Assembly (NCBI GenBank): GCA_942492995.1
Contig: OW818653.1
Coordinates: 1,650,001 to 1,682,000 of the forward strand
Length of the DNA: 32,000 bases
Direction: 5' to 3'
From: an uncultured Erysipelotrichaceae bacterium
Lineage (GTDB): Bacteria > Bacillota_I > Bacilli_A > Erysipelotrichales > Erysipelotrichaceae
The notes beneath the pieces were generated by a model. The model was given only the letters and a program-made list of their open reading frames with translations, did no database searches and was not told where the DNA came from. Made by a program: the position numbers and the translations under genes. Position 1 is the first letter of the stretch; each line of letters opens with the position of its first letter. Shown in pieces: positions 1-32,000 of this stretch.

Positions 1-345
1 CGTCCGAGAATTACTATTGATGAACTTAAACCTTATATTGAAATCGAACACTATTCTGTCGATGTTTTAAACATGGCAGAAATTGAAATAAAGTATGAAG
101 GTTATATCCAAAAAGCAATTCGTGAAGTTGAACGTCTACATAGTTTAGATAATGTGAAGATACCAACTGACTTGGACTACAATGATATTCCTCACCTTTC
201 GATTGAAGGTAAACAACGTATGACTAAGATTAAACCTTTGACTTTAGGACAAGCATCGCGTATTTCTGGGGTAAATCCTGCAGATATGGTCGTCTTAAAG
301 ACGCATCTCAATAAAGGTAAAAAGACGGACAGTCACACTTCTTAA
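1..345 (+). CDS. mnmG: tRNA uridine 5-carboxymethylaminomethyl modification enzyme MnmG (GidA), C-terminal fragment; the gene continues upstream of the window
   Basis: Frame 1 is open from base 1. The conserved MnmG C-terminal tail is present (EIEIKYEGYIQK, KPLTLGQASRISGVNPADM). rsmG follows directly, as in the canonical gidA-gidB pair. Confidence 0.85.
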   Translation, partial: RPRITIDELKPYIEIEHYSVDVLNMAEIEIKYEGYIQKAIREVERLHSLDNVKIPTDLDYNDIPHLSIEGKQRMTKIKPLTLGQASRISGVNPADMVVLKTHLNKGKKTDSHTS

Positions 346-373
346 TAGAAGTATAATTTGTTATAATACAACC

Positions 374-1081
374 ATGGAAAATGGATTAACCCAAGAAAAT
401 TTTTATCACTTTTTACTGTCTTTGTATCCAAATCGGGCAAAACAGTTAAGTGAAGCTTTTGAAATCTACTTAAATCTTCTAATAGAAGTTAATAAAGTAA
501 TGAATTTAACAGCGATTGATCAAGAAGAAGCGGTGCGTGAGAAACATTTCATGGACTGTTTATTGATTGAGCCTTTATTACCGCTGAATGTGAATGTTGC
601 GGATGTAGGGAGTGGAGCTGGATTTCCAGGTTTATGTCTTGCCATCGTACGTGATGATTGTCAATTTGATTTAATTGAACCGACAGGGAAACGTTGTCAG
701 TTCTTGAATAATGTCGTACAAACATTAAATTTAAAGAATGTAAAAGTAATTAATCGTCGAGCAGAAGAATGTTTAGATCTAAAAGAGATGTATGATGTAT
801 GCACATCAAGAGCGGTAGCGAAGTTAAGTGTTCTAATGGAAATATCGGTACCACTACTAAAAGTTAACGGTAAAATGATTGCGATGAAGGGCTTAAATGC
901 ACAAGAAGAAGTCGATGACGCAAAGAATGCGATAAAATTACTTAAAATGAGTGATACAATCTATCATGCACATACTTTACCTACAGCTGGTCAACGTATG
1001 AATTTAGAATGGACTAAATTGGATAAAACGCCAAGTCAATATCCTCGTGCTTATGCACAAATTAAAAAGAAAGCACTTTAA
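374..1081 (+). CDS. rsmG: 16S rRNA (guanine527-N7)-methyltransferase RsmG (GidB)
   Basis: 235-aa ORF with the SAM-binding loop VADVGSGAGFPGL and the conserved SRAVA...MKG block. It sits after mnmG. Confidence 0.9.
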   Translation: MENGLTQENFYHFLLSLYPNRAKQLSEAFEIYLNLLIEVNKVMNLTAIDQEEAVREKHFMDCLLIEPLLPLNVNVADVGSGAGFPGLCLAIVRDDCQFDLIEPTGKRCQFLNNVVQTLNLKNVKVINRRAEECLDLKEMYDVCTSRAVAKLSVLMEISVPLLKVNGKMIAMKGLNAQEEVDDAKNAIKLLKMSDTIYHAHTLPTAGQRMNLEWTKLDKTPSQYPRAYAQIKKKAL

Positions 1082-1082
1082 T

Positions 1083-1844
1083 ATGAAACAAACACGTGAT
1101 ATCCCTTTAAATCAAATTGTATCGAATCGTTACCAACCTCGTTTAAACTTCAAAGAAGATGCGATACGTGAATTAGCGTTGTCCATTCAAGAAAATGGTT
1201 TAATTCAACCCATCTCTGTACGTCAAAATGGTGATATGTATGAAATTATTGCGGGAGAACGTCGTTATCGTGCTATGAGTTTACTTCAAGCACCGACAAT
1301 GCCTTGTTTCGTATTAGATGTGGATGATAGTCAAATGGCAGAGATGGCATTGGTTGAGAATATTCAACGTGAAGACTTATCCGCAATCGAAGAAGCGAAA
1401 GCGTTTGTGATTATGATTGATACACATGCTTTAACTCAAGATAAAATTGCGGCTAAGATTGGTAAATCACAATCCAGTGTAGCGAATAAGATTCGTTTAC
1501 TTCAATTACCTGAAGAAATTCAAATGGCTGTCAGTGATAAACAAATCACGGAACGTCATGCGCGTGCTTTATTGGGAATGGATGAGAAGAAACAATTAGA
1601 TGTATATAAGAAAATTACTGAACAAAATTTAAATGTTAAACAAACGGAAGCGTTGGTTGAACATCATAAAGAAGATAAGAAAGTTAAAAAGAACCAAACA
1701 CGTGGAATTACACGTAATCTACGTGTCGCATTGAATACCGTACATGCGGCTGTCAATATGATTAAGAAGACAGGGATCGCGGTAGATATGTCTGAGAAGG
1801 ATCAAGAAGAATACGTTGAAATTACATTGAGGTTTCCGAAGTAG
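1083..1844 (+). CDS. noc: ParB-family nucleoid occlusion protein (Noc-like)
   Basis: ParB N-domain motifs are present (IAGERRYRA, ENIQREDL). The C-terminal half resembles B. subtilis Noc as I recall it (ITERHARAL, LNVKQTE, ITLRFPK). The gene lies between rsmG and soj. I chose ATG 1083 (MKQTRD) as the start; the track ORF begins at in-frame GTG 1047 and would overlap rsmG. Confidence 0.75.
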   Translation: MKQTRDIPLNQIVSNRYQPRLNFKEDAIRELALSIQENGLIQPISVRQNGDMYEIIAGERRYRAMSLLQAPTMPCFVLDVDDSQMAEMALVENIQREDLSAIEEAKAFVIMIDTHALTQDKIAAKIGKSQSSVANKIRLLQLPEEIQMAVSDKQITERHARALLGMDEKKQLDVYKKITEQNLNVKQTEALVEHHKEDKKVKKNQTRGITRNLRVALNTVHAAVNMIKKTGIAVDMSEKDQEEYVEITLRFPK

Positions 1845-1864
1845 AAATTGTGAAAGAGGTTAAT

Positions 1865-2641
1865 ATGGGTAAAATTATTGCGGTTGCGAATCAAAAGGGT
1901 GGAGTTGGTAAAACAACGACCAGTATTAATCTTGCGGCAGGATTAGCGTATTTAGGCAAGAAAGTTTTATTGGTAGACTTTGATCCGCAGGCAAACAGTA
2001 CCCAAGGAGTTGGGGCAGCTCGTGAATCGATTCATCACAGTGTCTATGATGTGGTAATGAGTGATAAGACAGTTGAACAAGCTAAAATAGTGTTGAAACA
2101 ACCTCCACTTAGTTTAATTCCTGCGACAATTGATTTAGCGGGCGCAGACTTAGAGATGGTTGAATATAAGGTTGGACGTGAGAAGTTACTTAAGAATAAA
2201 CTAGATGTGGCACGTGAACAATATGATTACATCATAATTGATTGTCCACCTTCACTTGGTTTACTTAATACAAACGCATTAACTGCGGCAGATTCTGTGA
2301 TTATTCCTGTACAGTGTGAATATTATGCATTAGAAGGATTAACCCAATTATTATCGACCATTCGTTTAGTACAGAAGTTGTTCAATACGAAACTTATGAT
2401 CGAAGGTATCTTACTTACGATGTTTGATGCACGTACAAAGTTAAGTGTAGAAGTCCAACAAGAAGTACGTAAGTATTTTAAAGAAAGAGTGTATAAATCG
2501 TTTATTCCACGTAACATTAAACTATCTGAAGCACCATCTCGTGGACAAAGTATCTTTGAATACGATGTGCGTTCTGAAGGTGCGCGTGCGTATGCGGCAT
2601 TAGCGAAAGAAGTCATCCAACAAAATGAAGGGGTGAAGTAA
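1865..2641 (+). CDS. soj: Chromosome partitioning ATPase Soj/ParA
   Basis: Deviant Walker A KGGVGKTT and Walker B IIIDCPPSLG. An AAAGAGG RBS lies about 5 nt upstream of ATG 1865; the track ORF starts at GTG 1850. Confidence 0.9.
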   Translation: MGKIIAVANQKGGVGKTTTSINLAAGLAYLGKKVLLVDFDPQANSTQGVGAARESIHHSVYDVVMSDKTVEQAKIVLKQPPLSLIPATIDLAGADLEMVEYKVGREKLLKNKLDVAREQYDYIIIDCPPSLGLLNTNALTAADSVIIPVQCEYYALEGLTQLLSTIRLVQKLFNTKLMIEGILLTMFDARTKLSVEVQQEVRKYFKERVYKSFIPRNIKLSEAPSRGQSIFEYDVRSEGARAYAALAKEVIQQNEGVK

Positions 2642-3489
2642 TGGGCGAAGAGAAAAGTCGTTTAGGTAAAGGCTTAGAGGCAATATTTGGGGAGAATGTG
2701 TCAAGTGTGTTAGAAGAGATTCAACACAGTGGGACAAATAACAGTGAAGAGATTGAAGTTAAACTGATTCACCCAAATCCTTACCAACCAAGACAACATT
2801 TTGATCAAGATAAAATCGATGAATTAGCTATGAGTATTAAGGAACATGGTGTCTTTACACCGGTTCTAATTCGTAAGTCGGTAAGTGGTTATCAGTTGAT
2901 TGCGGGTGAAAGACGTTTAAGAGCGGTTAAACAAGTTGGTTTAGACCGTATTCCTGCGATTGTATTGGATTTTGATGATCGTCAAATGATGGAAGTATCT
3001 CTTATAGAGAACATTCAACGTGAAGATTTAAATGTCGTCGAAGAGGCTAAGGCTTACCAAACACTGATCGAGCGCTTAGGTTTAACGCAAGAAGAGTTGG
3101 GGAAAAAAGTAGGGAAGAGTCGTGTGCATATTACGAATACCTTACGCTTATTCCAATTACCGGAATCTGTTATACAAATGTTATACAATCAAGAACTAAG
3201 TATGGGTCAAGTTAAACCGTTAATTAGTTGTGAAGATAAGAGTTTAGTAGAATCGATTGCGAAGCGTATTGTGAAAGAGAAATTGAGTTCACGTGAAGTA
3301 GAAGCTTTGATGAAGAAGAAACCAAAGGTTGATAAACCTGTTTCACATCGATTTGATTATGCGGAAGAGTTGTTAAGAAATAAATTACAGACTAAAGTAA
3401 AAATAGAAGGAACAAAAATTCAGATTCATTTTGATTCAGAGAATGATTTAAATCGTTTACTGGAACTAATGGATGCCCTGGAAGATTAA
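2641..3489 (+). CDS. spo0J: Chromosome partitioning protein Spo0J/ParB
   Basis: N-terminal RLGKGLEAIF box, IAGERRLRA arginine patch and ENIQREDL. Its ATG overlaps the soj stop codon (TAATG). Confidence 0.9.
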   Translation: MGEEKSRLGKGLEAIFGENVSSVLEEIQHSGTNNSEEIEVKLIHPNPYQPRQHFDQDKIDELAMSIKEHGVFTPVLIRKSVSGYQLIAGERRLRAVKQVGLDRIPAIVLDFDDRQMMEVSLIENIQREDLNVVEEAKAYQTLIERLGLTQEELGKKVGKSRVHITNTLRLFQLPESVIQMLYNQELSMGQVKPLISCEDKSLVESIAKRIVKEKLSSREVEALMKKKPKVDKPVSHRFDYAEELLRNKLQTKVKIEGTKIQIHFDSENDLNRLLELMDALED

Positions 3490-3490
3490 T

Positions 3491-4816
3491 ATGATACAAG
3501 ATACGATCGTTTCACTATCTACTGCCTTAACGACTCAAGCGGTTTCGATTATTCGCTTTAGTGGGGATCGTGCGGTTGAAATAGCTGAAACACTGATAAA
3601 AAAGAATCTATCCAATCAGGACCATAGGCTTACCTATGGTTTTATTCATGAACCCCATACGAATTTAGTTGTGGATGAAGTAATCGTATTGGTTATGAAA
3701 GGACCACACAGTTATACCCGTGAAGATATTGTGGAAATACAGTGTCATGGGGGTGTTTTTGTGACCCAGAAGATATTAGGATTAGTTCTTGGATTAGGGG
3801 CACGGTTAGCGTATAACGGTGAGTTTACACAACGTGCTGTAATGAATGGAAGAATTGACTTAAGCCAAGCAGAAGCGATTAATGAGCTTGTGAATGCGGA
3901 TAGTGAACAAAGTGCACAACTAGCCATCGCAGGATTAAAAGGATCACTTAAGACATTGATTGATCCATTAAAAGAAGAATTATTAGGAATCATTGCGCAT
4001 ATTGAAGTAAATATTGATTATCCAGAATATGATATCGAAGAAATGACACGCCATACACTCTTACCGTTATGTATTGATTTCAAGGATAAATTAGAAGTAA
4101 TCGTTCATGAATCAAAGAGTGGAATCGAGATGAAGAATGGGATAAAGACTGCGATTATTGGGAAACCGAATGTTGGTAAATCATCCTTACTAAACGCACT
4201 TCTCAATGAAGATAAAGCAATCGTGACAGAAATACCAGGTACTACACGTGATGTTGTAGAAGGAACAGTACGTTTAAAGAACGTAAGTCTACATCTACTC
4301 GATACCGCTGGGATTAGACAAAGTGATGATATTGTGGAGAAGTTAGGAATCGATAAGACCTTCAAGATGATTGATGAAGCTGAACTTATTCTCTTCTTAG
4401 TTGATGCACAAAATGGAATGGATGAAGAAGAAATTAAACTATATGAAAGTATTGATCCAGCTAAAGTATTACTTGTCTATAATAAGAGTGATTTAATATC
4501 TGAGAAAAATCGCTTAGAAATAAGTGCGATGAATAAAGACATTAAACAATTAGTTGATGTGATTAACAATCGATTTGAAAGTCACCAATTCGTCTTCAAA
4601 CGTCCAGTCTTAAGTACACAACGTACCATAGGCTTAGCGATTCAAGCTCTTAATGCGATGAATCAAGCCATTGAATCAATAGAACTTGAAAATGAAATAG
4701 ATTTGATTAATATAGACTTAAGAGAAGCTTACCAAGCACTTTATTCTATTGGGTCAACTTCTTCTGACACAAACATTAACGATGAAATATTCAGTCGTTT
4801 CTGCCTAGGTAAATAA
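3491..4816 (+). CDS. mnmE: tRNA modification GTPase MnmE (TrmE)
   Basis: G-domain motifs GKPNVGKSSLLNAL, DTAGIR and NKSD, plus the C-terminal FCLGK motif. I chose ATG 3491 (MIQDTIV) as the start; the track starts 18 nt upstream. Confidence 0.9.
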   Translation: MIQDTIVSLSTALTTQAVSIIRFSGDRAVEIAETLIKKNLSNQDHRLTYGFIHEPHTNLVVDEVIVLVMKGPHSYTREDIVEIQCHGGVFVTQKILGLVLGLGARLAYNGEFTQRAVMNGRIDLSQAEAINELVNADSEQSAQLAIAGLKGSLKTLIDPLKEELLGIIAHIEVNIDYPEYDIEEMTRHTLLPLCIDFKDKLEVIVHESKSGIEMKNGIKTAIIGKPNVGKSSLLNALLNEDKAIVTEIPGTTRDVVEGTVRLKNVSLHLLDTAGIRQSDDIVEKLGIDKTFKMIDEAELILFLVDAQNGMDEEEIKLYESIDPAKVLLVYNKSDLISEKNRLEISAMNKDIKQLVDVINNRFESHQFVFKRPVLSTQRTIGLAIQALNAMNQAIESIELENEIDLINIDLREAYQALYSIGSTSSDTNINDEIFSRFCLGK

Positions 4817-4818
4817 AC

Positions 4819-5253
4819 ATGGAACTAACAATTAAACGAGTTATTGCGTATTGTATCGATGGATTAGTGGTAGGACTACCAAGTCTTATCCTTTCGCTTG
4901 CGTTTGGGATTATGCGTATTATATTAAGTCTATTACCATTTATGGGATTCTTGAGACATCCTTTTTGGGCGTTTCAATCGACGTCATTTATCTTGTTTAT
5001 CGTCTATGAATCCATCGCATTAATTGCGTTTAAGACGACGATTGGTAAATACTTAATGCATATTAAAGTTCGATCACTTGATTCAGATATCTCTAATTTC
5101 AGATATATCTTACGAACGGTTGTTAAAGGATTGTTTGCGCAATCATTCTTATTCTTACTTTCACTTATCTCTTTATTTATCATGATCTTTAACGATAAAC
5201 ATTCATCCTTACACGACATGATTGCACGGACTGAAGTCTATGAGATGGATTGA
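4819..5253 (+). CDS. RDD-family integral membrane protein
   Basis: 144-aa polytopic ORF with the N-terminal KRVIAYCIDGLV pattern (R..D) and a C-terminal HDMIARTEV, typical of RDD proteins. Confidence 0.55.
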   Translation: MELTIKRVIAYCIDGLVVGLPSLILSLAFGIMRIILSLLPFMGFLRHPFWAFQSTSFILFIVYESIALIAFKTTIGKYLMHIKVRSLDSDISNFRYILRTVVKGLFAQSFLFLLSLISLFIMIFNDKHSSLHDMIARTEVYEMD

Positions 5254-6004
5254 TACACACGCCCATCTAGCAGAAGATGAATTTAAGGATGATATTAATG
5301 AAGTTATCCAACGTGCGAAAGAACAGTATGTCGAAAAGATTGTTTTAATTGGATGTGAGATTGATGGGGCTAAGAAGGCATTAGCGTTAGCTCATACCAA
5401 TGATATGTTTGATGTGGCCATTGGCTTTCATCCAGGGGATGTTTTAAGTCATCATGATTATGATTTGATGTTTGAAATGATGAAGGATGAAAAGGTTAAG
5501 TTGATTGGAGAAATTGGCTTAGATTTTTATTGGGATAAAGATCCAGCACATCATCTTTTACAAGAAGAACTCTTTATTAAACAAATCGAATGGGCTAACC
5601 AACTAAATAAGCCTATTAGTATACATACTCGTGATGCGTCAAAACGCACATATGAACTGCTAAAACAATATCCAGTCAATAAAAAAGGGATAATGCATTG
5701 TTTTTCTGGAAGCTTAGAAATGGCTAGAGAATACGTTAAAATGGGATATTATATTTCTCTTGCAGGTCCTGTCACATTCAAAAATGCCCATGTCCCAAAG
5801 GATGTGGCTAAGTATATTGATATAAACTATCTCTTGATTGAGACAGATAGTCCGTATCTTACTCCTCATCCATTTCGTGGTAAACGTAATGAAAGCTTCT
5901 ATGTGGTTGAGACCGCTAAGGTTATTTCGGAATTGAGAAACATATCTCTTGAAGATTTAAGTATTATATTAGAGAAGAATTATCAAAGGCTAATCAATGG
6001 CTAA
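5240..6004 (+). CDS. tatD: TatD-family metal-dependent hydrolase/DNase (YabD-like)
   Basis: N-terminal WIDTHAHL metal-binding motif, GEIGLDFYW, SIHTRDA, GIMHCFSG and ETDSPYLTP. ATG 5240 overlaps the end of the RDD gene. Confidence 0.85.
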   Translation: MRWIDTHAHLAEDEFKDDINEVIQRAKEQYVEKIVLIGCEIDGAKKALALAHTNDMFDVAIGFHPGDVLSHHDYDLMFEMMKDEKVKLIGEIGLDFYWDKDPAHHLLQEELFIKQIEWANQLNKPISIHTRDASKRTYELLKQYPVNKKGIMHCFSGSLEMAREYVKMGYYISLAGPVTFKNAHVPKDVAKYIDINYLLIETDSPYLTPHPFRGKRNESFYVVETAKVISELRNISLEDLSIILEKNYQRLING

Positions 6005-6029
6005 AACTAAACTAGATGTTTAGTTTTTT
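6003..6029 (+). terminator. Rho-independent terminator after tatD
   Basis: AAAACTAAAC-tagat-GTTTAGTTTT hairpin followed by a T-run, starting at the stop codon. Confidence 0.6.
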
Positions 6030-6202
6030 ATTAGATATTTTTCAATATTCTCGTCACTTTTTTGTGTATAAAACAGATGCAAATCTATGACAATCTAATA
6101 TAATTAAATAGCATCAAAAACTCATAAACCATTGGAAGACATGTTTTTATCAACAAAGATTATAAGTGTCTGATAACAATCAGAACACAAAGGAGCTAGA
6201 AT

Positions 6203-6715
6203 ATGAATCTACAACTTGCACGCCTAATGGCAGCTATGATACATTACGACAAAGGAGACCCCAAGCGGATTCAACATCTAATCAAGGTTCATGATCTTTG
6301 TCGGACGATGGGGCTTTTGGAAGGAATGGATGAGACTAGCTTACACATTTTGGAAACTACCGCTATTCTCCATGATATTGGTGCCCACATTAGCGAACAA
6401 AAATATGGAATGAGTACTGGAAAGCATCAGGAACTTGAAGGACCAGCGGAAGCTGAAAAATTAATGCATGAGATTGGTGGTTTCACTGAGGAAACTCAAG
6501 AACGTGTTAAATTTCTGATTGCCCACCATCATACTTATACCAATATTCAGGGGTTGGATTATCAAATCCTCATCGAAGCTGACTTTCTCGTCAATCTCTA
6601 TGAAAGCCCCAACAAATATGGTGCACCTGAGAATTCTCGTCGATTCTTCAAGACCCACACTGGAATTCAAATGCTTGCGGATATGTTTGAAAAACCTGAG
6701 TTATCTGAGTCTTAA
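6203..6715 (+). CDS. HD-domain phosphohydrolase
   Basis: 170-aa ORF with H...HD (AILHDIGAH) and a downstream IAHHH cluster. An AAGGAG RBS lies 7 nt upstream. Confidence 0.7.
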   Translation: MNLQLARLMAAMIHYDKGDPKRIQHLIKVHDLCRTMGLLEGMDETSLHILETTAILHDIGAHISEQKYGMSTGKHQELEGPAEAEKLMHEIGGFTEETQERVKFLIAHHHTYTNIQGLDYQILIEADFLVNLYESPNKYGAPENSRRFFKTHTGIQMLADMFEKPELSES

Positions 6716-6799
6716 TGATATAAATAAAAACGAAAAAAGACTTTAAACTTTAGAGTAACCCTTAATAGTCGTGACATATTAAACTCTACTACTTTTCGT

Positions 6800-8047
6800 T
6801 TAAAATTCCGCAATACTTTCATGGAATACCCATTCTTTCCATTTCAATTTTTCTTGGTAGTAGACTATCGCTTTTTTATAGAATCGATCACCTTCATAAT
6901 ACACAATTAGTTTATTTAACGTAAACTCATAATTCTCATAATCTCGTTTATCTTTAGTAAGCTGGTATAAATCAAGTAATAGAGCTTCATATTTATGACT
7001 AATATCCTTAGTGTTCTCTAAATGTATGATTTCTATCTGTTTCATAAATATTTCATTGATTAAATATTTAAATGATTCAGAATATAGTTTTTCTGAATCA
7101 TTTATTTTACCTAAATAACTTAAACTCGCAATTTTAATAAACAATCCATTCTCAGTTAATGAGTTATCCTTTTCTATTCTAGATAAGAAATTTAGTGATG
7201 ATTCATATTGTCCGTTTAAGAAATCAAACCAAGCTAGATTATAGAGTATTACTTCTTTTTGGTCGTGATTCTTTGTCTTCTCTATTTCTTTTAGAATACG
7301 TAAATAGCTTTGTTTGGCAATCGCATAGTTTTTCATTTTAGCGTGTATTGTGGCGATATGAATTTGGACATTGAGTAGTCGTGCATGATTACGATCTCGT
7401 ATAAATTGATTTTCAGCTTGTTCACAGAAACGTAATGCCTTTAATAACTTGCCATATAGTGAATATAGAATTCCCGAATGATAATAAATTAATCCAGTAC
7501 TAAGACCATGTTGGCCTAAGGATATAGCCTGTTCAATCGTATTAACTGCGTCGATTAATTTACCTTTACGCATCAAGTTAATCGCGTGATAATCGTAGAA
7601 TAGTTGTAAGTATTTGATGTTTAATTCAGGAATTCTTAAGAGTATTTTATTTAAGAATTTTGTCTCATCTTCATTGAATATAACAGATCCAATATATCGA
7701 ATTACCAAGTATATATCGCTATAAACTGAATATTCAATATACTGTTCAGCTTTTTGAATTTTCTTATATATCATTTTACTTTCTGAGATGTAATCAAACG
7801 CAATAGCTTCATAAAAATCATCAATATCATTTATGAACCTCTCACTAATATACATGATAAGTTCATAATCAATTCCAAGAGATTCAAATATTATCTTAAG
7901 ATTATCATCAGTAATTTCAATTAAATCATTTTCATATTTTGAAATTGTTTGAAAACTAAAATTTGTTAAATCTGACACATTTCGTTGAGTCATATTTTTG
8001 TTTAGTCGAGAGTCCTTTAAAAGTTGTGAGATAATTATGTTTTTCAT
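6800..8047 (-). CDS. XRE-type HTH plus TPR-like repeat transcriptional regulator (RNPP-like, putative peptide-sensing)
   Basis: 415 aa. The N-terminal Cro/C1-type HTH reads LNKNMTQRNVSDLTNFSFQTISKYEND. The rest is helical-repeat-rich with recurring A..Y/L..A..Y TPR-like patterns. The gene is very AT-rich and diverges from a small hydrophobic peptide ORF. Confidence 0.6.
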   Translation of the reverse strand: MKNIIISQLLKDSRLNKNMTQRNVSDLTNFSFQTISKYENDLIEITDDNLKIIFESLGIDYELIMYISERFINDIDDFYEAIAFDYISESKMIYKKIQKAEQYIEYSVYSDIYLVIRYIGSVIFNEDETKFLNKILLRIPELNIKYLQLFYDYHAINLMRKGKLIDAVNTIEQAISLGQHGLSTGLIYYHSGILYSLYGKLLKALRFCEQAENQFIRDRNHARLLNVQIHIATIHAKMKNYAIAKQSYLRILKEIEKTKNHDQKEVILYNLAWFDFLNGQYESSLNFLSRIEKDNSLTENGLFIKIASLSYLGKINDSEKLYSESFKYLINEIFMKQIEIIHLENTKDISHKYEALLLDLYQLTKDKRDYENYEFTLNKLIVYYEGDRFYKKAIVYYQEKLKWKEWVFHESIAEF

Positions 8048-8073
8048 TTTGTTTGTCGCTTCAATATACCTAA

Positions 8074-8101
8074 ATTATAGTGCTTAAGCAAGAAAAATCA
8101 A
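8074..8101 (-). promoter_or_regulatory. Putative sigma-A promoter of the HTH-TPR regulator
   Basis: On the minus strand, TTGATT, a 16-nt spacer and TATAAT lie about 27 nt upstream of the ATG. Confidence 0.35.
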
Positions 8102-8107
8102 AGAAAG

Positions 8108-8141
8108 AATAGAATTAGTGGTATGTATTCTATTATATAAT
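8108..8141 (+). promoter_or_regulatory. Dyad element AATAGAAT-N11-ATTCTATT abutting a TATAAT -10 box; candidate regulator box and promoter for the small peptide ORF
   Basis: Perfect 8-bp inverted repeat at 8108-8115 and 8127-8134. TATAAT lies at 8136-8141, with no good -35 hexamer, which suggests an activator-dependent layout. Confidence 0.35.
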
Positions 8142-8161
8142 TTAAGTAAGAGGAGAACTAT

Positions 8162-8227
8162 ATGGAACTAAATGCAATTATTGAGATTATTTTAGTAGCA
8201 TTAGAATCAGTTATACCAAAGATTTAA
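8162..8227 (+). CDS. 21-aa small hydrophobic peptide MELNAIIEIILVALESVIPKI (candidate signalling pro-peptide)
   Basis: An AGGAGA RBS at 8151-8156 lies 5 nt before ATG 8162, and a TATAAT lies about 20 nt upstream. The ORF is divergent from the HTH-TPR regulator. It is too short for the six-frame track. Confidence 0.4.
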   Translation: MELNAIIEIILVALESVIPKI

Positions 8228-8384
8228 TTTGTTTTTTCATTAAACAGTACAATCTCAAATCATAGTTTGTCTTTAGCAATTGTAGATATAATTAATTCTT
8301 TGTGACAATTCTTTTTGGTGATTGTGGTTGTTGAATTCAGGATGGCTTAATTTTATAAATTATTAACATAAGGCAATATTATAA

Positions 8385-8999
8385 ATGATCAATAAATTAA
8401 AGTTTATAAAGAATAATTGTAAAGAAATGTTAATCGTAATTTTATTTTTGATTAATATGTTTTACGTTGGTTATCAAAGCTATGAACTTAATAATGCATC
8501 ATTATTGCAAGTTGAATTATTGCAAGAAGTCGAGAATGAAAAGAAAACGTTAGATTCTACTAAACAAGATATATTTAGTAGAATTATAGAAGATTTGGAA
8601 GTAATAGAACGTGATAATAATTTGGATTATATATTTAAATTATTTGGTTTAGATATTCAAGTTCATTTGGAAGAAGAACTTCCTAATAATATAGTACTTG
8701 CAGTAAATAAAATGACTAGAGAATTTGGTTTTTATTATTTGAGTGATACAATAATTTTTCCATATCAAACATATTACATTGATACTAGAGGGAACCTTGG
8801 TAGTTTAAAAGATTATAACAATTATCTTGATAAAACAAATGGTGTATATATTTATAAATACACTGGTAATGATGAAGATTTCAATTTTCAATGGGCATAT
8901 GCTTATAATAAATCAACCGGTTTCTTAGACAAGTATGAATTTAAATGGTATCCCGCTGATTCAATGGAAATAAGTTTTCTTTCGAATATTGAGGGATAG
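8385..8999 (+). CDS. Membrane-anchored protein of unknown function (paralog A)
   Basis: 204 aa with one N-terminal TM helix (MLIVILFLINMFYVGY). It shares the block LFG..(V/I).V.L...LP......G.YY..D with the next ORF. The start codon is uncertain because the RBS is weak. Confidence 0.5.
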   Translation: MINKLKFIKNNCKEMLIVILFLINMFYVGYQSYELNNASLLQVELLQEVENEKKTLDSTKQDIFSRIIEDLEVIERDNNLDYIFKLFGLDIQVHLEEELPNNIVLAVNKMTREFGFYYLSDTIIFPYQTYYIDTRGNLGSLKDYNNYLDKTNGVYIYKYTGNDEDFNFQWAYAYNKSTGFLDKYEFKWYPADSMEISFLSNIEG

Positions 9000-9001
9000 T
9001 T

Positions 9002-9535
9002 ATGAGAAATAGCAAATTTTTAGTACTCTTTTCGATTTTATTGATTATGATTCTTATTCAAAATATATATTTTAACAAGAAATTTGATCAAATAGATTCG
9101 TCTTTGAATAAAGTAATGTTTGAAATTAGTAACCAAAAACAACAACTTATAGAAGATTACTATTTTAATAGAAAAATGTTTCTTAATGTTCTTAATTATA
9201 ATAAAAACGAAGATTATAAAGTGAATTTATTTGGAAGAACTGTTTATGTGAGACTCAGTAGCAGATTACCTCGCGATATGTACTTAGTTGAGAACTCACT
9301 TAATAATAGTGTTGGAATATATTACATTGATGATAATTCTAGTATCTCATTAAGAAGTTATACATTAGAAATGGTTTCAAATAAATTAACTTTTATTAAA
9401 TCTAAAGATTTCGTTATTAGCACAGAGTTTACATCGAAAGACATAGTTAATATTAGGGATATAAAAAGAATTGAATTAGAAAAGCGGAGAATTGAATTTT
9501 CATTAAGTTTAGAACCAAACAACATAGTTGATTAA
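9002..9535 (+). CDS. Membrane-anchored protein of unknown function (paralog B)
   Basis: 177 aa with an N-terminal TM helix (FLVLFSILLIMILI). It begins 2 nt after paralog A ends and shares the NLFGRTVYVRLSSRLP...VGIYYIDD block with A. Confidence 0.5.
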   Translation: MRNSKFLVLFSILLIMILIQNIYFNKKFDQIDSSLNKVMFEISNQKQQLIEDYYFNRKMFLNVLNYNKNEDYKVNLFGRTVYVRLSSRLPRDMYLVENSLNNSVGIYYIDDNSSISLRSYTLEMVSNKLTFIKSKDFVISTEFTSKDIVNIRDIKRIELEKRRIEFSLSLEPNNIVD

Positions 9536-9574
9536 AATATTCTAATTTATTATAAATATATAAGATTTAATAAT

Positions 9575-9593
9575 GACGCAATGCGTCTTTTTT
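9575..9593 (+). terminator. Rho-independent terminator after paralog B
   Basis: GACGC-aat-GCGTC hairpin followed by TTTTTT. Confidence 0.6.
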
Positions 9594-9602
9594 AATTTAT
9601 GC

Positions 9603-9633
9603 TTGACCTAAAGTTAACTTTAGGTTATATGAT
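9603..9633 (+). promoter_or_regulatory. MerR-type promoter/operator (site 1)
   Basis: TTGACC, a 19-nt spacer, then TATGAT. The spacer carries the perfect 20-bp palindrome ACCTAAAGTTAACTTTAGGT (9606-9625). A 19-bp spacer with a dyad is the classic MerR-family architecture. Confidence 0.6.
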
Positions 9634-9664
9634 ACGATTATATAAAAGAGAAAAGGAGATTCAC

Positions 9665-10051
9665 ATGACATACTCAATTGGTGAGGTTTCAAAAAAGACA
9701 GGTTTAACAGTCCCGACCTTACGATTTTATGATAAAGAAGGATTGATCCCAAACATCAATCGTAAAGAGAATGGACTACGTAATTTTACTGAGAGTGATT
9801 TGGGTACGATTAATATCGTCACATGCATAAAAGGAGCAGGTGCTTCTTTAAAAGAAATCAAACATTATATGGATTTATGCCAAATGGGAGATTCGACATT
9901 AGAGGATCGTAAACAATTCTTCATGGATAAGAAGAAAGACATTGAAGAACAGATGAACAAGCTTAATGAGATACTAGCGACTATCGAACACAAGATTCAT
10001 TACTATGAAACTGCGTTAGAAGCTGGTACAGAAAAGATTCATAAGAAATAA
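9665..10051 (+). CDS. MerR-family transcriptional regulator (AdhR/NmlR-like)
   Basis: MTYSIGEVSKKTGLTVPTLRFYDKEGLI is a MerR HTH. A C-terminal coiled-coil dimerisation helix is present, as is Cys54 in the IVTCIKGAG context. An AAGGAG RBS precedes ATG 9665; the track ORF is extended to 9599. Confidence 0.8.
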   Translation: MTYSIGEVSKKTGLTVPTLRFYDKEGLIPNINRKENGLRNFTESDLGTINIVTCIKGAGASLKEIKHYMDLCQMGDSTLEDRKQFFMDKKKDIEEQMNKLNEILATIEHKIHYYETALEAGTEKIHKK

Positions 10052-10063
10052 AGTGAGATAGAA

Positions 10064-10900
10064 ATGACAACATTATGTAAAAAAGAGTTCACAGGTGAAA
10101 GAGCTCTATTCAAGTCGAATGGCTTAAATATAAAACATTCAGTATTCTTTGATGGAGAATCTCCATTAAAAGAAAGTGAAAATTTAGAGATTGCGCAATC
10201 AACGTTTGAATGGAAATATCCATTATGGTACACAACCAATGTAAAGCTAAGTGAAAGTACGTTAAGTGAAACAGCACGTTCAGGCATTTGGTATACAAAC
10301 GATATTGAAATAAGTAATACCCAGATAAGTGCGCCAAAAACGTTTAGACGGTCAAATCGGATTAAATTAACCAATGTGTCCTTACCCAATGCGACAGAAA
10401 CATTCTGGTCATGTCGTGACATTGTACTAAATCAAGTCTCTGCTAAAGGAGATTATTTTGGGATGAATAGTGAGAACATTGAGATCAATCAATTGGATTT
10501 AGAAGGTAACTATTCATTTGATGGAGTTAAGAATATCGTAGTTAGAGATTCTAGATTAATCTCTAAAGATGCGTTCTGGAATAGTGAGAATGTAGTAGTT
10601 TATAATTCGATTATTTCAGGGGAGTATTTAGGTTGGAACTCAAAGAATCTAACATTTATTAACTGTACAATTGAGAGTCTTCAAGGTTTATGTTATATCG
10701 AAAATTTAGTTATGATTGATTGTTCATTTGTGAATACGACATTAGCGTTCGAATATTCTACAGTAGATATTACAAGTAAAACAACCATTGATAGTATTTT
10801 CAATCCAACTAGCGGGAAGATAAAAGCTCCAGCGATTGGAAGTATTGTGTTAGATGATACAAAGATTGATCCAAGGAAAACTACAATCACACTGGAGTAA
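10064..10900 (+). CDS. Beta-helix repeat protein, DUF3737-like
   Basis: 278 aa with repetitive N/S-rich strands (NVSL, NQVSA, VVRDSRL, VVVYNSII, LTFINCTI) that suggest a right-handed beta-helix. The N-terminus FTGERALF...GESPLKES resembles DUF3737 as I recall it. Confidence 0.45.
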   Translation: MTTLCKKEFTGERALFKSNGLNIKHSVFFDGESPLKESENLEIAQSTFEWKYPLWYTTNVKLSESTLSETARSGIWYTNDIEISNTQISAPKTFRRSNRIKLTNVSLPNATETFWSCRDIVLNQVSAKGDYFGMNSENIEINQLDLEGNYSFDGVKNIVVRDSRLISKDAFWNSENVVVYNSIISGEYLGWNSKNLTFINCTIESLQGLCYIENLVMIDCSFVNTTLAFEYSTVDITSKTTIDSIFNPTSGKIKAPAIGSIVLDDTKIDPRKTTITLE

Positions 10901-10902
10901 TT

Positions 10903-12090
10903 ATGAAATATGACTTTACGAAATTAACGAATAGACGAAATACGAATTCCTATAAATGGGATGTAAAAGAAGATATTCTACCAATGTGGGTAGCGGATAT
11001 GGATTTTGAGACGGCACCTGAAATTATTGAGGCGATACAAGCTAAAGTTAGTAAAGGGATATTAGGTTATACCTATGTACCGGATGAATGGTATCTTTCA
11101 TATCAATCATGGTGGGAAAGAAGACATAACTATTCACTTCAAAAAGACGCGTTGATATTCGCAACAGGGGTAGTTCCGATTATTAGTAGTACTGTGCGTA
11201 AGTTTACAACTAAGGGAGATAAAGTAGTAATACAATCACCTGTTTATAATATTTTCTATAACTCGATATTGAATAATGGATGTGAAGTATTGGAAAATAC
11301 ATTAGTTTATAAAGATGGCACTTATGAAATGAATTTTAAAGATTTAGAGACTAAACTATCCGATTCGCAAACAAAGTTGATGATACTATGTAATCCGCAT
11401 AACCCCGTTGGAAAGATATGGGATAGAGATATGCTTAAAAGAGTAGGCGATTTATGTTTTAAACATAATGTGATTGTCGTATCAGATGAAATTCATTGTG
11501 ATATTACGAAACCAAATACGCATTACATTCCTTTTGCGTCAGTATCGCATAACTGTGAAAATAACAGTATTACTTGTATTGCGCCAACCAAGACATTCAA
11601 TATTGCAGGAGTACATAGTGCCGCAGCGTATGCGGTGAATCCAGATATCTATAAAAAACTAAACCGTGCGCTTAACACCGATGAAGTTGCGGAACCCAAT
11701 GCGATTGGGATAGAGGCTACTATTGCGGCATTCAATCAAGGTGAAGCGTGGTTGGAAGAATTGAGAACCGTTGTATTTTCACATCGTACACTTTCAAAAG
11801 AATTTATTAATAAACATATTCCAGAGTTGAAAGTTATAGATGCGGATGCGACATATTTACTTTGGATTGACTGTTCAGAGTTATCGCAAGATACAGAAGA
11901 ACTATGTAAGTACCTGGAGAAAGAAGTTGGTTTAAAGGTAGTATCAGGAAGAGAATATGGAGATGGTGGAAAAGCGTTTATTCGTATGAATATCGCATGT
12001 CCAATCGATCGATTAATGGATGGATTAGAGCGATTAAGTAAAGGAATTAAACTGTATAAGGAAGTGTTTCGAGTTGAAGAAATTATCTAA
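10903..12090 (+). CDS. PLP-dependent C-S lyase/aminotransferase (PatB/MalY family)
   Basis: 395 aa. The N-terminus reads KYDFTKLTNRRNTNSYKWD, and VSDEIHCD, APTKTFNIAG (PLP Lys region) and FIRMNIACP are present. Confidence 0.8.
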   Translation: MKYDFTKLTNRRNTNSYKWDVKEDILPMWVADMDFETAPEIIEAIQAKVSKGILGYTYVPDEWYLSYQSWWERRHNYSLQKDALIFATGVVPIISSTVRKFTTKGDKVVIQSPVYNIFYNSILNNGCEVLENTLVYKDGTYEMNFKDLETKLSDSQTKLMILCNPHNPVGKIWDRDMLKRVGDLCFKHNVIVVSDEIHCDITKPNTHYIPFASVSHNCENNSITCIAPTKTFNIAGVHSAAAYAVNPDIYKKLNRALNTDEVAEPNAIGIEATIAAFNQGEAWLEELRTVVFSHRTLSKEFINKHIPELKVIDADATYLLWIDCSELSQDTEELCKYLEKEVGLKVVSGREYGDGGKAFIRMNIACPIDRLMDGLERLSKGIKLYKEVFRVEEII

Positions 12091-12547
12091 AATAATTTAT
12101 GTACTATTTCTACTTACATTAATTGGATGTACGATAGAAGATAATAGTAACGATAGTGACATAGAAAAGGAGGTTGAAGTTGTGAACTCAACACGAATTA
12201 AAATGTCTTTTAGAGGGTATACTATCATAATTAATATGTTAGACAATCCCATTTCAACTGATTTCTTAAAGCTATTACCAATTGAACTAAACTTCGAAGA
12301 TTATAATAGTACAGAGAAAGTAACGAATTTACCAAGTAAATTATCTAATGAAAACGCTCCGAGCGGAATGACTCCTCAAGTTGGTGATTTCGCGTATTAT
12401 GCGCCTTGGGGTAACTTAGCAATCTATTACAAAGAATTTTCATACTCATCTGGTTTAGTTCTATTAGGACGAATTGAAGAAGGGTTAGAGAATTTGGAAT
12501 TAATAGAGAATAATGAATTAGTAAAAATTGAAGTGATTGTGGATTAA
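12074..12547 (+). CDS. Lipoprotein with a cyclophilin-like fold domain (unknown function)
   Basis: TTG start. Signal peptide with lipobox LTLIGC. The C-terminal block GDFAYYAPWGNLAIYYK...GLVLLGRI is typical of cyclophilin-like-2 domain proteins as I recall them. Confidence 0.5.
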   Translation: MKKLSKIIYVLFLLTLIGCTIEDNSNDSDIEKEVEVVNSTRIKMSFRGYTIIINMLDNPISTDFLKLLPIELNFEDYNSTEKVTNLPSKLSNENAPSGMTPQVGDFAYYAPWGNLAIYYKEFSYSSGLVLLGRIEEGLENLELIENNELVKIEVIVD

Positions 12548-12553
12548 TCACAT

Positions 12554-12584
12554 AAAAAAATGGAACGATAAATTCCATTTTTTT
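12554..12584. terminator. Bidirectional Rho-independent terminator
   Basis: AAAAAAATGGAA-cgataaa-TTCCATTTTTTT lies between convergent genes. Confidence 0.7.
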
Positions 12585-12596
12585 GATTAAGTATAA

Positions 12597-13742
12597 TTAC
12601 TTACTTCTGATAGAGAACATTTGTACAAGAAGACTAAACGATATGGTAATAAGTGTAATAAATACGAGTTGAGATAAACCAAACTGTGTAATAATGATTG
12701 CCGCAATACTTGTCCCAATCGCAGATGAGAATTGGATACTCGAACCATTCAAACTAATGATAAAGTTCGCATCGTGACTGGTTTCTTGCATAACTCCAAG
12801 ATTCAACTGTAGACCTGTCATCCACGCAAACATAACCCATAGAACGATGGAAAGAATATTTAACCAGATCCAAGGACGCGTTAATATTATAAGAATTACG
12901 CAGATTAGTTGTAAGATCGCCCCAATTAACATTGATTTCTTATAACCAAATTTATCAGATATAAATCCACCAATTTGATTTCCAGTAAATGCCGCAACCC
13001 CAATCGCTATAAGTAAGATACTCATCCAAGCTTCCACATTAGGGAAATGATAGATAATATAAGGCGTTACATAGGTATATAGAGCTGAATATCCAACAAA
13101 CATACTAAATGTATAGAGTAAAATGAAGAGTACCTTAGGATTCTTCAAGTGTACAAGTTCATGTAAGATATGTGAACCTTCAGTTTTCTTAGCGTACAAA
13201 GGTAAGTTAAATTGGAAATAGAGAATAGCGAATAGAATAATTGAATTAAGTAACCAGAAAATACTTCGCCAATCAAGGACAGCGTATAAGACTCGAGTTA
13301 ATGGAATACCTACCACAAGAGCTAACGCATTACCTGTTAATAGGAATGCGAGTGCACGACCTTGTTTATCTGGGTCTGACATCGCAATTACGGTCGACAT
13401 TGCCAATACACCATAGCCATTTGCGACAACTCCCATGAGTGTTCTAAAGATTAATAGGATAATAAAGTTTGGCGCATAGATTAATCCAATAATACTAATA
13501 AACGTTAAGGATAATAATCCAATAATCATATGTTTACGATTTACATTGAAAAATAGAATCAAAATTAGCGGAACTCCAATCGCAGCCCCAAACGCATAAG
13601 CAGAATTTAATAAGCCACTTAATGCGACGGTCACATTTAAATCAACAGCGACTTTATCAAGGATGCCATTGAATAACGATGCGGTCATCATGATCACAAA
13701 GTTCATTAGAGTAAATACATATAGAGTTAGTTTATTCTTCAT
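12597..13742 (-). CDS. MFS transporter (12-TM, efflux-type)
   Basis: 381-aa polytopic protein with an MFS loop 2-3 type motif (FNVNRKHMII). A GAGGT RBS lies 6 nt upstream. Confidence 0.75.
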   Translation of the reverse strand: MKNKLTLYVFTLMNFVIMMTASLFNGILDKVAVDLNVTVALSGLLNSAYAFGAAIGVPLILILFFNVNRKHMIIGLLSLTFISIIGLIYAPNFIILLIFRTLMGVVANGYGVLAMSTVIAMSDPDKQGRALAFLLTGNALALVVGIPLTRVLYAVLDWRSIFWLLNSIILFAILYFQFNLPLYAKKTEGSHILHELVHLKNPKVLFILLYTFSMFVGYSALYTYVTPYIIYHFPNVEAWMSILLIAIGVAAFTGNQIGGFISDKFGYKKSMLIGAILQLICVILIILTRPWIWLNILSIVLWVMFAWMTGLQLNLGVMQETSHDANFIISLNGSSIQFSSAIGTSIAAIIITQFGLSQLVFITLITISFSLLVQMFSIRSK

Positions 13743-13818
13743 TGAAGTACCTCGATATTAAATTCTATGTGCTAAAGTACACTTTATGTCAAGTTATAAA
13801 TAAATTTCGAATAATCTA

Positions 13819-13849
13819 TTGACCTAAAGTTAGCTTTAGGGTATAGGAT
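13819..13849 (+). promoter_or_regulatory. MerR-type promoter/operator (site 2)
   Basis: TTGACCTAAAGTTAGCTTTAGGGTATAGGAT is 28/31 identical to site 1 and has the same CCTAAAG-N4-CTTTAGG dyad inside a 19-bp spacer. It lies upstream of the Fe-ADH gene and is divergent from the MFS gene. Confidence 0.55.
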
Positions 13850-13884
13850 GATAATGTACAAAGTACATGATAAAAGGAGAGATT

Positions 13885-15051
13885 ATGCAAGGAAATTTCA
13901 GTTATGTAAATCCAACCAAATTATATTTTGGGGAAGATTCGATTAATTACTTAAATCAAGAATTACCAAACTATGGAAAGAATGTATTATTCATCTATGG
14001 AGGTTCTTCCATAAAGAAGAATGGAATTTACGATGAAGTAATTAAATTACTTCAATCCAATGGGAAGACAATTGTGGAAGATCCAGGTGTTATGCCTAAT
14101 CCAACGGTTGATAAATTAAATGAAGGTGTACGTATAGCACGTGAACATAACGTTGACTTCATCTTAGCAGTTGGTGGAGGATCAGTTGTGGATTATTCTA
14201 AAGCAGTTTCTGTATCCATTCACTGTAATGATGACCCTTGGGCTAAATACTTCGATCGTTTTGAAGATGTGGATAATGAGATTGTGCCAATGGGATGTAT
14301 TCTAACCATGGTTGGGACAGGGTCTGAAATGAATGGTGGATCTGTTATTACCAATCATGCGACTAAAGAGAAAAATGGCCATGTGTTTAATGAAAATGTA
14401 TTCCCTAAGTTTGCGATATTAAATCCTGTGTTTACCTATTCAGTTCCACGTTACCAAATGGTGGCAGGGTTCTTCGATGTAATGTCACACATTCTTGAAC
14501 AATACTTCTCTGGGAATGATGATAATACGTCTGATTATATTGCGGAAGGCTTATTGAAATCATTGATCACAAGCTCACGTGTTGCGATTAAAGATCCAAT
14601 GAATTATGAAGCACGCTCGAATATTATGTGGACTGCCACTTGGGCATTAAATACTTTGATTCACAAAGGTAAACCTGGGGATTGGATGGTTCATATGATT
14701 GGCCAAGCGATTGGAGCGTATACAGATGCGACCCATGGGATGACACTTGCGGCTGTTTCATTGCCGTACTATCGTGCCATTATGACGGATGGTTTAGCGA
14801 AGTTTAAACGTTATGCGATTAATGTATGGAATGTAAATCCAGAAAATAAGACAGATGAAGAAATCGCGAATGAAGGATTATTCTGTATGGAGAACTTCAT
14901 GCGTGAGATTGGATTAGTGATGAATATAAAAGAGTTAGGCGCAACGGATGAGATGTTAGAGGATATTGCGAGCAAGGCATTTATTCTTAAGGGTGGATAT
15001 AAAGTATTAAGTCATCCTGAGATTGTACAAATCTTAAAAGCAAGTATGTAA
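13885..15051 (+). CDS. Iron-containing (group III) alcohol dehydrogenase, YqhD/BdhA-like
   Basis: GGGS(V)VD NAD(P)-binding motif (AVGGGSVVDYSKA), metal-binding His residues (HILEQY, HGMTLA), and N-terminal FSYVNPTKLYFGE. An AAAGGAGAG RBS precedes ATG 13885. Confidence 0.85.
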   Translation: MQGNFSYVNPTKLYFGEDSINYLNQELPNYGKNVLFIYGGSSIKKNGIYDEVIKLLQSNGKTIVEDPGVMPNPTVDKLNEGVRIAREHNVDFILAVGGGSVVDYSKAVSVSIHCNDDPWAKYFDRFEDVDNEIVPMGCILTMVGTGSEMNGGSVITNHATKEKNGHVFNENVFPKFAILNPVFTYSVPRYQMVAGFFDVMSHILEQYFSGNDDNTSDYIAEGLLKSLITSSRVAIKDPMNYEARSNIMWTATWALNTLIHKGKPGDWMVHMIGQAIGAYTDATHGMTLAAVSLPYYRAIMTDGLAKFKRYAINVWNVNPENKTDEEIANEGLFCMENFMREIGLVMNIKELGATDEMLEDIASKAFILKGGYKVLSHPEIVQILKASM

Positions 15052-15061
15052 ATTACCAAAC

Positions 15062-15086
15062 AAAAAGACGATTATTCGTCTTTTTT
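15062..15086. terminator. Bidirectional Rho-independent terminator
   Basis: AAAAAGACGA-ttat-TCGTCTTTTTT. It overlaps the last codons of the convergent hydrolase gene. Confidence 0.7.
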
Positions 15087-16238
15087 GTGTCTTATTGAGA
15101 CTCCTTTAAAGCTTATATCTAACATTTTAGTTTCTTTCCCTAATAAATGATGATCAAAGAAAGCTTTATGATAATCACATAAGATTGTGTGAACTAAGTT
15201 CATATCACGTTTACCAATAAGTTTTAAGTACTTTAATTGTTGGGCAAAGAAGATATGGTCAGTATAATCCATATGTTGAGTATCATCAATCTTAACAAGA
15301 TAACTCTCTTTGGAATTATTTAAATAAGGAGTACGAGATAACGTTTCAACGACATAACTACCTAAGATACATAATGGTTTATTAATGTCTTTATCCCAGT
15401 AATTACCATAGGTTGGGGCATCCATGTTTATTCCACATTTAAATCGTTCATCATCTAATAGAGTTTGCATAGCGGTACATCCGCCGTATGAGTGTCCTGT
15501 AATCCCAAATCCTAGGGATAGATCAAGTCGATTCTTAAATGGTGATGGGATTGTGCCATCGTGTAAATCAATTAATTTATTTGATACAAATCGAGTATCA
15601 TCTGACCATACTTTAACATCATTCCAAACATGACCAGATTTAAATTGATCAAAGAATGGTGTTATTTTTGATTGAATTGACGCATCATCGATTGTCTCTT
15701 TTAGTAAGTCAGAGAAGTGCTTACGAGCATCTTTGTTCATTGTTATCTTGAATTCATTCGCAAGGGAAGGATGTGCATGATTAATTTGACCATCCGTGTA
15801 TTTCAATGCGCCAGATTCATAAGGATGTCCGACTGATATTACGATATATCCATGACTTGCGAGTTCACTACATAGTGCAGTGTTTTGTTCAAGGTATCCA
15901 AAATAACCCATATTAAAGAATAGTATTGGAAATTTACTTATTTGATTGGTTAATGGAATATTATGGTAAGTACTCGTTTTCATATCTTTGACAGAATTAG
16001 AAACTAAATTCAAAACTGATTCTCGTAAGTATTTAATTGCCTCATCGCATGCATATGGATTAGTTTTTATTCCAACTACAGGTTCACCTGGATAGAAGAA
16101 GAGTGTTGGGATTAATCGTTTAGTACTTGTATCAAATTCAAAAATAGACGGTCTTGATTCATCAAGAAAATCGAAATTAAGTGTGCCTACCGTAAAAGGA
16201 CCTTTTGGGATTGGCAATTGTTTAACATTATGAAACAT
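15072..16238 (-). CDS. Alpha/beta hydrolase, PAF-acetylhydrolase-like/lipase family
   Basis: 388 aa with the nucleophile elbow GITGHSYGG. The overall pattern resembles the PAF-AH (PF03403-like) family as I recall it. Confidence 0.55.
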   Translation of the reverse strand: MFHNVKQLPIPKGPFTVGTLNFDFLDESRPSIFEFDTSTKRLIPTLFFYPGEPVVGIKTNPYACDEAIKYLRESVLNLVSNSVKDMKTSTYHNIPLTNQISKFPILFFNMGYFGYLEQNTALCSELASHGYIVISVGHPYESGALKYTDGQINHAHPSLANEFKITMNKDARKHFSDLLKETIDDASIQSKITPFFDQFKSGHVWNDVKVWSDDTRFVSNKLIDLHDGTIPSPFKNRLDLSLGFGITGHSYGGCTAMQTLLDDERFKCGINMDAPTYGNYWDKDINKPLCILGSYVVETLSRTPYLNNSKESYLVKIDDTQHMDYTDHIFFAQQLKYLKLIGKRDMNLVHTILCDYHKAFFDHHLLGKETKMLDISFKGVSIRHKKDE

Positions 16239-16380
16239 AGTGATTACCTCATTTGAATTATATCGATATTACGTTAGAGTTTATACATTATTTGATTTAG
16301 TTTTGGCATATTTAGTGTAATCATTTTATTAATCCTATTTATAACGATATAGTGATAAATAAAATGAATAATGAATCTAA

Positions 16381-16406
16381 AATAAAAGTCTAGAAATATC
16401 TAGACC
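16381..16406 (-). terminator. Rho-independent terminator of the minus-strand operon
   Basis: On the minus strand, a GTCTAGA-tatt-TCTAGAC hairpin is followed by TTTTATT, directly after the GrpB stop. Confidence 0.55.
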
Positions 16407-16407
16407 T

Positions 16408-16974
16408 TTATTTATGTGAATTGTTTTTCCAACGTTCTGCTTCATTTAATATGTTTGAAATTAGTGTGTGCTTTCCATTTGTATACGCAACGCGATCCAA
16501 TGGAAAGGTATTAGCTAAGTTCAGTTTTAATGTTTCATACGTATGAGCTTTACCTGGAAATTCATTTAAGTAATCTCTAAAATTAATGTAATTATTCCAT
16601 TCAATACTTTTATGTATCACGATATGGATGTGATGAGTCCGTATTTCTTGTGTAATATCACCCATCACAAATAAGAGCTGATTGGGGATATCTTGTTCTC
16701 TATACTGTAATGATTCTATTTCAAGTAGAGGAATTAGTTCTTTAACTTTGTCTAAATCATGTACGCCAACCACAAGATCAATGATTGGTTTAGCGTGTAT
16801 GTGTTTGATTGAGGTACTACCGATATGTTGAATATCAATGACAGTATCTTTGAACAAAGGATATAGTGTTTTTATCGTTTCTTGGGCAATGGTTTCCCAT
16901 TCTGTATTATGACGCTCTAACTGAACAACTCCTCGTTTTAATCCGATGATGTTTTTATTTTCCATTAATTTCAT
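16408..16974 (-). CDS. GrpB-family (UPF0157) nucleotidyltransferase-fold protein
   Basis: 188 aa with HIGSTS...AKPIIDL, HHIH and the NYINFRDYL block typical of GrpB. Confidence 0.7.
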   Translation of the reverse strand: MKLMENKNIIGLKRGVVQLERHNTEWETIAQETIKTLYPLFKDTVIDIQHIGSTSIKHIHAKPIIDLVVGVHDLDKVKELIPLLEIESLQYREQDIPNQLLFVMGDITQEIRTHHIHIVIHKSIEWNNYINFRDYLNEFPGKAHTYETLKLNLANTFPLDRVAYTNGKHTLISNILNEAERWKNNSHK

Positions 16975-17902
16975 TCGTTATTTGTATAACAATCTTTCCT
17001 TTTGAATGACCTTTTTGGAACGTATTAAATACACTAATACCATCACTGAATGGGACAACACGTTCGATAACAGGTTTGATTTTCTTTTGACTAACAAGGT
17101 GAATGATTGCTTCTAAATCATTTCGATTTGATTTAGAATTCAATATCTTAAACGTATTATTACCCAGGGAATATATTGGGCATAGTATAAGATTCTTAAT
17201 AAACTGTTTGATTGGTCCACCGACCATGACATAAGTACCATTTGGTTTTAATAATCGTTTATACAGAGATAATGGATATGCTCCATTTACCGCAATAATT
17301 AAATCAAATGTTTCTTTGAGTTGGTGTAAATCATCTTTCTTATAATTAATAACACTGTCCGCCCCAAGATCACGAGCCATATCGACATTATGCGTACTAC
17401 AAACCGCAGTCACATGAGCTTTGAAATTTTTCGCAAGTTGGATTACAAATGTTCCTACTCCGCCACTAGCCCCAACAATTAATACTTTATCGTTTTCTTT
17501 AACAGGTTTAAATAAAGTAAGAGCTTGAAGCGCAGTAGTCGATGCGACAGGACAACTTGACGCATCAATGAGTGATAATGTGTCTGGAACTTTTACTAGA
17601 TTACTTGCTTGAGCAACCGCATATTCCGCTAATCCACCAAATCCTGCATTGGATGTATCTACGACAACACGTTCCCCAATCGAAATTGAATGGACAGCTT
17701 GACCCAACTCTTCCACAATTCCAGCAATCGAATTGCCTAATATACCTGATTTTGGTAATCCAGAATTTAATTGAACTAAACGATAATCCCCCGCATTAAG
17801 AGATGTCGCCACAACCTTAATCAACACCTCATTTGGTAAAGGGATTGGTTTACTTACATCACTAAACATAAATGACTTATCTTTGTAGATTAGAGCTTTC
17901 AT
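16955..17902 (-). CDS. NAD(P)H-dependent medium-chain dehydrogenase/quinone oxidoreductase family protein
   Basis: 315 aa with the Rossmann motif VLIVGASGGVGTFVIQLAK and an N-terminal GroES-like domain (EVLIKVVATSLNAGD). Confidence 0.8.
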   Translation of the reverse strand: MKALIYKDKSFMFSDVSKPIPLPNEVLIKVVATSLNAGDYRLVQLNSGLPKSGILGNSIAGIVEELGQAVHSISIGERVVVDTSNAGFGGLAEYAVAQASNLVKVPDTLSLIDASSCPVASTTALQALTLFKPVKENDKVLIVGASGGVGTFVIQLAKNFKAHVTAVCSTHNVDMARDLGADSVINYKKDDLHQLKETFDLIIAVNGAYPLSLYKRLLKPNGTYVMVGGPIKQFIKNLILCPIYSLGNNTFKILNSKSNRNDLEAIIHLVSQKKIKPVIERVVPFSDGISVFNTFQKGHSKGKIVIQITNEINGK

Positions 17903-18129
17903 TTTGAATCATCCTTAACTTCATAATTGAATACTTTCGTGAGAGGGACATTAAACGCATCCGCTATGCGAAAAGCTAGTTCTAAAGTAGGTGAGTACTT
18001 ACCTGCTTCAATAGCCATAATAGTTTGACGTGAAACACCTGCCTTTTCCGCCAAGTCTTGTTGGGTCATTTCATTCGCAAAGAATCGAAGGGTACGTACT
18101 TGATTGGTGATGTTAAATTTTTTAGCCAT
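17899..18129 (-). CDS. Small XRE-family HTH transcriptional regulator
   Basis: MAKKFNITNQVRTLRFFANEMTQQDLAEKAGVSRQTIMAIEAGKYSPTLELAFRIA is a Cro/C1 HTH. An AAGGTG RBS lies 6 nt before ATG 18129. The stop overlaps the next ATG (ATGA). Confidence 0.8.
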   Translation of the reverse strand: MAKKFNITNQVRTLRFFANEMTQQDLAEKAGVSRQTIMAIEAGKYSPTLELAFRIADAFNVPLTKVFNYEVKDDSK

Positions 18130-18622
18130 TGCGTACACCTTTGAAATAGAAGAATAGATTGCTTAAGCCTTCACTTAAACTACCAACAAAGAAGGATAAG
18201 TACATGATGTTTAATACAACTACAATATTTCCACCAAACGCTAAATAGACAAGTGAACTAACAAACCCAACACTTACCACAATATATCCTACACGCATAG
18301 ATTTAAGCTCAATTAACTTATCCATTTCATCTTCAATCATCTCTAATTCAAGCTTACGATTAATCTCTTTATCATCTTTACTCTGTTCTTTTATCGCTAA
18401 GTTAATTGAGAGATAGATATGAAACACAATATGTAATACAATAGTAACGATAACCCCTACAACAATGTAAGTAACCATCTGTTTAGCCCAGTATTGTAGG
18501 TCATTTTCGATGATATTTCCAGCCTTATAATGGTTATAAATGCTTAAACAATAACTCACTAGAATGATTAAACTAGCAACTAAACTAGTGATGGTTTTCT
18601 TTGTCTGATATGTCATAAACAC
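18122..18622 (-). CDS. Integral membrane protein, unknown function (first gene of the XRE operon)
   Basis: 166 aa with about 4 TM helices and a charged central loop (KEQSKDDKEINRKLELEMIEDEMDK). An AAGGAGG RBS is present. Confidence 0.5.
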   Translation of the reverse strand: MFMTYQTKKTITSLVASLIILVSYCLSIYNHYKAGNIIENDLQYWAKQMVTYIVVGVIVTIVLHIVFHIYLSINLAIKEQSKDDKEINRKLELEMIEDEMDKLIELKSMRVGYIVVSVGFVSSLVYLAFGGNIVVVLNIMYLSFFVGSLSEGLSNLFFYFKGVRNG

Positions 18623-18809
18623 GTCCTCCTTACCTATTTGTTTATAAGTATATACTTAATGTAAAGTATATTAGACATAATGTCAATATATTTAATCATA
18701 AAATGTGTTAAAAACGTTTTTTAACTGATCAAAAAGTAAGTAAAAAGAGTGATTTTACCTCAAAAAACGTCGATTTTACCTCATTTTTAGGGTAAAAACG
18801 GCTCAAAAT

Positions 18810-18838
18810 TTGCCAGATAAGATAACTTGTGCTAAAAT
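18810..18838 (+). promoter_or_regulatory. Sigma-A promoter of the 3D-domain lipoprotein gene
   Basis: TTGCCA, a 17-nt spacer, then TAAAAT with an extended TGn (TGCTAAAAT). Confidence 0.55.
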
Positions 18839-18869
18839 CACGAAGTCATCAGATAAAGGAGACAAACGA

Positions 18870-19712
18870 TTGATAAAAACTAAAAAAGCATTGATTGCGG
18901 GAGTTATCCTACTTCTAGCAGCGTGCACACAAACAACGGAAAGTACTCATGTTGTGCTACAAAAAGCAGATCAGAACACAATATTGAGCGCCGCACTTGT
19001 TTCACCTTTTACGTTTGAAGAAAGCGTTGAGACGACTTATGATACGACACCTATTAAAACGGTACTCAATCCAATGGACAACACACGAACAGGTTATCCT
19101 TGGCTAATATCAAAAGTGAGTGAAGGTAGCGTAGGCTATACGGAAACTCGTTATCGTTCAACCTATGATAGTGAGGGGAATCTACTATCAAAAGAATACA
19201 TACCTGATTCGGAAACCTATACAGAAGGTAAACCAACCATTTACCAATATGGGGCTAAGGTTGCGAAGGGGGCATATTTCTACGCACGTTCAATCACTAA
19301 ATATGGATTTGATTGTACAGGCTGTGGAATCGGTTTAGATGGAAATGCAGGAACGTCTGCAGGTATACGTTTAAATGCGACGAGCATACGCCAATCCAAT
19401 GGAACATGGTTAGATGGAATTACCTATGATGGATACTATGTTGTGGCAGCGGATAAAGCTTACCCAAATTGTACAATTCTAGAGATTTCAAATCATACGT
19501 TCAGTGGTATGGGATTAACATCCGGGGTTCCGTTCTTAGCACTTGCTGTGGATCGTGGTGGCGCTATTACCACAAACAAATTAGATTTATTTGTCGGTAG
19601 TGAGAAGAATATTAACGTTGTGACAAATAAACGTACAGCAGATTCTAAAGTAACCGTCGTTGGATTCCTTAAGTGGACGAAAAATGGATTAGGTGAAAGA
19701 ATTTGTAAGTAG
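18870..19712 (+). CDS. Lipoprotein with a C-terminal 3D (DPBB, MltA/YabE/YuiC-like) domain; putative cell-wall-active protein
   Basis: An AAGGAG RBS precedes TTG 18870; the track's 18810 start overlaps the promoter. Lipobox LLLAAC. 3D-domain pattern: KYGFDCTGCG...GTSAG, VVAADKAYPNCT, ALAVDRGGAI, KLDLFVG. It occupies the yabE position upstream of rnmV-ksgA. Confidence 0.6.
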   Translation: MIKTKKALIAGVILLLAACTQTTESTHVVLQKADQNTILSAALVSPFTFEESVETTYDTTPIKTVLNPMDNTRTGYPWLISKVSEGSVGYTETRYRSTYDSEGNLLSKEYIPDSETYTEGKPTIYQYGAKVAKGAYFYARSITKYGFDCTGCGIGLDGNAGTSAGIRLNATSIRQSNGTWLDGITYDGYYVVAADKAYPNCTILEISNHTFSGMGLTSGVPFLALAVDRGGAITTNKLDLFVGSEKNINVVTNKRTADSKVTVVGFLKWTKNGLGERICK

Positions 19713-19731
19713 GTCATTATATATAATGACT

Positions 19732-19767
19732 AGACGCGTTGGCTACATGCCGACGCGTTTTATTATA
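19732..19767 (+). terminator. Possible terminator hairpin after the lipoprotein gene
   Basis: AGACGCGT-(13 nt)-ACGCGTTT can form an 8-bp GC-rich stem followed by a T/A-rich tail. The long loop lowers my confidence. Confidence 0.4.
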
Positions 19768-19958
19768 CCCCGAGAAGCCCCGAGAAGCCCCGAGAAGCCC
19801 CGAGAAGCCCCGAGAAGTCCCGAGAAGTCCCGAGAAGTCCCGAGAAGTCCCGAGAAGTCCCGAGAAGTCCCGAGAAGTCCCGAGAAGTCCCGAGAAGTCC
19901 CGAGAAGTCCCGAGAAGTCCCGAGAAGTCCCGAGAAGTCCCGAGAAGTCCCGAGAAGT
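19768..19958. repeat. Perfect 10-bp tandem repeat array, CCCGAGAAGY, about 19 copies
   Basis: Read directly from the sequence. There are 4 units of CGAGAAGCCC (from 19771), then 14 units of CGAGAAGTCC (from 19811), then a terminal partial unit CGAGAAGT. Apart from the single C/T block switch there are no other substitutions. Confidence 0.97.
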
Positions 19959-19968
19959 GTCTAAATTA

Positions 19969-19977
19969 TGATATAAT
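19969..19977 (+). promoter_or_regulatory. Extended -10 promoter (TGaTATAAT) of the AlbA_2-domain gene
   Basis: TGATATAAT lies 21 nt upstream of ATG 19999, and a GAGGG RBS lies at 19987-19991. The -35 position falls inside the repeat array and has no TTGACA-like hexamer. Confidence 0.5.
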
Positions 19978-19998
19978 TTTAACTAAGAGGGAAAATAT

Positions 19999-21354
19999 AT
20001 GGGTAATAAACATTTAGAAGGTGAGTCAAACTTAATTGAATATAAGCTAACTTTGCCTGAAGATAATACAAAGTGGTTAAAGAGTGTCGTATCTTTTAGT
20101 AATACTTCTGGGGGGAGATTGATCGTAGGTATTGAAGACTCAACATTGAAGGTAGTTGGAATTCAAGATGAAAGATCTAAAATAGAACAAAGAATAGTTG
20201 AATCAATACATAGCAATATTGAACCTAGACCAATAATCGATATAAGTTTTGAAAATTATGAAGATAAAGACATAGTAATAATTCAAGTAGCCAAAGGAAA
20301 TGAAACTCCATATTATATAAAAAAGGAGGGCATAGAGGAAGGGTGCTATGTTAGGTTTGGATCAACTGATCAAAAAGCAACAAATAGTCAAAGACTTGAA
20401 CTAAGACTTAATAGAAATAATGAAACATTTACAAGCGAAATCTATAATAAGAATGCTAAATTAGTTAAAAGAGATGATGCTGAGATATCAAAATTCCTTA
20501 GTTTTATAAATACTCAAATTAAAAGTGGCAAGAGTTTGAATGAAAATAAACTTTTGGAATGGAAGTTGCTTAGAAATGAATTTGATAATATTTATGCGAC
20601 TAACGGACTGATGTTATTAACAGAAAATCCATTCAGTCAAAGTTATATAAAAATAGGTGTGTTCAAAGGGGTAACAAAGTCTGAAATAAAGAAAGACTAT
20701 GTTATAAATGGCTCGATAATTGCACAATATTTTGAAGCGATGAAAGTTTTACTTAACGAATTGGAAGATGGTTATTCAATTGCTACAATTCGAGAAATGA
20801 AATATAAAGTTCCAGAAATAGCCATTAGAGAAATTTTAGCTAATGCAATAATTCATAGAAGTTATATAGATGAACAAACTATTAGAATTAGCATTTTTGA
20901 TAATAGAATAGAAATATATTCGCCAGGAACATTATTTGATGGTCTGCAAATAGAAGATGCTATAAATGGTCGTTCCAAACTTAGGAATCCTAATATAAGT
21001 GAAGTTTTCTATCATTTAGGTTTGATAGAGAAATGGGGATCAGGAATTCAAAGAGCGAATGAAGCATTGAGTAAAGAAAATTTTCTTCCTTTAATCTTCG
21101 AAGTCAATAATATACACGGGGTTAATGTTATTATTAAATTTGAAAAAATTGTAAATGAAGTTAATGAAAGTATGATAAATGTCGAAAACTATTTAGACTT
21201 TAAATCTACATTCACACGTAAAGATCTGGAGAGTGATTTAAATATCACTCAAGATCAAGCTAGATACTTGGTTGAAAAGTGGGTAAATAAAGGCAAAATA
21301 GTAAAAATAGGTGGAAGTTCAAAATCTAAGTATAGTGTAAACAAAATAAATTAA
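19999..21354 (+). CDS. AlbA_2 (Schlafen-like) domain protein with a C-terminal HATPase_c_4/RecG-C-like ATP-binding domain and wHTH
   Basis: N-terminus ESNLIEYKLTLPEDN...SFSNTSGGRLIVGIED...ETPYYIKK...YVRFGSTD is an AlbA_2-type domain. REILANAIIHRSY...IEIYSPGTL...RNPNISEVFYHLGLIEKWGSGIQR is the HATPase_c_4-type block. The tail looks like a wHTH. The gene is very AT-rich. Confidence 0.75.
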   Translation: MGNKHLEGESNLIEYKLTLPEDNTKWLKSVVSFSNTSGGRLIVGIEDSTLKVVGIQDERSKIEQRIVESIHSNIEPRPIIDISFENYEDKDIVIIQVAKGNETPYYIKKEGIEEGCYVRFGSTDQKATNSQRLELRLNRNNETFTSEIYNKNAKLVKRDDAEISKFLSFINTQIKSGKSLNENKLLEWKLLRNEFDNIYATNGLMLLTENPFSQSYIKIGVFKGVTKSEIKKDYVINGSIIAQYFEAMKVLLNELEDGYSIATIREMKYKVPEIAIREILANAIIHRSYIDEQTIRISIFDNRIEIYSPGTLFDGLQIEDAINGRSKLRNPNISEVFYHLGLIEKWGSGIQRANEALSKENFLPLIFEVNNIHGVNVIIKFEKIVNEVNESMINVENYLDFKSTFTRKDLESDLNITQDQARYLVEKWVNKGKIVKIGGSSKSKYSVNKIN

Positions 21355-21424
21355 TGTATTAAATATGAAATTCGAATTCATTAAACATTTTAGAAAATCT
21401 TTAGTTATAATTGTCAAATAATAG

Positions 21425-21463
21425 AAATAACGCCTTGAACATAAATCAATGCGTTATTTTTTT
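21425..21463 (+). terminator. Rho-independent terminator after the AlbA_2 gene
   Basis: AAATAACGC-(17 nt)-GCGTTATTT followed by TTTT. Confidence 0.5.
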
Positions 21464-21581
21464 ATGATTTAACATATCGTTAAACTATAATAAGAAACAT
21501 ATTATTAATTCGTTATTATAGTATAGATTGATAAAATATAATAAGAAGATATAATAAAGTTAATAATGCGAGGAACTAGGT

Positions 21582-22727
21582 ATGATAAATCGAGCAGGGC
21601 AAACCATAAAGAATCTATCAGGGGCATCTACATATACTTCTTATCAACCTAATCCTTTGATGGATGATTTAGATATCCATATGGATAATGAGATGATAGA
21701 GCTATTAGTAAAGGCAAATAGGGAGATAGCGGTATTAGAACGTATCTCAAGTTACATACCTAATATTGATTTATTCATCACAATGTATTTACGTAAAGAA
21801 GCGCTTATGTCTTCACAAATAGAAGGAACACAGGCAACACTTGAAGATATTTTAGATCCAAGTATTGTCGAAAATTCTAATTTAGAAATAGTAGATGTTG
21901 TTAATGTGGTGAAGGCAACACATTTTTCGATGAATCGATTAAATGAATTACCTTTATGTAATCGACTCATAAAAGAAACGCATTCTATCCTTATGGATGG
22001 GATAAGAGGTGGGGATAAGAGTCCTGGAGAGTTTCGACTTTCGCAGAATTGGTTAGGTGGATTTGGGAGTACGTTAAAGACTGCACAATATATTCCACCT
22101 AATGTACAAGATATGTTAAATGGAATGTCAGATTTAGAGAAATATATGAATACAGAAAGTAGTGTGGATCCATTAATCAGAGCTGGATTAATACATTACC
22201 AATTTGAAACAATTCATCCTTTTTTAGATGGTAATGGAAGAATCGGAAGATTGTTAATTCAACTATACTTAACGCAAACTAAAACGTTAGTATTACCTTC
22301 CTTAAGTATTTCGTATTATTTGAAGAGATATCGCTCGGAATACTATGATCGATTAACTGATGTACGACGTACAGGGCAGTATGAACAATGGCTTAAATTC
22401 TTTTTAAGAGCGGTGTATGAATCTGCGGAAAGTGCAAATTTAACGATTAAACAAATGATGTTTCTGAACGAAATTAATACTGAAGTTATTCTATCATTTG
22501 GACGTATCTCATATACTGGATTAAAGTTACTTAGATATATAGAAGAGAATCCTATTGTTGAAGTTAGAAAGACTTCTATAGATTTAGGTTTAACATTTGC
22601 GACTGTATCTAAATGTGTTGATCTATTTGTTAAACACGGAATTCTAATTCAATATAAAGGCCATAAAAGAAATCGATTGTTTGCCTATGATGCGTATTTA
22701 CAATTATTAAGAGAAGGAACGGAGTAG
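21582..22727 (+). CDS. Fic-family protein (class II, N-terminal inhibitory helix, C-terminal wHTH); putative AMP/NMP-transferase
   Basis: Fic active-site motif HPFLDGNGRIGR. N-terminal (S/T)xxxE(G/N) inhibitory motif in MSSQIEGT. The C-terminal segment LGLTFATVSKCVDLFVKHGIL is wHTH-like. Confidence 0.85.
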   Translation: MINRAGQTIKNLSGASTYTSYQPNPLMDDLDIHMDNEMIELLVKANREIAVLERISSYIPNIDLFITMYLRKEALMSSQIEGTQATLEDILDPSIVENSNLEIVDVVNVVKATHFSMNRLNELPLCNRLIKETHSILMDGIRGGDKSPGEFRLSQNWLGGFGSTLKTAQYIPPNVQDMLNGMSDLEKYMNTESSVDPLIRAGLIHYQFETIHPFLDGNGRIGRLLIQLYLTQTKTLVLPSLSISYYLKRYRSEYYDRLTDVRRTGQYEQWLKFFLRAVYESAESANLTIKQMMFLNEINTEVILSFGRISYTGLKLLRYIEENPIVEVRKTSIDLGLTFATVSKCVDLFVKHGILIQYKGHKRNRLFAYDAYLQLLREGTE

Positions 22728-22772
22728 TTTCAATAATAGGCATATTAAGACTTGAATGATATAATAACAACG

Positions 22773-23312
22773 ATGAAAATCAAAGAAACAATTGTCGTAG
22801 AAGGTTATCATGATAAACAAGCTTTATTGAAGCTTGTGGATGCGAATATCCTTGTGACTCAAGGCTCATATTTAAGTGAGAAAACATTAAAACTGATTGA
22901 GAAAGCACATAGTACATCAGGAGTAATCGTTTTTACTGATCCAGATACTCCAGGTAAAAAGATACGCAATACCATACAAACACGAATACCGGATGTTAAG
23001 CATGCCCATATTATGCAGAAAGATGCGAAGGCAAAACATAAAGTTGGGGTAGAACATGCCTCGGCTGAAATATTACTTGCGGCATTGAATAACGTAATGA
23101 CAGTATCGAATGATGTGTCGAACTTAAGCTTAAATGATTTAATTGATTTAGGACTAAGTGGAAATCCAGATAGCCAAGAATTACGTAAGAAGTGTGCAGA
23201 GAAGTTATACATTGCGGAGGGGAATGCGAAATCATTCTTGAAACAATGTCAGTTTAAATTAGTAACGAAGGAAGATCTTCTAGAAATCGTAAATACATGC
23301 AAAAACCAATAA
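22773..23312 (+). CDS. rnmV: Ribonuclease M5 (RnmV), Toprim domain
   Basis: MKIKETIVVEGYHDKQAL...VIVFTDPDTPGKKIR is the Toprim E / DxD pattern. The gene lies directly upstream of rsmA, as in Bacillus. The start is ambiguous between TTG 22752 and ATG 22773. Confidence 0.8.
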   Translation: MKIKETIVVEGYHDKQALLKLVDANILVTQGSYLSEKTLKLIEKAHSTSGVIVFTDPDTPGKKIRNTIQTRIPDVKHAHIMQKDAKAKHKVGVEHASAEILLAALNNVMTVSNDVSNLSLNDLIDLGLSGNPDSQELRKKCAEKLYIAEGNAKSFLKQCQFKLVTKEDLLEIVNTCKNQ

Positions 23313-24118
23313 GCTCACATGCACAGACTATTAAAATCCTTCGGGAACATCAACTCAAAGCGAAGAAACACTTTGGGCAGAATTTTATTATTGACCCGAC
23401 GGTAGTAGAGAAAATAGCACGATTAGCGGATGTGGAAAAACATACGGTAATTGAAGTAGGTCCAGGACTTGGGGCTTTGACGGAACAACTTTGTAATAAA
23501 GCAGATAAGGTTATTGCGTATGAGATTGATCCAGATTGTGTACAGGTTTTAGCAGAAGGTTTAGGGGATCGTGATAATTTAACGGTTATCCAGAAAGACT
23601 TTTTAACGACTACACCTGAGGAAATTGAAACGACTGGTGCGACTCATTGTGTTGGTAATCTACCATATTACATCACGACACCGATTCTTTTCCATATCTT
23701 AGAGAATTTACCAAGTATACGGGTTGTGACAATCATGGTTCAAAAAGAGGTCGCATTACGCTTTAATGGTAATGTGAACACGAAAGACTATAATGCGCTA
23801 ACGATTATCTTACAAACACTTTGTGATATTAAAGTAGTGATGAAAGTACCACCAGCTGTTTTCCATCCAGCACCGAATGTCGAATCTGCTGTTGTTCAAT
23901 TACGTCGTAAGGATGTCAATATGAGTGATTTGAAGCCATACTTTGAATTTGTGAAGAAAGGCTTTGTTCAACGTCGGAAGACGTTATACAATAATTTGAA
24001 AGATACCGTAGATATTAGAGAATCACTTATTAAAATGAATTTATCAGAATCTGTACGAGGTGAAGCTTTAACGCTTAGTCAATGGAGAGAACTCTATGAA
24101 ATGTCGAGCGTACGCTAA
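23297..24118 (+). CDS. rsmA: 16S rRNA (adenine1518/1519-N6)-dimethyltransferase RsmA (KsgA)
   Basis: KKHFGQNFI, VIEVGPGLGALT (SAM loop) and GNLPYYITTPI. Confidence 0.9.
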   Translation: MQKPISSHAQTIKILREHQLKAKKHFGQNFIIDPTVVEKIARLADVEKHTVIEVGPGLGALTEQLCNKADKVIAYEIDPDCVQVLAEGLGDRDNLTVIQKDFLTTTPEEIETTGATHCVGNLPYYITTPILFHILENLPSIRVVTIMVQKEVALRFNGNVNTKDYNALTIILQTLCDIKVVMKVPPAVFHPAPNVESAVVQLRRKDVNMSDLKPYFEFVKKGFVQRRKTLYNNLKDTVDIRESLIKMNLSESVRGEALTLSQWRELYEMSSVR

Positions 24119-24932
24119 AGTTAATCTTGGATTAGATATTGAACGTAAAAGAGAAGATGGTTACCATGATTTAAAGAGTGTAATGGTTCCAATTCAACTT
24201 CATGATTTGATTGATATCAATGTGAGTCATGAGATGCATTTTGAATGTATTCCGAATTTTATGATAAATGCGGAAAAGAATACTCTATTAAAGATGATTG
24301 AAGTATGTCGTGAGAAGTTTAACTTTAAGGAACAGTTCTTTATACGTTTATACAAACATATTCCGTCTCAAGCAGGTTTAGGTGGCGGAAGTAGTGATGC
24401 GGCGGCGATATTGAATTATTTAAATAACTATTTTAGTTGGAATCTAAGTGATGAAGAGAAGATTGAATTAGCAGTTAAGGTTGGGGCTGATGTGCCATTC
24501 TGTTTGTTTGAGAAACCAGCATTAGTAACAGGTATTGGGGAGAAGTTAGAATTCTTTACGAATAATACACCGTTCTGGATGATATTGGTTCAACCAAGAC
24601 GGGGTGTATCGACGAAGAAAGCATTTGAAGGTTTGGATATACCGAATCTTGTGCATCCTAATATTGATCAAATTAAAGAATCTCTTAATATGAATGATTA
24701 TCCAACATTTATCCAAGCAATTGATAACAGCTTAGAACAAAAAGCGATCTCTTTAGTTCCTGAAATTCAACGTTTAAAAGATAAATTAATCGAACTTGGA
24801 TGTGATCGAAGTATGATGACAGGGAGTGGTTCGGTTGTGATGGGTTTCTCGCAAAGTGAAGAGGTTATTAATAACTGTATTAGTAGTTTAAGAAAACATG
24901 TACGTTTTGTGCGTAAAACGAAAATCTTGTAA
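24096..24932 (+). CDS. ispE: 4-diphosphocytidyl-2-C-methyl-D-erythritol kinase (IspE)
   Basis: N-terminal AYAKVNLGLDI, GHMP kinase motif PSQAGLGGGSSDAAA, and MTGSGS near the C-terminus. Confidence 0.85.
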   Translation: MKCRAYAKVNLGLDIERKREDGYHDLKSVMVPIQLHDLIDINVSHEMHFECIPNFMINAEKNTLLKMIEVCREKFNFKEQFFIRLYKHIPSQAGLGGGSSDAAAILNYLNNYFSWNLSDEEKIELAVKVGADVPFCLFEKPALVTGIGEKLEFFTNNTPFWMILVQPRRGVSTKKAFEGLDIPNLVHPNIDQIKESLNMNDYPTFIQAIDNSLEQKAISLVPEIQRLKDKLIELGCDRSMMTGSGSVVMGFSQSEEVINNCISSLRKHVRFVRKTKIL

Positions 24933-24978
24933 GTCGCTTATAAGGTTTTTTTGTTAAAATAGAGACGGAGGATGAGTG

Positions 24979-26337
24979 ATGAGAACTGCAATAGTTTTGG
25001 CGGCTGGTAAAGGCACACGTATGAAGTCATCTTTGCCTAAAGTGATGCATCCAATCTTGAGTGAATCAATGATTGAACATGTTATGACGCATTTAAATGA
25101 AATTAAAGTGGATCATAGTGTGGTGGTGGTAGGTCATGGGGCTGAGAGTGTACAGGCGTGTTTGAAAGAGTCCGTATCGTATGCGATTCAAAGTGAACAA
25201 CTTGGGACAGGGCATGCCGTTATGCAAAGTCTTCCTGTTTTACCTGATGAGGGAGATTCATTAATATTATATGGAGATACACCATGTATCCAATCGAAGA
25301 CGATGGATTGGTTGTATGATGTGAATCAGGATTATGATTTGACGGTATTAACGGCTGTGTTTAATGATCCGGCACGTTATGGAAGAATTGTAAGAGATAA
25401 TCAAGGGCAGATTGAAAAGATTGTGGAGTATAAGGATTGTACAGAGGAACAGAAACGTATTAATGAGATTAATACGGGGATTTATTGTGTAAAGAATCAT
25501 GCTTTACATACGTATTTGTCGCATATTACGAATGATAATGCGGCGAAAGAGTATTACATTACAGATTTAATTGAAATATTCTTGAAGAATGGATTAAGAG
25601 TACAAGCATTACCAATTGATGATTCGGATGAAGTCTTAGGGGTTAATGACCGTGTAGACTTAGCGAGAGCATCTAAATGGATTCAAATGACGACGAATAG
25701 ACAATGGATGGAGAAGGGTGTTACCTTCATCAATCCTGAACAGTCATATGTATCAATTAATACAATTCTTGAAGAAGATGTGACGATTTATCCGAATGTG
25801 TATTTAGAGAAGAAGACACATATTAAAAAAGGGACTACCTTATTACCGAATACATTTATATCGAATAGTACAATTGGTGAGAACTGTAAGATTGATGCGT
25901 CACGTATTACAGATTCGGAAGTACGTAATAATGTGAATGTAGGACCATATGCGCATCTACGTGAACATTGTGTTATTGATGATAATAATCGTATTGGGAA
26001 TTTTGTAGAGATGAAGAATACTCAAATTGGTTTTGATAGTCGTTGTGCACACTTAACGTATCTTGGGGACACTATTGTCGGCAAGAAGGTTAATTTTGGA
26101 TGTGGTGTTGTGACGGTTAATTATGATGGGAAGTCGAAGTTTAAGACGATTATTGGGGATTATGCCTTCATTGGAAGTAATGTTAATTTAATTGCGCCGA
26201 TTGAAGTGGGTGAGAATTCAGTTGTGGCGGCAGGTTCTACCATTACACGAAATGTGGATGATACGGATATGGCGATTGCACGGGCTCATCAAGTGAATAA
26301 ACCTGGTTATGGTTTACGTTATAAGGAAAAGAAATGA
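24979..26337 (+). CDS. glmU: Bifunctional UDP-N-acetylglucosamine pyrophosphorylase / GlcN-1-P N-acetyltransferase (GlmU)
   Basis: LAAGKGTRMKS pyrophosphorylase signature and C-terminal left-handed beta-helix hexapeptide repeats. A GGAGG RBS lies 7 nt before ATG 24979. Confidence 0.9.
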   Translation: MRTAIVLAAGKGTRMKSSLPKVMHPILSESMIEHVMTHLNEIKVDHSVVVVGHGAESVQACLKESVSYAIQSEQLGTGHAVMQSLPVLPDEGDSLILYGDTPCIQSKTMDWLYDVNQDYDLTVLTAVFNDPARYGRIVRDNQGQIEKIVEYKDCTEEQKRINEINTGIYCVKNHALHTYLSHITNDNAAKEYYITDLIEIFLKNGLRVQALPIDDSDEVLGVNDRVDLARASKWIQMTTNRQWMEKGVTFINPEQSYVSINTILEEDVTIYPNVYLEKKTHIKKGTTLLPNTFISNSTIGENCKIDASRITDSEVRNNVNVGPYAHLREHCVIDDNNRIGNFVEMKNTQIGFDSRCAHLTYLGDTIVGKKVNFGCGVVTVNYDGKSKFKTIIGDYAFIGSNVNLIAPIEVGENSVVAAGSTITRNVDDTDMAIARAHQVNKPGYGLRYKEKK

Positions 26338-26351
26338 GGGGTCAAGGAAAC

Positions 26352-27323
26352 ATGAAGGATATCGTAATTTTTGCATTAACATCCAGTATCGCATTAGCAG
26401 ATGAAATCTGTATCCATTTAGGGATTAAACGTGGTGAGATTTCCGTAAGACATTTTGCGGATGGTGAAATCATTGTGGAACCTTTGGAGTCGGTTCGTGG
26501 TAAACATGTGTTCATTGTACAGTCCACTTGTAACCCTGTTTCTGAGACATTAATGGAAGTGTTGGTTGCGTTAGATGCGTGTAAACGTGCGTCTGCGGAT
26601 CGTATTACAGTTGTTATGCCATATTATGGCTATGCTAGACAAGACCGTAAGGCAAGAGCTAGACAACCGATTACCGCTAAGCTTGTTGCGGATTTAATTC
26701 AAGTTGCTGGTGCAGATCGTGTTATTACACTTGACTTACATGCGCCTCAAATTCAAGGTTTCTTCAATATTCCAATTGATGATTTAACGGCAGTATCGAT
26801 GTTAGGCCAATACTTCAGAACGAAGAAATTCAAAGATGAAGTTGTCGTAGTATCACCGGATCATGGTGGCGCGACTCGTGCACGTAATTTAGCGGATACA
26901 CTTCCTGGAAGTACCATTGCGATTATTGATAAACGTCGTACGAAACCAAATGTAGCAGAAGCGATGAATCTTATCGGGGATGTGAATGGTAAAGTAGCGA
27001 TTATCGTAGATGATATCGTAGATACTGGTGGTTCTCTTATGGGTGGCGTTGATATGTTGTATGCGAATGGTGCGACTGAAGTATATTGCGCTTGTTCACA
27101 TGGTATTCTCTCGGGTAATGCGGTTCAACGTATTCATGATTCAAAGATTAAAGAATTGGTTGTCACAAATTCTATTCCTCTTAACGAAGAAAAACGTAAA
27201 GAACCTAAACTTAAACAGATCTCTATTGGTTATATGTTAGCGAAGACCATTCAAGCGGTTCAGTTACATACGCCTGTTAGTGAAATGTATGATATGTTCA
27301 ATGATAAGAGTAAGGATCAGTAA
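26352..27323 (+). CDS. prs: Ribose-phosphate pyrophosphokinase (PRPP synthetase)
   Basis: HFADGE, YYGYARQDRK and the PRPP-binding loop VAIIVDDIVDTGGS. I chose ATG 26352 (MKDIVIF) as the start. Confidence 0.9.
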   Translation: MKDIVIFALTSSIALADEICIHLGIKRGEISVRHFADGEIIVEPLESVRGKHVFIVQSTCNPVSETLMEVLVALDACKRASADRITVVMPYYGYARQDRKARARQPITAKLVADLIQVAGADRVITLDLHAPQIQGFFNIPIDDLTAVSMLGQYFRTKKFKDEVVVVSPDHGGATRARNLADTLPGSTIAIIDKRRTKPNVAEAMNLIGDVNGKVAIIVDDIVDTGGSLMGGVDMLYANGATEVYCACSHGILSGNAVQRIHDSKIKELVVTNSIPLNEEKRKEPKLKQISIGYMLAKTIQAVQLHTPVSEMYDMFNDKSKDQ

Positions 27324-27338
27324 AATAATATAAACGAC

Positions 27339-27361
27339 AAAAGTTCCGAAAGGAACTTTTT
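27339..27361 (+). terminator. Rho-independent terminator after prs
   Basis: AAAAGTTCC-gaaa-GGAACTTTTT. Confidence 0.7.
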
Positions 27362-27416
27362 GGTTGGTGTAAATGGTTGAATTGTATTGTTTATTAGCAG
27401 ATATAAATTTATTTAG

Positions 27417-28196
27417 TTAAACAGACTTAGATAAATATATACCAATTTGTATTACTAATGCTTTTAGAAGTCGATCAGAAATATAAGTTGAAGAAAAGAA
27501 ATCTTTGACATCGTGGAAAGATAAAACATACTTACACTTATCATGAAAAATTTGATTTTCCTCATGTGTTATTAAAATAACTTTTTTAAGTGATAAATCA
27601 TCAAATAGACCTAATTCGATTTGTTTGATTATCCAATTTCCTGATAATGAAATTACAAATATTGCGTCTGCGTCTTTATTAACAGCTGAAACAACTGATT
27701 CTTCAGCTTGCCGATTAATTCTATAAATTTGTTTCTCATAAGGTAAAAGAATTGAGTGGATTAGATTAGTTGCTGCATATCCATGCAAACCACTATAAAC
27801 AACTATTTGATTAGAGTTCTTTAAGAATCTTGATACATCGATAAGTGTTTCTTTATCAATATTTAAAATAGCATCTCTTTCATATTTATCCACATTTCTT
27901 TGAAATGATTCAAAAACTTGGTCTATTGGTAAATTCTTACTTTCTTCAATTAGCTGCATAAAACTACTATTTTGATCAAAGATAGATTGATCGCCTCGAA
28001 GCATTTTGAAACTCTCATAATCAAGTTCTTTACAGAACTTAGATACACTAGCTATCGATGTATTTGAGAAGTTAGCAATTTCTTTTATTGATATCTCTGG
28101 GAATTCGGAAATATGATCTAGCATTGTTTTTGCGATAACAAAATTCACATCGAAATGTGTTCTTTGAAAGATGAATTCACTTAATTTCAAATACAA
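27417..28196 (-). CDS. RpiR/MurR-family transcriptional regulator (HTH_6 plus SIS domain)
   Basis: N-terminal SIKEIANFSNTSIASVSKFCKELDY HTH, and a C-terminal SIS-like sugar-phosphate binding domain (IVVYSGLHGYAA, AIFVISLSGN). TTG start. Confidence 0.75.
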   Translation of the reverse strand: MYLKLSEFIFQRTHFDVNFVIAKTMLDHISEFPEISIKEIANFSNTSIASVSKFCKELDYESFKMLRGDQSIFDQNSSFMQLIEESKNLPIDQVFESFQRNVDKYERDAILNIDKETLIDVSRFLKNSNQIVVYSGLHGYAATNLIHSILLPYEKQIYRINRQAEESVVSAVNKDADAIFVISLSGNWIIKQIELGLFDDLSLKKVILITHEENQIFHDKCKYVLSFHDVKDFFSSTYISDRLLKALVIQIGIYLSKSV

Positions 28197-28210
28197 TTGT
28201 TTCTTCTCTT

Positions 28211-28224
28211 TGATAGCGCTTACC
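28211..28224. promoter_or_regulatory. cre-like (CcpA) catabolite-responsive element
   Basis: TGATAGCGCTTACC compared with the consensus TGWNANCGNTNWCA gives one mismatch, at the last base. It lies in the rpiR/PTS divergent intergenic region. Confidence 0.35.
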
Positions 28225-28344
28225 TTTTTCCAATTATAGCATGTAGGTTTTAAGAATTAGTTTACAAATTCTGAAAATAATATAAAAATTTACTAGATAT
28301 TTTAATTGTACAATAAAATCATCCTAAAAAAGAAAGGGGAGTAT

Positions 28345-31045
<2,701 letters not shown>

Positions 31046-31095
31046 TACAAAAGTATCAATTTGGATATGAAGAATAATAGCTACTGATAATTATG

Positions 31096-31129
31096 AAAAG
31101 TACAAACTCGAAACAAGTTTGTACTTTTT
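31096..31129. terminator. Bidirectional Rho-independent terminator
   Basis: AAAAGTACAAAC-(9 nt)-GTTTGTACTTTTT lies between convergent genes. Confidence 0.7.
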
Positions 31130-31221
31130 AATTCGTAGATATATACAGATTAAAATATATTATGTTTTATTGATATTGACCATGTGAAAATCATTATTTA
31201 GTTGCTTTTTGTTTAACATAA

Positions 31222-31980
31222 TTAGAATTCTAATTCTTGTTTATTCATATCGGATAATACGTTATACAATCTAGCATTTGTTGCTTCTACATATGGAGCT
31301 ACAAAGTAACTTGATAATCCAAATGTGATTAAACTTAATAAGTTCCATAAGATAAATGAGAAATCTAATATAAAAATATTTCCCTTATGTCCCATTGTCA
31401 TTTGTTTACTCTTACTGAGTACTTCTTTAGGAGTCAAGCTTGTATTTTCAGCTAATAAATAAGGTACGTATCGATATTGATATCCCTTTACAATTCCAGG
31501 AATAATAAATACAAATGTCCATAAGAGTATGTAAATGAAGGCTAATCCTTGAGCTTTTATAATAGGCATATAATCTTTTGAATTGAACCCAAAGAATAGT
31601 TTACTAATATCAACATCTCCTTTAAATGCATCTAAGAAGAATTTACTCTTACCAACTTCGATAATAAACCCTAGTAGTAACATTGCGATACCGATAACAA
31701 TCGATATAAACGATGCCGTACCTAATGCTAGAAATCCTAATGGTCTAATACTACGGAATGCGGATTGAAAGAATTGAAATATTGGCGCAATAGATACCGA
31801 TACATTTCCTTGACCAAATACATATTCATAATTCTGCTTATATTCCATAACCACATTAGACTTCCCATTTCCTAATCCATTCATTAGTAGTGTAGTGATG
31901 AGTACGACTAAAAAGGCTTTCCAATAATGTTGTTTTAGAAAGTCTTTAGCGTAGTCTTTTAATTCGCTTCTTGTCCACAT
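31222..31980 (-). CDS. DUF975-family integral membrane protein
   Basis: 252 aa. N-terminal MWTRSELKDYAKDFLKQHYWKAFLV followed by multiple TM helices, typical of DUF975 as I recall it. Confidence 0.55.
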   Translation of the reverse strand: MWTRSELKDYAKDFLKQHYWKAFLVVLITTLLMNGLGNGKSNVVMEYKQNYEYVFGQGNVSVSIAPIFQFFQSAFRSIRPLGFLALGTASFISIVIGIAMLLLGFIIEVGKSKFFLDAFKGDVDISKLFFGFNSKDYMPIIKAQGLAFIYILLWTFVFIIPGIVKGYQYRYVPYLLAENTSLTPKEVLSKSKQMTMGHKGNIFILDFSFILWNLLSLITFGLSSYFVAPYVEATNARLYNVLSDMNKQELEF

Positions 31981-32000
31981 ATAATATAATCCCCCTTTTA

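Follow-up and report, generated by a model that had tools for sequence, protein, structure and literature searches.

A 415-residue regulator, a divergent 21-codon gene and two downstream membrane-protein genes from an uncultured Erysipelotrichaceae bacterium probably make up an RRNPP-type peptide quorum-sensing system, a reading to which we assign a probability of roughly 0.7. The regulator would serve as both cytoplasmic receptor and transcription factor, and would belong to the NprR/Rap-like class with a long TPR domain. The gene order of receptor, divergent peptide gene and target genes is conserved among homologous loci. Within the window (the whole 32-kb stretch of DNA analysed), a first-pass annotation had correctly placed every open reading frame, ribosome-binding site and terminator of the module, as well as its AT-rich composition. 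Its central observation, an Rgg/SHP-like layout built around a receptor of NprR or AimR size, also matches the data.

The predicted structure of the regulator places its fold in the NprR/Rap-like long-TPR class, of nine-TPR size, and not with Rgg. The gene (6800–8047, minus strand) encodes an XRE-type helix-turn-helix (HTH) at about residues 6–57, three linker helices and about 15 TPR-type helices, the composition seen in an all-helical AF2 model with a pLDDT of 87.7. Pfam matches above cut-off, HTH_3 on residues 10–62 (E 4e-9) and TPR_12 on residues 225–289 (E 4e-8), uphold the XRE HTH and TPR-like body originally described. Rap and NprR head the Foldseek PDB matches to the model with probability 1.00, in agreement with the RNPP affinity first proposed. 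Phage Phi3T Rap is the best of them (E 7e-8), and RapF, NprR, RapI and the Rap–peptide complex 4gyo give TM-scores normalised to the target (TMt) of 0.59–0.72. AimR and PlcR also reach 1.00, at lower rank. The top 50 matches include no structure of Rgg, ComR or PrgX, and neither Pfam nor NCBIfam yields an Rgg model match.

Sequence profiles point to the same class. Searched against the PDB, a receptor-family profile finds NprR as its best match (E 3.5e-6), the only PDB family aligned over the whole TPR body (profile positions 73–411 against chain residues 9–359). With 415 residues the regulator lies within the 250–500 aa of RRNPP(A) cytoplasmic receptors that carry a TPR or TPR-like superhelix. 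Judged by the secondary structure of the model and the alignment to the NprR TPR domain, it has the architecture of the NprR subfamily (HTH, linker helices and nine TPRs in about 420 aa).

Several residues that NprR uses to hold its peptide have counterparts in the regulator. The peptide contacts of NprR include N275, "conserved in all RNPP proteins", an asparagine that hydrogen-bonds the peptide backbone (PMC3763537). Mapped by HMM alignment to chain 5dbk_A (chain numbering +59), a correspondence of alignment only, N275 falls on regulator N270 within an LYNLAW motif, the likewise backbone-binding N306 on N300, and Y193 on Y189. None of the three varies across the 11 sequences of the receptor-family alignment, and by sequence N270 is the counterpart of the RNPP-conserved peptide-contact asparagine. 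In the same alignment His190 and Lys237 replace NprR N194 and E241, so the chemistry of peptide binding must differ. [quoted passage not shown] The regulator has no arginine aligned with it; the KRD motif lies in an insertion relative to the receptor-family profile.

By comparative evidence, the small divergent ORF is a real, conserved and translated gene. It lies at 8162–8227 on the plus strand and encodes the 21-residue pro-peptide MELNAIIEIILVALESVIPKI; the good ribosome-binding site attributed to it is a Shine-Dalgarno sequence, GAGGAG (8150–8155, plus strand), 6 nt before the ATG. Lying 114 nt from the receptor start, it corresponds to the adjacent 10–100-aa pro-peptide gene expected of RRNPP(A) systems. 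A divergent ORF of 19–22 codons with a strong Shine-Dalgarno sequence (GGGGGAG, GGGAGG or GGTGGG as equivalents) precedes the receptor start by about 100 nt in four receptor clades, whose receptors are 35–49% identical between clades and 35–41% identical to that of the window. The small ORF is kept beside homologous regulators of 35–85% identity, the conservation that the first-pass annotation had made decisive, and holds its position in every receptor clade that retains target genes. More than 12 loci share its position, orientation, Shine-Dalgarno sequence, length and C-terminal motif, which in every copy reads [D/E]-x-x-[I/L/Y]-P-[K/R]-[I/F/V]. Codon differences within clades number 12, 6 and 32 at positions 1, 2 and 3 (summed over five illustrative pairs), and the window differs from its close relative L016 by four synonymous changes and one non-synonymous change. 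Recurrence across receptor clades and this third-position bias together argue that the ORF did not arise by chance. Peptide type follows receptor phylogeny.

The predicted pheromone is the C-terminal seven or eight residues of the pro-peptide, (L)ESVIPKI. A conserved D/E stands seven residues from the C-terminus, in a locus laid out as for SHPs. The pro-peptides of SHP and PrgQ begin with basic residues. The N-termini here are not basic; they are acidic, starting M-E/D/G, and among ten pro-peptide variants none has K or R in the first eight residues and net charge ranges from −2 to 0. These properties are unlike those of a Sec signal and unlike the basic start of SHP and PrgQ. Length, the first eight residues and charge all indicate that an N-terminal Sec signal sequence is absent. 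SHP and PrgQ, accepted RRNPP members, lack one too (PMC10075063), so its absence marks a non-canonical subtype and does not exclude the system from RRNPP(A).

The intergenic region contains divergent promoter elements and a candidate operator. A promoter-like site for the regulator, TTGATT-16 nt-TATAAT (8074–8101, minus strand), scores 10/12 as a consensus match, and its −10 element is kept in all homologous loci. The peptide and target genes have a −10 box, TATAAT (8136–8141, plus strand), whose position is likewise kept in all loci. A scan of the plus strand here found no full sigma-70 match and no usable −35 hexamer at 16–18 nt, which suggests that the peptide promoter depends on an activator. 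Between the two promoters and overlapping the −35 region of the peptide promoter lies the inverted repeat AATAGAAT-N11-ATTCTATT (8108–8134). Its arms are identical in L016 and its spacer differs at 4 of 11 bases. The repeat has a single match in the window, where about 1.4 matches of such quality are expected by chance, and is not significant alone. With no second copy and no statistical significance, it was rejected as a regulon marker. The other receptor clades do not recognisably conserve it, and comparison across clades brought out no common palindrome.

The transcription unit closes as first described, at a clean intrinsic terminator (9575–9597, plus strand; GACGCAATGCGTC and a T-run, at 9575–9587 and the bases after it). 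The hairpin is retained in two close relatives, L001 and L008, in which the peptide and target genes are absent. Attenuation or termination ahead of the first target gene was considered and rejected: the interval that separates this gene from the small ORF has no terminator-like site and no significant RNA structure (folding z = +0.76). It is also poorly conserved, with a 94-nt indel.

These elements suggest a positive-feedback circuit. The divergent gene would produce a short hydrophobic pro-peptide that bears no signal sequence. This precursor may leave the cell and be processed to its last seven or eight residues, with the form [D/E]xx[I/L/Y]P[K/R][I/F/V]. The mature peptide would be re-imported and bind the TPR groove. 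The peptide-bound receptor would then act at the inverted repeat, its putative operator, and switch on the peptide gene, probably by activation rather than de-repression. The two membrane-protein genes would be co-transcribed with the peptide gene as far as the terminator at 9575.

The peptide might instead never leave the cell. Acting on the TPR regulator within the producing cell, as co-factor or anti-repressor, it would form a bistable feedback switch rather than a density sensor, a possibility we hold to be unlikely. The evidence that pairs receptor with peptide fits such a switch equally well. A pro-peptide of only 19–21 aa with an acidic N-terminus and no K or R in its first eight residues carries no recognisable export signal, and the window holds no exporter, protease or Opp genes. 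Against this, the conserved acidic residue seven positions from the C-terminus resembles an SHP-type processing or maturation mark, and the intact receptors of L001 and L008, with no adjacent peptide gene, are more easily explained by a signal from other cells. All characterised RRNPP peptides, to our knowledge, act from outside the cell. SHP, PrgQ, ComS and SIP exemplify communication peptides that do so without Sec. Such non-Sec peptides travel through PptAB or, when leaderless, by a yet uncharacterised secretion route (Moi et al. 2025, PMC12700828).

The downstream genes encode two membrane proteins that match no family in the databases searched; the first-pass annotation had recognised no described family in them either. 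Target gene 1 (8385–8999, plus strand) encodes 204 aa and target gene 2 (9002–9535, plus strand) 177 aa, each with exactly one hydrophobic segment, an N-terminal membrane segment. They are the tandem paralogues that the first-pass annotation saw in them, at a distance (30% identity over 67 aa, E 4e-8, BLASTP). The stop of gene 1 adjoins the start of gene 2 here, and the two overlap in relatives. Gene 1 homologues of 47–80% identity keep their place after the small ORF; in L030 a 45%-identical homologue of gene 2 follows a 205-aa gene. Profile searches of Pfam, NCBIfam, PHROG, PADLOC and the PDB returned no match to either protein. The family comprises only six clusters among 5.8 billion proteins, all from one narrow lineage, and its AF2 model, built on a four-sequence alignment, has a pLDDT of 48.

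Across all loci, the gene after the peptide gene encodes a protein that is secreted or anchored in the membrane. In clades B–D the downstream cassettes resemble genes for polymorphic secreted proteins, with small membrane proteins encoded after them. The secreted proteins of the distant loci match nothing in Pfam, PHROG or the PDB, with one sub-threshold exception, a Peptidase_C39_2 match of the 246-aa protein of L009 and L030. This constant company could mean that the small ORF is no more than the leading structural gene of the regulated operon, its product being for example a micro-protein of the membrane, a small toxin or a bacteriocin- or chaperone-like partner of the secreted proteins, while the regulator senses another ligand; the strong hydrophobicity of the peptide (GRAVY 1.5) is in keeping with that. 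We consider it improbable, somewhat more so than an intracellular peptide. The peptide stays with the receptor while unrelated genes are swapped in downstream, which points to a partnership with the receptor rather than with the cargo, and its type tracks receptor clade. At 19–21 aa it is short for a membrane-spanning micro-protein, and it ends in a charged, conserved P-K/R-x motif. Nor does it resemble the cationic leaderless bacteriocins, which are typically 30–50 aa long. The weakest alternative, a chance ORF beside an XRE repressor of the ordinary kind whose TPR tail is generic, can appeal to the abundance of short frames in AT-rich intergenic DNA and to gene callers having annotated none of these peptide genes, each of about 20 codons, in any related contig, but the comparative sequence data, from the features shared among distant loci and the codon-position bias to the specifically Rap/NprR-like TPR body with its invariant RNPP asparagine, effectively refute it.

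The module has been seen only in uncultured Erysipelotrichaceae-type genomes. GC content is 25–27% across 7000–10000 and 33–37% in the flanks, a contrast from which the first-pass annotation had suggested horizontal acquisition. That suggestion stands only in part: some close relatives with the same synteny have the peptide and target genes and others lack them, the regulator itself stays in place in those relatives, and no mobility genes are present. A phage or defence context for the module was rejected. Two more distant homologues, L007 and L029, yielded no such peptide. One metagenome-assembled genome carries two systems from different clades; several paralogous systems in one genome are usual for RRNPP families.

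Among characterised systems, the receptor is closest to NprR of the Bacillus cereus group, a member of the nine-TPR clan with Rap and QssR, and the peptide is not. Receptor length (415 against 423 aa) and architecture (N-terminal XRE HTH, helical linker, long TPR superhelix) are alike, and the conserved N275, N306 and Y193 are shared; identity is only about 14–16%, the essential Arg126 has no equivalent, and the hosts differ, Bacillaceae there and Erysipelotrichaceae-type bacteria here. Downstream of nprR and co-directional with it, nprX specifies a pro-peptide of 43 aa that is exported by Sec and has its active segment in the interior. The peptide gene here is instead upstream and divergent; its product has 19–21 aa, lacks a signal sequence and shows its conservation at the C-terminal end. 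An NprX-like peptide downstream of the regulator was rejected as a candidate: the regulator stop and a convergent HD gene are just 84 nt apart, and the one ORF overlapping that gap (6712–6822) has no counterpart in relatives; in L001, TatD comes directly after the regulator.

The peptide side instead recalls Rgg/SHP of group I with divergent shp, streptococcal ComR/ComS and enterococcal PrgX/PrgQ. These systems share the divergent arrangement of regulator and short hydrophobic peptide around a common intergenic region, place the peptide gene first in the regulated transcript and lack a Sec signal, all as here. In Rgg/SHP-type systems the active part is the C-terminal 7–9 residues from a conserved D/E, and the same probably holds here. 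The receptors differ, since Rgg proteins have about 285 aa, made up of an HTH and a TPR-like domain of five repeats, and neither they nor ComR or PrgX rank among the closest folds. Arbitrium AimR–AimP and the Rap–Phr pairs of phages and plasmids offer TPR receptors of similar length, with Phi3T Rap the top structural match, but their phage or plasmid setting is absent here. AimP and Phr are Sec-exported and encoded downstream of the receptor gene, and the peptide of the window has no Sec signal to compare with that of Phr or NprX. Rap proteins, moreover, have no HTH (PMC9765709).

The union of a nine-TPR receptor with a short non-Sec peptide was not found in the searchable RRNPP catalogues. 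A recent survey ties Sec-exported pro-peptides to the nine-TPR NprR/Rap/AimR clans and finds non-Sec peptides only with the five-TPR PrgX-TraA-ComR-Rgg clade of Lactobacillales (PMC12700828); the family described here breaks that rule. Our literature search returned no paper linking RRNPP systems with Erysipelotrichaceae. The literature and the RRNPP catalogues, some of whose tables were available only in part, contained no match to the peptide motif and no nine-TPR system from Erysipelotrichaceae, and the catalogue tables list for this family only one candidate, with five TPRs. Tentatively, and with the odds somewhat against it, SHP-like signal-less pheromones may have originated independently in the long-TPR NprR/Rap branch, outside Lactobacillales, in uncultured gut-type Erysipelotrichaceae. 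Under such an origin the acidic, non-basic pro-peptides would imply an export and maturation route unlike Sec and unlike that of known PptAB/Eep substrates. The downstream genes would then be exchangeable cassettes for proteins that are secreted or displayed on the surface; these might serve in competition or adhesion and have small membrane partners of an "immunity-like" kind.

The module offers a compact receptor–peptide pair open to direct testing, for which a heptapeptide is predicted, along with four natural pherotype clades in which specificity could be studied and natural strains with orphan receptors. Peptide genes of about 20 codons without a signal sequence escape both gene callers and strict RRNPP detection. 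The system also gives access to secreted and membrane proteins of the ORFan kind, which may be relevant to how uncultured gut Bacillota behave socially.

The module at window positions 6800-9593 is best described as RRNPP signalling in a variant that is new at the subfamily level. It has three components: an NprR/Rap-like receptor with an HTH and a long TPR body; a divergently encoded, signal-less, acidic pro-peptide of 19-21 aa with a conserved C-terminal [D/E]xxxP[K/R]x; and, as output, exchangeable genes for extracytoplasmic proteins. The layout agrees with that reported in the first-pass annotation, and the analysis supports its interpretation as peptide quorum sensing. The ORF map places the 415-aa regulator on the minus strand at 6800-8047. 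On the plus strand, a 21-codon peptide gene (8162-8227; MELNAIIEIILVALESVIPKI) diverges from it behind a good ribosome-binding site, a GAGGAG SD 6 nt before the ATG. Two tandem target genes follow on the plus strand, encoding proteins of 204 aa (8385-8999) and 177 aa (9002-9535), and a terminator scan found the expected closing terminator, a GC-rich hairpin with a T-run at 9575.

The receptor belongs to the RRNPP superfamily, with its nearest relatives in the NprR/Rap branch. Pfam assigns HTH_3 to residues 10-62 and TPR_12 to residues 225-289, both above curated cut-offs. We built a family profile and an AlphaFold2 model on A1, an 11-sequence alignment of the close family. Against the PDB, the profile matched one family, NprR (5dbk, 4gpk), over the whole non-HTH body (profile positions 73-411 against chain residues 9-359; E 3.5e-6). 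The model was confident (mean pLDDT 87.7), with the HTH and three further helices followed by about 15 TPR-type helices. Its best Foldseek match in the PDB was phage Phi3T Rap (E 7e-8); RapF, NprR (apo and NprX-bound), RapI and the Rap-peptide complex 4gyo came next, with TM-scores normalised to the target of 0.59-0.72. AimR and PlcR ranked lower, and Rgg, ComR and PrgX structures were absent from the top 50 PDB matches. Rap and NprR are thus the best fold and profile matches, in line with the RNPP relationship first proposed and with a regulator of NprR/AimR rather than Rgg size.

Residues of the NprR peptide pocket extend this relationship. NprR residues contacting NprX (Zouhir et al. 2013, PMC3763537) were transferred to the window receptor through the HMM alignment, where adding 59 to the chain numbering gives NprR Y193/N194, H201, S274/N275 and N306. 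Asn275, "conserved in all RNPP proteins" (PMC3763537), aligns with window N270 in an LYNLAW motif, and the peptide contacts Asn306 and Tyr193 align with N300 and Y189; all three window residues are invariant in A1. It is the fold together with the hallmark residue N270 that places the receptor in the superfamily. An NprR orthologue can be rejected: Arg126 (KRD), essential for activation in NprR (PMC3763537), falls at an insertion and has no window equivalent, the contact Asn194 is an invariant His in A1 (window H190), and the contact Glu241 is replaced by K237.

This receptor family is rare. Only 11 close members occur among 5.8 billion proteins searched, and when 1.84 billion cluster representatives were searched exhaustively with the profile, 12 clusters scored below 1e-30 and a broader set of 193 below 1e-10, most of them full-length proteins of about 400-420 aa. 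The named genomes with homologues are exclusively Erysipelotrichaceae MAGs. A literature search returned no paper joining RRNPP, or quorum sensing and TPR, with Erysipelotrichaceae. The part of the RRNPP_detector survey's supplementary tables that was covered holds no Erysipelotrichaceae entry, and the corresponding part of the structural-phylogeny paper's tables yielded a single one, a five-TPR, 314-aa Erysipelothrix candidate. The peptide motifs described below are likewise absent from the covered portions of both sets; at this coverage, none of these absences is proof.

The small ORF bears the marks of translation and purifying selection, and it is partnered with the receptor. We fetched contigs encoding receptor homologues (loci L001-L030) and scanned the divergent upstream region of each. 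Every receptor clade retaining the downstream genes has a small ORF of 19-22 codons on the opposite strand, about 100 nt from the receptor start and preceded by a strong SD, so the predicted conservation beside homologous regulators holds at the same divergent position in clades A-D. In clade A, to which the window belongs, the peptide is MELTAIIEIILVALESVIPKI in L016-L018 and MTNLLEIIIIILESVLPKI in L030, there an intact 19-codon ORF. Clade B (L002-L005, L011, L024) encodes MEELNFIYWLISLFDNKYPKI, clade C (L013, L015, L025, L026, L028) MGDL[ND]LL[LI]WL[IM]SLFD[YN]KIPR[VI], and clade D MDNLYQFIIDMFDLVLPKF (L006), MIELYHLIIELFDMVLPKF (L010), MIELYYLIIDLFDMVLPKF (L014) and MIVFYCCVIDLFDTVLPKF (L012). 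Despite between-clade receptor identities of just 35-49%, all peptides share a C-terminal [D/E]-x-x-[I/L/Y]-P-[K/R]-[I/F/V]. Receptor relatedness is mirrored by peptide similarity, with WLxSLFDxKxP common to sister clades B and C. No peptide of this type lies beside the 58%-identical homologue L007 or the 27%-identical homologue L029.

Within clades, peptide-gene differences cluster at third codon positions. Counts at positions 1/2/3 are 1/1/3 between the window and L016 (four synonymous, one non-synonymous), 1/0/5 between L013 and L025, 2/0/6 between L025 and L026, and 4/1/10 between L006 and L010. This bias contrasts with the poorly conserved DNA directly 3' of the stop, which carries a 94-nt indel, and the contrast argues for translation and selection. 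Recurrence, third-position bias and the variable DNA past the stop exclude a chance ORF for practical purposes.

Individual loci show further variation. L009, otherwise identical here to L030, lacks one A in its peptide gene and is frameshifted, which could be an assembly error or a recent inactivation. One Erysipelotrichaceae MAG chromosome, OY781039.1, carries two receptor-peptide systems of different clades (L012 and L013), with peptides MIVFYCCVIDLFDTVLPKF and MGDLDLLLWLISLFDYKIPRV. L002 and L011 have identical peptide DNA and 98% identical downstream secreted proteins but regulators merely 71% identical, a pattern that indicates recombination, its breakpoint lying close to where the regulator starts.

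The peptides form a type of their own. K and R are absent from the first eight residues of all 10 variants, whose net charges run from -2 to 0. Their length of 19-21 residues and acidic N-terminus rule out Sec pro-peptides of the NprX, Phr, PapR or AimP type. SHP and PrgQ, unlike these peptides, start with basic residues. A conserved acidic residue at position -7 from the C-terminus and a final triplet whose residue types never vary suggest, by analogy with SHP, PrgQ/iCF10 and ComS/XIP, that the mature signal may be the C-terminal hepta- or octapeptide, (L)ESVIPKI in the window. We infer that the peptide is exported, matured and bound by the receptor. In a published scheme, the SEC translocon is the ancestral route, and PptAB-exported or leaderless peptides are linked to the five-TPR PrgX-TraA-ComR-Rgg clade of Lactobacillales (Moi et al. 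2025, PMC12700828). Here, in contrast, an NprR/Rap-fold receptor is paired with a non-Sec, SHP-like, divergently encoded peptide.

The intergenic region holds three elements conserved in an alignment of the loci: the -10 box of the minus-strand regulator promoter (TTGATT-16-TATAAT, 8101-8074), a plus-strand TATAAT of the peptide gene (8136-8141), and, upstream of the latter at a constant distance, a TAGA(C/A)A element. The peptide -10 box lacks an acceptable -35 hexamer at an upstream spacing of 16-18 nt, which fits an activator-dependent promoter; the receptor would act by activation or de-repression. A perfect inverted repeat, AATAGAAT-N11-ATTCTATT (8108-8134), covers the -35 region. Between the window and the close relative L016 its arms are unchanged and 4 of 11 spacer bases differ. 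The repeat is unique in the window, where about one such match per 32 kb is expected by chance, and no common palindrome is recognisable in the intergenic regions of other clades; it is for these reasons a candidate operator only. Between the peptide gene and the 204-aa gene there is neither a terminator nor significant RNA structure (z = +0.76), and the two target genes abut in the window and overlap in relatives. Most simply, one transcript would run from about 8148 to the terminator at 9575.

The regulator start differs among clades. In clades B-D (L002, L006, L010-L015) its ATG lies just ~12 nt past the -10 box, which makes a leaderless mRNA probable there. In clade A the corresponding ATG is changed to ATT (window 8048-8066), and the ORF, with no SD recognisable, begins six codons later. 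Within the regulator coding sequence, in a variable loop region, a perfect palindrome with a 14-bp stem (TAAATGATTCAGAA...TTCTGAATCATTTA, 7069-7104) scored terminator-like on both strands; the 30 fetched loci contain no exact copy.

The module is chromosomal, adjoining a gidB-parAB-mnmE cluster, and is neither phage- nor plasmid-borne, because its neighbours are housekeeping or accessory chromosomal genes: gidB, parB-like, parA, parB, mnmE, an RDD protein, TatD and an HD protein on one flank, and a MerR/NmlR-like regulator, DUF3737, PatB C-S lyase, a cyclophilin-like protein, an MFS transporter and Fe-ADH on the other. Its presence or absence is polymorphic; where it is missing, "orphan" receptors remain. 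Two metagenomic contigs from close relatives (L001 and L008) share the locus, in the order MerR, regulator, TatD, with regulators 83-85% identical to the window's. Their intervals syntenic with window 8048-9598 (L001 5736-6000, L008 1779-2133) retain the SD remnant and terminator beside the regulator and lack the peptide gene and both target genes; the HD gene is missing too. The first-pass annotation read the module's AT-richness as a sign of horizontal acquisition. The AT-richness stands (25-27% GC across ~7000-10000 against 33-37% in both flanks), and acquisition is compatible with it and with the presence/absence pattern, but mobility genes are absent, and deletion in L001 and L008 is an equally good explanation.

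Two further features of the window stand apart from the module. The HD-domain gene between TatD and the regulator (6203-6715) has normal GC and is missing from L001, which marks it as a separate indel. A second low-GC stretch (19999-22727; 27-29%) encodes a 451-aa Schlafen AlbA_2/HATPase_c_4 protein and a Fic protein matching the PADLOC SoFic model (E 2.5e-107), and is probably a small defence islet.

The target genes encode two single-pass membrane proteins, as first described, each with one N-terminal hydrophobic segment; their paralogy is real but distant (30% identity over 67 residues, E 4e-8). They form an ORFan family of six clusters among 5.8 billion proteins, with an unusable structure prediction (pLDDT 48) and no family, defence-system, phage or PDB match, so the initial failure to place them in a described family stands. 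The genes are genuine all the same: three lineages keep the tandem pair (47-80% and 45% identity). L030 and L009 have an insertion between the peptide gene and the pair, encoding a secreted protein of 246 aa that matches Peptidase_C39_2 below threshold.

Elsewhere the cargo is different. In clades B-D the peptide gene is always followed by a gene for a secreted protein that has a near-invariant signal peptide, MKxLKSLFVLLFFISLASPVxA (L002, L006, L010, L012-L014, L025, L026, L028), and mutually unrelated mature parts; the L026 and L028 proteins are identical as far as the cleavage site and diverge beyond it. Small membrane proteins or Zn-ribbon proteins with a membrane segment usually come next. 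L002 has a second such cassette nearby, encoding a DUF2599 protein and a 146-aa membrane protein. The clade B-D genes look like exchangeable cassettes that pair secreted effectors with immunity-like proteins. What stays constant across the family is the receptor-peptide pair, whereas the extracytoplasmic cargo is exchangeable, which argues that the receptor, not the cargo, is the partner of the peptide. This arrangement also suggests an output of secreted or surface type, which, speculatively, may be competitive or adhesive.

Follow-up and report, generated by a model that had tools for sequence, protein, structure and literature searches.

A conserved small ORF divergent from an NprR/Rap-like regulator in Erysipelotrichaceae: the probable precursor gene of an RRNPP-type signalling peptide

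Is the ORF at positions 8162–8227 (plus strand) a gene, and if so, what does its product do? The ORF was found in a window of 32,000 nucleotides (the whole stretch of DNA that was analysed), next to a regulator gene on the opposite strand. A sequence-only reading had presented it as an unannotated hydrophobic ORF with strong expression signals and an SHP-like C-terminus, and had offered a distinct class of pheromone or a small membrane peptide as its product. Direct reading of the sequence gave the same coordinates for the ORF, its Shine-Dalgarno sequence (SD), its −10 hexamer and an 8-bp dyad. According to the sequence and the ORF list, this candidate pheromone-precursor ORF starts with an ATG at 8162, ends with a TAA at 8227 and encodes 21 aa (MELNAIIEIILVALESVIPKI). 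The SD (AGGAGA, 8151–8156, plus strand) is located 5 nt 5' of the ATG. Nine short ATG ORFs (12–35 aa) preceded by an SD-like motif were counted in the 32-kb window, and only ORF 8162–8227 was outside a long ORF. Overall, the window is an ordinary stretch of chromosome close to the replication origin, carrying gidB, parB-like genes and other housekeeping genes.

The DNA around homologues of the regulator was fetched, and the strand opposite the regulator was inspected for small ORFs. The nearest relatives were reached via an 80%-identical homologue of the 204-aa protein encoded downstream (nine contigs from several samples). An ORF of 19–21 codons, divergent from the regulator homologue, was present in 28 fetched loci; one more copy was clipped by the contig end (L033). 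These loci include L003–L012, L014–L020, L022, L029–L031 and L035, with 14 distinct peptide sequences, and the taxon-labelled relatives were Erysipelotrichaceae MAGs. The small ORF lies on the strand opposite the regulator, ~105–140 nt away from the regulator's start codon, and has a strong SD at the equivalent position (GGGGGAGG, AAGGGAGG, AAGGTGGGTGG). Gene callers listed it in none of the related loci, and an exact look-up of seven 21-aa family peptides, the window's included, found none of them among ~15 billion predicted proteins. ORF 8162–8227 is conserved, and the sequence-only reading was right to call it unannotated.

All copies have the C-terminus [DE]-x-[VK]-[ILY]-P-[KR]-[IVF]-stop in common (in fuller form: [LFM]-[FLA]... 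[DE]-x-[VK]-[ILY]-P-[KR]-[IVF]-stop), and the residue at −7 from the C-terminus is always D/E. From clade to clade, the N-terminal half changes freely. Across clades, conservation was confined to the last 7–9 residues; within clades, the central hydrophobic part was also fairly well kept (e.g. WLISLFD). The nearest relatives (L029–L031 and L035, with L033 clipped at the contig end) encode MELTAIIEIILVALESVIPKI, and L014 encodes ..LLEIIIIILESVLPKI. One sequence type, MEELNFIYWLISLFDNKYPKI, was found in L003–L008, L017 and L018, and another, MGDL[DN]LL[LI]WL[IM]SLFD[YN]KIPR[VI], in L010 (twice), L012, L019, L020 and L022. The others are MDNLYQFIIDMFDLVLPKF (L015), MIVFYCCVIDLFDTVLPKF (L009), MIELYY[LI]IIDLFDMVLPKF (L011, twice) and MIELYHLIIELFDMVLPKF (L016). 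The conserved C-terminus of L014 is read in a different frame from the ATG that follows its SD.

The sequence-only reading had asked for the ORF, and not just the DNA, to be compared by its synonymous and non-synonymous changes. Between the window and L029, 6 nt of the 66-nt ORF differ: four changes are synonymous, one is non-synonymous (N4T) and one turns the TAA into a TAG. At least four synonymous changes out of five sense changes would be expected with P = 0.013 under neutrality (24% of sites being synonymous). Directly past the stop codon, identity drops, and a 102-nt indel follows. Within-clade comparisons gave pS well above pN (0.38 vs 0.02 for L010a against L019, and 0.54 vs 0.19 in another within-clade comparison), and L004 against the L010 clade gave 0.85 vs 0.24. 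This pattern indicates that the reading frame is under purifying selection. AT-rich DNA commonly contains short ORFs, and the dyad alone is not significant (see below), so ORF 8162–8227 might be a chance ORF in AT-rich intergenic DNA, the real feature being only the promoter of the downstream genes. There is next to no probability left for this explanation: apart from the synonymous bias, the length, start, SD and C-terminal motif of the ORF are conserved between loci whose regulators are 35–40% identical and whose intergenic DNA cannot be aligned elsewhere, so that the comparison of related loci already contradicts it.

Two close loci, L001 and L013, have intact regulators (83–85% identical to that of the window and among the closest to it) with neither a peptide ORF nor cargo, i.e. 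the genes that follow the small ORF elsewhere. The promoter box, the −10 hexamer and an SD (GGGGGAG) are retained in both, followed directly by the same terminator hairpin and a MerR gene. The sequence-only reading had named disruption of the ORF in otherwise conserved loci as a finding that would speak against it. What L001 and L013 display is instead a joint loss of the ORF and the downstream genes, which corresponds to the loss of a whole output module and not to a disrupted ORF in an otherwise intact locus. As the regulators of both loci are intact without the peptide ORF, the receptor can persist as an orphan with no adjacent cognate peptide gene. No convincing upstream peptide ORF or box was found in L002 (regulator 58% identical), whose contig ends 592 nt upstream; a 34-aa ORF ending in DFVLWI has a poor SD.

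The regulator gene (6800–8047, minus strand) encodes 415 aa and combines an XRE-type HTH at the N-terminus with about nine TPR-like helix pairs behind it, in an NprR/Rap-like fold. Pfam assigned HTH_3 (E 4e-9, residues 10–62) and TPR_12. No NCBIfam model names the protein, and no Rgg family match was obtained in Pfam or NCBIfam. When a profile of the regulator family was searched against the PDB, the best match was NprR (4gpk/5dbk, E 3.5e-6, residues 73–411); the similarity to NprR is remote, with 14–17% identity. The AF2 model (pLDDT 87.7) is all-helical, with the HTH and then about nine to ten helix pairs. In a Foldseek search of the PDB, the top matches of this model were phage Rap, RapF, NprR, pLS20 Rap and RapI (TMt 0.59–0.72), with alignments to NprR and Rap covering 350–367 columns at TMt 0.64–0.72. 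PlcR was lower (TMq 0.35–0.41), AimR was at rank 35, and no Rgg, ComR or PrgX structure was among the top 50. With NprR/Rap as the best matches by both profile and fold, the receptor groups structurally with the nine-TPR NprR/Rap proteins and not with the SHP-using Rgg group. It is not an Rgg or ComR, which corrects the SHP comparison of the sequence-only reading.

The regulator is rare, with 11 clusters in 5.8 billion proteins. A profile search of 1.84 billion representatives gave 12 matches at E<1e-30 and 193 at E<1e-10. Viral contigs match the regulator at the HTH level only, which gives no evidence of a phage origin. In two distant relatives (L024 and L025, 21–24% identity), a 56-aa ORF with a signal-like N-terminus is found just upstream on the same strand. 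These two loci hint that the short peptide may be a derived state within the broader NprR-like group.

The four regulator clades (35–48% mutual identity) map one-to-one onto the peptide tails ESV[IL]PKI, DNKYPKI, D[YN]KIPR[VI] and D[LTM]VLPKF; peptide and regulator co-diverge at the sequence level. We are highly confident that ORF 8162–8227 is a real gene that is functionally tied to the regulator.

How the two genes might be connected can be read from the DNA between them. The regulator has a sigma-70-like promoter of its own on the minus strand (TTGATT-16 nt-TATAAT, 8074–8101), with 10/12 matches in the consensus scan, and the ATTATA element is kept in related loci. For the small ORF, the scan reported no promoter because no −35 hexamer occurs 16–18 nt from its TATAAT. 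This −10 hexamer (8136–8141, plus strand), as read from the sequence, is conserved in all related loci. Exactly 20 nt 5' of it is a family-wide box (GAATAGAAT, 8107–8115, plus strand, core TAGA[CA][AT] at 8110–8115), which is a candidate regulator-binding or −35-like element. The combination TAGA[CA][AT]-20 nt-TA[TC]A[AC]T was found in 17/17 peptide promoters examined, including those of the two ORF-less loci (L001 and L013). A spacer of 20 nt is too long for efficient unaided sigma-70 recognition, which fits a promoter that would depend on the regulator. The extended box had no further copies in the 32-kb window that could mark other regulon members; only the peptide promoter matched.

The dyad (AATAGAAT at 8108–8115, N11, ATTCTATT at 8127–8134) fills the −35/spacer region. 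When 114-bp sequences of matching composition were simulated, ~7% contained a perfect 8-bp inverted repeat with a 5–20-nt loop. Hence, the dyad alone is weak evidence (not significant, P ~0.07) and was kept only through the comparative data. Compared with the window, L029 and L035 are identical at 16/16 positions of the arms, with 4/11 loop positions changed. The core TAGAA-N13-TTCTA is retained in L014; nothing equivalent to the right arm is present in the other clades. The left arm falls inside the family-wide box. The sequence-only reading had placed the dyad where a −35 box should be and had taken it as a sign of an activator-dependent promoter. Its position at the expected −35 site and the conservation of its arms in the nearest relatives stand, but the full 8-bp form is specific to the subclade of the window, and the family-wide part is the left half, TAGA[CA][AT]. 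The dyad is a plausible candidate for an operator specific to this subclade. Located between the −35 and −10 positions, it would suit a repressor equally, and the sequence is compatible with both activation and de-repression by the regulator at the peptide promoter.

Downstream of the small ORF are two plus-strand genes: gene 1 (8385–8999, 204 aa), the presumed target, and gene 2 (9002–9535, 177 aa). Each product carries a hydrophobic anchor at its N-terminus, and Pfam and NCBIfam gave no family match for either. Between the small ORF and gene 1, no plus-strand sigma-70-type promoter (16–18-nt spacer) and no terminator was found. The only plus-strand terminator-like site in 8200–9700 is an intrinsic terminator after gene 2 (9575–9593), consisting of the hairpin GACGC-AAT-GCGTC (9575–9587) and a T run. 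With nothing to separate the ORF from gene 1 and a single terminator after gene 2, the small ORF and the two genes appear to be transcribed as a unit.

A short ORF in the 5' leader of an operon, with a conserved C-terminus and a Pro three residues before the stop, could also be a cis-acting leader peptide, in which the conserved Pro-Lys/Arg-X-stop serves as a stalling motif for ribosome arrest or attenuation. We consider this very unlikely. The spacer between the ORF and gene 1 contains neither a terminator nor alternative hairpins, and its length varies from 45 to about 260 nt across loci, with indels. The leader RNA (8148–8400) was less stable than shuffled controls (z +2.1), so an attenuator or riboswitch-like structure was rejected for this region. 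Moreover, one would hardly expect a leader peptide to diverge in step with a TPR receptor. An Rfam scan of 7900–8500 at a permissive E-value returned no RNA family.

The divergent regulator–peptide layout with downstream cargo was found in all small-ORF loci. A search of 5.8 billion proteins gave only two homologues of gene 1; a further one, 47% identical, is at the equivalent position in L014. The AF2 model of the gene 1 product (pLDDT 40) was too poor for a fold search. Gene 2 matches the L014 homologue of gene 1 (28% over 67 aa), with no direct blastp match between gene 1 and gene 2, and it is also present after a 208-aa homologue of gene 1 in L029–L034. The cargo varies by locus. The window and its subclade have the anchored proteins of 204 aa and 177 aa, and other loci have secreted proteins with a nearly identical signal peptide (MK[VI]LKSLFVLLFFISLASPV[NS]A) whose mature domains, among them Amidase_6/CHAP and DUF2599, are unrelated; small membrane proteins are next in order. 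The cargo of L014 has a different signal peptide and a sub-threshold match to Peptidase_C39_2. Peptide gene and cargo travel together: they were duplicated jointly in L010 (two complete cassettes of regulator, peptide and cargo in tandem) and in L011 (a second copy of peptide and cargo beside a truncated regulator), and they were lost jointly in L001 and L013.

The peptides are short and hydrophobic, with no basic n-region and no cleavage site. In 12/12 peptides tested, no K/R occurs before the last five residues. The N-termini are acidic (ME, MEE, MGD or MIE), and the net charge is 0 to −2. The lack of a Lys-rich N-terminus, which the sequence-only reading had noted for this one peptide along with a net negative charge, is thus shared by the whole family. 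The longest apolar run is ≤9 residues and is interrupted by conserved acidic residues. As such a run cannot span a membrane, a small membrane peptide, the second option of that reading, is unlikely.

A related explanation is that the product is a small hydrophobic effector or membrane-associated peptide under the control of the regulator and not its ligand, e.g. PSM-like, leaderless-bacteriocin-like or a partner of the anchored proteins. The peptide is hydrophobic, helix-prone and without a signal peptide, its gene opens an operon that otherwise encodes membrane-anchored proteins, and the cargo of related loci resembles secreted antibacterial enzymes and small membrane proteins. All of this would suit an effector. 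However, the short apolar runs and the net charge of 0 to −2, as opposed to cationic bacteriocins, speak against it. The type of peptide also remains constant while the cargo changes completely, and the peptide co-diverges with the regulator and not with the cargo. In the matched structures, TPR receptors of this fold have peptide ligands. Overall, an effector role is improbable, and a ligand of the regulator is preferred.

If the peptide is a ligand, in which form would it act? In SHP-type precursors, the C-terminal 7–9 residues, starting from Asp/Glu, are the signal. By analogy, the pattern found here, in which the N-terminal part is freely variable, the residue at −7 is always acidic and the tail is conserved, is that of an SHP-type precursor, and the conservation of only the C-terminal third suggests processing. 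The presumed mature signal of the window is the C-terminal heptapeptide ESVIPKI (codons 8204–8224, plus strand), based on the conserved motif and with a cleavage site placed by analogy to SHP. That the mature form is exactly this heptapeptide is a tentative choice, with a probability somewhat short of even. The SHP-like C-terminus claimed at the outset holds insofar as the acidic residue at −7 and the tail are conserved; with a receptor other than Rgg/ComR, "SHP-like" is an analogy and not a membership.

Alternatively, the peptide could signal to the same regulator as a full-length, unprocessed 19–21-mer, as with the leaderless peptides (LCPs) of the RopB type, or it might act only within the cell that makes it, without being exported. 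No export or cleavage signal is recognisable, the peptide as a whole is short, its central hydrophobic part is fairly conserved within clades (WLISLFD), and LCPs show that unprocessed peptides can signal (PMC10518010). On the other hand, only the last 7–9 residues are conserved across clades while the N-terminal part varies freely, and most described LCPs are 8–10 aa long and have receptors of the RopB/Rgg clan (PMC10518010). The peptides bound in the best structural matches (Rap and NprR) comprise 5–8 residues (PDB entry titles; PMC4970707). Signalling by the full-length peptide is thus unlikely, and a processed C-terminal fragment remains the favoured form.

As for export, the peptide is too short for a Sec signal. 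Its N-terminus is acidic and without a basic residue, which sets it apart from the propeptides of the SHP, iCF10 and Sec types, so none of the known exporters can be presumed to carry it. No Opp, PptAB-like/ABC-exporter or Eep-like genes were found within the 32-kb window.

Taken together, ORF 8162–8227 is probably the precursor gene of a cell–cell signalling peptide for the divergent 415-aa HTH and TPR regulator, and the locus would be an RRNPP-type quorum-sensing cassette. The features of RRNPP(A) systems that are present are a receptor with a TPR-type superhelix, an N-terminal HTH and an adjacent, co-diverging small ORF. A translated pheromone-type peptide, possibly of a class apart from the canonical SHPs, had been proposed from the window alone, and it is favoured by the conservation of ORF, SD and motif, by the synonymous bias and by the tracking of regulator clades. 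In the proposed mechanism, the regulator would be expressed from its own sigma-70-like promoter. The 21-aa peptide, having no Sec signal, would leave the cell by a non-Sec route and would be cut to a C-terminal fragment, most likely ESVIPKI, starting at the conserved acidic residue. This fragment would be re-imported by an oligopeptide permease and bind inside the TPR superhelix of the regulator. The loaded regulator would then act at the TAGA[CA][AT] box and the dyad in the over-long 20-nt −35/−10 spacer. As a result, one transcript would be switched on, with the peptide gene (positive feedback) and the two membrane-anchored proteins (8385–9535), ending at 9575–9593.

How does this cassette compare with known systems? 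NprR is an RRNPP protein of the Bacillus cereus group and belongs to the nine-TPR "clan B" together with Rap and QssR. Its propeptide NprX has roughly 43 aa and is Sec-dependent, and the nprX gene directly follows nprR on the same strand. The receptor described here (415 aa) is like NprR (~420 aa) in its N-terminal XRE HTH, the Rap-like helical bundle behind it and the long TPR superhelix. In NprR/NprX, a short linear peptide of 7–8 residues (SKPDIVG/SSKPDIVG) turns NprR into a DNA-binding transcription factor (PMC4970707). Unlike in NprR/NprX, the peptide here has 19–21 aa, is non-Sec, is encoded divergently from the receptor and comes first in the target operon; there is also no known tie of the present system to sporulation or Spo0F.

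In the Rgg/SHP systems of streptococci (e.g. Rgg2/SHP2 and Rgg3/SHP3), the gene of a short, hydrophobic non-Sec peptide is divergent from the regulator, the targets are next, and auto-induction starts from the promoter of the peptide. The present locus shares the divergent short peptide gene, the targets behind it and the conserved Asp/Glu that opens the presumed mature C-terminal 7–9 residues. All RRNPP subfamilies except Rap have an N-terminal HTH; in Rgg receptors (about 280–300 aa), it is combined with five TPR-like repeats. The receptor here differs in length (415 aa vs about 285 aa) and in repeats (nine vs five TPR-like repeats). The N-terminus of the peptide is acidic, whereas that of SHP is Lys-rich, and the tail xP[KR]x is unlike SHP tails. 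The ComS precursor of S. mutans has 17 aa and no basic N-terminus, and its C-terminal heptapeptide (XIP) is the signal. ComR is a five-TPR Rgg-like protein, and comS is downstream of comR on the same strand. A short precursor without a basic N-terminus and a C-terminal heptapeptide as the (here presumed) signal are common to both systems, but the targets here are unrelated membrane or secreted proteins and not a competence sigma factor. LCPs are leaderless, hydrophobic and mostly 8–10 aa long, and are encoded beside a cytoplasmic receptor of the RopB/Rgg clan (PMC10518010). The present peptide likewise has no leader or signal sequence, is hydrophobic and has its gene beside that of a cytoplasmic receptor; it differs in its length of 19–21 aa, in the conservation of only the C-terminal third and in a receptor that is not Rgg-like.

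Peptide quorum sensing of the RRNPP type is well known in Bacillus, Streptococcus and Enterococcus. In a structural phylogeny, the innovation of non-Sec and leaderless pheromones is assigned to the five-TPR Lactobacillales clade, and the pairing of a nine-TPR receptor with a short non-Sec peptide is not described there (PMC12700828). We found no paper that links RRNPP systems with Erysipelotrichaceae, and the accessible part of the supplements of the RRNPP_detector paper contains no Erysipelotrichaceae genus names, which is a weak negative. If the regulator senses the peptide, as is most likely, a large NprR/Rap-type receptor would be paired with a very short peptide lacking a classical export signal, which is unusual. 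We give roughly even chances to the further reading that the cassette represents an undescribed RRNPP subfamily in Erysipelotrichaceae, with a nine-TPR NprR/Rap-type receptor and a very short non-Sec precursor with an acidic N-terminus. Leaderless/non-Sec signalling would then have originated independently outside the five-TPR Lactobacillales clade (Rgg/ComR/PrgX).

If this is true, the non-Sec mode of export arose more than once, and an exporter and a protease that are still to be identified would be implied. At least four predicted "pherotypes" are available for synthesis (ESVIPKI, DNKYPKI, DYKIPRV and D[LTM]VLPKF). The data also provide a rule for finding genes of this kind that are missed by gene callers: an ORF ending in [DE]xx[ILY]P[KR][IVF]-stop behind TAGACA-20 nt-TATAAT. 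In the related loci, the system may control swappable cassettes of secreted enzymes and small membrane proteins, possibly effector/immunity pairs.

Outside the window's clade (related loci L004, L009, L010, L012 and their relatives), the -10 element of the regulator, an NprR/Rap-like receptor, lay only about 10–16 nt from the regulator's ATG (ATGAGCGACAAA...). This element was TATAAT, which reads ATTATA on the displayed strand. The short distance implies a regulator mRNA that would be leaderless or near-leaderless. In the window's clade, the regulator start codon is shifted, and a GAAG/GAGG SD stands ahead of it.

Two loci from a single metagenome (JGI 3300021174) carried orphan receptors: L001 (about 3736–4000) and L013 (about 1779–2133). 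Their regulators were intact and 83–85% identical to that of the window. The TAGAAA-20 nt-TATAAT promoter and the SD GGGGGAG were still present, followed by neither the peptide ORF nor cargo genes. The same terminator hairpin as in the window came directly after this promoter/SD remnant.

The peptide region of L014 (about 1483–1560, - strand; locus 81% identical) retained the conserved ...LESVLPKI end, which lay in a different reading frame from the ATG that follows the SD (ATG ACT ATT TGT TAG). This mismatch could reflect an assembly error of 1 nt, a genuine frameshift (i.e. a pseudogene) or initiation at a TTG codon 13 nt past the SD.

Distantly related regulators (21–24% identity) were found in L024 and L025. 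Immediately upstream, and on the same strand, each had a 56-aa ORF (L024, 2804–2974; L025, 2814–2984), preceded by TAGACA-17 nt-TATAAT. This ORF is Cys-rich with a signal/lipobox-like N-terminus (MKKLMTTFALAALLLAGIC...). Its product may be a classical Sec-type propeptide belonging to this broader group of receptors, or else a small secreted peptide that is unrelated.

Among the other genes of the window, the start codon of the MerR-family gene listed at 9599–10051 is probably the ATG at position 9665 (MTYSIGEV), which is served by the SD AAGGAGA. The promoter of this gene (TTGACC, 9603–9608; TATGAT, 9628–9633) has the classic MerR layout, with a perfect palindrome (ACCTAAAGTTAACTTTAGGT, 9606–9625) within the 19-nt spacer. 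Further along, a Schlafen AlbA_2/HATPase_c_4 protein (451 aa) adjoins a Fic/DOC protein (381 aa) at 19999–22727. The two ORFs ahead of the pair (18122–18622, -; 18810–19712, +) had no Pfam match. The region as a whole could represent a small defence or toxin island.

The regulators of L004 and L017 were only 72% identical, whereas the peptide ORF DNA was identical, and the intergenic region and the two cargo genes (197 aa and 62 aa) nearly so. This discrepancy suggests recombination within or adjoining the regulator gene.

Cassettes were also duplicated in tandem. L010 had two complete units of regulator, peptide and cargo (3801–5212 and 6535–7946), with identical peptides, 97% identical regulators and different cargo. 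In L011 (1713–1772 and 3815–3874), the second copy of peptide and cargo adjoined a truncated regulator remnant of 61 aa.

For seven loci (L009, L010, L011, L016, L019, L020 and L022), the cargo considered was the first gene 3' of the peptide ORF. The cargo proteins of these loci shared a near-identical signal peptide (MK[VI]LKSLFVLLFFISLASPV[NS]A), and their mature domains were unrelated: Amidase_6/CHAP, DUF2599 or no match. Small membrane proteins followed the signal-peptide cargo. The cargo looks like a set of swappable secreted effector/immunity modules, with the export signal and the quorum-sensing promoter kept constant.

Follow-up and report, generated by a model that had tools for sequence, protein, structure and literature searches.

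A tandem array of GC-rich 10-bp units was found directly upstream of a gene encoding a prokaryotic Schlafen protein (pSlfn) and, to judge from sequence comparison, this hypervariable array is an integral, evolutionarily conserved part of the pSlfn promoter in Acholeplasma-like Mollicutes. Wherever DNA upstream of an orthologue was available, which was the case for 14 lineages at 47-99 % amino acid identity of the encoded protein, a 10-bp-period array abutted an extended −10 element. Copy number varied from 2 to approximately 21 units among these related bacteria. We give an even chance to the reading that the array is a slippage-prone operator for the winged helix-turn-helix domain (wHTH) of the gene's own product, inferred to bind there, and that it would tune the level of expression rather than turn it on and off.

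In the window, i.e. the whole 32-kb stretch of DNA analysed, the array was recovered by TRF with a period of 10, 19.0 copies, 99 % matches and a score of 352, and it was the only tandem repeat there to exceed 3.6 copies (Table 1). Its GC content is 62.1 % vs 33.6 % for the window. An earlier note on this DNA had described about 19 perfect GC-rich 10-mers with a GC content of about 60 %, in agreement with these figures. Its inventory of four C-type units, 14 T-type units and a terminal partial unit was right for the C-type block, but the T-type block comprises 15 complete units and no partial one; of its span, 19768-19958, the end stands, whereas the array starts at 19769, the base at 19768 being one extra C. 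All 19 copies of CCCGAGAAG in the window lie inside the array and none was found on the opposite strand of the 32 kb. Outside the array, unit matches with up to two mismatches numbered 15 vs 12.3 ± 3.6 expected by chance, so there was no excess. The two related lineages L008 and L009 have T-type units throughout and no C-type unit, and the C-type is for this reason regarded as a derived variant that was amplified later. Two 92-aa ORFs (19693-19971 and 19739-20017) run over the array because the repeat lacks stop codons, and are artefacts, as had been proposed earlier. An Rfam search over the whole window gave no match and thus no sign of the array as an RNA element, and a CRISPR array was rejected, the units being strictly contiguous and free of spacers.

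Table 1. Coordinates of the repeat array, its flanks and the pSlfn gene within the window
Feature	Position	Strand	Description
Terminator-like hairpin of the upstream 3D-domain gene (18810-19712)	19732-19760	+	5' boundary of the element; followed by a U-rich tail
Tandem array	19769-19958	+	19 complete, perfect head-to-tail CCCGAGAAGY 10-mers (as assembled)
Distal array block	19769-19808	+	4 x CCCGAGAAGC, C-type units
Proximal array block	19809-19958	+	15 x CCCGAGAAGT, T-type units; also at the orthologous site in L008 (x6) and L009 (x5)
Non-repeat spacer	19959-19968	+	GTCTAAATTA; 10 bp, array to promoter
Extended −10 element	19969-19977	+	TGATATAAT; TATAAT hexamer at 19972-19977; without a recognisable −35
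Ribosome-binding site	19986-19992	+	AGAGGGA; ATG 6 nt downstream
pSlfn gene	19999-21354	+	451 aa; SLFN_AlbA_2 + HATPase_c_4 (HisKinase-like) + C-terminal wHTH
Codons of the Schlafen nuclease motif Ex4ExK	20023-20046	+	E9-SNLI-E14-Y-K16; motif intact
Codons of the C-terminal wHTH, residues 395-451	21181-21351	+	recognition helix 418-430 = QDQARYLVEKWVN; proposed array reader

The count of 19 is an assembly-based figure for a 190-bp perfect repeat, and wherever a long perfect array was assembled from short reads, as in L101, L023 and possibly the window, its copy number is uncertain. An array that is itself an assembly artefact is unlikely, because independent assemblies show a matching array at the equivalent place, with six units in L008 and five in L009. 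Arrays were seen in independent assemblies from JGI, ENA, NCBI and Logan; the contigs of L012, L014 and L102-104 stop within the array, as short-read assembly breaks.

The extended −10 element had been placed at 19969-19977 before, and the sequence confirms it. It was not called by a consensus promoter scan because it is without a −35 element; its assignment relies on conservation across lineages, and that of the hairpin at the 5' boundary on its fold. The RNA of 19713-19775 folds with −26 kcal/mol (z = −6.7), and none of 200 shuffled sequences was equally stable. A simple terminator scan did not call the hairpin at 19732-19760 because its T-run is partly paired; at the equivalent site, L009 and L019 have another hairpin sequence followed by a T-run. 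The earlier statement that the array makes up the entire upstream promoter region of the AlbA_2 gene holds, as the array ends 13 bp before TATAAT, although the gap to the hexamer, given as 14 bp, is actually 13 bases (19959-19971). The non-repeat spacer GTCTAAATTA is present in L008, and 'TA' is found instead in L009. With just 21 nt between the −10 element and the start codon, a regulatory leader would not fit. The neighbours in the window are Fic, rnmV, ksgA and the 3D-domain gene, and the locus is chromosomal, with rnmV, ksgA and ispE downstream. Plasmid and phage collections contained no megablast match to 18700-21400, and a viral-contig scan with the protein alignment gave no relative. 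A plasmid or prophage partition centromere was rejected, as no ParA, ParM or TubZ was found near the window locus or the orthologous loci and there was no plasmid or phage match.

The downstream gene, called defence-like in the earlier note, is indeed a prokaryotic Schlafen gene, and the gene next to it matches PADLOC SoFic. Its product was matched by Pfam PF04326 (1.2e-23) and PF13749 (4e-21); the AF2 model (mean pLDDT 87.9) resembled 3lmm and the N-terminal domains of SLFN11, 13, 14 and 5. The nuclease motif agrees with the definition Ex4(E/D)xK given for Slfn/AlbA_2 in PMC13056530, and among 40 homologues Y15 and K16 do not vary, whereas E9 and E14 do so very little. In the AF2 model a low-confidence linker at 386-391, taken to be flexible, precedes the wHTH, whose secondary structure is H407-414, H418-430, E434-437 and E444-447. 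The C-terminus was also recognised by the Pfam FeoC wHTH family (7.3e-5; 23.3 bits vs a cut-off of 21), and A421, R422 and E426 are invariant in the 40-homologue alignment. Exact-sequence look-ups of the AlbA_2, KsgA and Fic proteins of the window returned no record; orthologues were gathered by a homologous-protein search.

pSlfns were recently shown to be phage-defence tRNases, about one fifth of which carry a HisKinase-like domain and an HTH (PMC13056530). By architecture the gene in the window belongs to this HisKinase-HTH class, having Slfn/AlbA_2 with Ex4ExK, HATPase_c_4 and an HTH, beside SoFic; the defence activity of its clade is a prediction only. The architectures tested in that paper were others, among them DUF262-Slfn (RorSlfn5), one of two genes giving defence; in the passages searched, no DNA ligand is assigned to the HTH and a promoter repeat is not mentioned. 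Literature searches on the motif, on Acholeplasma repeats and on AlbA_2/HATPase_c_4 found no earlier description of the array.

The lineages covered were the window, L008, L009, L019, L013 (Alteracholeplasma palmae J233), L015, L016, L017/18, L010/11/20, L095-98, L099/100, L101-104, L022, L023 and L105-107. In 187,432 bp of Acholeplasma-like DNA from these loci all 32 TRF rows with a period of 9-11 and at least three copies lay no more than 120 bp upstream of a pSlfn start codon, and arrays of that period were found nowhere else. The TGnTAYAAT motif occurred at the equivalent relative place in 12 of the 14 lineages. The distance from the first C of the proximal unit to TATAAT was exactly 15 nt in seven lineages and 23-27 nt in the others (23 nt in the window); because the proximal unit keeps a fixed offset from the −10 element, the units cover the −35/spacer region. 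The array-bearing orthologues occupy at least seven different gene neighbourhoods, next to a 3D-domain gene, gyrA, a DDE transposase, transketolase, guaA, a redox gene with citrate lyase genes, or an unknown 728-aa gene. As read from these compared loci, the array, the extended −10 element and the gene demonstrably travel as one unit across genomic contexts. The earlier note had asked whether the array always accompanies AlbA_2/Fic genes: it accompanies AlbA_2/pSlfn in every orthologue lineage examined, but not Fic, which is limited to the lineage of the window, nor the upstream 3D-domain gene; these two and an Xre-type HTH gene are non-constant neighbours. No fixed upstream element is common to the different contexts.

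All arrays found were confined to one taxonomic neighbourhood (Acholeplasma-like), and orthologues at 30-35 % identity in other phyla had neither an array nor upstream periodicity. A scan of GTDB representative genomes for three units gave seven matches, all in high-GC Actinobacteria, Alphaproteobacteria or Nitrospirota; none had a pSlfn nearby, and they were rejected as relatives of the locus. An 11-bp repeat, ATGACGGGATT, of distant gut relatives, first taken for a reversed related array, was rejected as well, since it is a coding 42-bp (14-aa) intragenic linker repeat.

Copy number is shown by these comparisons, as far as the assembled alleles can tell, to be the fastest-changing character of the locus. 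Alleles of 2, 4, 5, 6, 8, 19 and approximately 20 units were seen, the minimum of two in L095. Two sequences with 2 vs 5 units had identical flanks over 900/900 bases on either side (1800/1800 in total); the 19 units of the window were matched by six in a 99 %-identical strain with flanks 98-99.7 % identical, and another pair with identical flanks differed by one 19-bp double unit. Recent expansion by slippage, as suggested earlier, is in keeping with both the 19 vs 6 and the 2 vs 5 comparisons, taken as expansion or contraction. The suggestion that copy-number change spares the core promoter was also upheld, as the junction of array and promoter is constant within each lineage. Gain or loss of units does not alter promoter spacing or phasing: the whole array precedes the −10 element and the 10-bp unit keeps the helical phase. 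An ON/OFF contingency switch, one of the roles raised before, is unlikely because the spacing does not shift, whereas a rheostat role for the array is possible.

The unit itself evolves unevenly. C1, C3 and G6 are found in the consensus unit of 14/14 lineages and A5 and A7 in 12/14, while position 10 (Y in the window) is the freest and varies within 12 of the 14 arrays; bases 2 and 4-5 differ among lineages. The alignment thus shows a core that is apparently fixed (C1, C3, G6 and mostly A5 and A7) and a 3' end that drifts, with the unit register in the most divergent clade (L023, L105) being a best-match choice. The core is retained in the degenerate arrays of L010, L016, L022 and L105. Units begin with CCC or CCCC in 10 of the 14 lineages and with CAC, CGC or CTC, without G-runs, in the four with the units CACGAGATAA (that of L101), CGCGAGATAA, CTCACGATTT and CTCGTGATTT; the unit of L013 is CCCGAGATTT. 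The view that this is not an ancient degenerate repeat was correct in that the window copy is freshly homogenised, but the element is old, its CnC-nAGA core being kept down to 47 % protein identity. The idea that CCCGAG is an AvaI-like site (CYCGRG) or a methylation site was dropped, since it cannot account for the CCCTAG and CTCACG lineages. Within one clade, the residue that opens the recognition helix, 418, is Q, T or E when unit base 4 is G, and H or L when that base is T; Y423 is replaced by K or T where unit base 2 is not C; both associations come from few lineages and are confounded with phylogeny.

Of the roles listed in the earlier note, these sequence data favour binding of the AlbA_2-wHTH protein to the array; a binding array for the Fic-wHTH protein is not supported, Fic being present only in the lineage of the window. 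The array and the wHTH-bearing gene are co-inherited throughout, and in 14/14 lineages direct repeats, at least three but for the minimum of two in L095, adjoin the promoter of the candidate binder's gene. On this view the pSlfn protein would recognise each unit through its C-terminal winged helix. It would line up head-to-tail as monomers or dimers, about one per helical turn, on one face of the DNA, and would span the −35/spacer region of a promoter needing only its extended −10 element. Such binding would autoregulate, and most likely repress, a potentially toxic tRNase. Replication slippage would add or remove whole units, changing the number of sites at constant promoter geometry, and the array would thus act as a rheostat, or its length variation would be tolerated as neutral, rather than act as an ON/OFF switch. 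One 52-kDa protein per 10-bp unit would be crowded, and every second unit may be occupied, or the tethered wHTH alone may bind.

The geometry also resembles that of PhoB-type activator sites, which replace the −35 element, so that the direction of regulation is put forward as a proposal. The pho boxes of the PhoB/OmpR family have an 11-bp period, usually two to six units of fixed number, and a phosphorylated response regulator that activates. Common to both are head-to-tail repeats of about one helical turn, ending a few bp upstream of the −10 element in place of a −35, and a winged-helix reader (a candidate one here); in contrast to pho boxes, there is no receiver domain here, and with a perfect extended −10 no activator would be needed.

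A self-regulating arrangement of this kind is known for TubR, a wHTH protein of type III partition systems on plasmids or prophages which binds direct-repeat centromere/operator arrays upstream of tubR, in a complex that covers the promoter and represses the operon (PMC6009700). The likeness lies in several direct repeats directly upstream of a winged-helix protein gene. Here, however, nothing points to a centromere, the neighbourhood being devoid of motor genes for TubZ, ParA or ParM; the repeat blocks of tubC are split whereas the 10-mers are strictly contiguous, and in place of a small dedicated DNA-binding protein the candidate binder is a 451-aa Schlafen nuclease-ATPase fusion. ParR-parC and the omega heptads are further autoregulatory arrays of the TubR-tubC type. 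Heptad repeats also precede ctxAB of Vibrio cholerae, in 3-8 copies. These TTTTGAT heptads of PctxAB vary in number by strain, recruit ToxR, ToxT and H-NS and set promoter activity (bioRxiv 10.1101/2021.05.14.444153). In both cases a short tandem repeat with a strain-variable number of units forms the upstream promoter region, but the 7-bp unit is AT-rich while that described here is GC-rich, measures 10 bp (one helical turn) and occurs in 2 to ~21 copies, and the ctxAB regulators are encoded elsewhere whereas the candidate reader here is the downstream gene's own product.

A different use of the same protein-DNA contact was also considered, namely that the array, beyond being an operator, is the physiological DNA ligand of the "sensor" end of a HisKinase-HTH Schlafen, whose nuclease would be stored in many copies as an inactive, cooperative filament on its own promoter until an infection cue releases it. 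The cue might come from the phage, as one of its proteins or as competing DNA, or from ATP turnover by the GHKL-like domain, and the same event would lift repression of the gene and set active tRNase free. This is decidedly improbable; if true, the copy number (2 to ~21) would set the size of the pre-loaded pool and provide a heritable, slippage-tunable threshold for an abortive-infection-type response.

The array could also work without any dedicated protein, as a contingency locus or rheostat in which the curvature or stiffness of a 10-bp-phased repeat acts on the promoter and slippage tunes it stochastically. Promoter contingency loci include the 7-bp repeats of Haemophilus influenzae hmw1A/hmw2A, the TAAA tract of Neisseria meningitidis nadA and the GAA tract of Mycoplasma gallisepticum vlhA; such tracts alter spacing or phasing to a fixed element, or regulate surface antigens. 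As in these loci, Mollicutes included, a short-unit tandem repeat adjoins the promoter and its length changes far faster than the flanks, copy number being polymorphic between otherwise identical sequences. The units are perfect and block-sorted, and in most lineages their 3' half is A/T-rich and phased with the C-run, a classic recipe for anisotropic bending. In contrast to hmw, nadA and vlhA, however, helical phase is preserved, the −10 junction is constant and the regulated gene encodes an intracellular defence nuclease; with promoter spacing unaffected by unit number there is no obvious switch. C1, C3 and G6 are invariant but the A/T content is not (the window unit ends AAGT), which argues for base-specific reading, and degenerate arrays that can scarcely slip are still kept (L010, L016, L022, L105). 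Action through DNA structure is accordingly rated as unlikely. The base-specific reader could instead be another host-encoded regulator common to Acholeplasmataceae, neither pSlfn nor Fic, as the confinement of the arrays to one taxonomic neighbourhood and their absence from orthologues at 30-35 % identity in other phyla would suggest, and the conserved core could be the motif of a single host factor. Yet one shared factor predicts a single motif, whereas bases 2 and 4-5 vary by lineage; no further units beyond chance were found in the 32-kb window or in 187 kb of related loci, and the wHTH-bearing gene is the sole constant partner. A host regulator is therefore considered rather improbable.

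Functionless, slippage-prone hitch-hiking DNA, or an artefact of assembly, would be compatible with the capacity of perfect repeats to self-expand, with the contigs ending inside the array, and with L019, a decaying orthologue with two in-frame stops beside which four perfect units survive. Neutral arrays, however, decay and are not re-created at one gene, whereas the core and the −10 offset are conserved over 14 lineages with protein identities as low as 47 %, and the array is absent elsewhere; with four independent assembly sources in agreement, this explanation is very improbable. A G-quadruplex or i-motif is extremely unlikely. The template strand, (GGGACTTCTC)n, fits G3N7G3N7G3N7G3 and might fold and modulate transcription; canonical G4 motifs occur nowhere in the window but within the array, on its bottom strand (18 overlapping starts, 19800-19951), and the CCC or CCCC starts of 10 lineages are in line with it. 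The other four nevertheless keep their arrays without a G-run, loops of 7 nt reach the weak end of what the motif allows, and ViennaRNA with the G-quadruplex option chose no G4, a result that is indicative only, RNA parameters having been used. A self-folding energy of −41.6 kcal/mol for the bottom strand was dismissed as a G-U artefact of RNA parameters, irrelevant to duplex DNA.

Should the array prove neutral, it would still be a useful strain-typing marker and a known source of assembly breaks. On the preferred reading, as an operator for the gene's own wHTH, this locus and at least 13 further orthologue lineages offer a candidate DNA partner for the HTH of pSlfn proteins, a head-to-tail 10-bp CnC-nAGA repeat in their own promoter. 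The allelic series of 2, 4, 5, 6, 8, 19 and ~20 units suits the question whether repeat number tunes the expression of a toxic effector, in what would be a natural hypervariable promoter repeat of a Mollicute on an intracellular defence gene and not on a surface antigen.

The array upstream of the prokaryotic Schlafen (pSlfn) gene was composed of 19 perfect complete 10-mers, with a block of C-type units followed by a block of T-type units. Three small corrections were made to the otherwise accurate description in the earlier note: the array starts at 19769 instead of 19768, its four C-type units are followed by 15 T-type units instead of 14 and a partial one, and 13 bases, not 14, separate it from TATAAT. 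TRF reported 19.0 copies of period 10 (score 352, 99 % matches) and no other array above 3.6 copies in the window. The GC content was 62.1 % in the array in comparison to 33.6 % in the window. All 19 occurrences of CCCGAGAAG in the window fell inside the array, and 15 near-matches (up to 2 mismatches) were found outside it versus 12.3 +/- 3.6 expected by chance. The figure of 19 units is an assembly count, and long perfect arrays call for read-level confirmation.

Features around the array in the window and repeat units upstream of orthologous pSlfn genes (L numbers, comparison loci; aa, amino acid identity to the window pSlfn)
Feature or locus	Position	Sequence or unit	Copies	Remarks
3D-domain gene	end 19712			300 residues; upstream of array
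Hairpin with U-rich tail	19732-19760			strong; fold of segment -26 kcal/mol, z = -6.7
Array	19769-19958	CCCGAGAAGC, then CCCGAGAAGT	4 + 15	
Non-repeat spacer	between array and extended -10	GTCTAAATTA		10 bases
Extended -10	19969-19977	TGATATAAT		sequence match
RBS	between extended -10 and ATG at 19999	AGAGGGA		
pSlfn gene	19999-21354			451 residues; three modules
Fic gene	21582-22727			+ strand; Fic_N + Fic; PADLOC SoFic, single-gene defence system, E = 2.5e-107
L008		CCCGAGAAGT	6	99 % aa
L009		CCCGAGAAGT	5 + one degenerate	75 % aa
L019		CCCGAGATAA	4	56 % aa; 3D-gene context as in window
L013, Alteracholeplasma palmae J233		CCCGAGATTT	6	after gyrA
L015		CCCGAGTTTT	about 5	
L016		CCCTAGATYT / CCCCACATTT	6	
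L017/18		CCCTAGATTY	7	
L010/11/12/20		CCCTAGATT(C) / CCCTAAATG	6-9	after transposase
L095-98		CCCGAGAAAC	2 or 5	
L099/100		CCCGAGCRAC	8	G-block then A-block
L101-104		CACGAGATAA	about 20	
L022		CGCGAGATAA-like	8	
L023		CTCACGATTT	about 14-16	
L105-107		CTCGTGATTT-like	about 11-14	

The pSlfn protein matched the Pfam families SLFN_AlbA_2 (1.2e-23) and HATPase_c_4 (4e-21), and its last 66 residues matched the FeoC wHTH above the cut-off. The Schlafen catalytic motif Ex4ExK is represented by E9-SNLI-E14-Y-K16; among 40 homologues Y15 and K16 were invariant and E9 and E14 nearly so. In the AF2 model (pLDDT 87.9) the C-terminal part is predicted to form a winged helix (helix 407-414, recognition helix 418-430, wing strands 434-437 and 444-447), tethered to the protein body by a low-confidence linker (386-391). 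A fold search matched 3lmm, an uncharacterised protein, as well as N-terminal domains of SLFN11, 13, 14 and 5. The window pSlfn thus has the 'HisKinase-HTH' architecture, which accounts for 19.2 % of prokaryotic Schlafens in a recent study, where pSlfns are shown to be phage-defence tRNases (PMC13056530).

Since the pSlfn gene adjoins the SoFic-matching gene, followed by rnmV, ksgA and ispE, the two genes appear to constitute a small defence islet inserted between the yabE-like 3D-domain gene and rnmV-ksgA-ispE, a conserved chromosomal neighbourhood. The GC content of the islet (about 28-29 %) and the low GC across 20-22 kb fit this reading. Orthologous Schlafen genes adjoin other conflict genes (L010/L011 6677-9775, L095-98 4567-6071, L105 4889-5086), namely AbiEi_4, a fragment of AbiEii, a Metallophos-nSTAND NTPase of 1032 aa and a pair resembling SocA_Panacea/MqsA-MqsR, consistent with residence in defence islands.

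The closest relatives of the window pSlfn were found in Acholeplasma-like Mollicutes, and orthologue DNA was recovered by exact-protein look-up and one metagenome scan. The question of whether the array accompanies the AlbA_2 gene could be answered positively: all full-length orthologue lineages for which upstream DNA was available carried a 10-bp-period array just 5' of the extended -10. In the 187,432 bp of orthologue loci all 32 TRF entries of period 9-11 with at least three copies lay within 120 bp upstream of a pSlfn start, as did every array of period at least 4 and at least three copies. The neighbours, by lineage, were the 3D-domain gene, gyrA, a DDE transposase with the nSTAND NTPase, transketolase with the MqsR/A-like pair, guaA with AbiEi, a redox gene with citrate lyase genes, or an unknown 728-aa gene. 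This variation of the flanks suggests that array, promoter and gene behave as one heritable module, and we are highly confident that the array is a conserved cis-module of this pSlfn gene. Fic adjoined pSlfn only in the window's lineage, and the binding array for Fic proposed in the earlier note is not supported, as Fic is not a constant neighbour.

Some related loci showed rearranged or decaying genes. The 51 %-identical homologue at L024 (about 380-1726) matches from residue 69 on and lacks the Ex4ExK motif; TGATATAAT is present upstream without the 10-bp array, the only such clade member seen; evidently, other DNA has taken the place of its 5' region. The L019 orthologue (1477-2835) carries two in-frame stops, at codon 8 and within ...VAI*EILANA, and is a decaying copy still preceded by four perfect units. 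The second stop recurred in another sample (L025 1327-2142), where the 5' part is a radical-SAM-like fragment; a 13-bp-period array AAACTACTAAGAA (1178-1255, about 6 copies, 69 % matches) lies ~70 bp upstream of this chimeric radical-SAM-like/HATPase_c_4 ORF.

No upstream periodicity was detected in 30-35 %-identity relatives from other phyla. Their 11/42-bp repeat was ruled out as a related array, being a coding repeat in the linker before the C-terminal HTH (L086 2657-2802; L032-L094 around 2660-2755). Its unit is 42 bp (14 aa, ...SDDGIVTGLRRD...), read by TRF as 11 bp ATGACGGGATT, with 3 to 11 copies among gut-metagenome contigs, so that linker length appears polymorphic. The 10-mer of the window's array (CCCGAGAAGN) also occurred, in 3-9 tandem copies, in a small number of genomes of high GC (Streptomyces, Kitasatospora, Corynebacterium and an alphaproteobacterial MAG; L001 444-494, L005 2309-2347, L006 2886-2917, L004 5807-5898 (-), L007 7246-7316 (-)), with no Schlafen homologue nearby. 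In L001, L005 and L006 an ATG follows the repeat after 0-12 nt, and the ORFs, judged by eye, are alaS-like in L001 and aminopeptidase-like in L006.

In the consensus units of 14 lineages C1, C3 and G6 were invariant and A5 and A7 were kept in 12, while positions 2, 9 and 10 were free. Position 10 varied within 12 of the 14 arrays, hence the only variable position in the window is the least constrained of the family. The core was retained even in degenerate, hardly slippable arrays (L010, L016, L022, L105). The distance from the leading C of the proximal unit to TATAAT was exactly 15 nt for seven lineages and 23-27 nt for the remainder (23 in the window), therefore the last one or two units cover the spacer and -35 region. 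In 12 of the 14 lineages the extended -10 was of the canonical TGn type. In the window no -35-like hexamer was seen upstream of pSlfn, the start codon follows the -10 after just 21 nt, and 8 nt separate the hairpin from the array. Further upstream, ~21-bp direct-repeat pairs (TAATGTAAAGTATATTAAACA x2.1, 18657-18701; AAAAAAAGTCGATTTTACCTC x2.0, 18742-18783) occupy the divergent intergenic region between a 166-aa unknown-family gene (18122-18622, -) and the 3D-domain gene (18810, +), where they could serve as operators of the small Xre-type HTH gene (17899-18138, -).

The number of units differed between otherwise nearly identical loci: 2 in L095 versus 5 in L096 and L098 (900 bp either side 100 % identical), one 19-bp double unit between L010 and L011 (flanks identical), and 19 in the window versus 6 in L008 (flanks 98.0 % and 99.7 % identical). 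Units of one variant sat side by side, C-type before T-type in the window and G before A in L099, the pattern that local duplication predicts. At the one chromosomal site next to the 3D-domain gene, the 3' half of the unit is AAGT (window, L008, L009) or ATAA (L019), homogenised across whole arrays, a case of concerted evolution. Short-read contigs L012, L014 and L102-104 end within the array.

The array thus comprises conserved, position-specific, helically phased direct repeats overlapping the upstream half of an extended -10 promoter, and is co-inherited with a gene encoding a tethered winged helix. We give about even weight to autoregulation, in which the pSlfn's own wHTH would read the CnC-nAGA core, fill the units head-to-tail on one helix face and occupy the -35/spacer region. 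Repression would be likelier than activation, since a perfect TGnTATAAT can do without an activator and the encoded nuclease is potentially toxic; induction of Photorhabdus TrlG, of the same domain architecture, leads to growth arrest (bioRxiv 10.1101/2020.06.02.129163). Residue 418, with which the recognition helix begins, is Q/T/E if base 4 of the unit is G and H/L if it is T (within one clade), and Y423 gives way to K or T if base 2 is anything other than C; this tracking, confounded with phylogeny, faintly hints at the wHTH as the reader. A host regulator reading the array instead seems improbable, as the unit changes are lineage-specific and other sites are absent from the window and the 187,432 bp of orthologue loci.

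A contingency element acting through DNA structure only is plausible but leaves the base-specific conservation unexplained. The only G4 motifs of the window do fall in the array, but G-runs are missing from the units of four lineages, which makes a G-quadruplex element very hard to credit. A neutral hitch-hiker or assembly artefact is contradicted by the persistence of the array, its fixed offset and the independent assemblies. A CRISPR array was ruled out by the lack of spacers, and a partition centromere by the lack of a motor gene.

With a unit length of one helical turn and an unchanging promoter junction, slippage alters site number only, and the array would therefore act as a rheostat or be tolerated drift, rather than an ON/OFF switch. 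It lacks the spacing switch of classical promoter phase variation and does not belong to the partition-centromere family. It is similar to promoter repeats that vary between strains, for instance the TTTTGAT heptads in PctxAB, and may be likened to tandem-operator/iteron arrays to which the product of the neighbouring gene binds, with binding presumed here, e.g. TubR-tubC, where the promoter is covered by the complex and repressed (PMC6009700). The literature search returned no description of the array, its motif or any promoter repeat linked to prokaryotic Schlafens. The observation in the earlier note is confirmed, and its interpretation holds in part and can be made more precise: a clade of HisKinase-HTH Schlafen defence genes is accompanied by a hypervariable, operator-like tandem array.

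What the first reader, a model, noticed from the sequence alone, without database searches (positions are those of the whole stretch)
19999..22727. Two-gene AlbA_2/Schlafen-like ATPase plus class II Fic island inserted between yabE-like and rnmV: candidate defence or abortive-infection module
The conserved yabE-rnmV junction is split by two AT-rich genes. Gene 1 combines an AlbA_2 (Schlafen-type) nucleic-acid-binding domain, a HATPase_c_4 ATP-binding domain and a wHTH. Gene 2 is a Fic enzyme with an intact HPFLDGNGRIGR active site, an intramolecular inhibitory SxxxEG helix and a C-terminal wHTH. Schlafen-like domains and Fic AMPylators are both tied to virus restriction or toxin activity, and single-gene Fic antiphage systems have been reported (SoFic in defence-system catalogues, from memory). 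The pair is not an operon in the strict sense: a terminator and a 227-bp AT-rich spacer separate the genes, and the spacer contains a 9-bp inverted repeat CTATAATAA...TTATTATAG. Even so, their co-insertion behind a hypervariable-looking repeat array suggests a functionally linked, possibly phase-variable, accessory system.
Basis: partly seen in the sequence, partly recalled or inferred. Interest (0 to 1): 0.66.

Follow-up and report, generated by a model that had tools for sequence, protein, structure and literature searches.

The report
Two unlinked defence-type genes; Schlafen promoter repeat
The two genes are not a paired system: they are two separate single-gene cassettes, a bacterial Schlafen RNase-ATPase and a SoFic-type Fic enzyme, that come and go independently at a variable chromosomal spot, and the 10-bp repeat array is a conserved, copy-number-variable promoter element of the Schlafen gene alone.

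Summary
The sequence facts hold. Gene 1 (19999-21354) has SLFN_AlbA_2, a GHKL ATPase (PF13749) and a wHTH. Gene 2 (21582-22727) is a class II Fic with a wHTH. A terminator and a 227-bp spacer separate them.

The interpretation as a co-inserted, linked pair fails.
- Fic sits between yabE and rnmV in several related species without gene 1, and its identity tracks the flanking genes.
- Gene 1 occurs without Fic in a sister species. In same-species contigs an Ltp-like superinfection-exclusion gene replaces it. Elsewhere it is a pseudogene, a remnant or absent.
- 0 of 86 loci with gene-1 relatives hold a Fic. 0 of 62 Fic loci hold a gene-1 relative.

Gene 1 belongs to the commonest prokaryotic Schlafen architecture ("Schlatpase"-HTH), with intact Ex4ExK RNase and GHKL motifs. 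Gene 2 matches the PADLOC SoFic model over its full length.

The new result concerns the 10-bp array (19 copies). Every ortholog of gene 1 (48-90% identity) with readable upstream DNA carries a 10-bp-period array of C-N-C-(G/T)AGAT-like units against an extended -10 promoter. Copy number varies. I infer tandem operator sites for the protein's own wHTH; this is untested.

The parts
18810..19712 (+). yabE-like gene (3D domain). It is the conserved left flank of the variable site.
   Evidence: Pfam 3D domain at 5.8e-05, borderline. It lies directly upstream of rnmV in Erysipelothrix and Traorella relatives.
19713..19767 (+). 18-bp palindrome GTCATTATATATAATGAC (19713-19730), then a hairpin ACGCGTTGGC/GCCGACGCGT with a T-run (19734-19767). 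This is the yabE terminator in genomes that carry the gene-1 cassette, and it marks the cassette's left edge.
   Evidence: In L008, L092 and L234 the equivalent stem has a different sequence but still pairs. The L176 alignment places the left boundary of the insertion at about 19716.
19769..19958 (+). Tandem array of 19 units of 10 bp: 4 x CCCGAGAAGC, then 15 x CCCGAGAAGT. I infer a promoter-proximal operator-like VNTR of gene 1.
   Evidence: TRF and pattern search. There are 6 copies in same-species contig L001, and other assemblies break or have N gaps inside the array. Homologous period-10 arrays lie upstream of all gene-1 orthologs with readable upstream DNA.
19969..19977 (+). Extended -10 promoter element TGATATAAT of gene 1. 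The -35 position falls inside the last repeat unit.
   Evidence: Sequence. The same TGnTATAAT element follows the array in 10 orthologous lineages.
19999..21354 (+). Gene 1: a prokaryotic Schlafen of the Schlatpase-HTH type. It has a SLFN RNase domain with E9-x4-E14-x-K16, a GHKL ATPase with E278/N282, and a C-terminal wHTH at about 393-447.
   Evidence: Pfam. The motif residues are invariant in 27 orthologs. The AF2 model has pLDDT 86. The fold search finds 3lmm, SLFN13/11/14/5 N-domains and GHKL kinase domains. Literature.
21425..21466 (+). Hairpin plus T-run after gene 1. It is homologous to the yabE terminator of relatives that lack gene 1, and it marks the cassette's right edge at about 21426.
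   Evidence: The same sequence follows yabE directly in L176.
21485..21521 (+). Inverted repeat CTATAATAA-N19-TTATTATAG. It is a conserved backbone element upstream of Fic or rnmV, and its function is unknown.
   Evidence: It has 13-15-nt perfect arms in the Fic-less L008, L234 and L230.
21528..21555 (+). Best sigma-70-like promoter in the region, TTGATA-16-TATAAT. It is the likely Fic promoter.
   Evidence: 11 of 12 matches. It is conserved in L176 and L233.
21582..22727 (+). Gene 2: a SoFic-family class II Fic protein with H212 in the catalytic motif, E81 as the inhibitory Glu, and a C-terminal wHTH.
   Evidence: Pfam. PADLOC SoFic at 2.5e-107 over residues 17-377. SoFic structures in the PDB at 1.6e-28. 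Orthologs of 86-96% identity lie at the same locus in relatives without gene 1.
22752..23312 (+). rnmV (RNase M5), the conserved right flank. The true start is probably ATG 22773, preceded by an extended -10 element (TG 22757-58, TATAAT 22760-65).
   Evidence: NCBIfam TIGR00334 at 1.7e-39. Promoter scan. Similarity to relatives begins at 22773.

Best explanation
The interval is not one system. It is a variable chromosomal spot between yabE and rnmV, near the replication origin of an uncultured Erysipelotrichaceae bacterium. The spot holds independent single-gene cassettes.

Cassette 1 spans about 19716-21426. It contains its own terminator, the 10-bp array, an extended -10 promoter and gene 1. 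Gene 1 is a prokaryotic Schlafen of the 'Schlatpase-HTH' class.

Inferred mechanism for gene 1, by analogy with characterised relatives:
- Oligomerisation assembles the Schlafen nuclease.
- The nuclease cleaves tRNA and shuts down translation in infected cells.

The tandem 10-bp units read C-N-C-(G/T)AGAT-W-W, one per helical turn, and run into the -35 position. They are most likely head-to-tail binding sites for the protein's own C-terminal wHTH. This would give cooperative autorepression, or tethering of the protein to its own promoter. Slippage would change the number of sites and so the set-point.

Cassette 2 is a SoFic-family Fic enzyme that has long been resident in this genus. By analogy with SoFic it AMPylates or de-AMPylates a translation factor such as EF-Tu, and it may bind DNA through its wHTH.

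The two genes are neighbours by accident of the hotspot, not partners.

Shown: the gene content, the motifs, the independent presence and absence of each gene, and the conservation and variability of the array. Inferred: all biochemical activities, the defence role, and which protein binds the array.
For: Independence of the two genes:
- no co-occurrence in 148 loci.
- six locus configurations exist among close relatives. These are gene1+Fic, gene1 only, Ltp-like+Fic, Fic only, Fic plus a 5-kb insertion, and empty.
- a gene-1 remnant in L008 and a gene-1 pseudogene in L092.
- Fic identity (86-94%) tracks that of yabE, rnmV and ksgA.
- the clade structure implies that Fic is ancestral and was lost in L008.

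Gene 1 class:
-.
- PMC13056530: Ex4(E/D)xK motif; HisKinase and HisKinase-HTH fusions make up 53% of prokaryotic Schlafens.
- bioRxiv 10.64898/2026.05.29.728809: the Schlatpase supradomain, ATP-driven tetramerisation, catalytic E314/N318.

Fic class: and the papers read.

Array:
- every ortholog of at least 48% identity with readable upstream DNA has a period-10 array, 14 loci in about 10 lineages. None of the roughly 64 relatives at 35% identity or less has one.
- 18 of the 21 period-10 arrays found in 3.27 Mb lie upstream of these genes.
- copy number and unit-variant order differ between samples that encode the same protein, and assemblies break inside the array.
- the first residue of the predicted recognition helix co-varies with unit position 4 (Q or T with G; H or L with T).
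Against: - No experiment here shows defence, toxicity, tRNA cleavage or DNA binding.
- Two HisKinase-type Schlafen fusions were among the constructs chosen for testing in E. coli in PMC13056530, and no HisKinase fusion was among the two systems that gave protection against the phage panel. One of the eight constructs failed synthesis.
- 30% of prokaryotic Schlafen genes are not near any known defence gene.
- The window Fic scores far below NCBI's SoFic equivalog cut-off (145.7 against 550 bits). It is stably inherited next to housekeeping genes, which also fits a regulatory, non-immune role.
- The helix-to-unit covariation rests on about 10 phylogenetically related sequences.
- Array copy numbers come from metagenome assemblies, which can collapse repeats. 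However, the first unit of L001 differs from the window's, so that difference is real.
Confidence: 0.7

Rival explanations
1. One reading: gene 1 and Fic form a functionally linked two-gene defence or abortive-infection module. They were co-inserted, and the array makes the pair phase-variable.
For: The two genes are adjacent and on the same strand in the window and in L001. Both families include antiphage members. Both would target translation, through tRNA and EF-Tu, so additive effects are conceivable.
Against: No co-occurrence in 86 plus 62 loci. Each gene occurs alone at this same locus in close relatives. They have separate promoters with a terminator between them. Fic is vertically inherited in the clade, whereas gene 1 is patchy and more AT-rich. 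The array accompanies gene-1 orthologs that have no Fic neighbour.
Confidence: 0.04
2. Neither gene is an immune gene. Gene 1 is an ATP-dependent transcription factor that regulates itself, and perhaps other genes, through the array. Fic is a housekeeping regulator of translation or transcription, kept next to the rRNA-maturation genes rnmV and ksgA.
For: Gene 1 has a wHTH and an operator-like array at its own promoter. Sources annotate relatives as 'predicted HTH transcriptional regulator'. No HisKinase-type Schlafen fusion gave protection in E. coli. SoFic is a constitutive deAMPylase and binds its own promoter. Fic is stably inherited across the genus next to rnmV.
Against: The catalytic Ex4ExK RNase motif is invariant in the orthogroup, which is hard to explain for a pure transcription factor. 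Gene 1 shows the presence/absence, pseudogenisation and allele turnover (56-90% identity at one locus) that is typical of defence genes. In same-species contigs it is swapped for an Ltp-type superinfection-exclusion gene. Its orthologs sit beside AbiEii, nSTAND NTPase, HipA and transposases. Fic is dispensable (L008, L230, L234).
Confidence: 0.2
3. The 10-bp array is a neutral or structural minisatellite with no protein-binding role. Examples would be slippage-prone DNA or a G-quadruplex on the template strand. Alternatively it is a classical on/off phase-variation switch.
For: The minus strand is (GGG-N7)n, which is the only canonical G4 motif in the 32-kb window. Within-array identity is 96-100% in several lineages, as expected from ongoing slippage. 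Copy number varies.
Against: An array with the same period, position and strand, and a shared C-N-C-(G/T)AGAT core, persists across orthologs down to 48% identity, although the rest of the upstream DNA is not alignable. That argues for selection. Units in L094, L095 and L096 lack CCC runs, so G4 potential is not the conserved feature. The last unit always abuts the -10 element, at 15 or about 25 nt. Gain or loss of whole 10-bp units therefore cannot change promoter spacing or helical phase, which excludes the usual spacer-length on/off mechanism (inference).
Confidence: 0.15

Closest known systems
Prokaryotic Schlafen nucleases of the HisKinase-HTH / 'Schlatpase'-HTH architecture (PMC13056530; bioRxiv 10.64898/2026.05.29.728809)
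   Same: Gene 1 has the same three domains: SLFN_AlbA_2 (PF04326), a GHKL ATPase (PF13749) and a C-terminal HTH. It has an intact Ex4ExK motif (E9, E14, K16) and the GHKL Glu/Asn pair (E278, N282). Its orthologs lie near other defence or mobile genes.
   Different: No standalone Schlatpase-HTH protein has a demonstrated function. The characterised relatives carry other sensor domains (Ig-like, DUF262, Argonaute, Csx15). The conserved promoter-proximal 10-bp tandem array is not mentioned in the papers I read on this family.
SoFic (Shewanella oneidensis Fic; the single-gene antiphage system in PADLOC and DefenseFinder)
   Same: The match covers the full length, including the dimerisation-helix region, Fic_N with the inhibitory SxxxE(G/N) motif, the Fic core HPFxDGNGRxGR and the C-terminal wHTH. 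PADLOC gives 357 bits, and SoFic crystal structures match at 1.6e-28.
   Different: The sequence is strongly diverged from S. oneidensis SoFic. It scores far below the NCBIfam equivalog cut-off (145.7 against 550 bits). There is no room for an AS1-like small ORF downstream, because only 24-45 bp separate it from rnmV. The dimer-interface residues L28 and K32 are not conserved in the alignment. It is inherited vertically with backbone genes in this clade.
Ltp-type superinfection exclusion proteins (PF07553; known from memory from the Streptococcus thermophilus phage TP-J34 Ltp)
   Same: In same-species contigs (L233, L235, L236) a 242-aa protein occupies the position of gene 1. It has three Lipoprotein_Ltp repeats (4e-44) and PHROG 'superinfection exclusion' hits.
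   Different: It is not in the window. It has an N-terminal zinc ribbon and a transmembrane helix instead of a lipoprotein signal. It matters only as evidence that the site exchanges defence-type cargo.
Tandem direct-repeat operators read head-to-tail by winged-helix proteins (OmpR/PhoB 10-11-bp repeats, plasmid iterons) and promoter VNTR contingency loci such as the Haemophilus hmw 7-bp repeats. All of these are recalled from memory.
   Same: The repeats are direct, with a period of one helical turn, and lie at or overlap a promoter. A wHTH protein is encoded immediately downstream. Copy number varies between strains.
   Different: There are up to 19 near-identical units, far more than typical operators have. 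Binding is untested. Unlike classical phase variation, the geometry leaves promoter spacing unchanged.

Membership tests
Prokaryotic Schlafen (pSlfn) nuclease | SLFN_AlbA_2 (PF04326) domain | tested here: met
   Pfam gives 1.2e-23 over residues 9-127, above the gathering score. The AF2 model matches the SLFN13, SLFN11, SLFN14 and SLFN5 N-domains.
Prokaryotic Schlafen (pSlfn) nuclease | Catalytic Ex4(E/D)xK motif | tested here: met
   E9-SNLI-E14-Y-K16. E14 is invariant, and E9 and K16 are at least 90% conserved, in 27 orthologs. The motif definition comes from PMC13056530.
Prokaryotic Schlafen (pSlfn) nuclease | tRNA cleavage and phage defence phenotype | not testable with these tools
   This needs biochemistry and phage challenge. 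HisKinase-type fusions were among the constructs chosen in PMC13056530, and none was among the two systems that gave protection in E. coli.
Schlatpase supradomain (SLFN + GHKL ATPase) | PF13749 GHKL domain following the SLFN domain, with the catalytic Glu and the Mg-binding Asn | tested here: met
   HATPase_c_4 at 4e-21. E278 and N282 are invariant and correspond to RzAgo E314 and N318. The fold search matches histidine-kinase CA and PDK domains.
Schlatpase supradomain (SLFN + GHKL ATPase) | ATP-dependent oligomerisation that assembles the nuclease | not testable with these tools
   This was shown only for the Runella SLFN-pAgo.
SoFic antiphage system | Fic core motif HxFx(D/E)GNGRxxR | tested here: met
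   HPFLDGNGRIGR at residues 212-223. Pfam Fic at 8.1e-21.
SoFic antiphage system | Class II intramolecular inhibitory helix (S/T)xxxE(G/N), N-terminal to the core | tested here: met
   S77-SQI-E81-G82 aligns with SoFic SSEIEN. Pfam Fic_N at 1.6e-19.
SoFic antiphage system | Full-length match to the curated SoFic models | tested here: inconclusive
   The PADLOC SoFic model matches at 2.5e-107 over residues 17-377, covering 355 of 361 profile positions. The NCBIfam equivalog NF046030 gives only 145.7 bits against a cut-off of 550.
SoFic antiphage system | N-terminal dimerisation helix and C-terminal wHTH | tested here: inconclusive
   The alignment to 9tch and 3eqx spans residues 20-377, including the wHTH. 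The interface residues L28 and K32 align to N36 and E40. L31 and L50 align to I39 and Y58. These equivalences are my own reading together.
SoFic antiphage system | Protection against phage; AMPylation of a target such as EF-Tu | not testable with these tools
   This is known only for other family members.
Two-gene operon or co-inherited defence system | Conserved adjacency of the two genes across genomes | tested here: not met
   0 of 86 and 0 of 62 loci. Each gene occurs alone at the same locus.
Two-gene operon or co-inherited defence system | Co-transcription | tested here: not met
   A hairpin with a T-run lies at 21425-21466, and a strong separate promoter at 21528-21555. These are sequence predictions only.
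Classical promoter phase variation by repeat slippage | A change in repeat number alters the -35/-10 spacing or the reading frame | tested here: not met
   The array lies upstream of the -10 element, with the last unit at a fixed distance. The unit is one helical turn long. Copy number does vary.

The most novel reading that the evidence does not exclude
An orthogroup of the most abundant but functionally uncharacterised class of bacterial Schlafens (Schlatpase-HTH) is governed by a conserved, hypervariable array of 10-bp direct repeats at its own promoter. The protein's wHTH would polymerise head-to-tail along one face of this DNA, with ATP- and GHKL-driven oligomerisation. The array would then act both as an autoregulatory rheostat, whose copy number sets the dose of a toxic tRNase, and as a tether that stores the nuclease in an inactive, DNA-bound form until infection releases it. 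This would parallel the inactive filaments of Schlafen-Argonaute.
Probability: 0.3. Interest if true: 0.7.

Novelty: new variant of a known kind. Interest (0 to 1): 0.5.

Why it matters
The proposed two-gene system does not exist, so it should not be added to the lists of candidate defence systems. Each gene is an ordinary member of a known family.

Three things are still worth keeping.

1. The array gives a concrete handle on Schlatpase-HTH proteins. These make up more than half of all prokaryotic Schlafens, and the role of their HTH is unknown. A conserved, strain-variable array of one-helical-turn repeats abuts the promoter of one orthogroup. It predicts the DNA target of the HTH and gives a simple experiment.

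2. The yabE-rnmV gap near the origin is a small cargo-exchange hotspot in an uncultured Erysipelotrichaceae genus. It carries three different defence-type single genes, which is useful for defence-gene discovery in Mollicutes-related Firmicutes.

3. This is a worked example of adjacency in one genome wrongly suggesting a system.

Tried and rejected
- Exact-protein look-ups of the window's rnmV and gene 1 found nothing. A look-up with the neighbouring 76-aa HTH protein worked.
- Rfam found nothing in the whole window at gathering thresholds. It also found nothing for the roughly 140-nt conserved intergenic element of clade-B relatives.
- IMG/VR scans for gene-1 relatives, with a single sequence and with the alignment, found none. 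A scan for the repeat itself also found none.
- NCBIfam has no model for gene 1. PADLOC (2023) gives only weak domain-level hits for gene 1: PDC-S50 and the GHKL part of an Argonaute-associated protein.
- I considered the inverted repeat as a Fic autoregulatory operator, by analogy with SoFic binding its own promoter. I rejected this as unsupported. The repeat is better preserved in relatives without Fic, and a 9-bp inverted repeat is common by chance in this AT-rich spacer.
- I considered G-quadruplex formation as the conserved property of the array. I rejected it because three lineages have units without C-runs.
- The two 92-aa ORFs that read through the array (19693-19971 and 19739-20017) are artefacts of the repeat. 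They have no Pfam hit, and a 10-bp unit read in three frames produces them.
Full report
**Observation.** The ORFs are exactly as described: gene 1 at 19999-21354 (451 aa) and gene 2 at 21582-22727 (381 aa). Pfam finds SLFN_AlbA_2 (residues 9-127), HATPase_c_4 (294-368) and a weak wHTH-type hit (393-436) in gene 1, and Fic_N plus Fic in gene 2. The Fic motif HPFLDGNGRIGR lies at H212-R223. The inhibitory S77-x3-E81-G82 motif lies N-terminal to the core, so this is a class II Fic. The alignment to SoFic crystal structures runs from residue 20 to 377 and so includes the C-terminal wHTH. The 227-bp spacer, the hairpin with T-run at 21425-21466, and the 9-bp inverted repeat (21485-21493 and 21513-21521) are all present. 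The 19-unit 10-bp array at 19769-19958 is also present. A 9-bp inverted repeat occurs in 22% of shuffles of this AT-rich spacer, so it is not remarkable on its own.

**Host and context.** The backbone is an uncultured Erysipelotrichaceae bacterium. KsgA is 89% identical to a MAG contig (L008) and 48% identical to Erysipelothrix. The window is origin-proximal: rsmG, noc/parB, soj, spo0J, mnmE, tatD, then yabE-like, rnmV, ksgA, ispE, glmU and prs. In Erysipelothrix, Traorella and other family-level relatives the yabE-like gene is followed by rnmV after about 130-150 bp. The junction is therefore really interrupted here.

**The two genes are not a unit.** I fetched the same locus from close relatives through exact-protein look-ups and a genome scan. 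There are two subclades. One holds the window and L176, at about 92% nucleotide identity. The other holds L008, L172, L168 and L169. The configurations found are:
- yabE-array-gene1-Fic-rnmV: the window and L001, same species.
- yabE-array-gene1-rnmV, with no Fic: L230, a sister species, with gene 1 at 90% amino-acid identity.
- yabE-[242-aa protein]-Fic-rnmV: L233, L235 and L236, 95-97% nucleotide identity to the window and so the same species.
- yabE-Fic-rnmV: L176/L177 and L172-175.
- yabE-Fic-[SBP, response regulator, kinase, esterase]-rnmV: L168-171.
- yabE-array-gene1 pseudogene-rnmV: L092, 56% identity with premature stops.
- yabE, 1.7 repeat units, a 39-codon remnant of the gene-1 3' end, then rnmV with the Fic ORF precisely missing: L008.
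- An empty site: L234.

Fic identity to the window (94% in L176, 88% in L172, 86% in L168) tracks that of yabE, rnmV and ksgA in the same contigs. Fic is therefore an old, vertically inherited resident of this genus that was lost in some lineages. Gene 1 is patchy, more AT-rich (GC 0.26-0.30) and decays repeatedly.

Away from this locus there is also no linkage. None of 86 loci around gene-1 relatives (1.22 Mb, 30-61% identity) contains any Fic; I checked by tblastn and by motif, with a positive control. None of 62 loci around Fic relatives (0.69 Mb, including 52 IMG/VR contigs) contains a gene-1 relative.

**Cassette boundaries.** Alignment with L176 shows that window 19716-21426 replaces about 20 bp. 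The hairpin after gene 1 is the yabE terminator of L176. The cassette brings its own terminator (19734-19767), the array, an extended -10 promoter (TGATATAAT, 19969-19977) and gene 1. The Fic cassette runs from about 21549 to about 22730. In Fic-less relatives the promoter region that carries the inverted repeat abuts rnmV directly. There the repeat has perfect arms of 13-15 nt, so it is a backbone element and not a Fic operator.

**What the genes are.** Gene 1 has the architecture that two 2026 papers describe as the commonest prokaryotic Schlafen type. One calls it HisKinase or HisKinase-HTH fusions, 34% plus 19% of 5,930 proteins (PMC13056530). The other calls it the 'Schlatpase' supradomain, usually with a C-terminal HTH, 58.6% of 103,533 proteins (bioRxiv 10.64898/2026.05.29.728809).
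- The catalytic Ex4(E/D)xK motif is present as E9-x4-E14-x-K16.
- The GHKL Glu and Asn are present as E278 and N282.
- E14, E278 and N282 are invariant in 27 orthologs, and E9 and K16 are at least 90% conserved.
- An AlphaFold model (pLDDT 86, pTM 0.74) matches 3lmm, which has the same architecture, then the SLFN13, SLFN11, SLFN14 and SLFN5 nuclease domains, then histidine-kinase and PDK ATP-binding domains.
- The model ends in a canonical winged helix (strand, helix, helix 418-430, two-strand wing).

Characterised relatives cleave tRNA after sensing phage. [quoted passage not shown] No HisKinase-type fusion gave protection in the E. coli tests, so a defence role for this class is plausible but not shown. 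Orthologs of gene 1 in Acholeplasma lie next to AbiEii, an nSTAND NTPase, transposases and HipA.

Gene 2 matches the PADLOC SoFic model over its full length (2.5e-107) and SoFic structures (1.6e-28). It falls well below the NCBIfam equivalog cut-off. SoFic-family proteins are toxic AMPylases that act as single-gene antiphage systems. S. oneidensis SoFic AMPylates and de-AMPylates EF-Tu and binds its own promoter. There is no room here for an AS1-like antitoxin ORF (for AS1; for the 24-45-bp gap).

The 242-aa protein that replaces gene 1 in same-species contigs has a zinc ribbon, a transmembrane helix and three Lipoprotein_Ltp repeats (4e-44). It also has PHROG superinfection-exclusion hits. 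The site therefore exchanges defence-type cargo.

**The repeat array.** This is the unexpected part. I ran TRF on the 500 nt upstream of every gene-1 relative I had fetched.
- All orthologs of at least 48% identity with usable upstream DNA carry a 10-bp-period tandem array of 4.5 to 19 copies. The array ends just before an extended -10 element (TGnTATAAT) and the start codon.
- None of the roughly 64 relatives at 35% identity or less has one. Two further contigs with only 60-80 nt of upstream DNA begin inside such an array.
- In register, the units read C-N-C-(G/T)AGAT-W-W on the coding strand. Examples: CCCGAGAAGT (window), CCCGAGATTT (Alteracholeplasma palmae J233), CCCGAGATAA, CACGAGATAA, CGCGAGATAA, CCCTAGATTT and CTCACGATTT.
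- The first C of the last unit lies 15 nt (five lineages) or 23-26 nt (five lineages) before the -10 hexamer. The array therefore covers the -35 region.
- In 3.27 Mb of fetched DNA there are 21 period-10 arrays with at least 4 copies, and 18 of them are these.

Copy number is unstable.
- There are 19 units in the window and 6 in same-species contig L001. The first unit of L001 differs from the window's, so this is not merely assembly collapse.
- One Acholeplasma contig has an extra double unit.
- For one exact protein (P0014), three contigs span the array, with 6, 7 and 7 units and a different order of unit variants. Seven contigs end inside the array.
- L230 has an N gap in the array, and L231, L232 and L237 end in it.

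The array accompanies gene 1 whether or not Fic is present. Its trace survives in L008 at the deletion breakpoint.

**Mechanism.** Whole 10-bp units are added or lost upstream of a fixed last unit. Promoter spacing and helical phase therefore never change, which excludes the usual on/off slippage switch (inference). G-quadruplex potential exists in the window: (GGG-N7)n on the minus strand is the only such motif in 32 kb. It is not conserved in three lineages. The shared sequence core, the one-turn period and the wHTH encoded immediately downstream point to tandem head-to-tail binding sites. The protein's own wHTH is the obvious candidate, as OmpR/PhoB-type winged helices read 10-11-bp direct repeats (from memory). 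The first residue of the predicted recognition helix is Q or T where units read CCCGAG, and H or L where they read CCCTAG. This is suggestive, but it rests on few, related sequences. I therefore propose cooperative autoregulation whose set-point depends on unit number. A more speculative version has the array tethering inactive protein. None of this is tested.

**Verdict.** The sequence description is confirmed. The interpretation as a linked, co-inserted module is refuted. What remains is two ordinary members of known single-gene defence-type families in a small cargo hotspot, plus a previously undescribed (as far as the papers I could search show) conserved promoter VNTR specific to one Schlatpase-HTH orthogroup. 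I rate the interest as moderate.

Noticed in passing
window 22737-22775: rnmV probably starts at ATG 22773, not at the TTG at 22752. An extended -10 promoter (TG 22757-58, TATAAT 22760-65) ends only 7 nt before that ATG, and there is no Shine-Dalgarno sequence. This suggests a leaderless rnmV-ksgA transcript. The sequence TGATATAATAACAACGATG is conserved in all genus-level relatives.
   Followed up: partly
window 6800-9535: This is the lowest-GC stretch of the window (0.24-0.28). It holds an HTH_3-TPR regulator on the minus strand (6800-8047), which looks like an RRNPP-type regulator, followed by two ORFs without any Pfam family (8385-8999 and 9002-9535). The region between tatD and the zinc-ADH gene differs between relatives, so it is a second variable region.
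   Followed up: no
L172 7755-7900; L008 4190-4330; L092 6600-6760; L168 and L169 equivalent: A conserved intergenic element of about 140 nt (GGGATATTTCTTGGACAG...GGGGGAAGTTGTTTGGATC...) ends in a terminator-like hairpin. It lies between yabE (or the gene-1 remnant) and the Fic/rnmV promoter in one subclade. It is absent from the window and has no Rfam match.
   Followed up: partly
L233 3500-4228 (reverse-complement coordinates); also L235, L236: Same-species contigs carry a 242-aa protein in place of gene 1. It has a zinc ribbon, a transmembrane helix and three Ltp repeats, and resembles superinfection-exclusion proteins. It is flanked on both sides by copies of the roughly 55-bp yabE terminator region, which suggests insertion or exchange by recombination at that repeat.
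   Followed up: partly
L001 versus window 17673-21760: In the same-species contig L001 the DNA upstream of the array is 96.8% identical to the window, but the DNA downstream (gene 1 and the start of Fic) is 99.5% identical. This step change at the array is consistent with recent recombinational exchange of the cassette within the species.
   Followed up: no
L168-L171, between Fic and rnmV (about 5 kb): A block is inserted between Fic and rnmV in one lineage. It encodes a solute-binding protein, a response regulator, a histidine kinase and an esterase. The hotspot therefore also accepts cargo that is not defence-related.
   Followed up: no
L169 16383-16902; L230 1-301: A RelB/DUF6290-ParE toxin-antitoxin pair lies between ispE and glmU in some relatives but not in the window.
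   Followed up: no
window 18657-18701 and 18742-18783: Two short 21-bp tandem duplications (2 copies each) lie in the divergent promoter region between the 166-aa membrane protein gene and yabE.
   Followed up: no
window 19693-19971 and 19739-20017: Two 92-aa ORFs read through the repeat array as a 10-residue peptide repeat (PEKSREVPRS). They are almost certainly artefacts of the array, but a gene caller could annotate them.
   Followed up: yes
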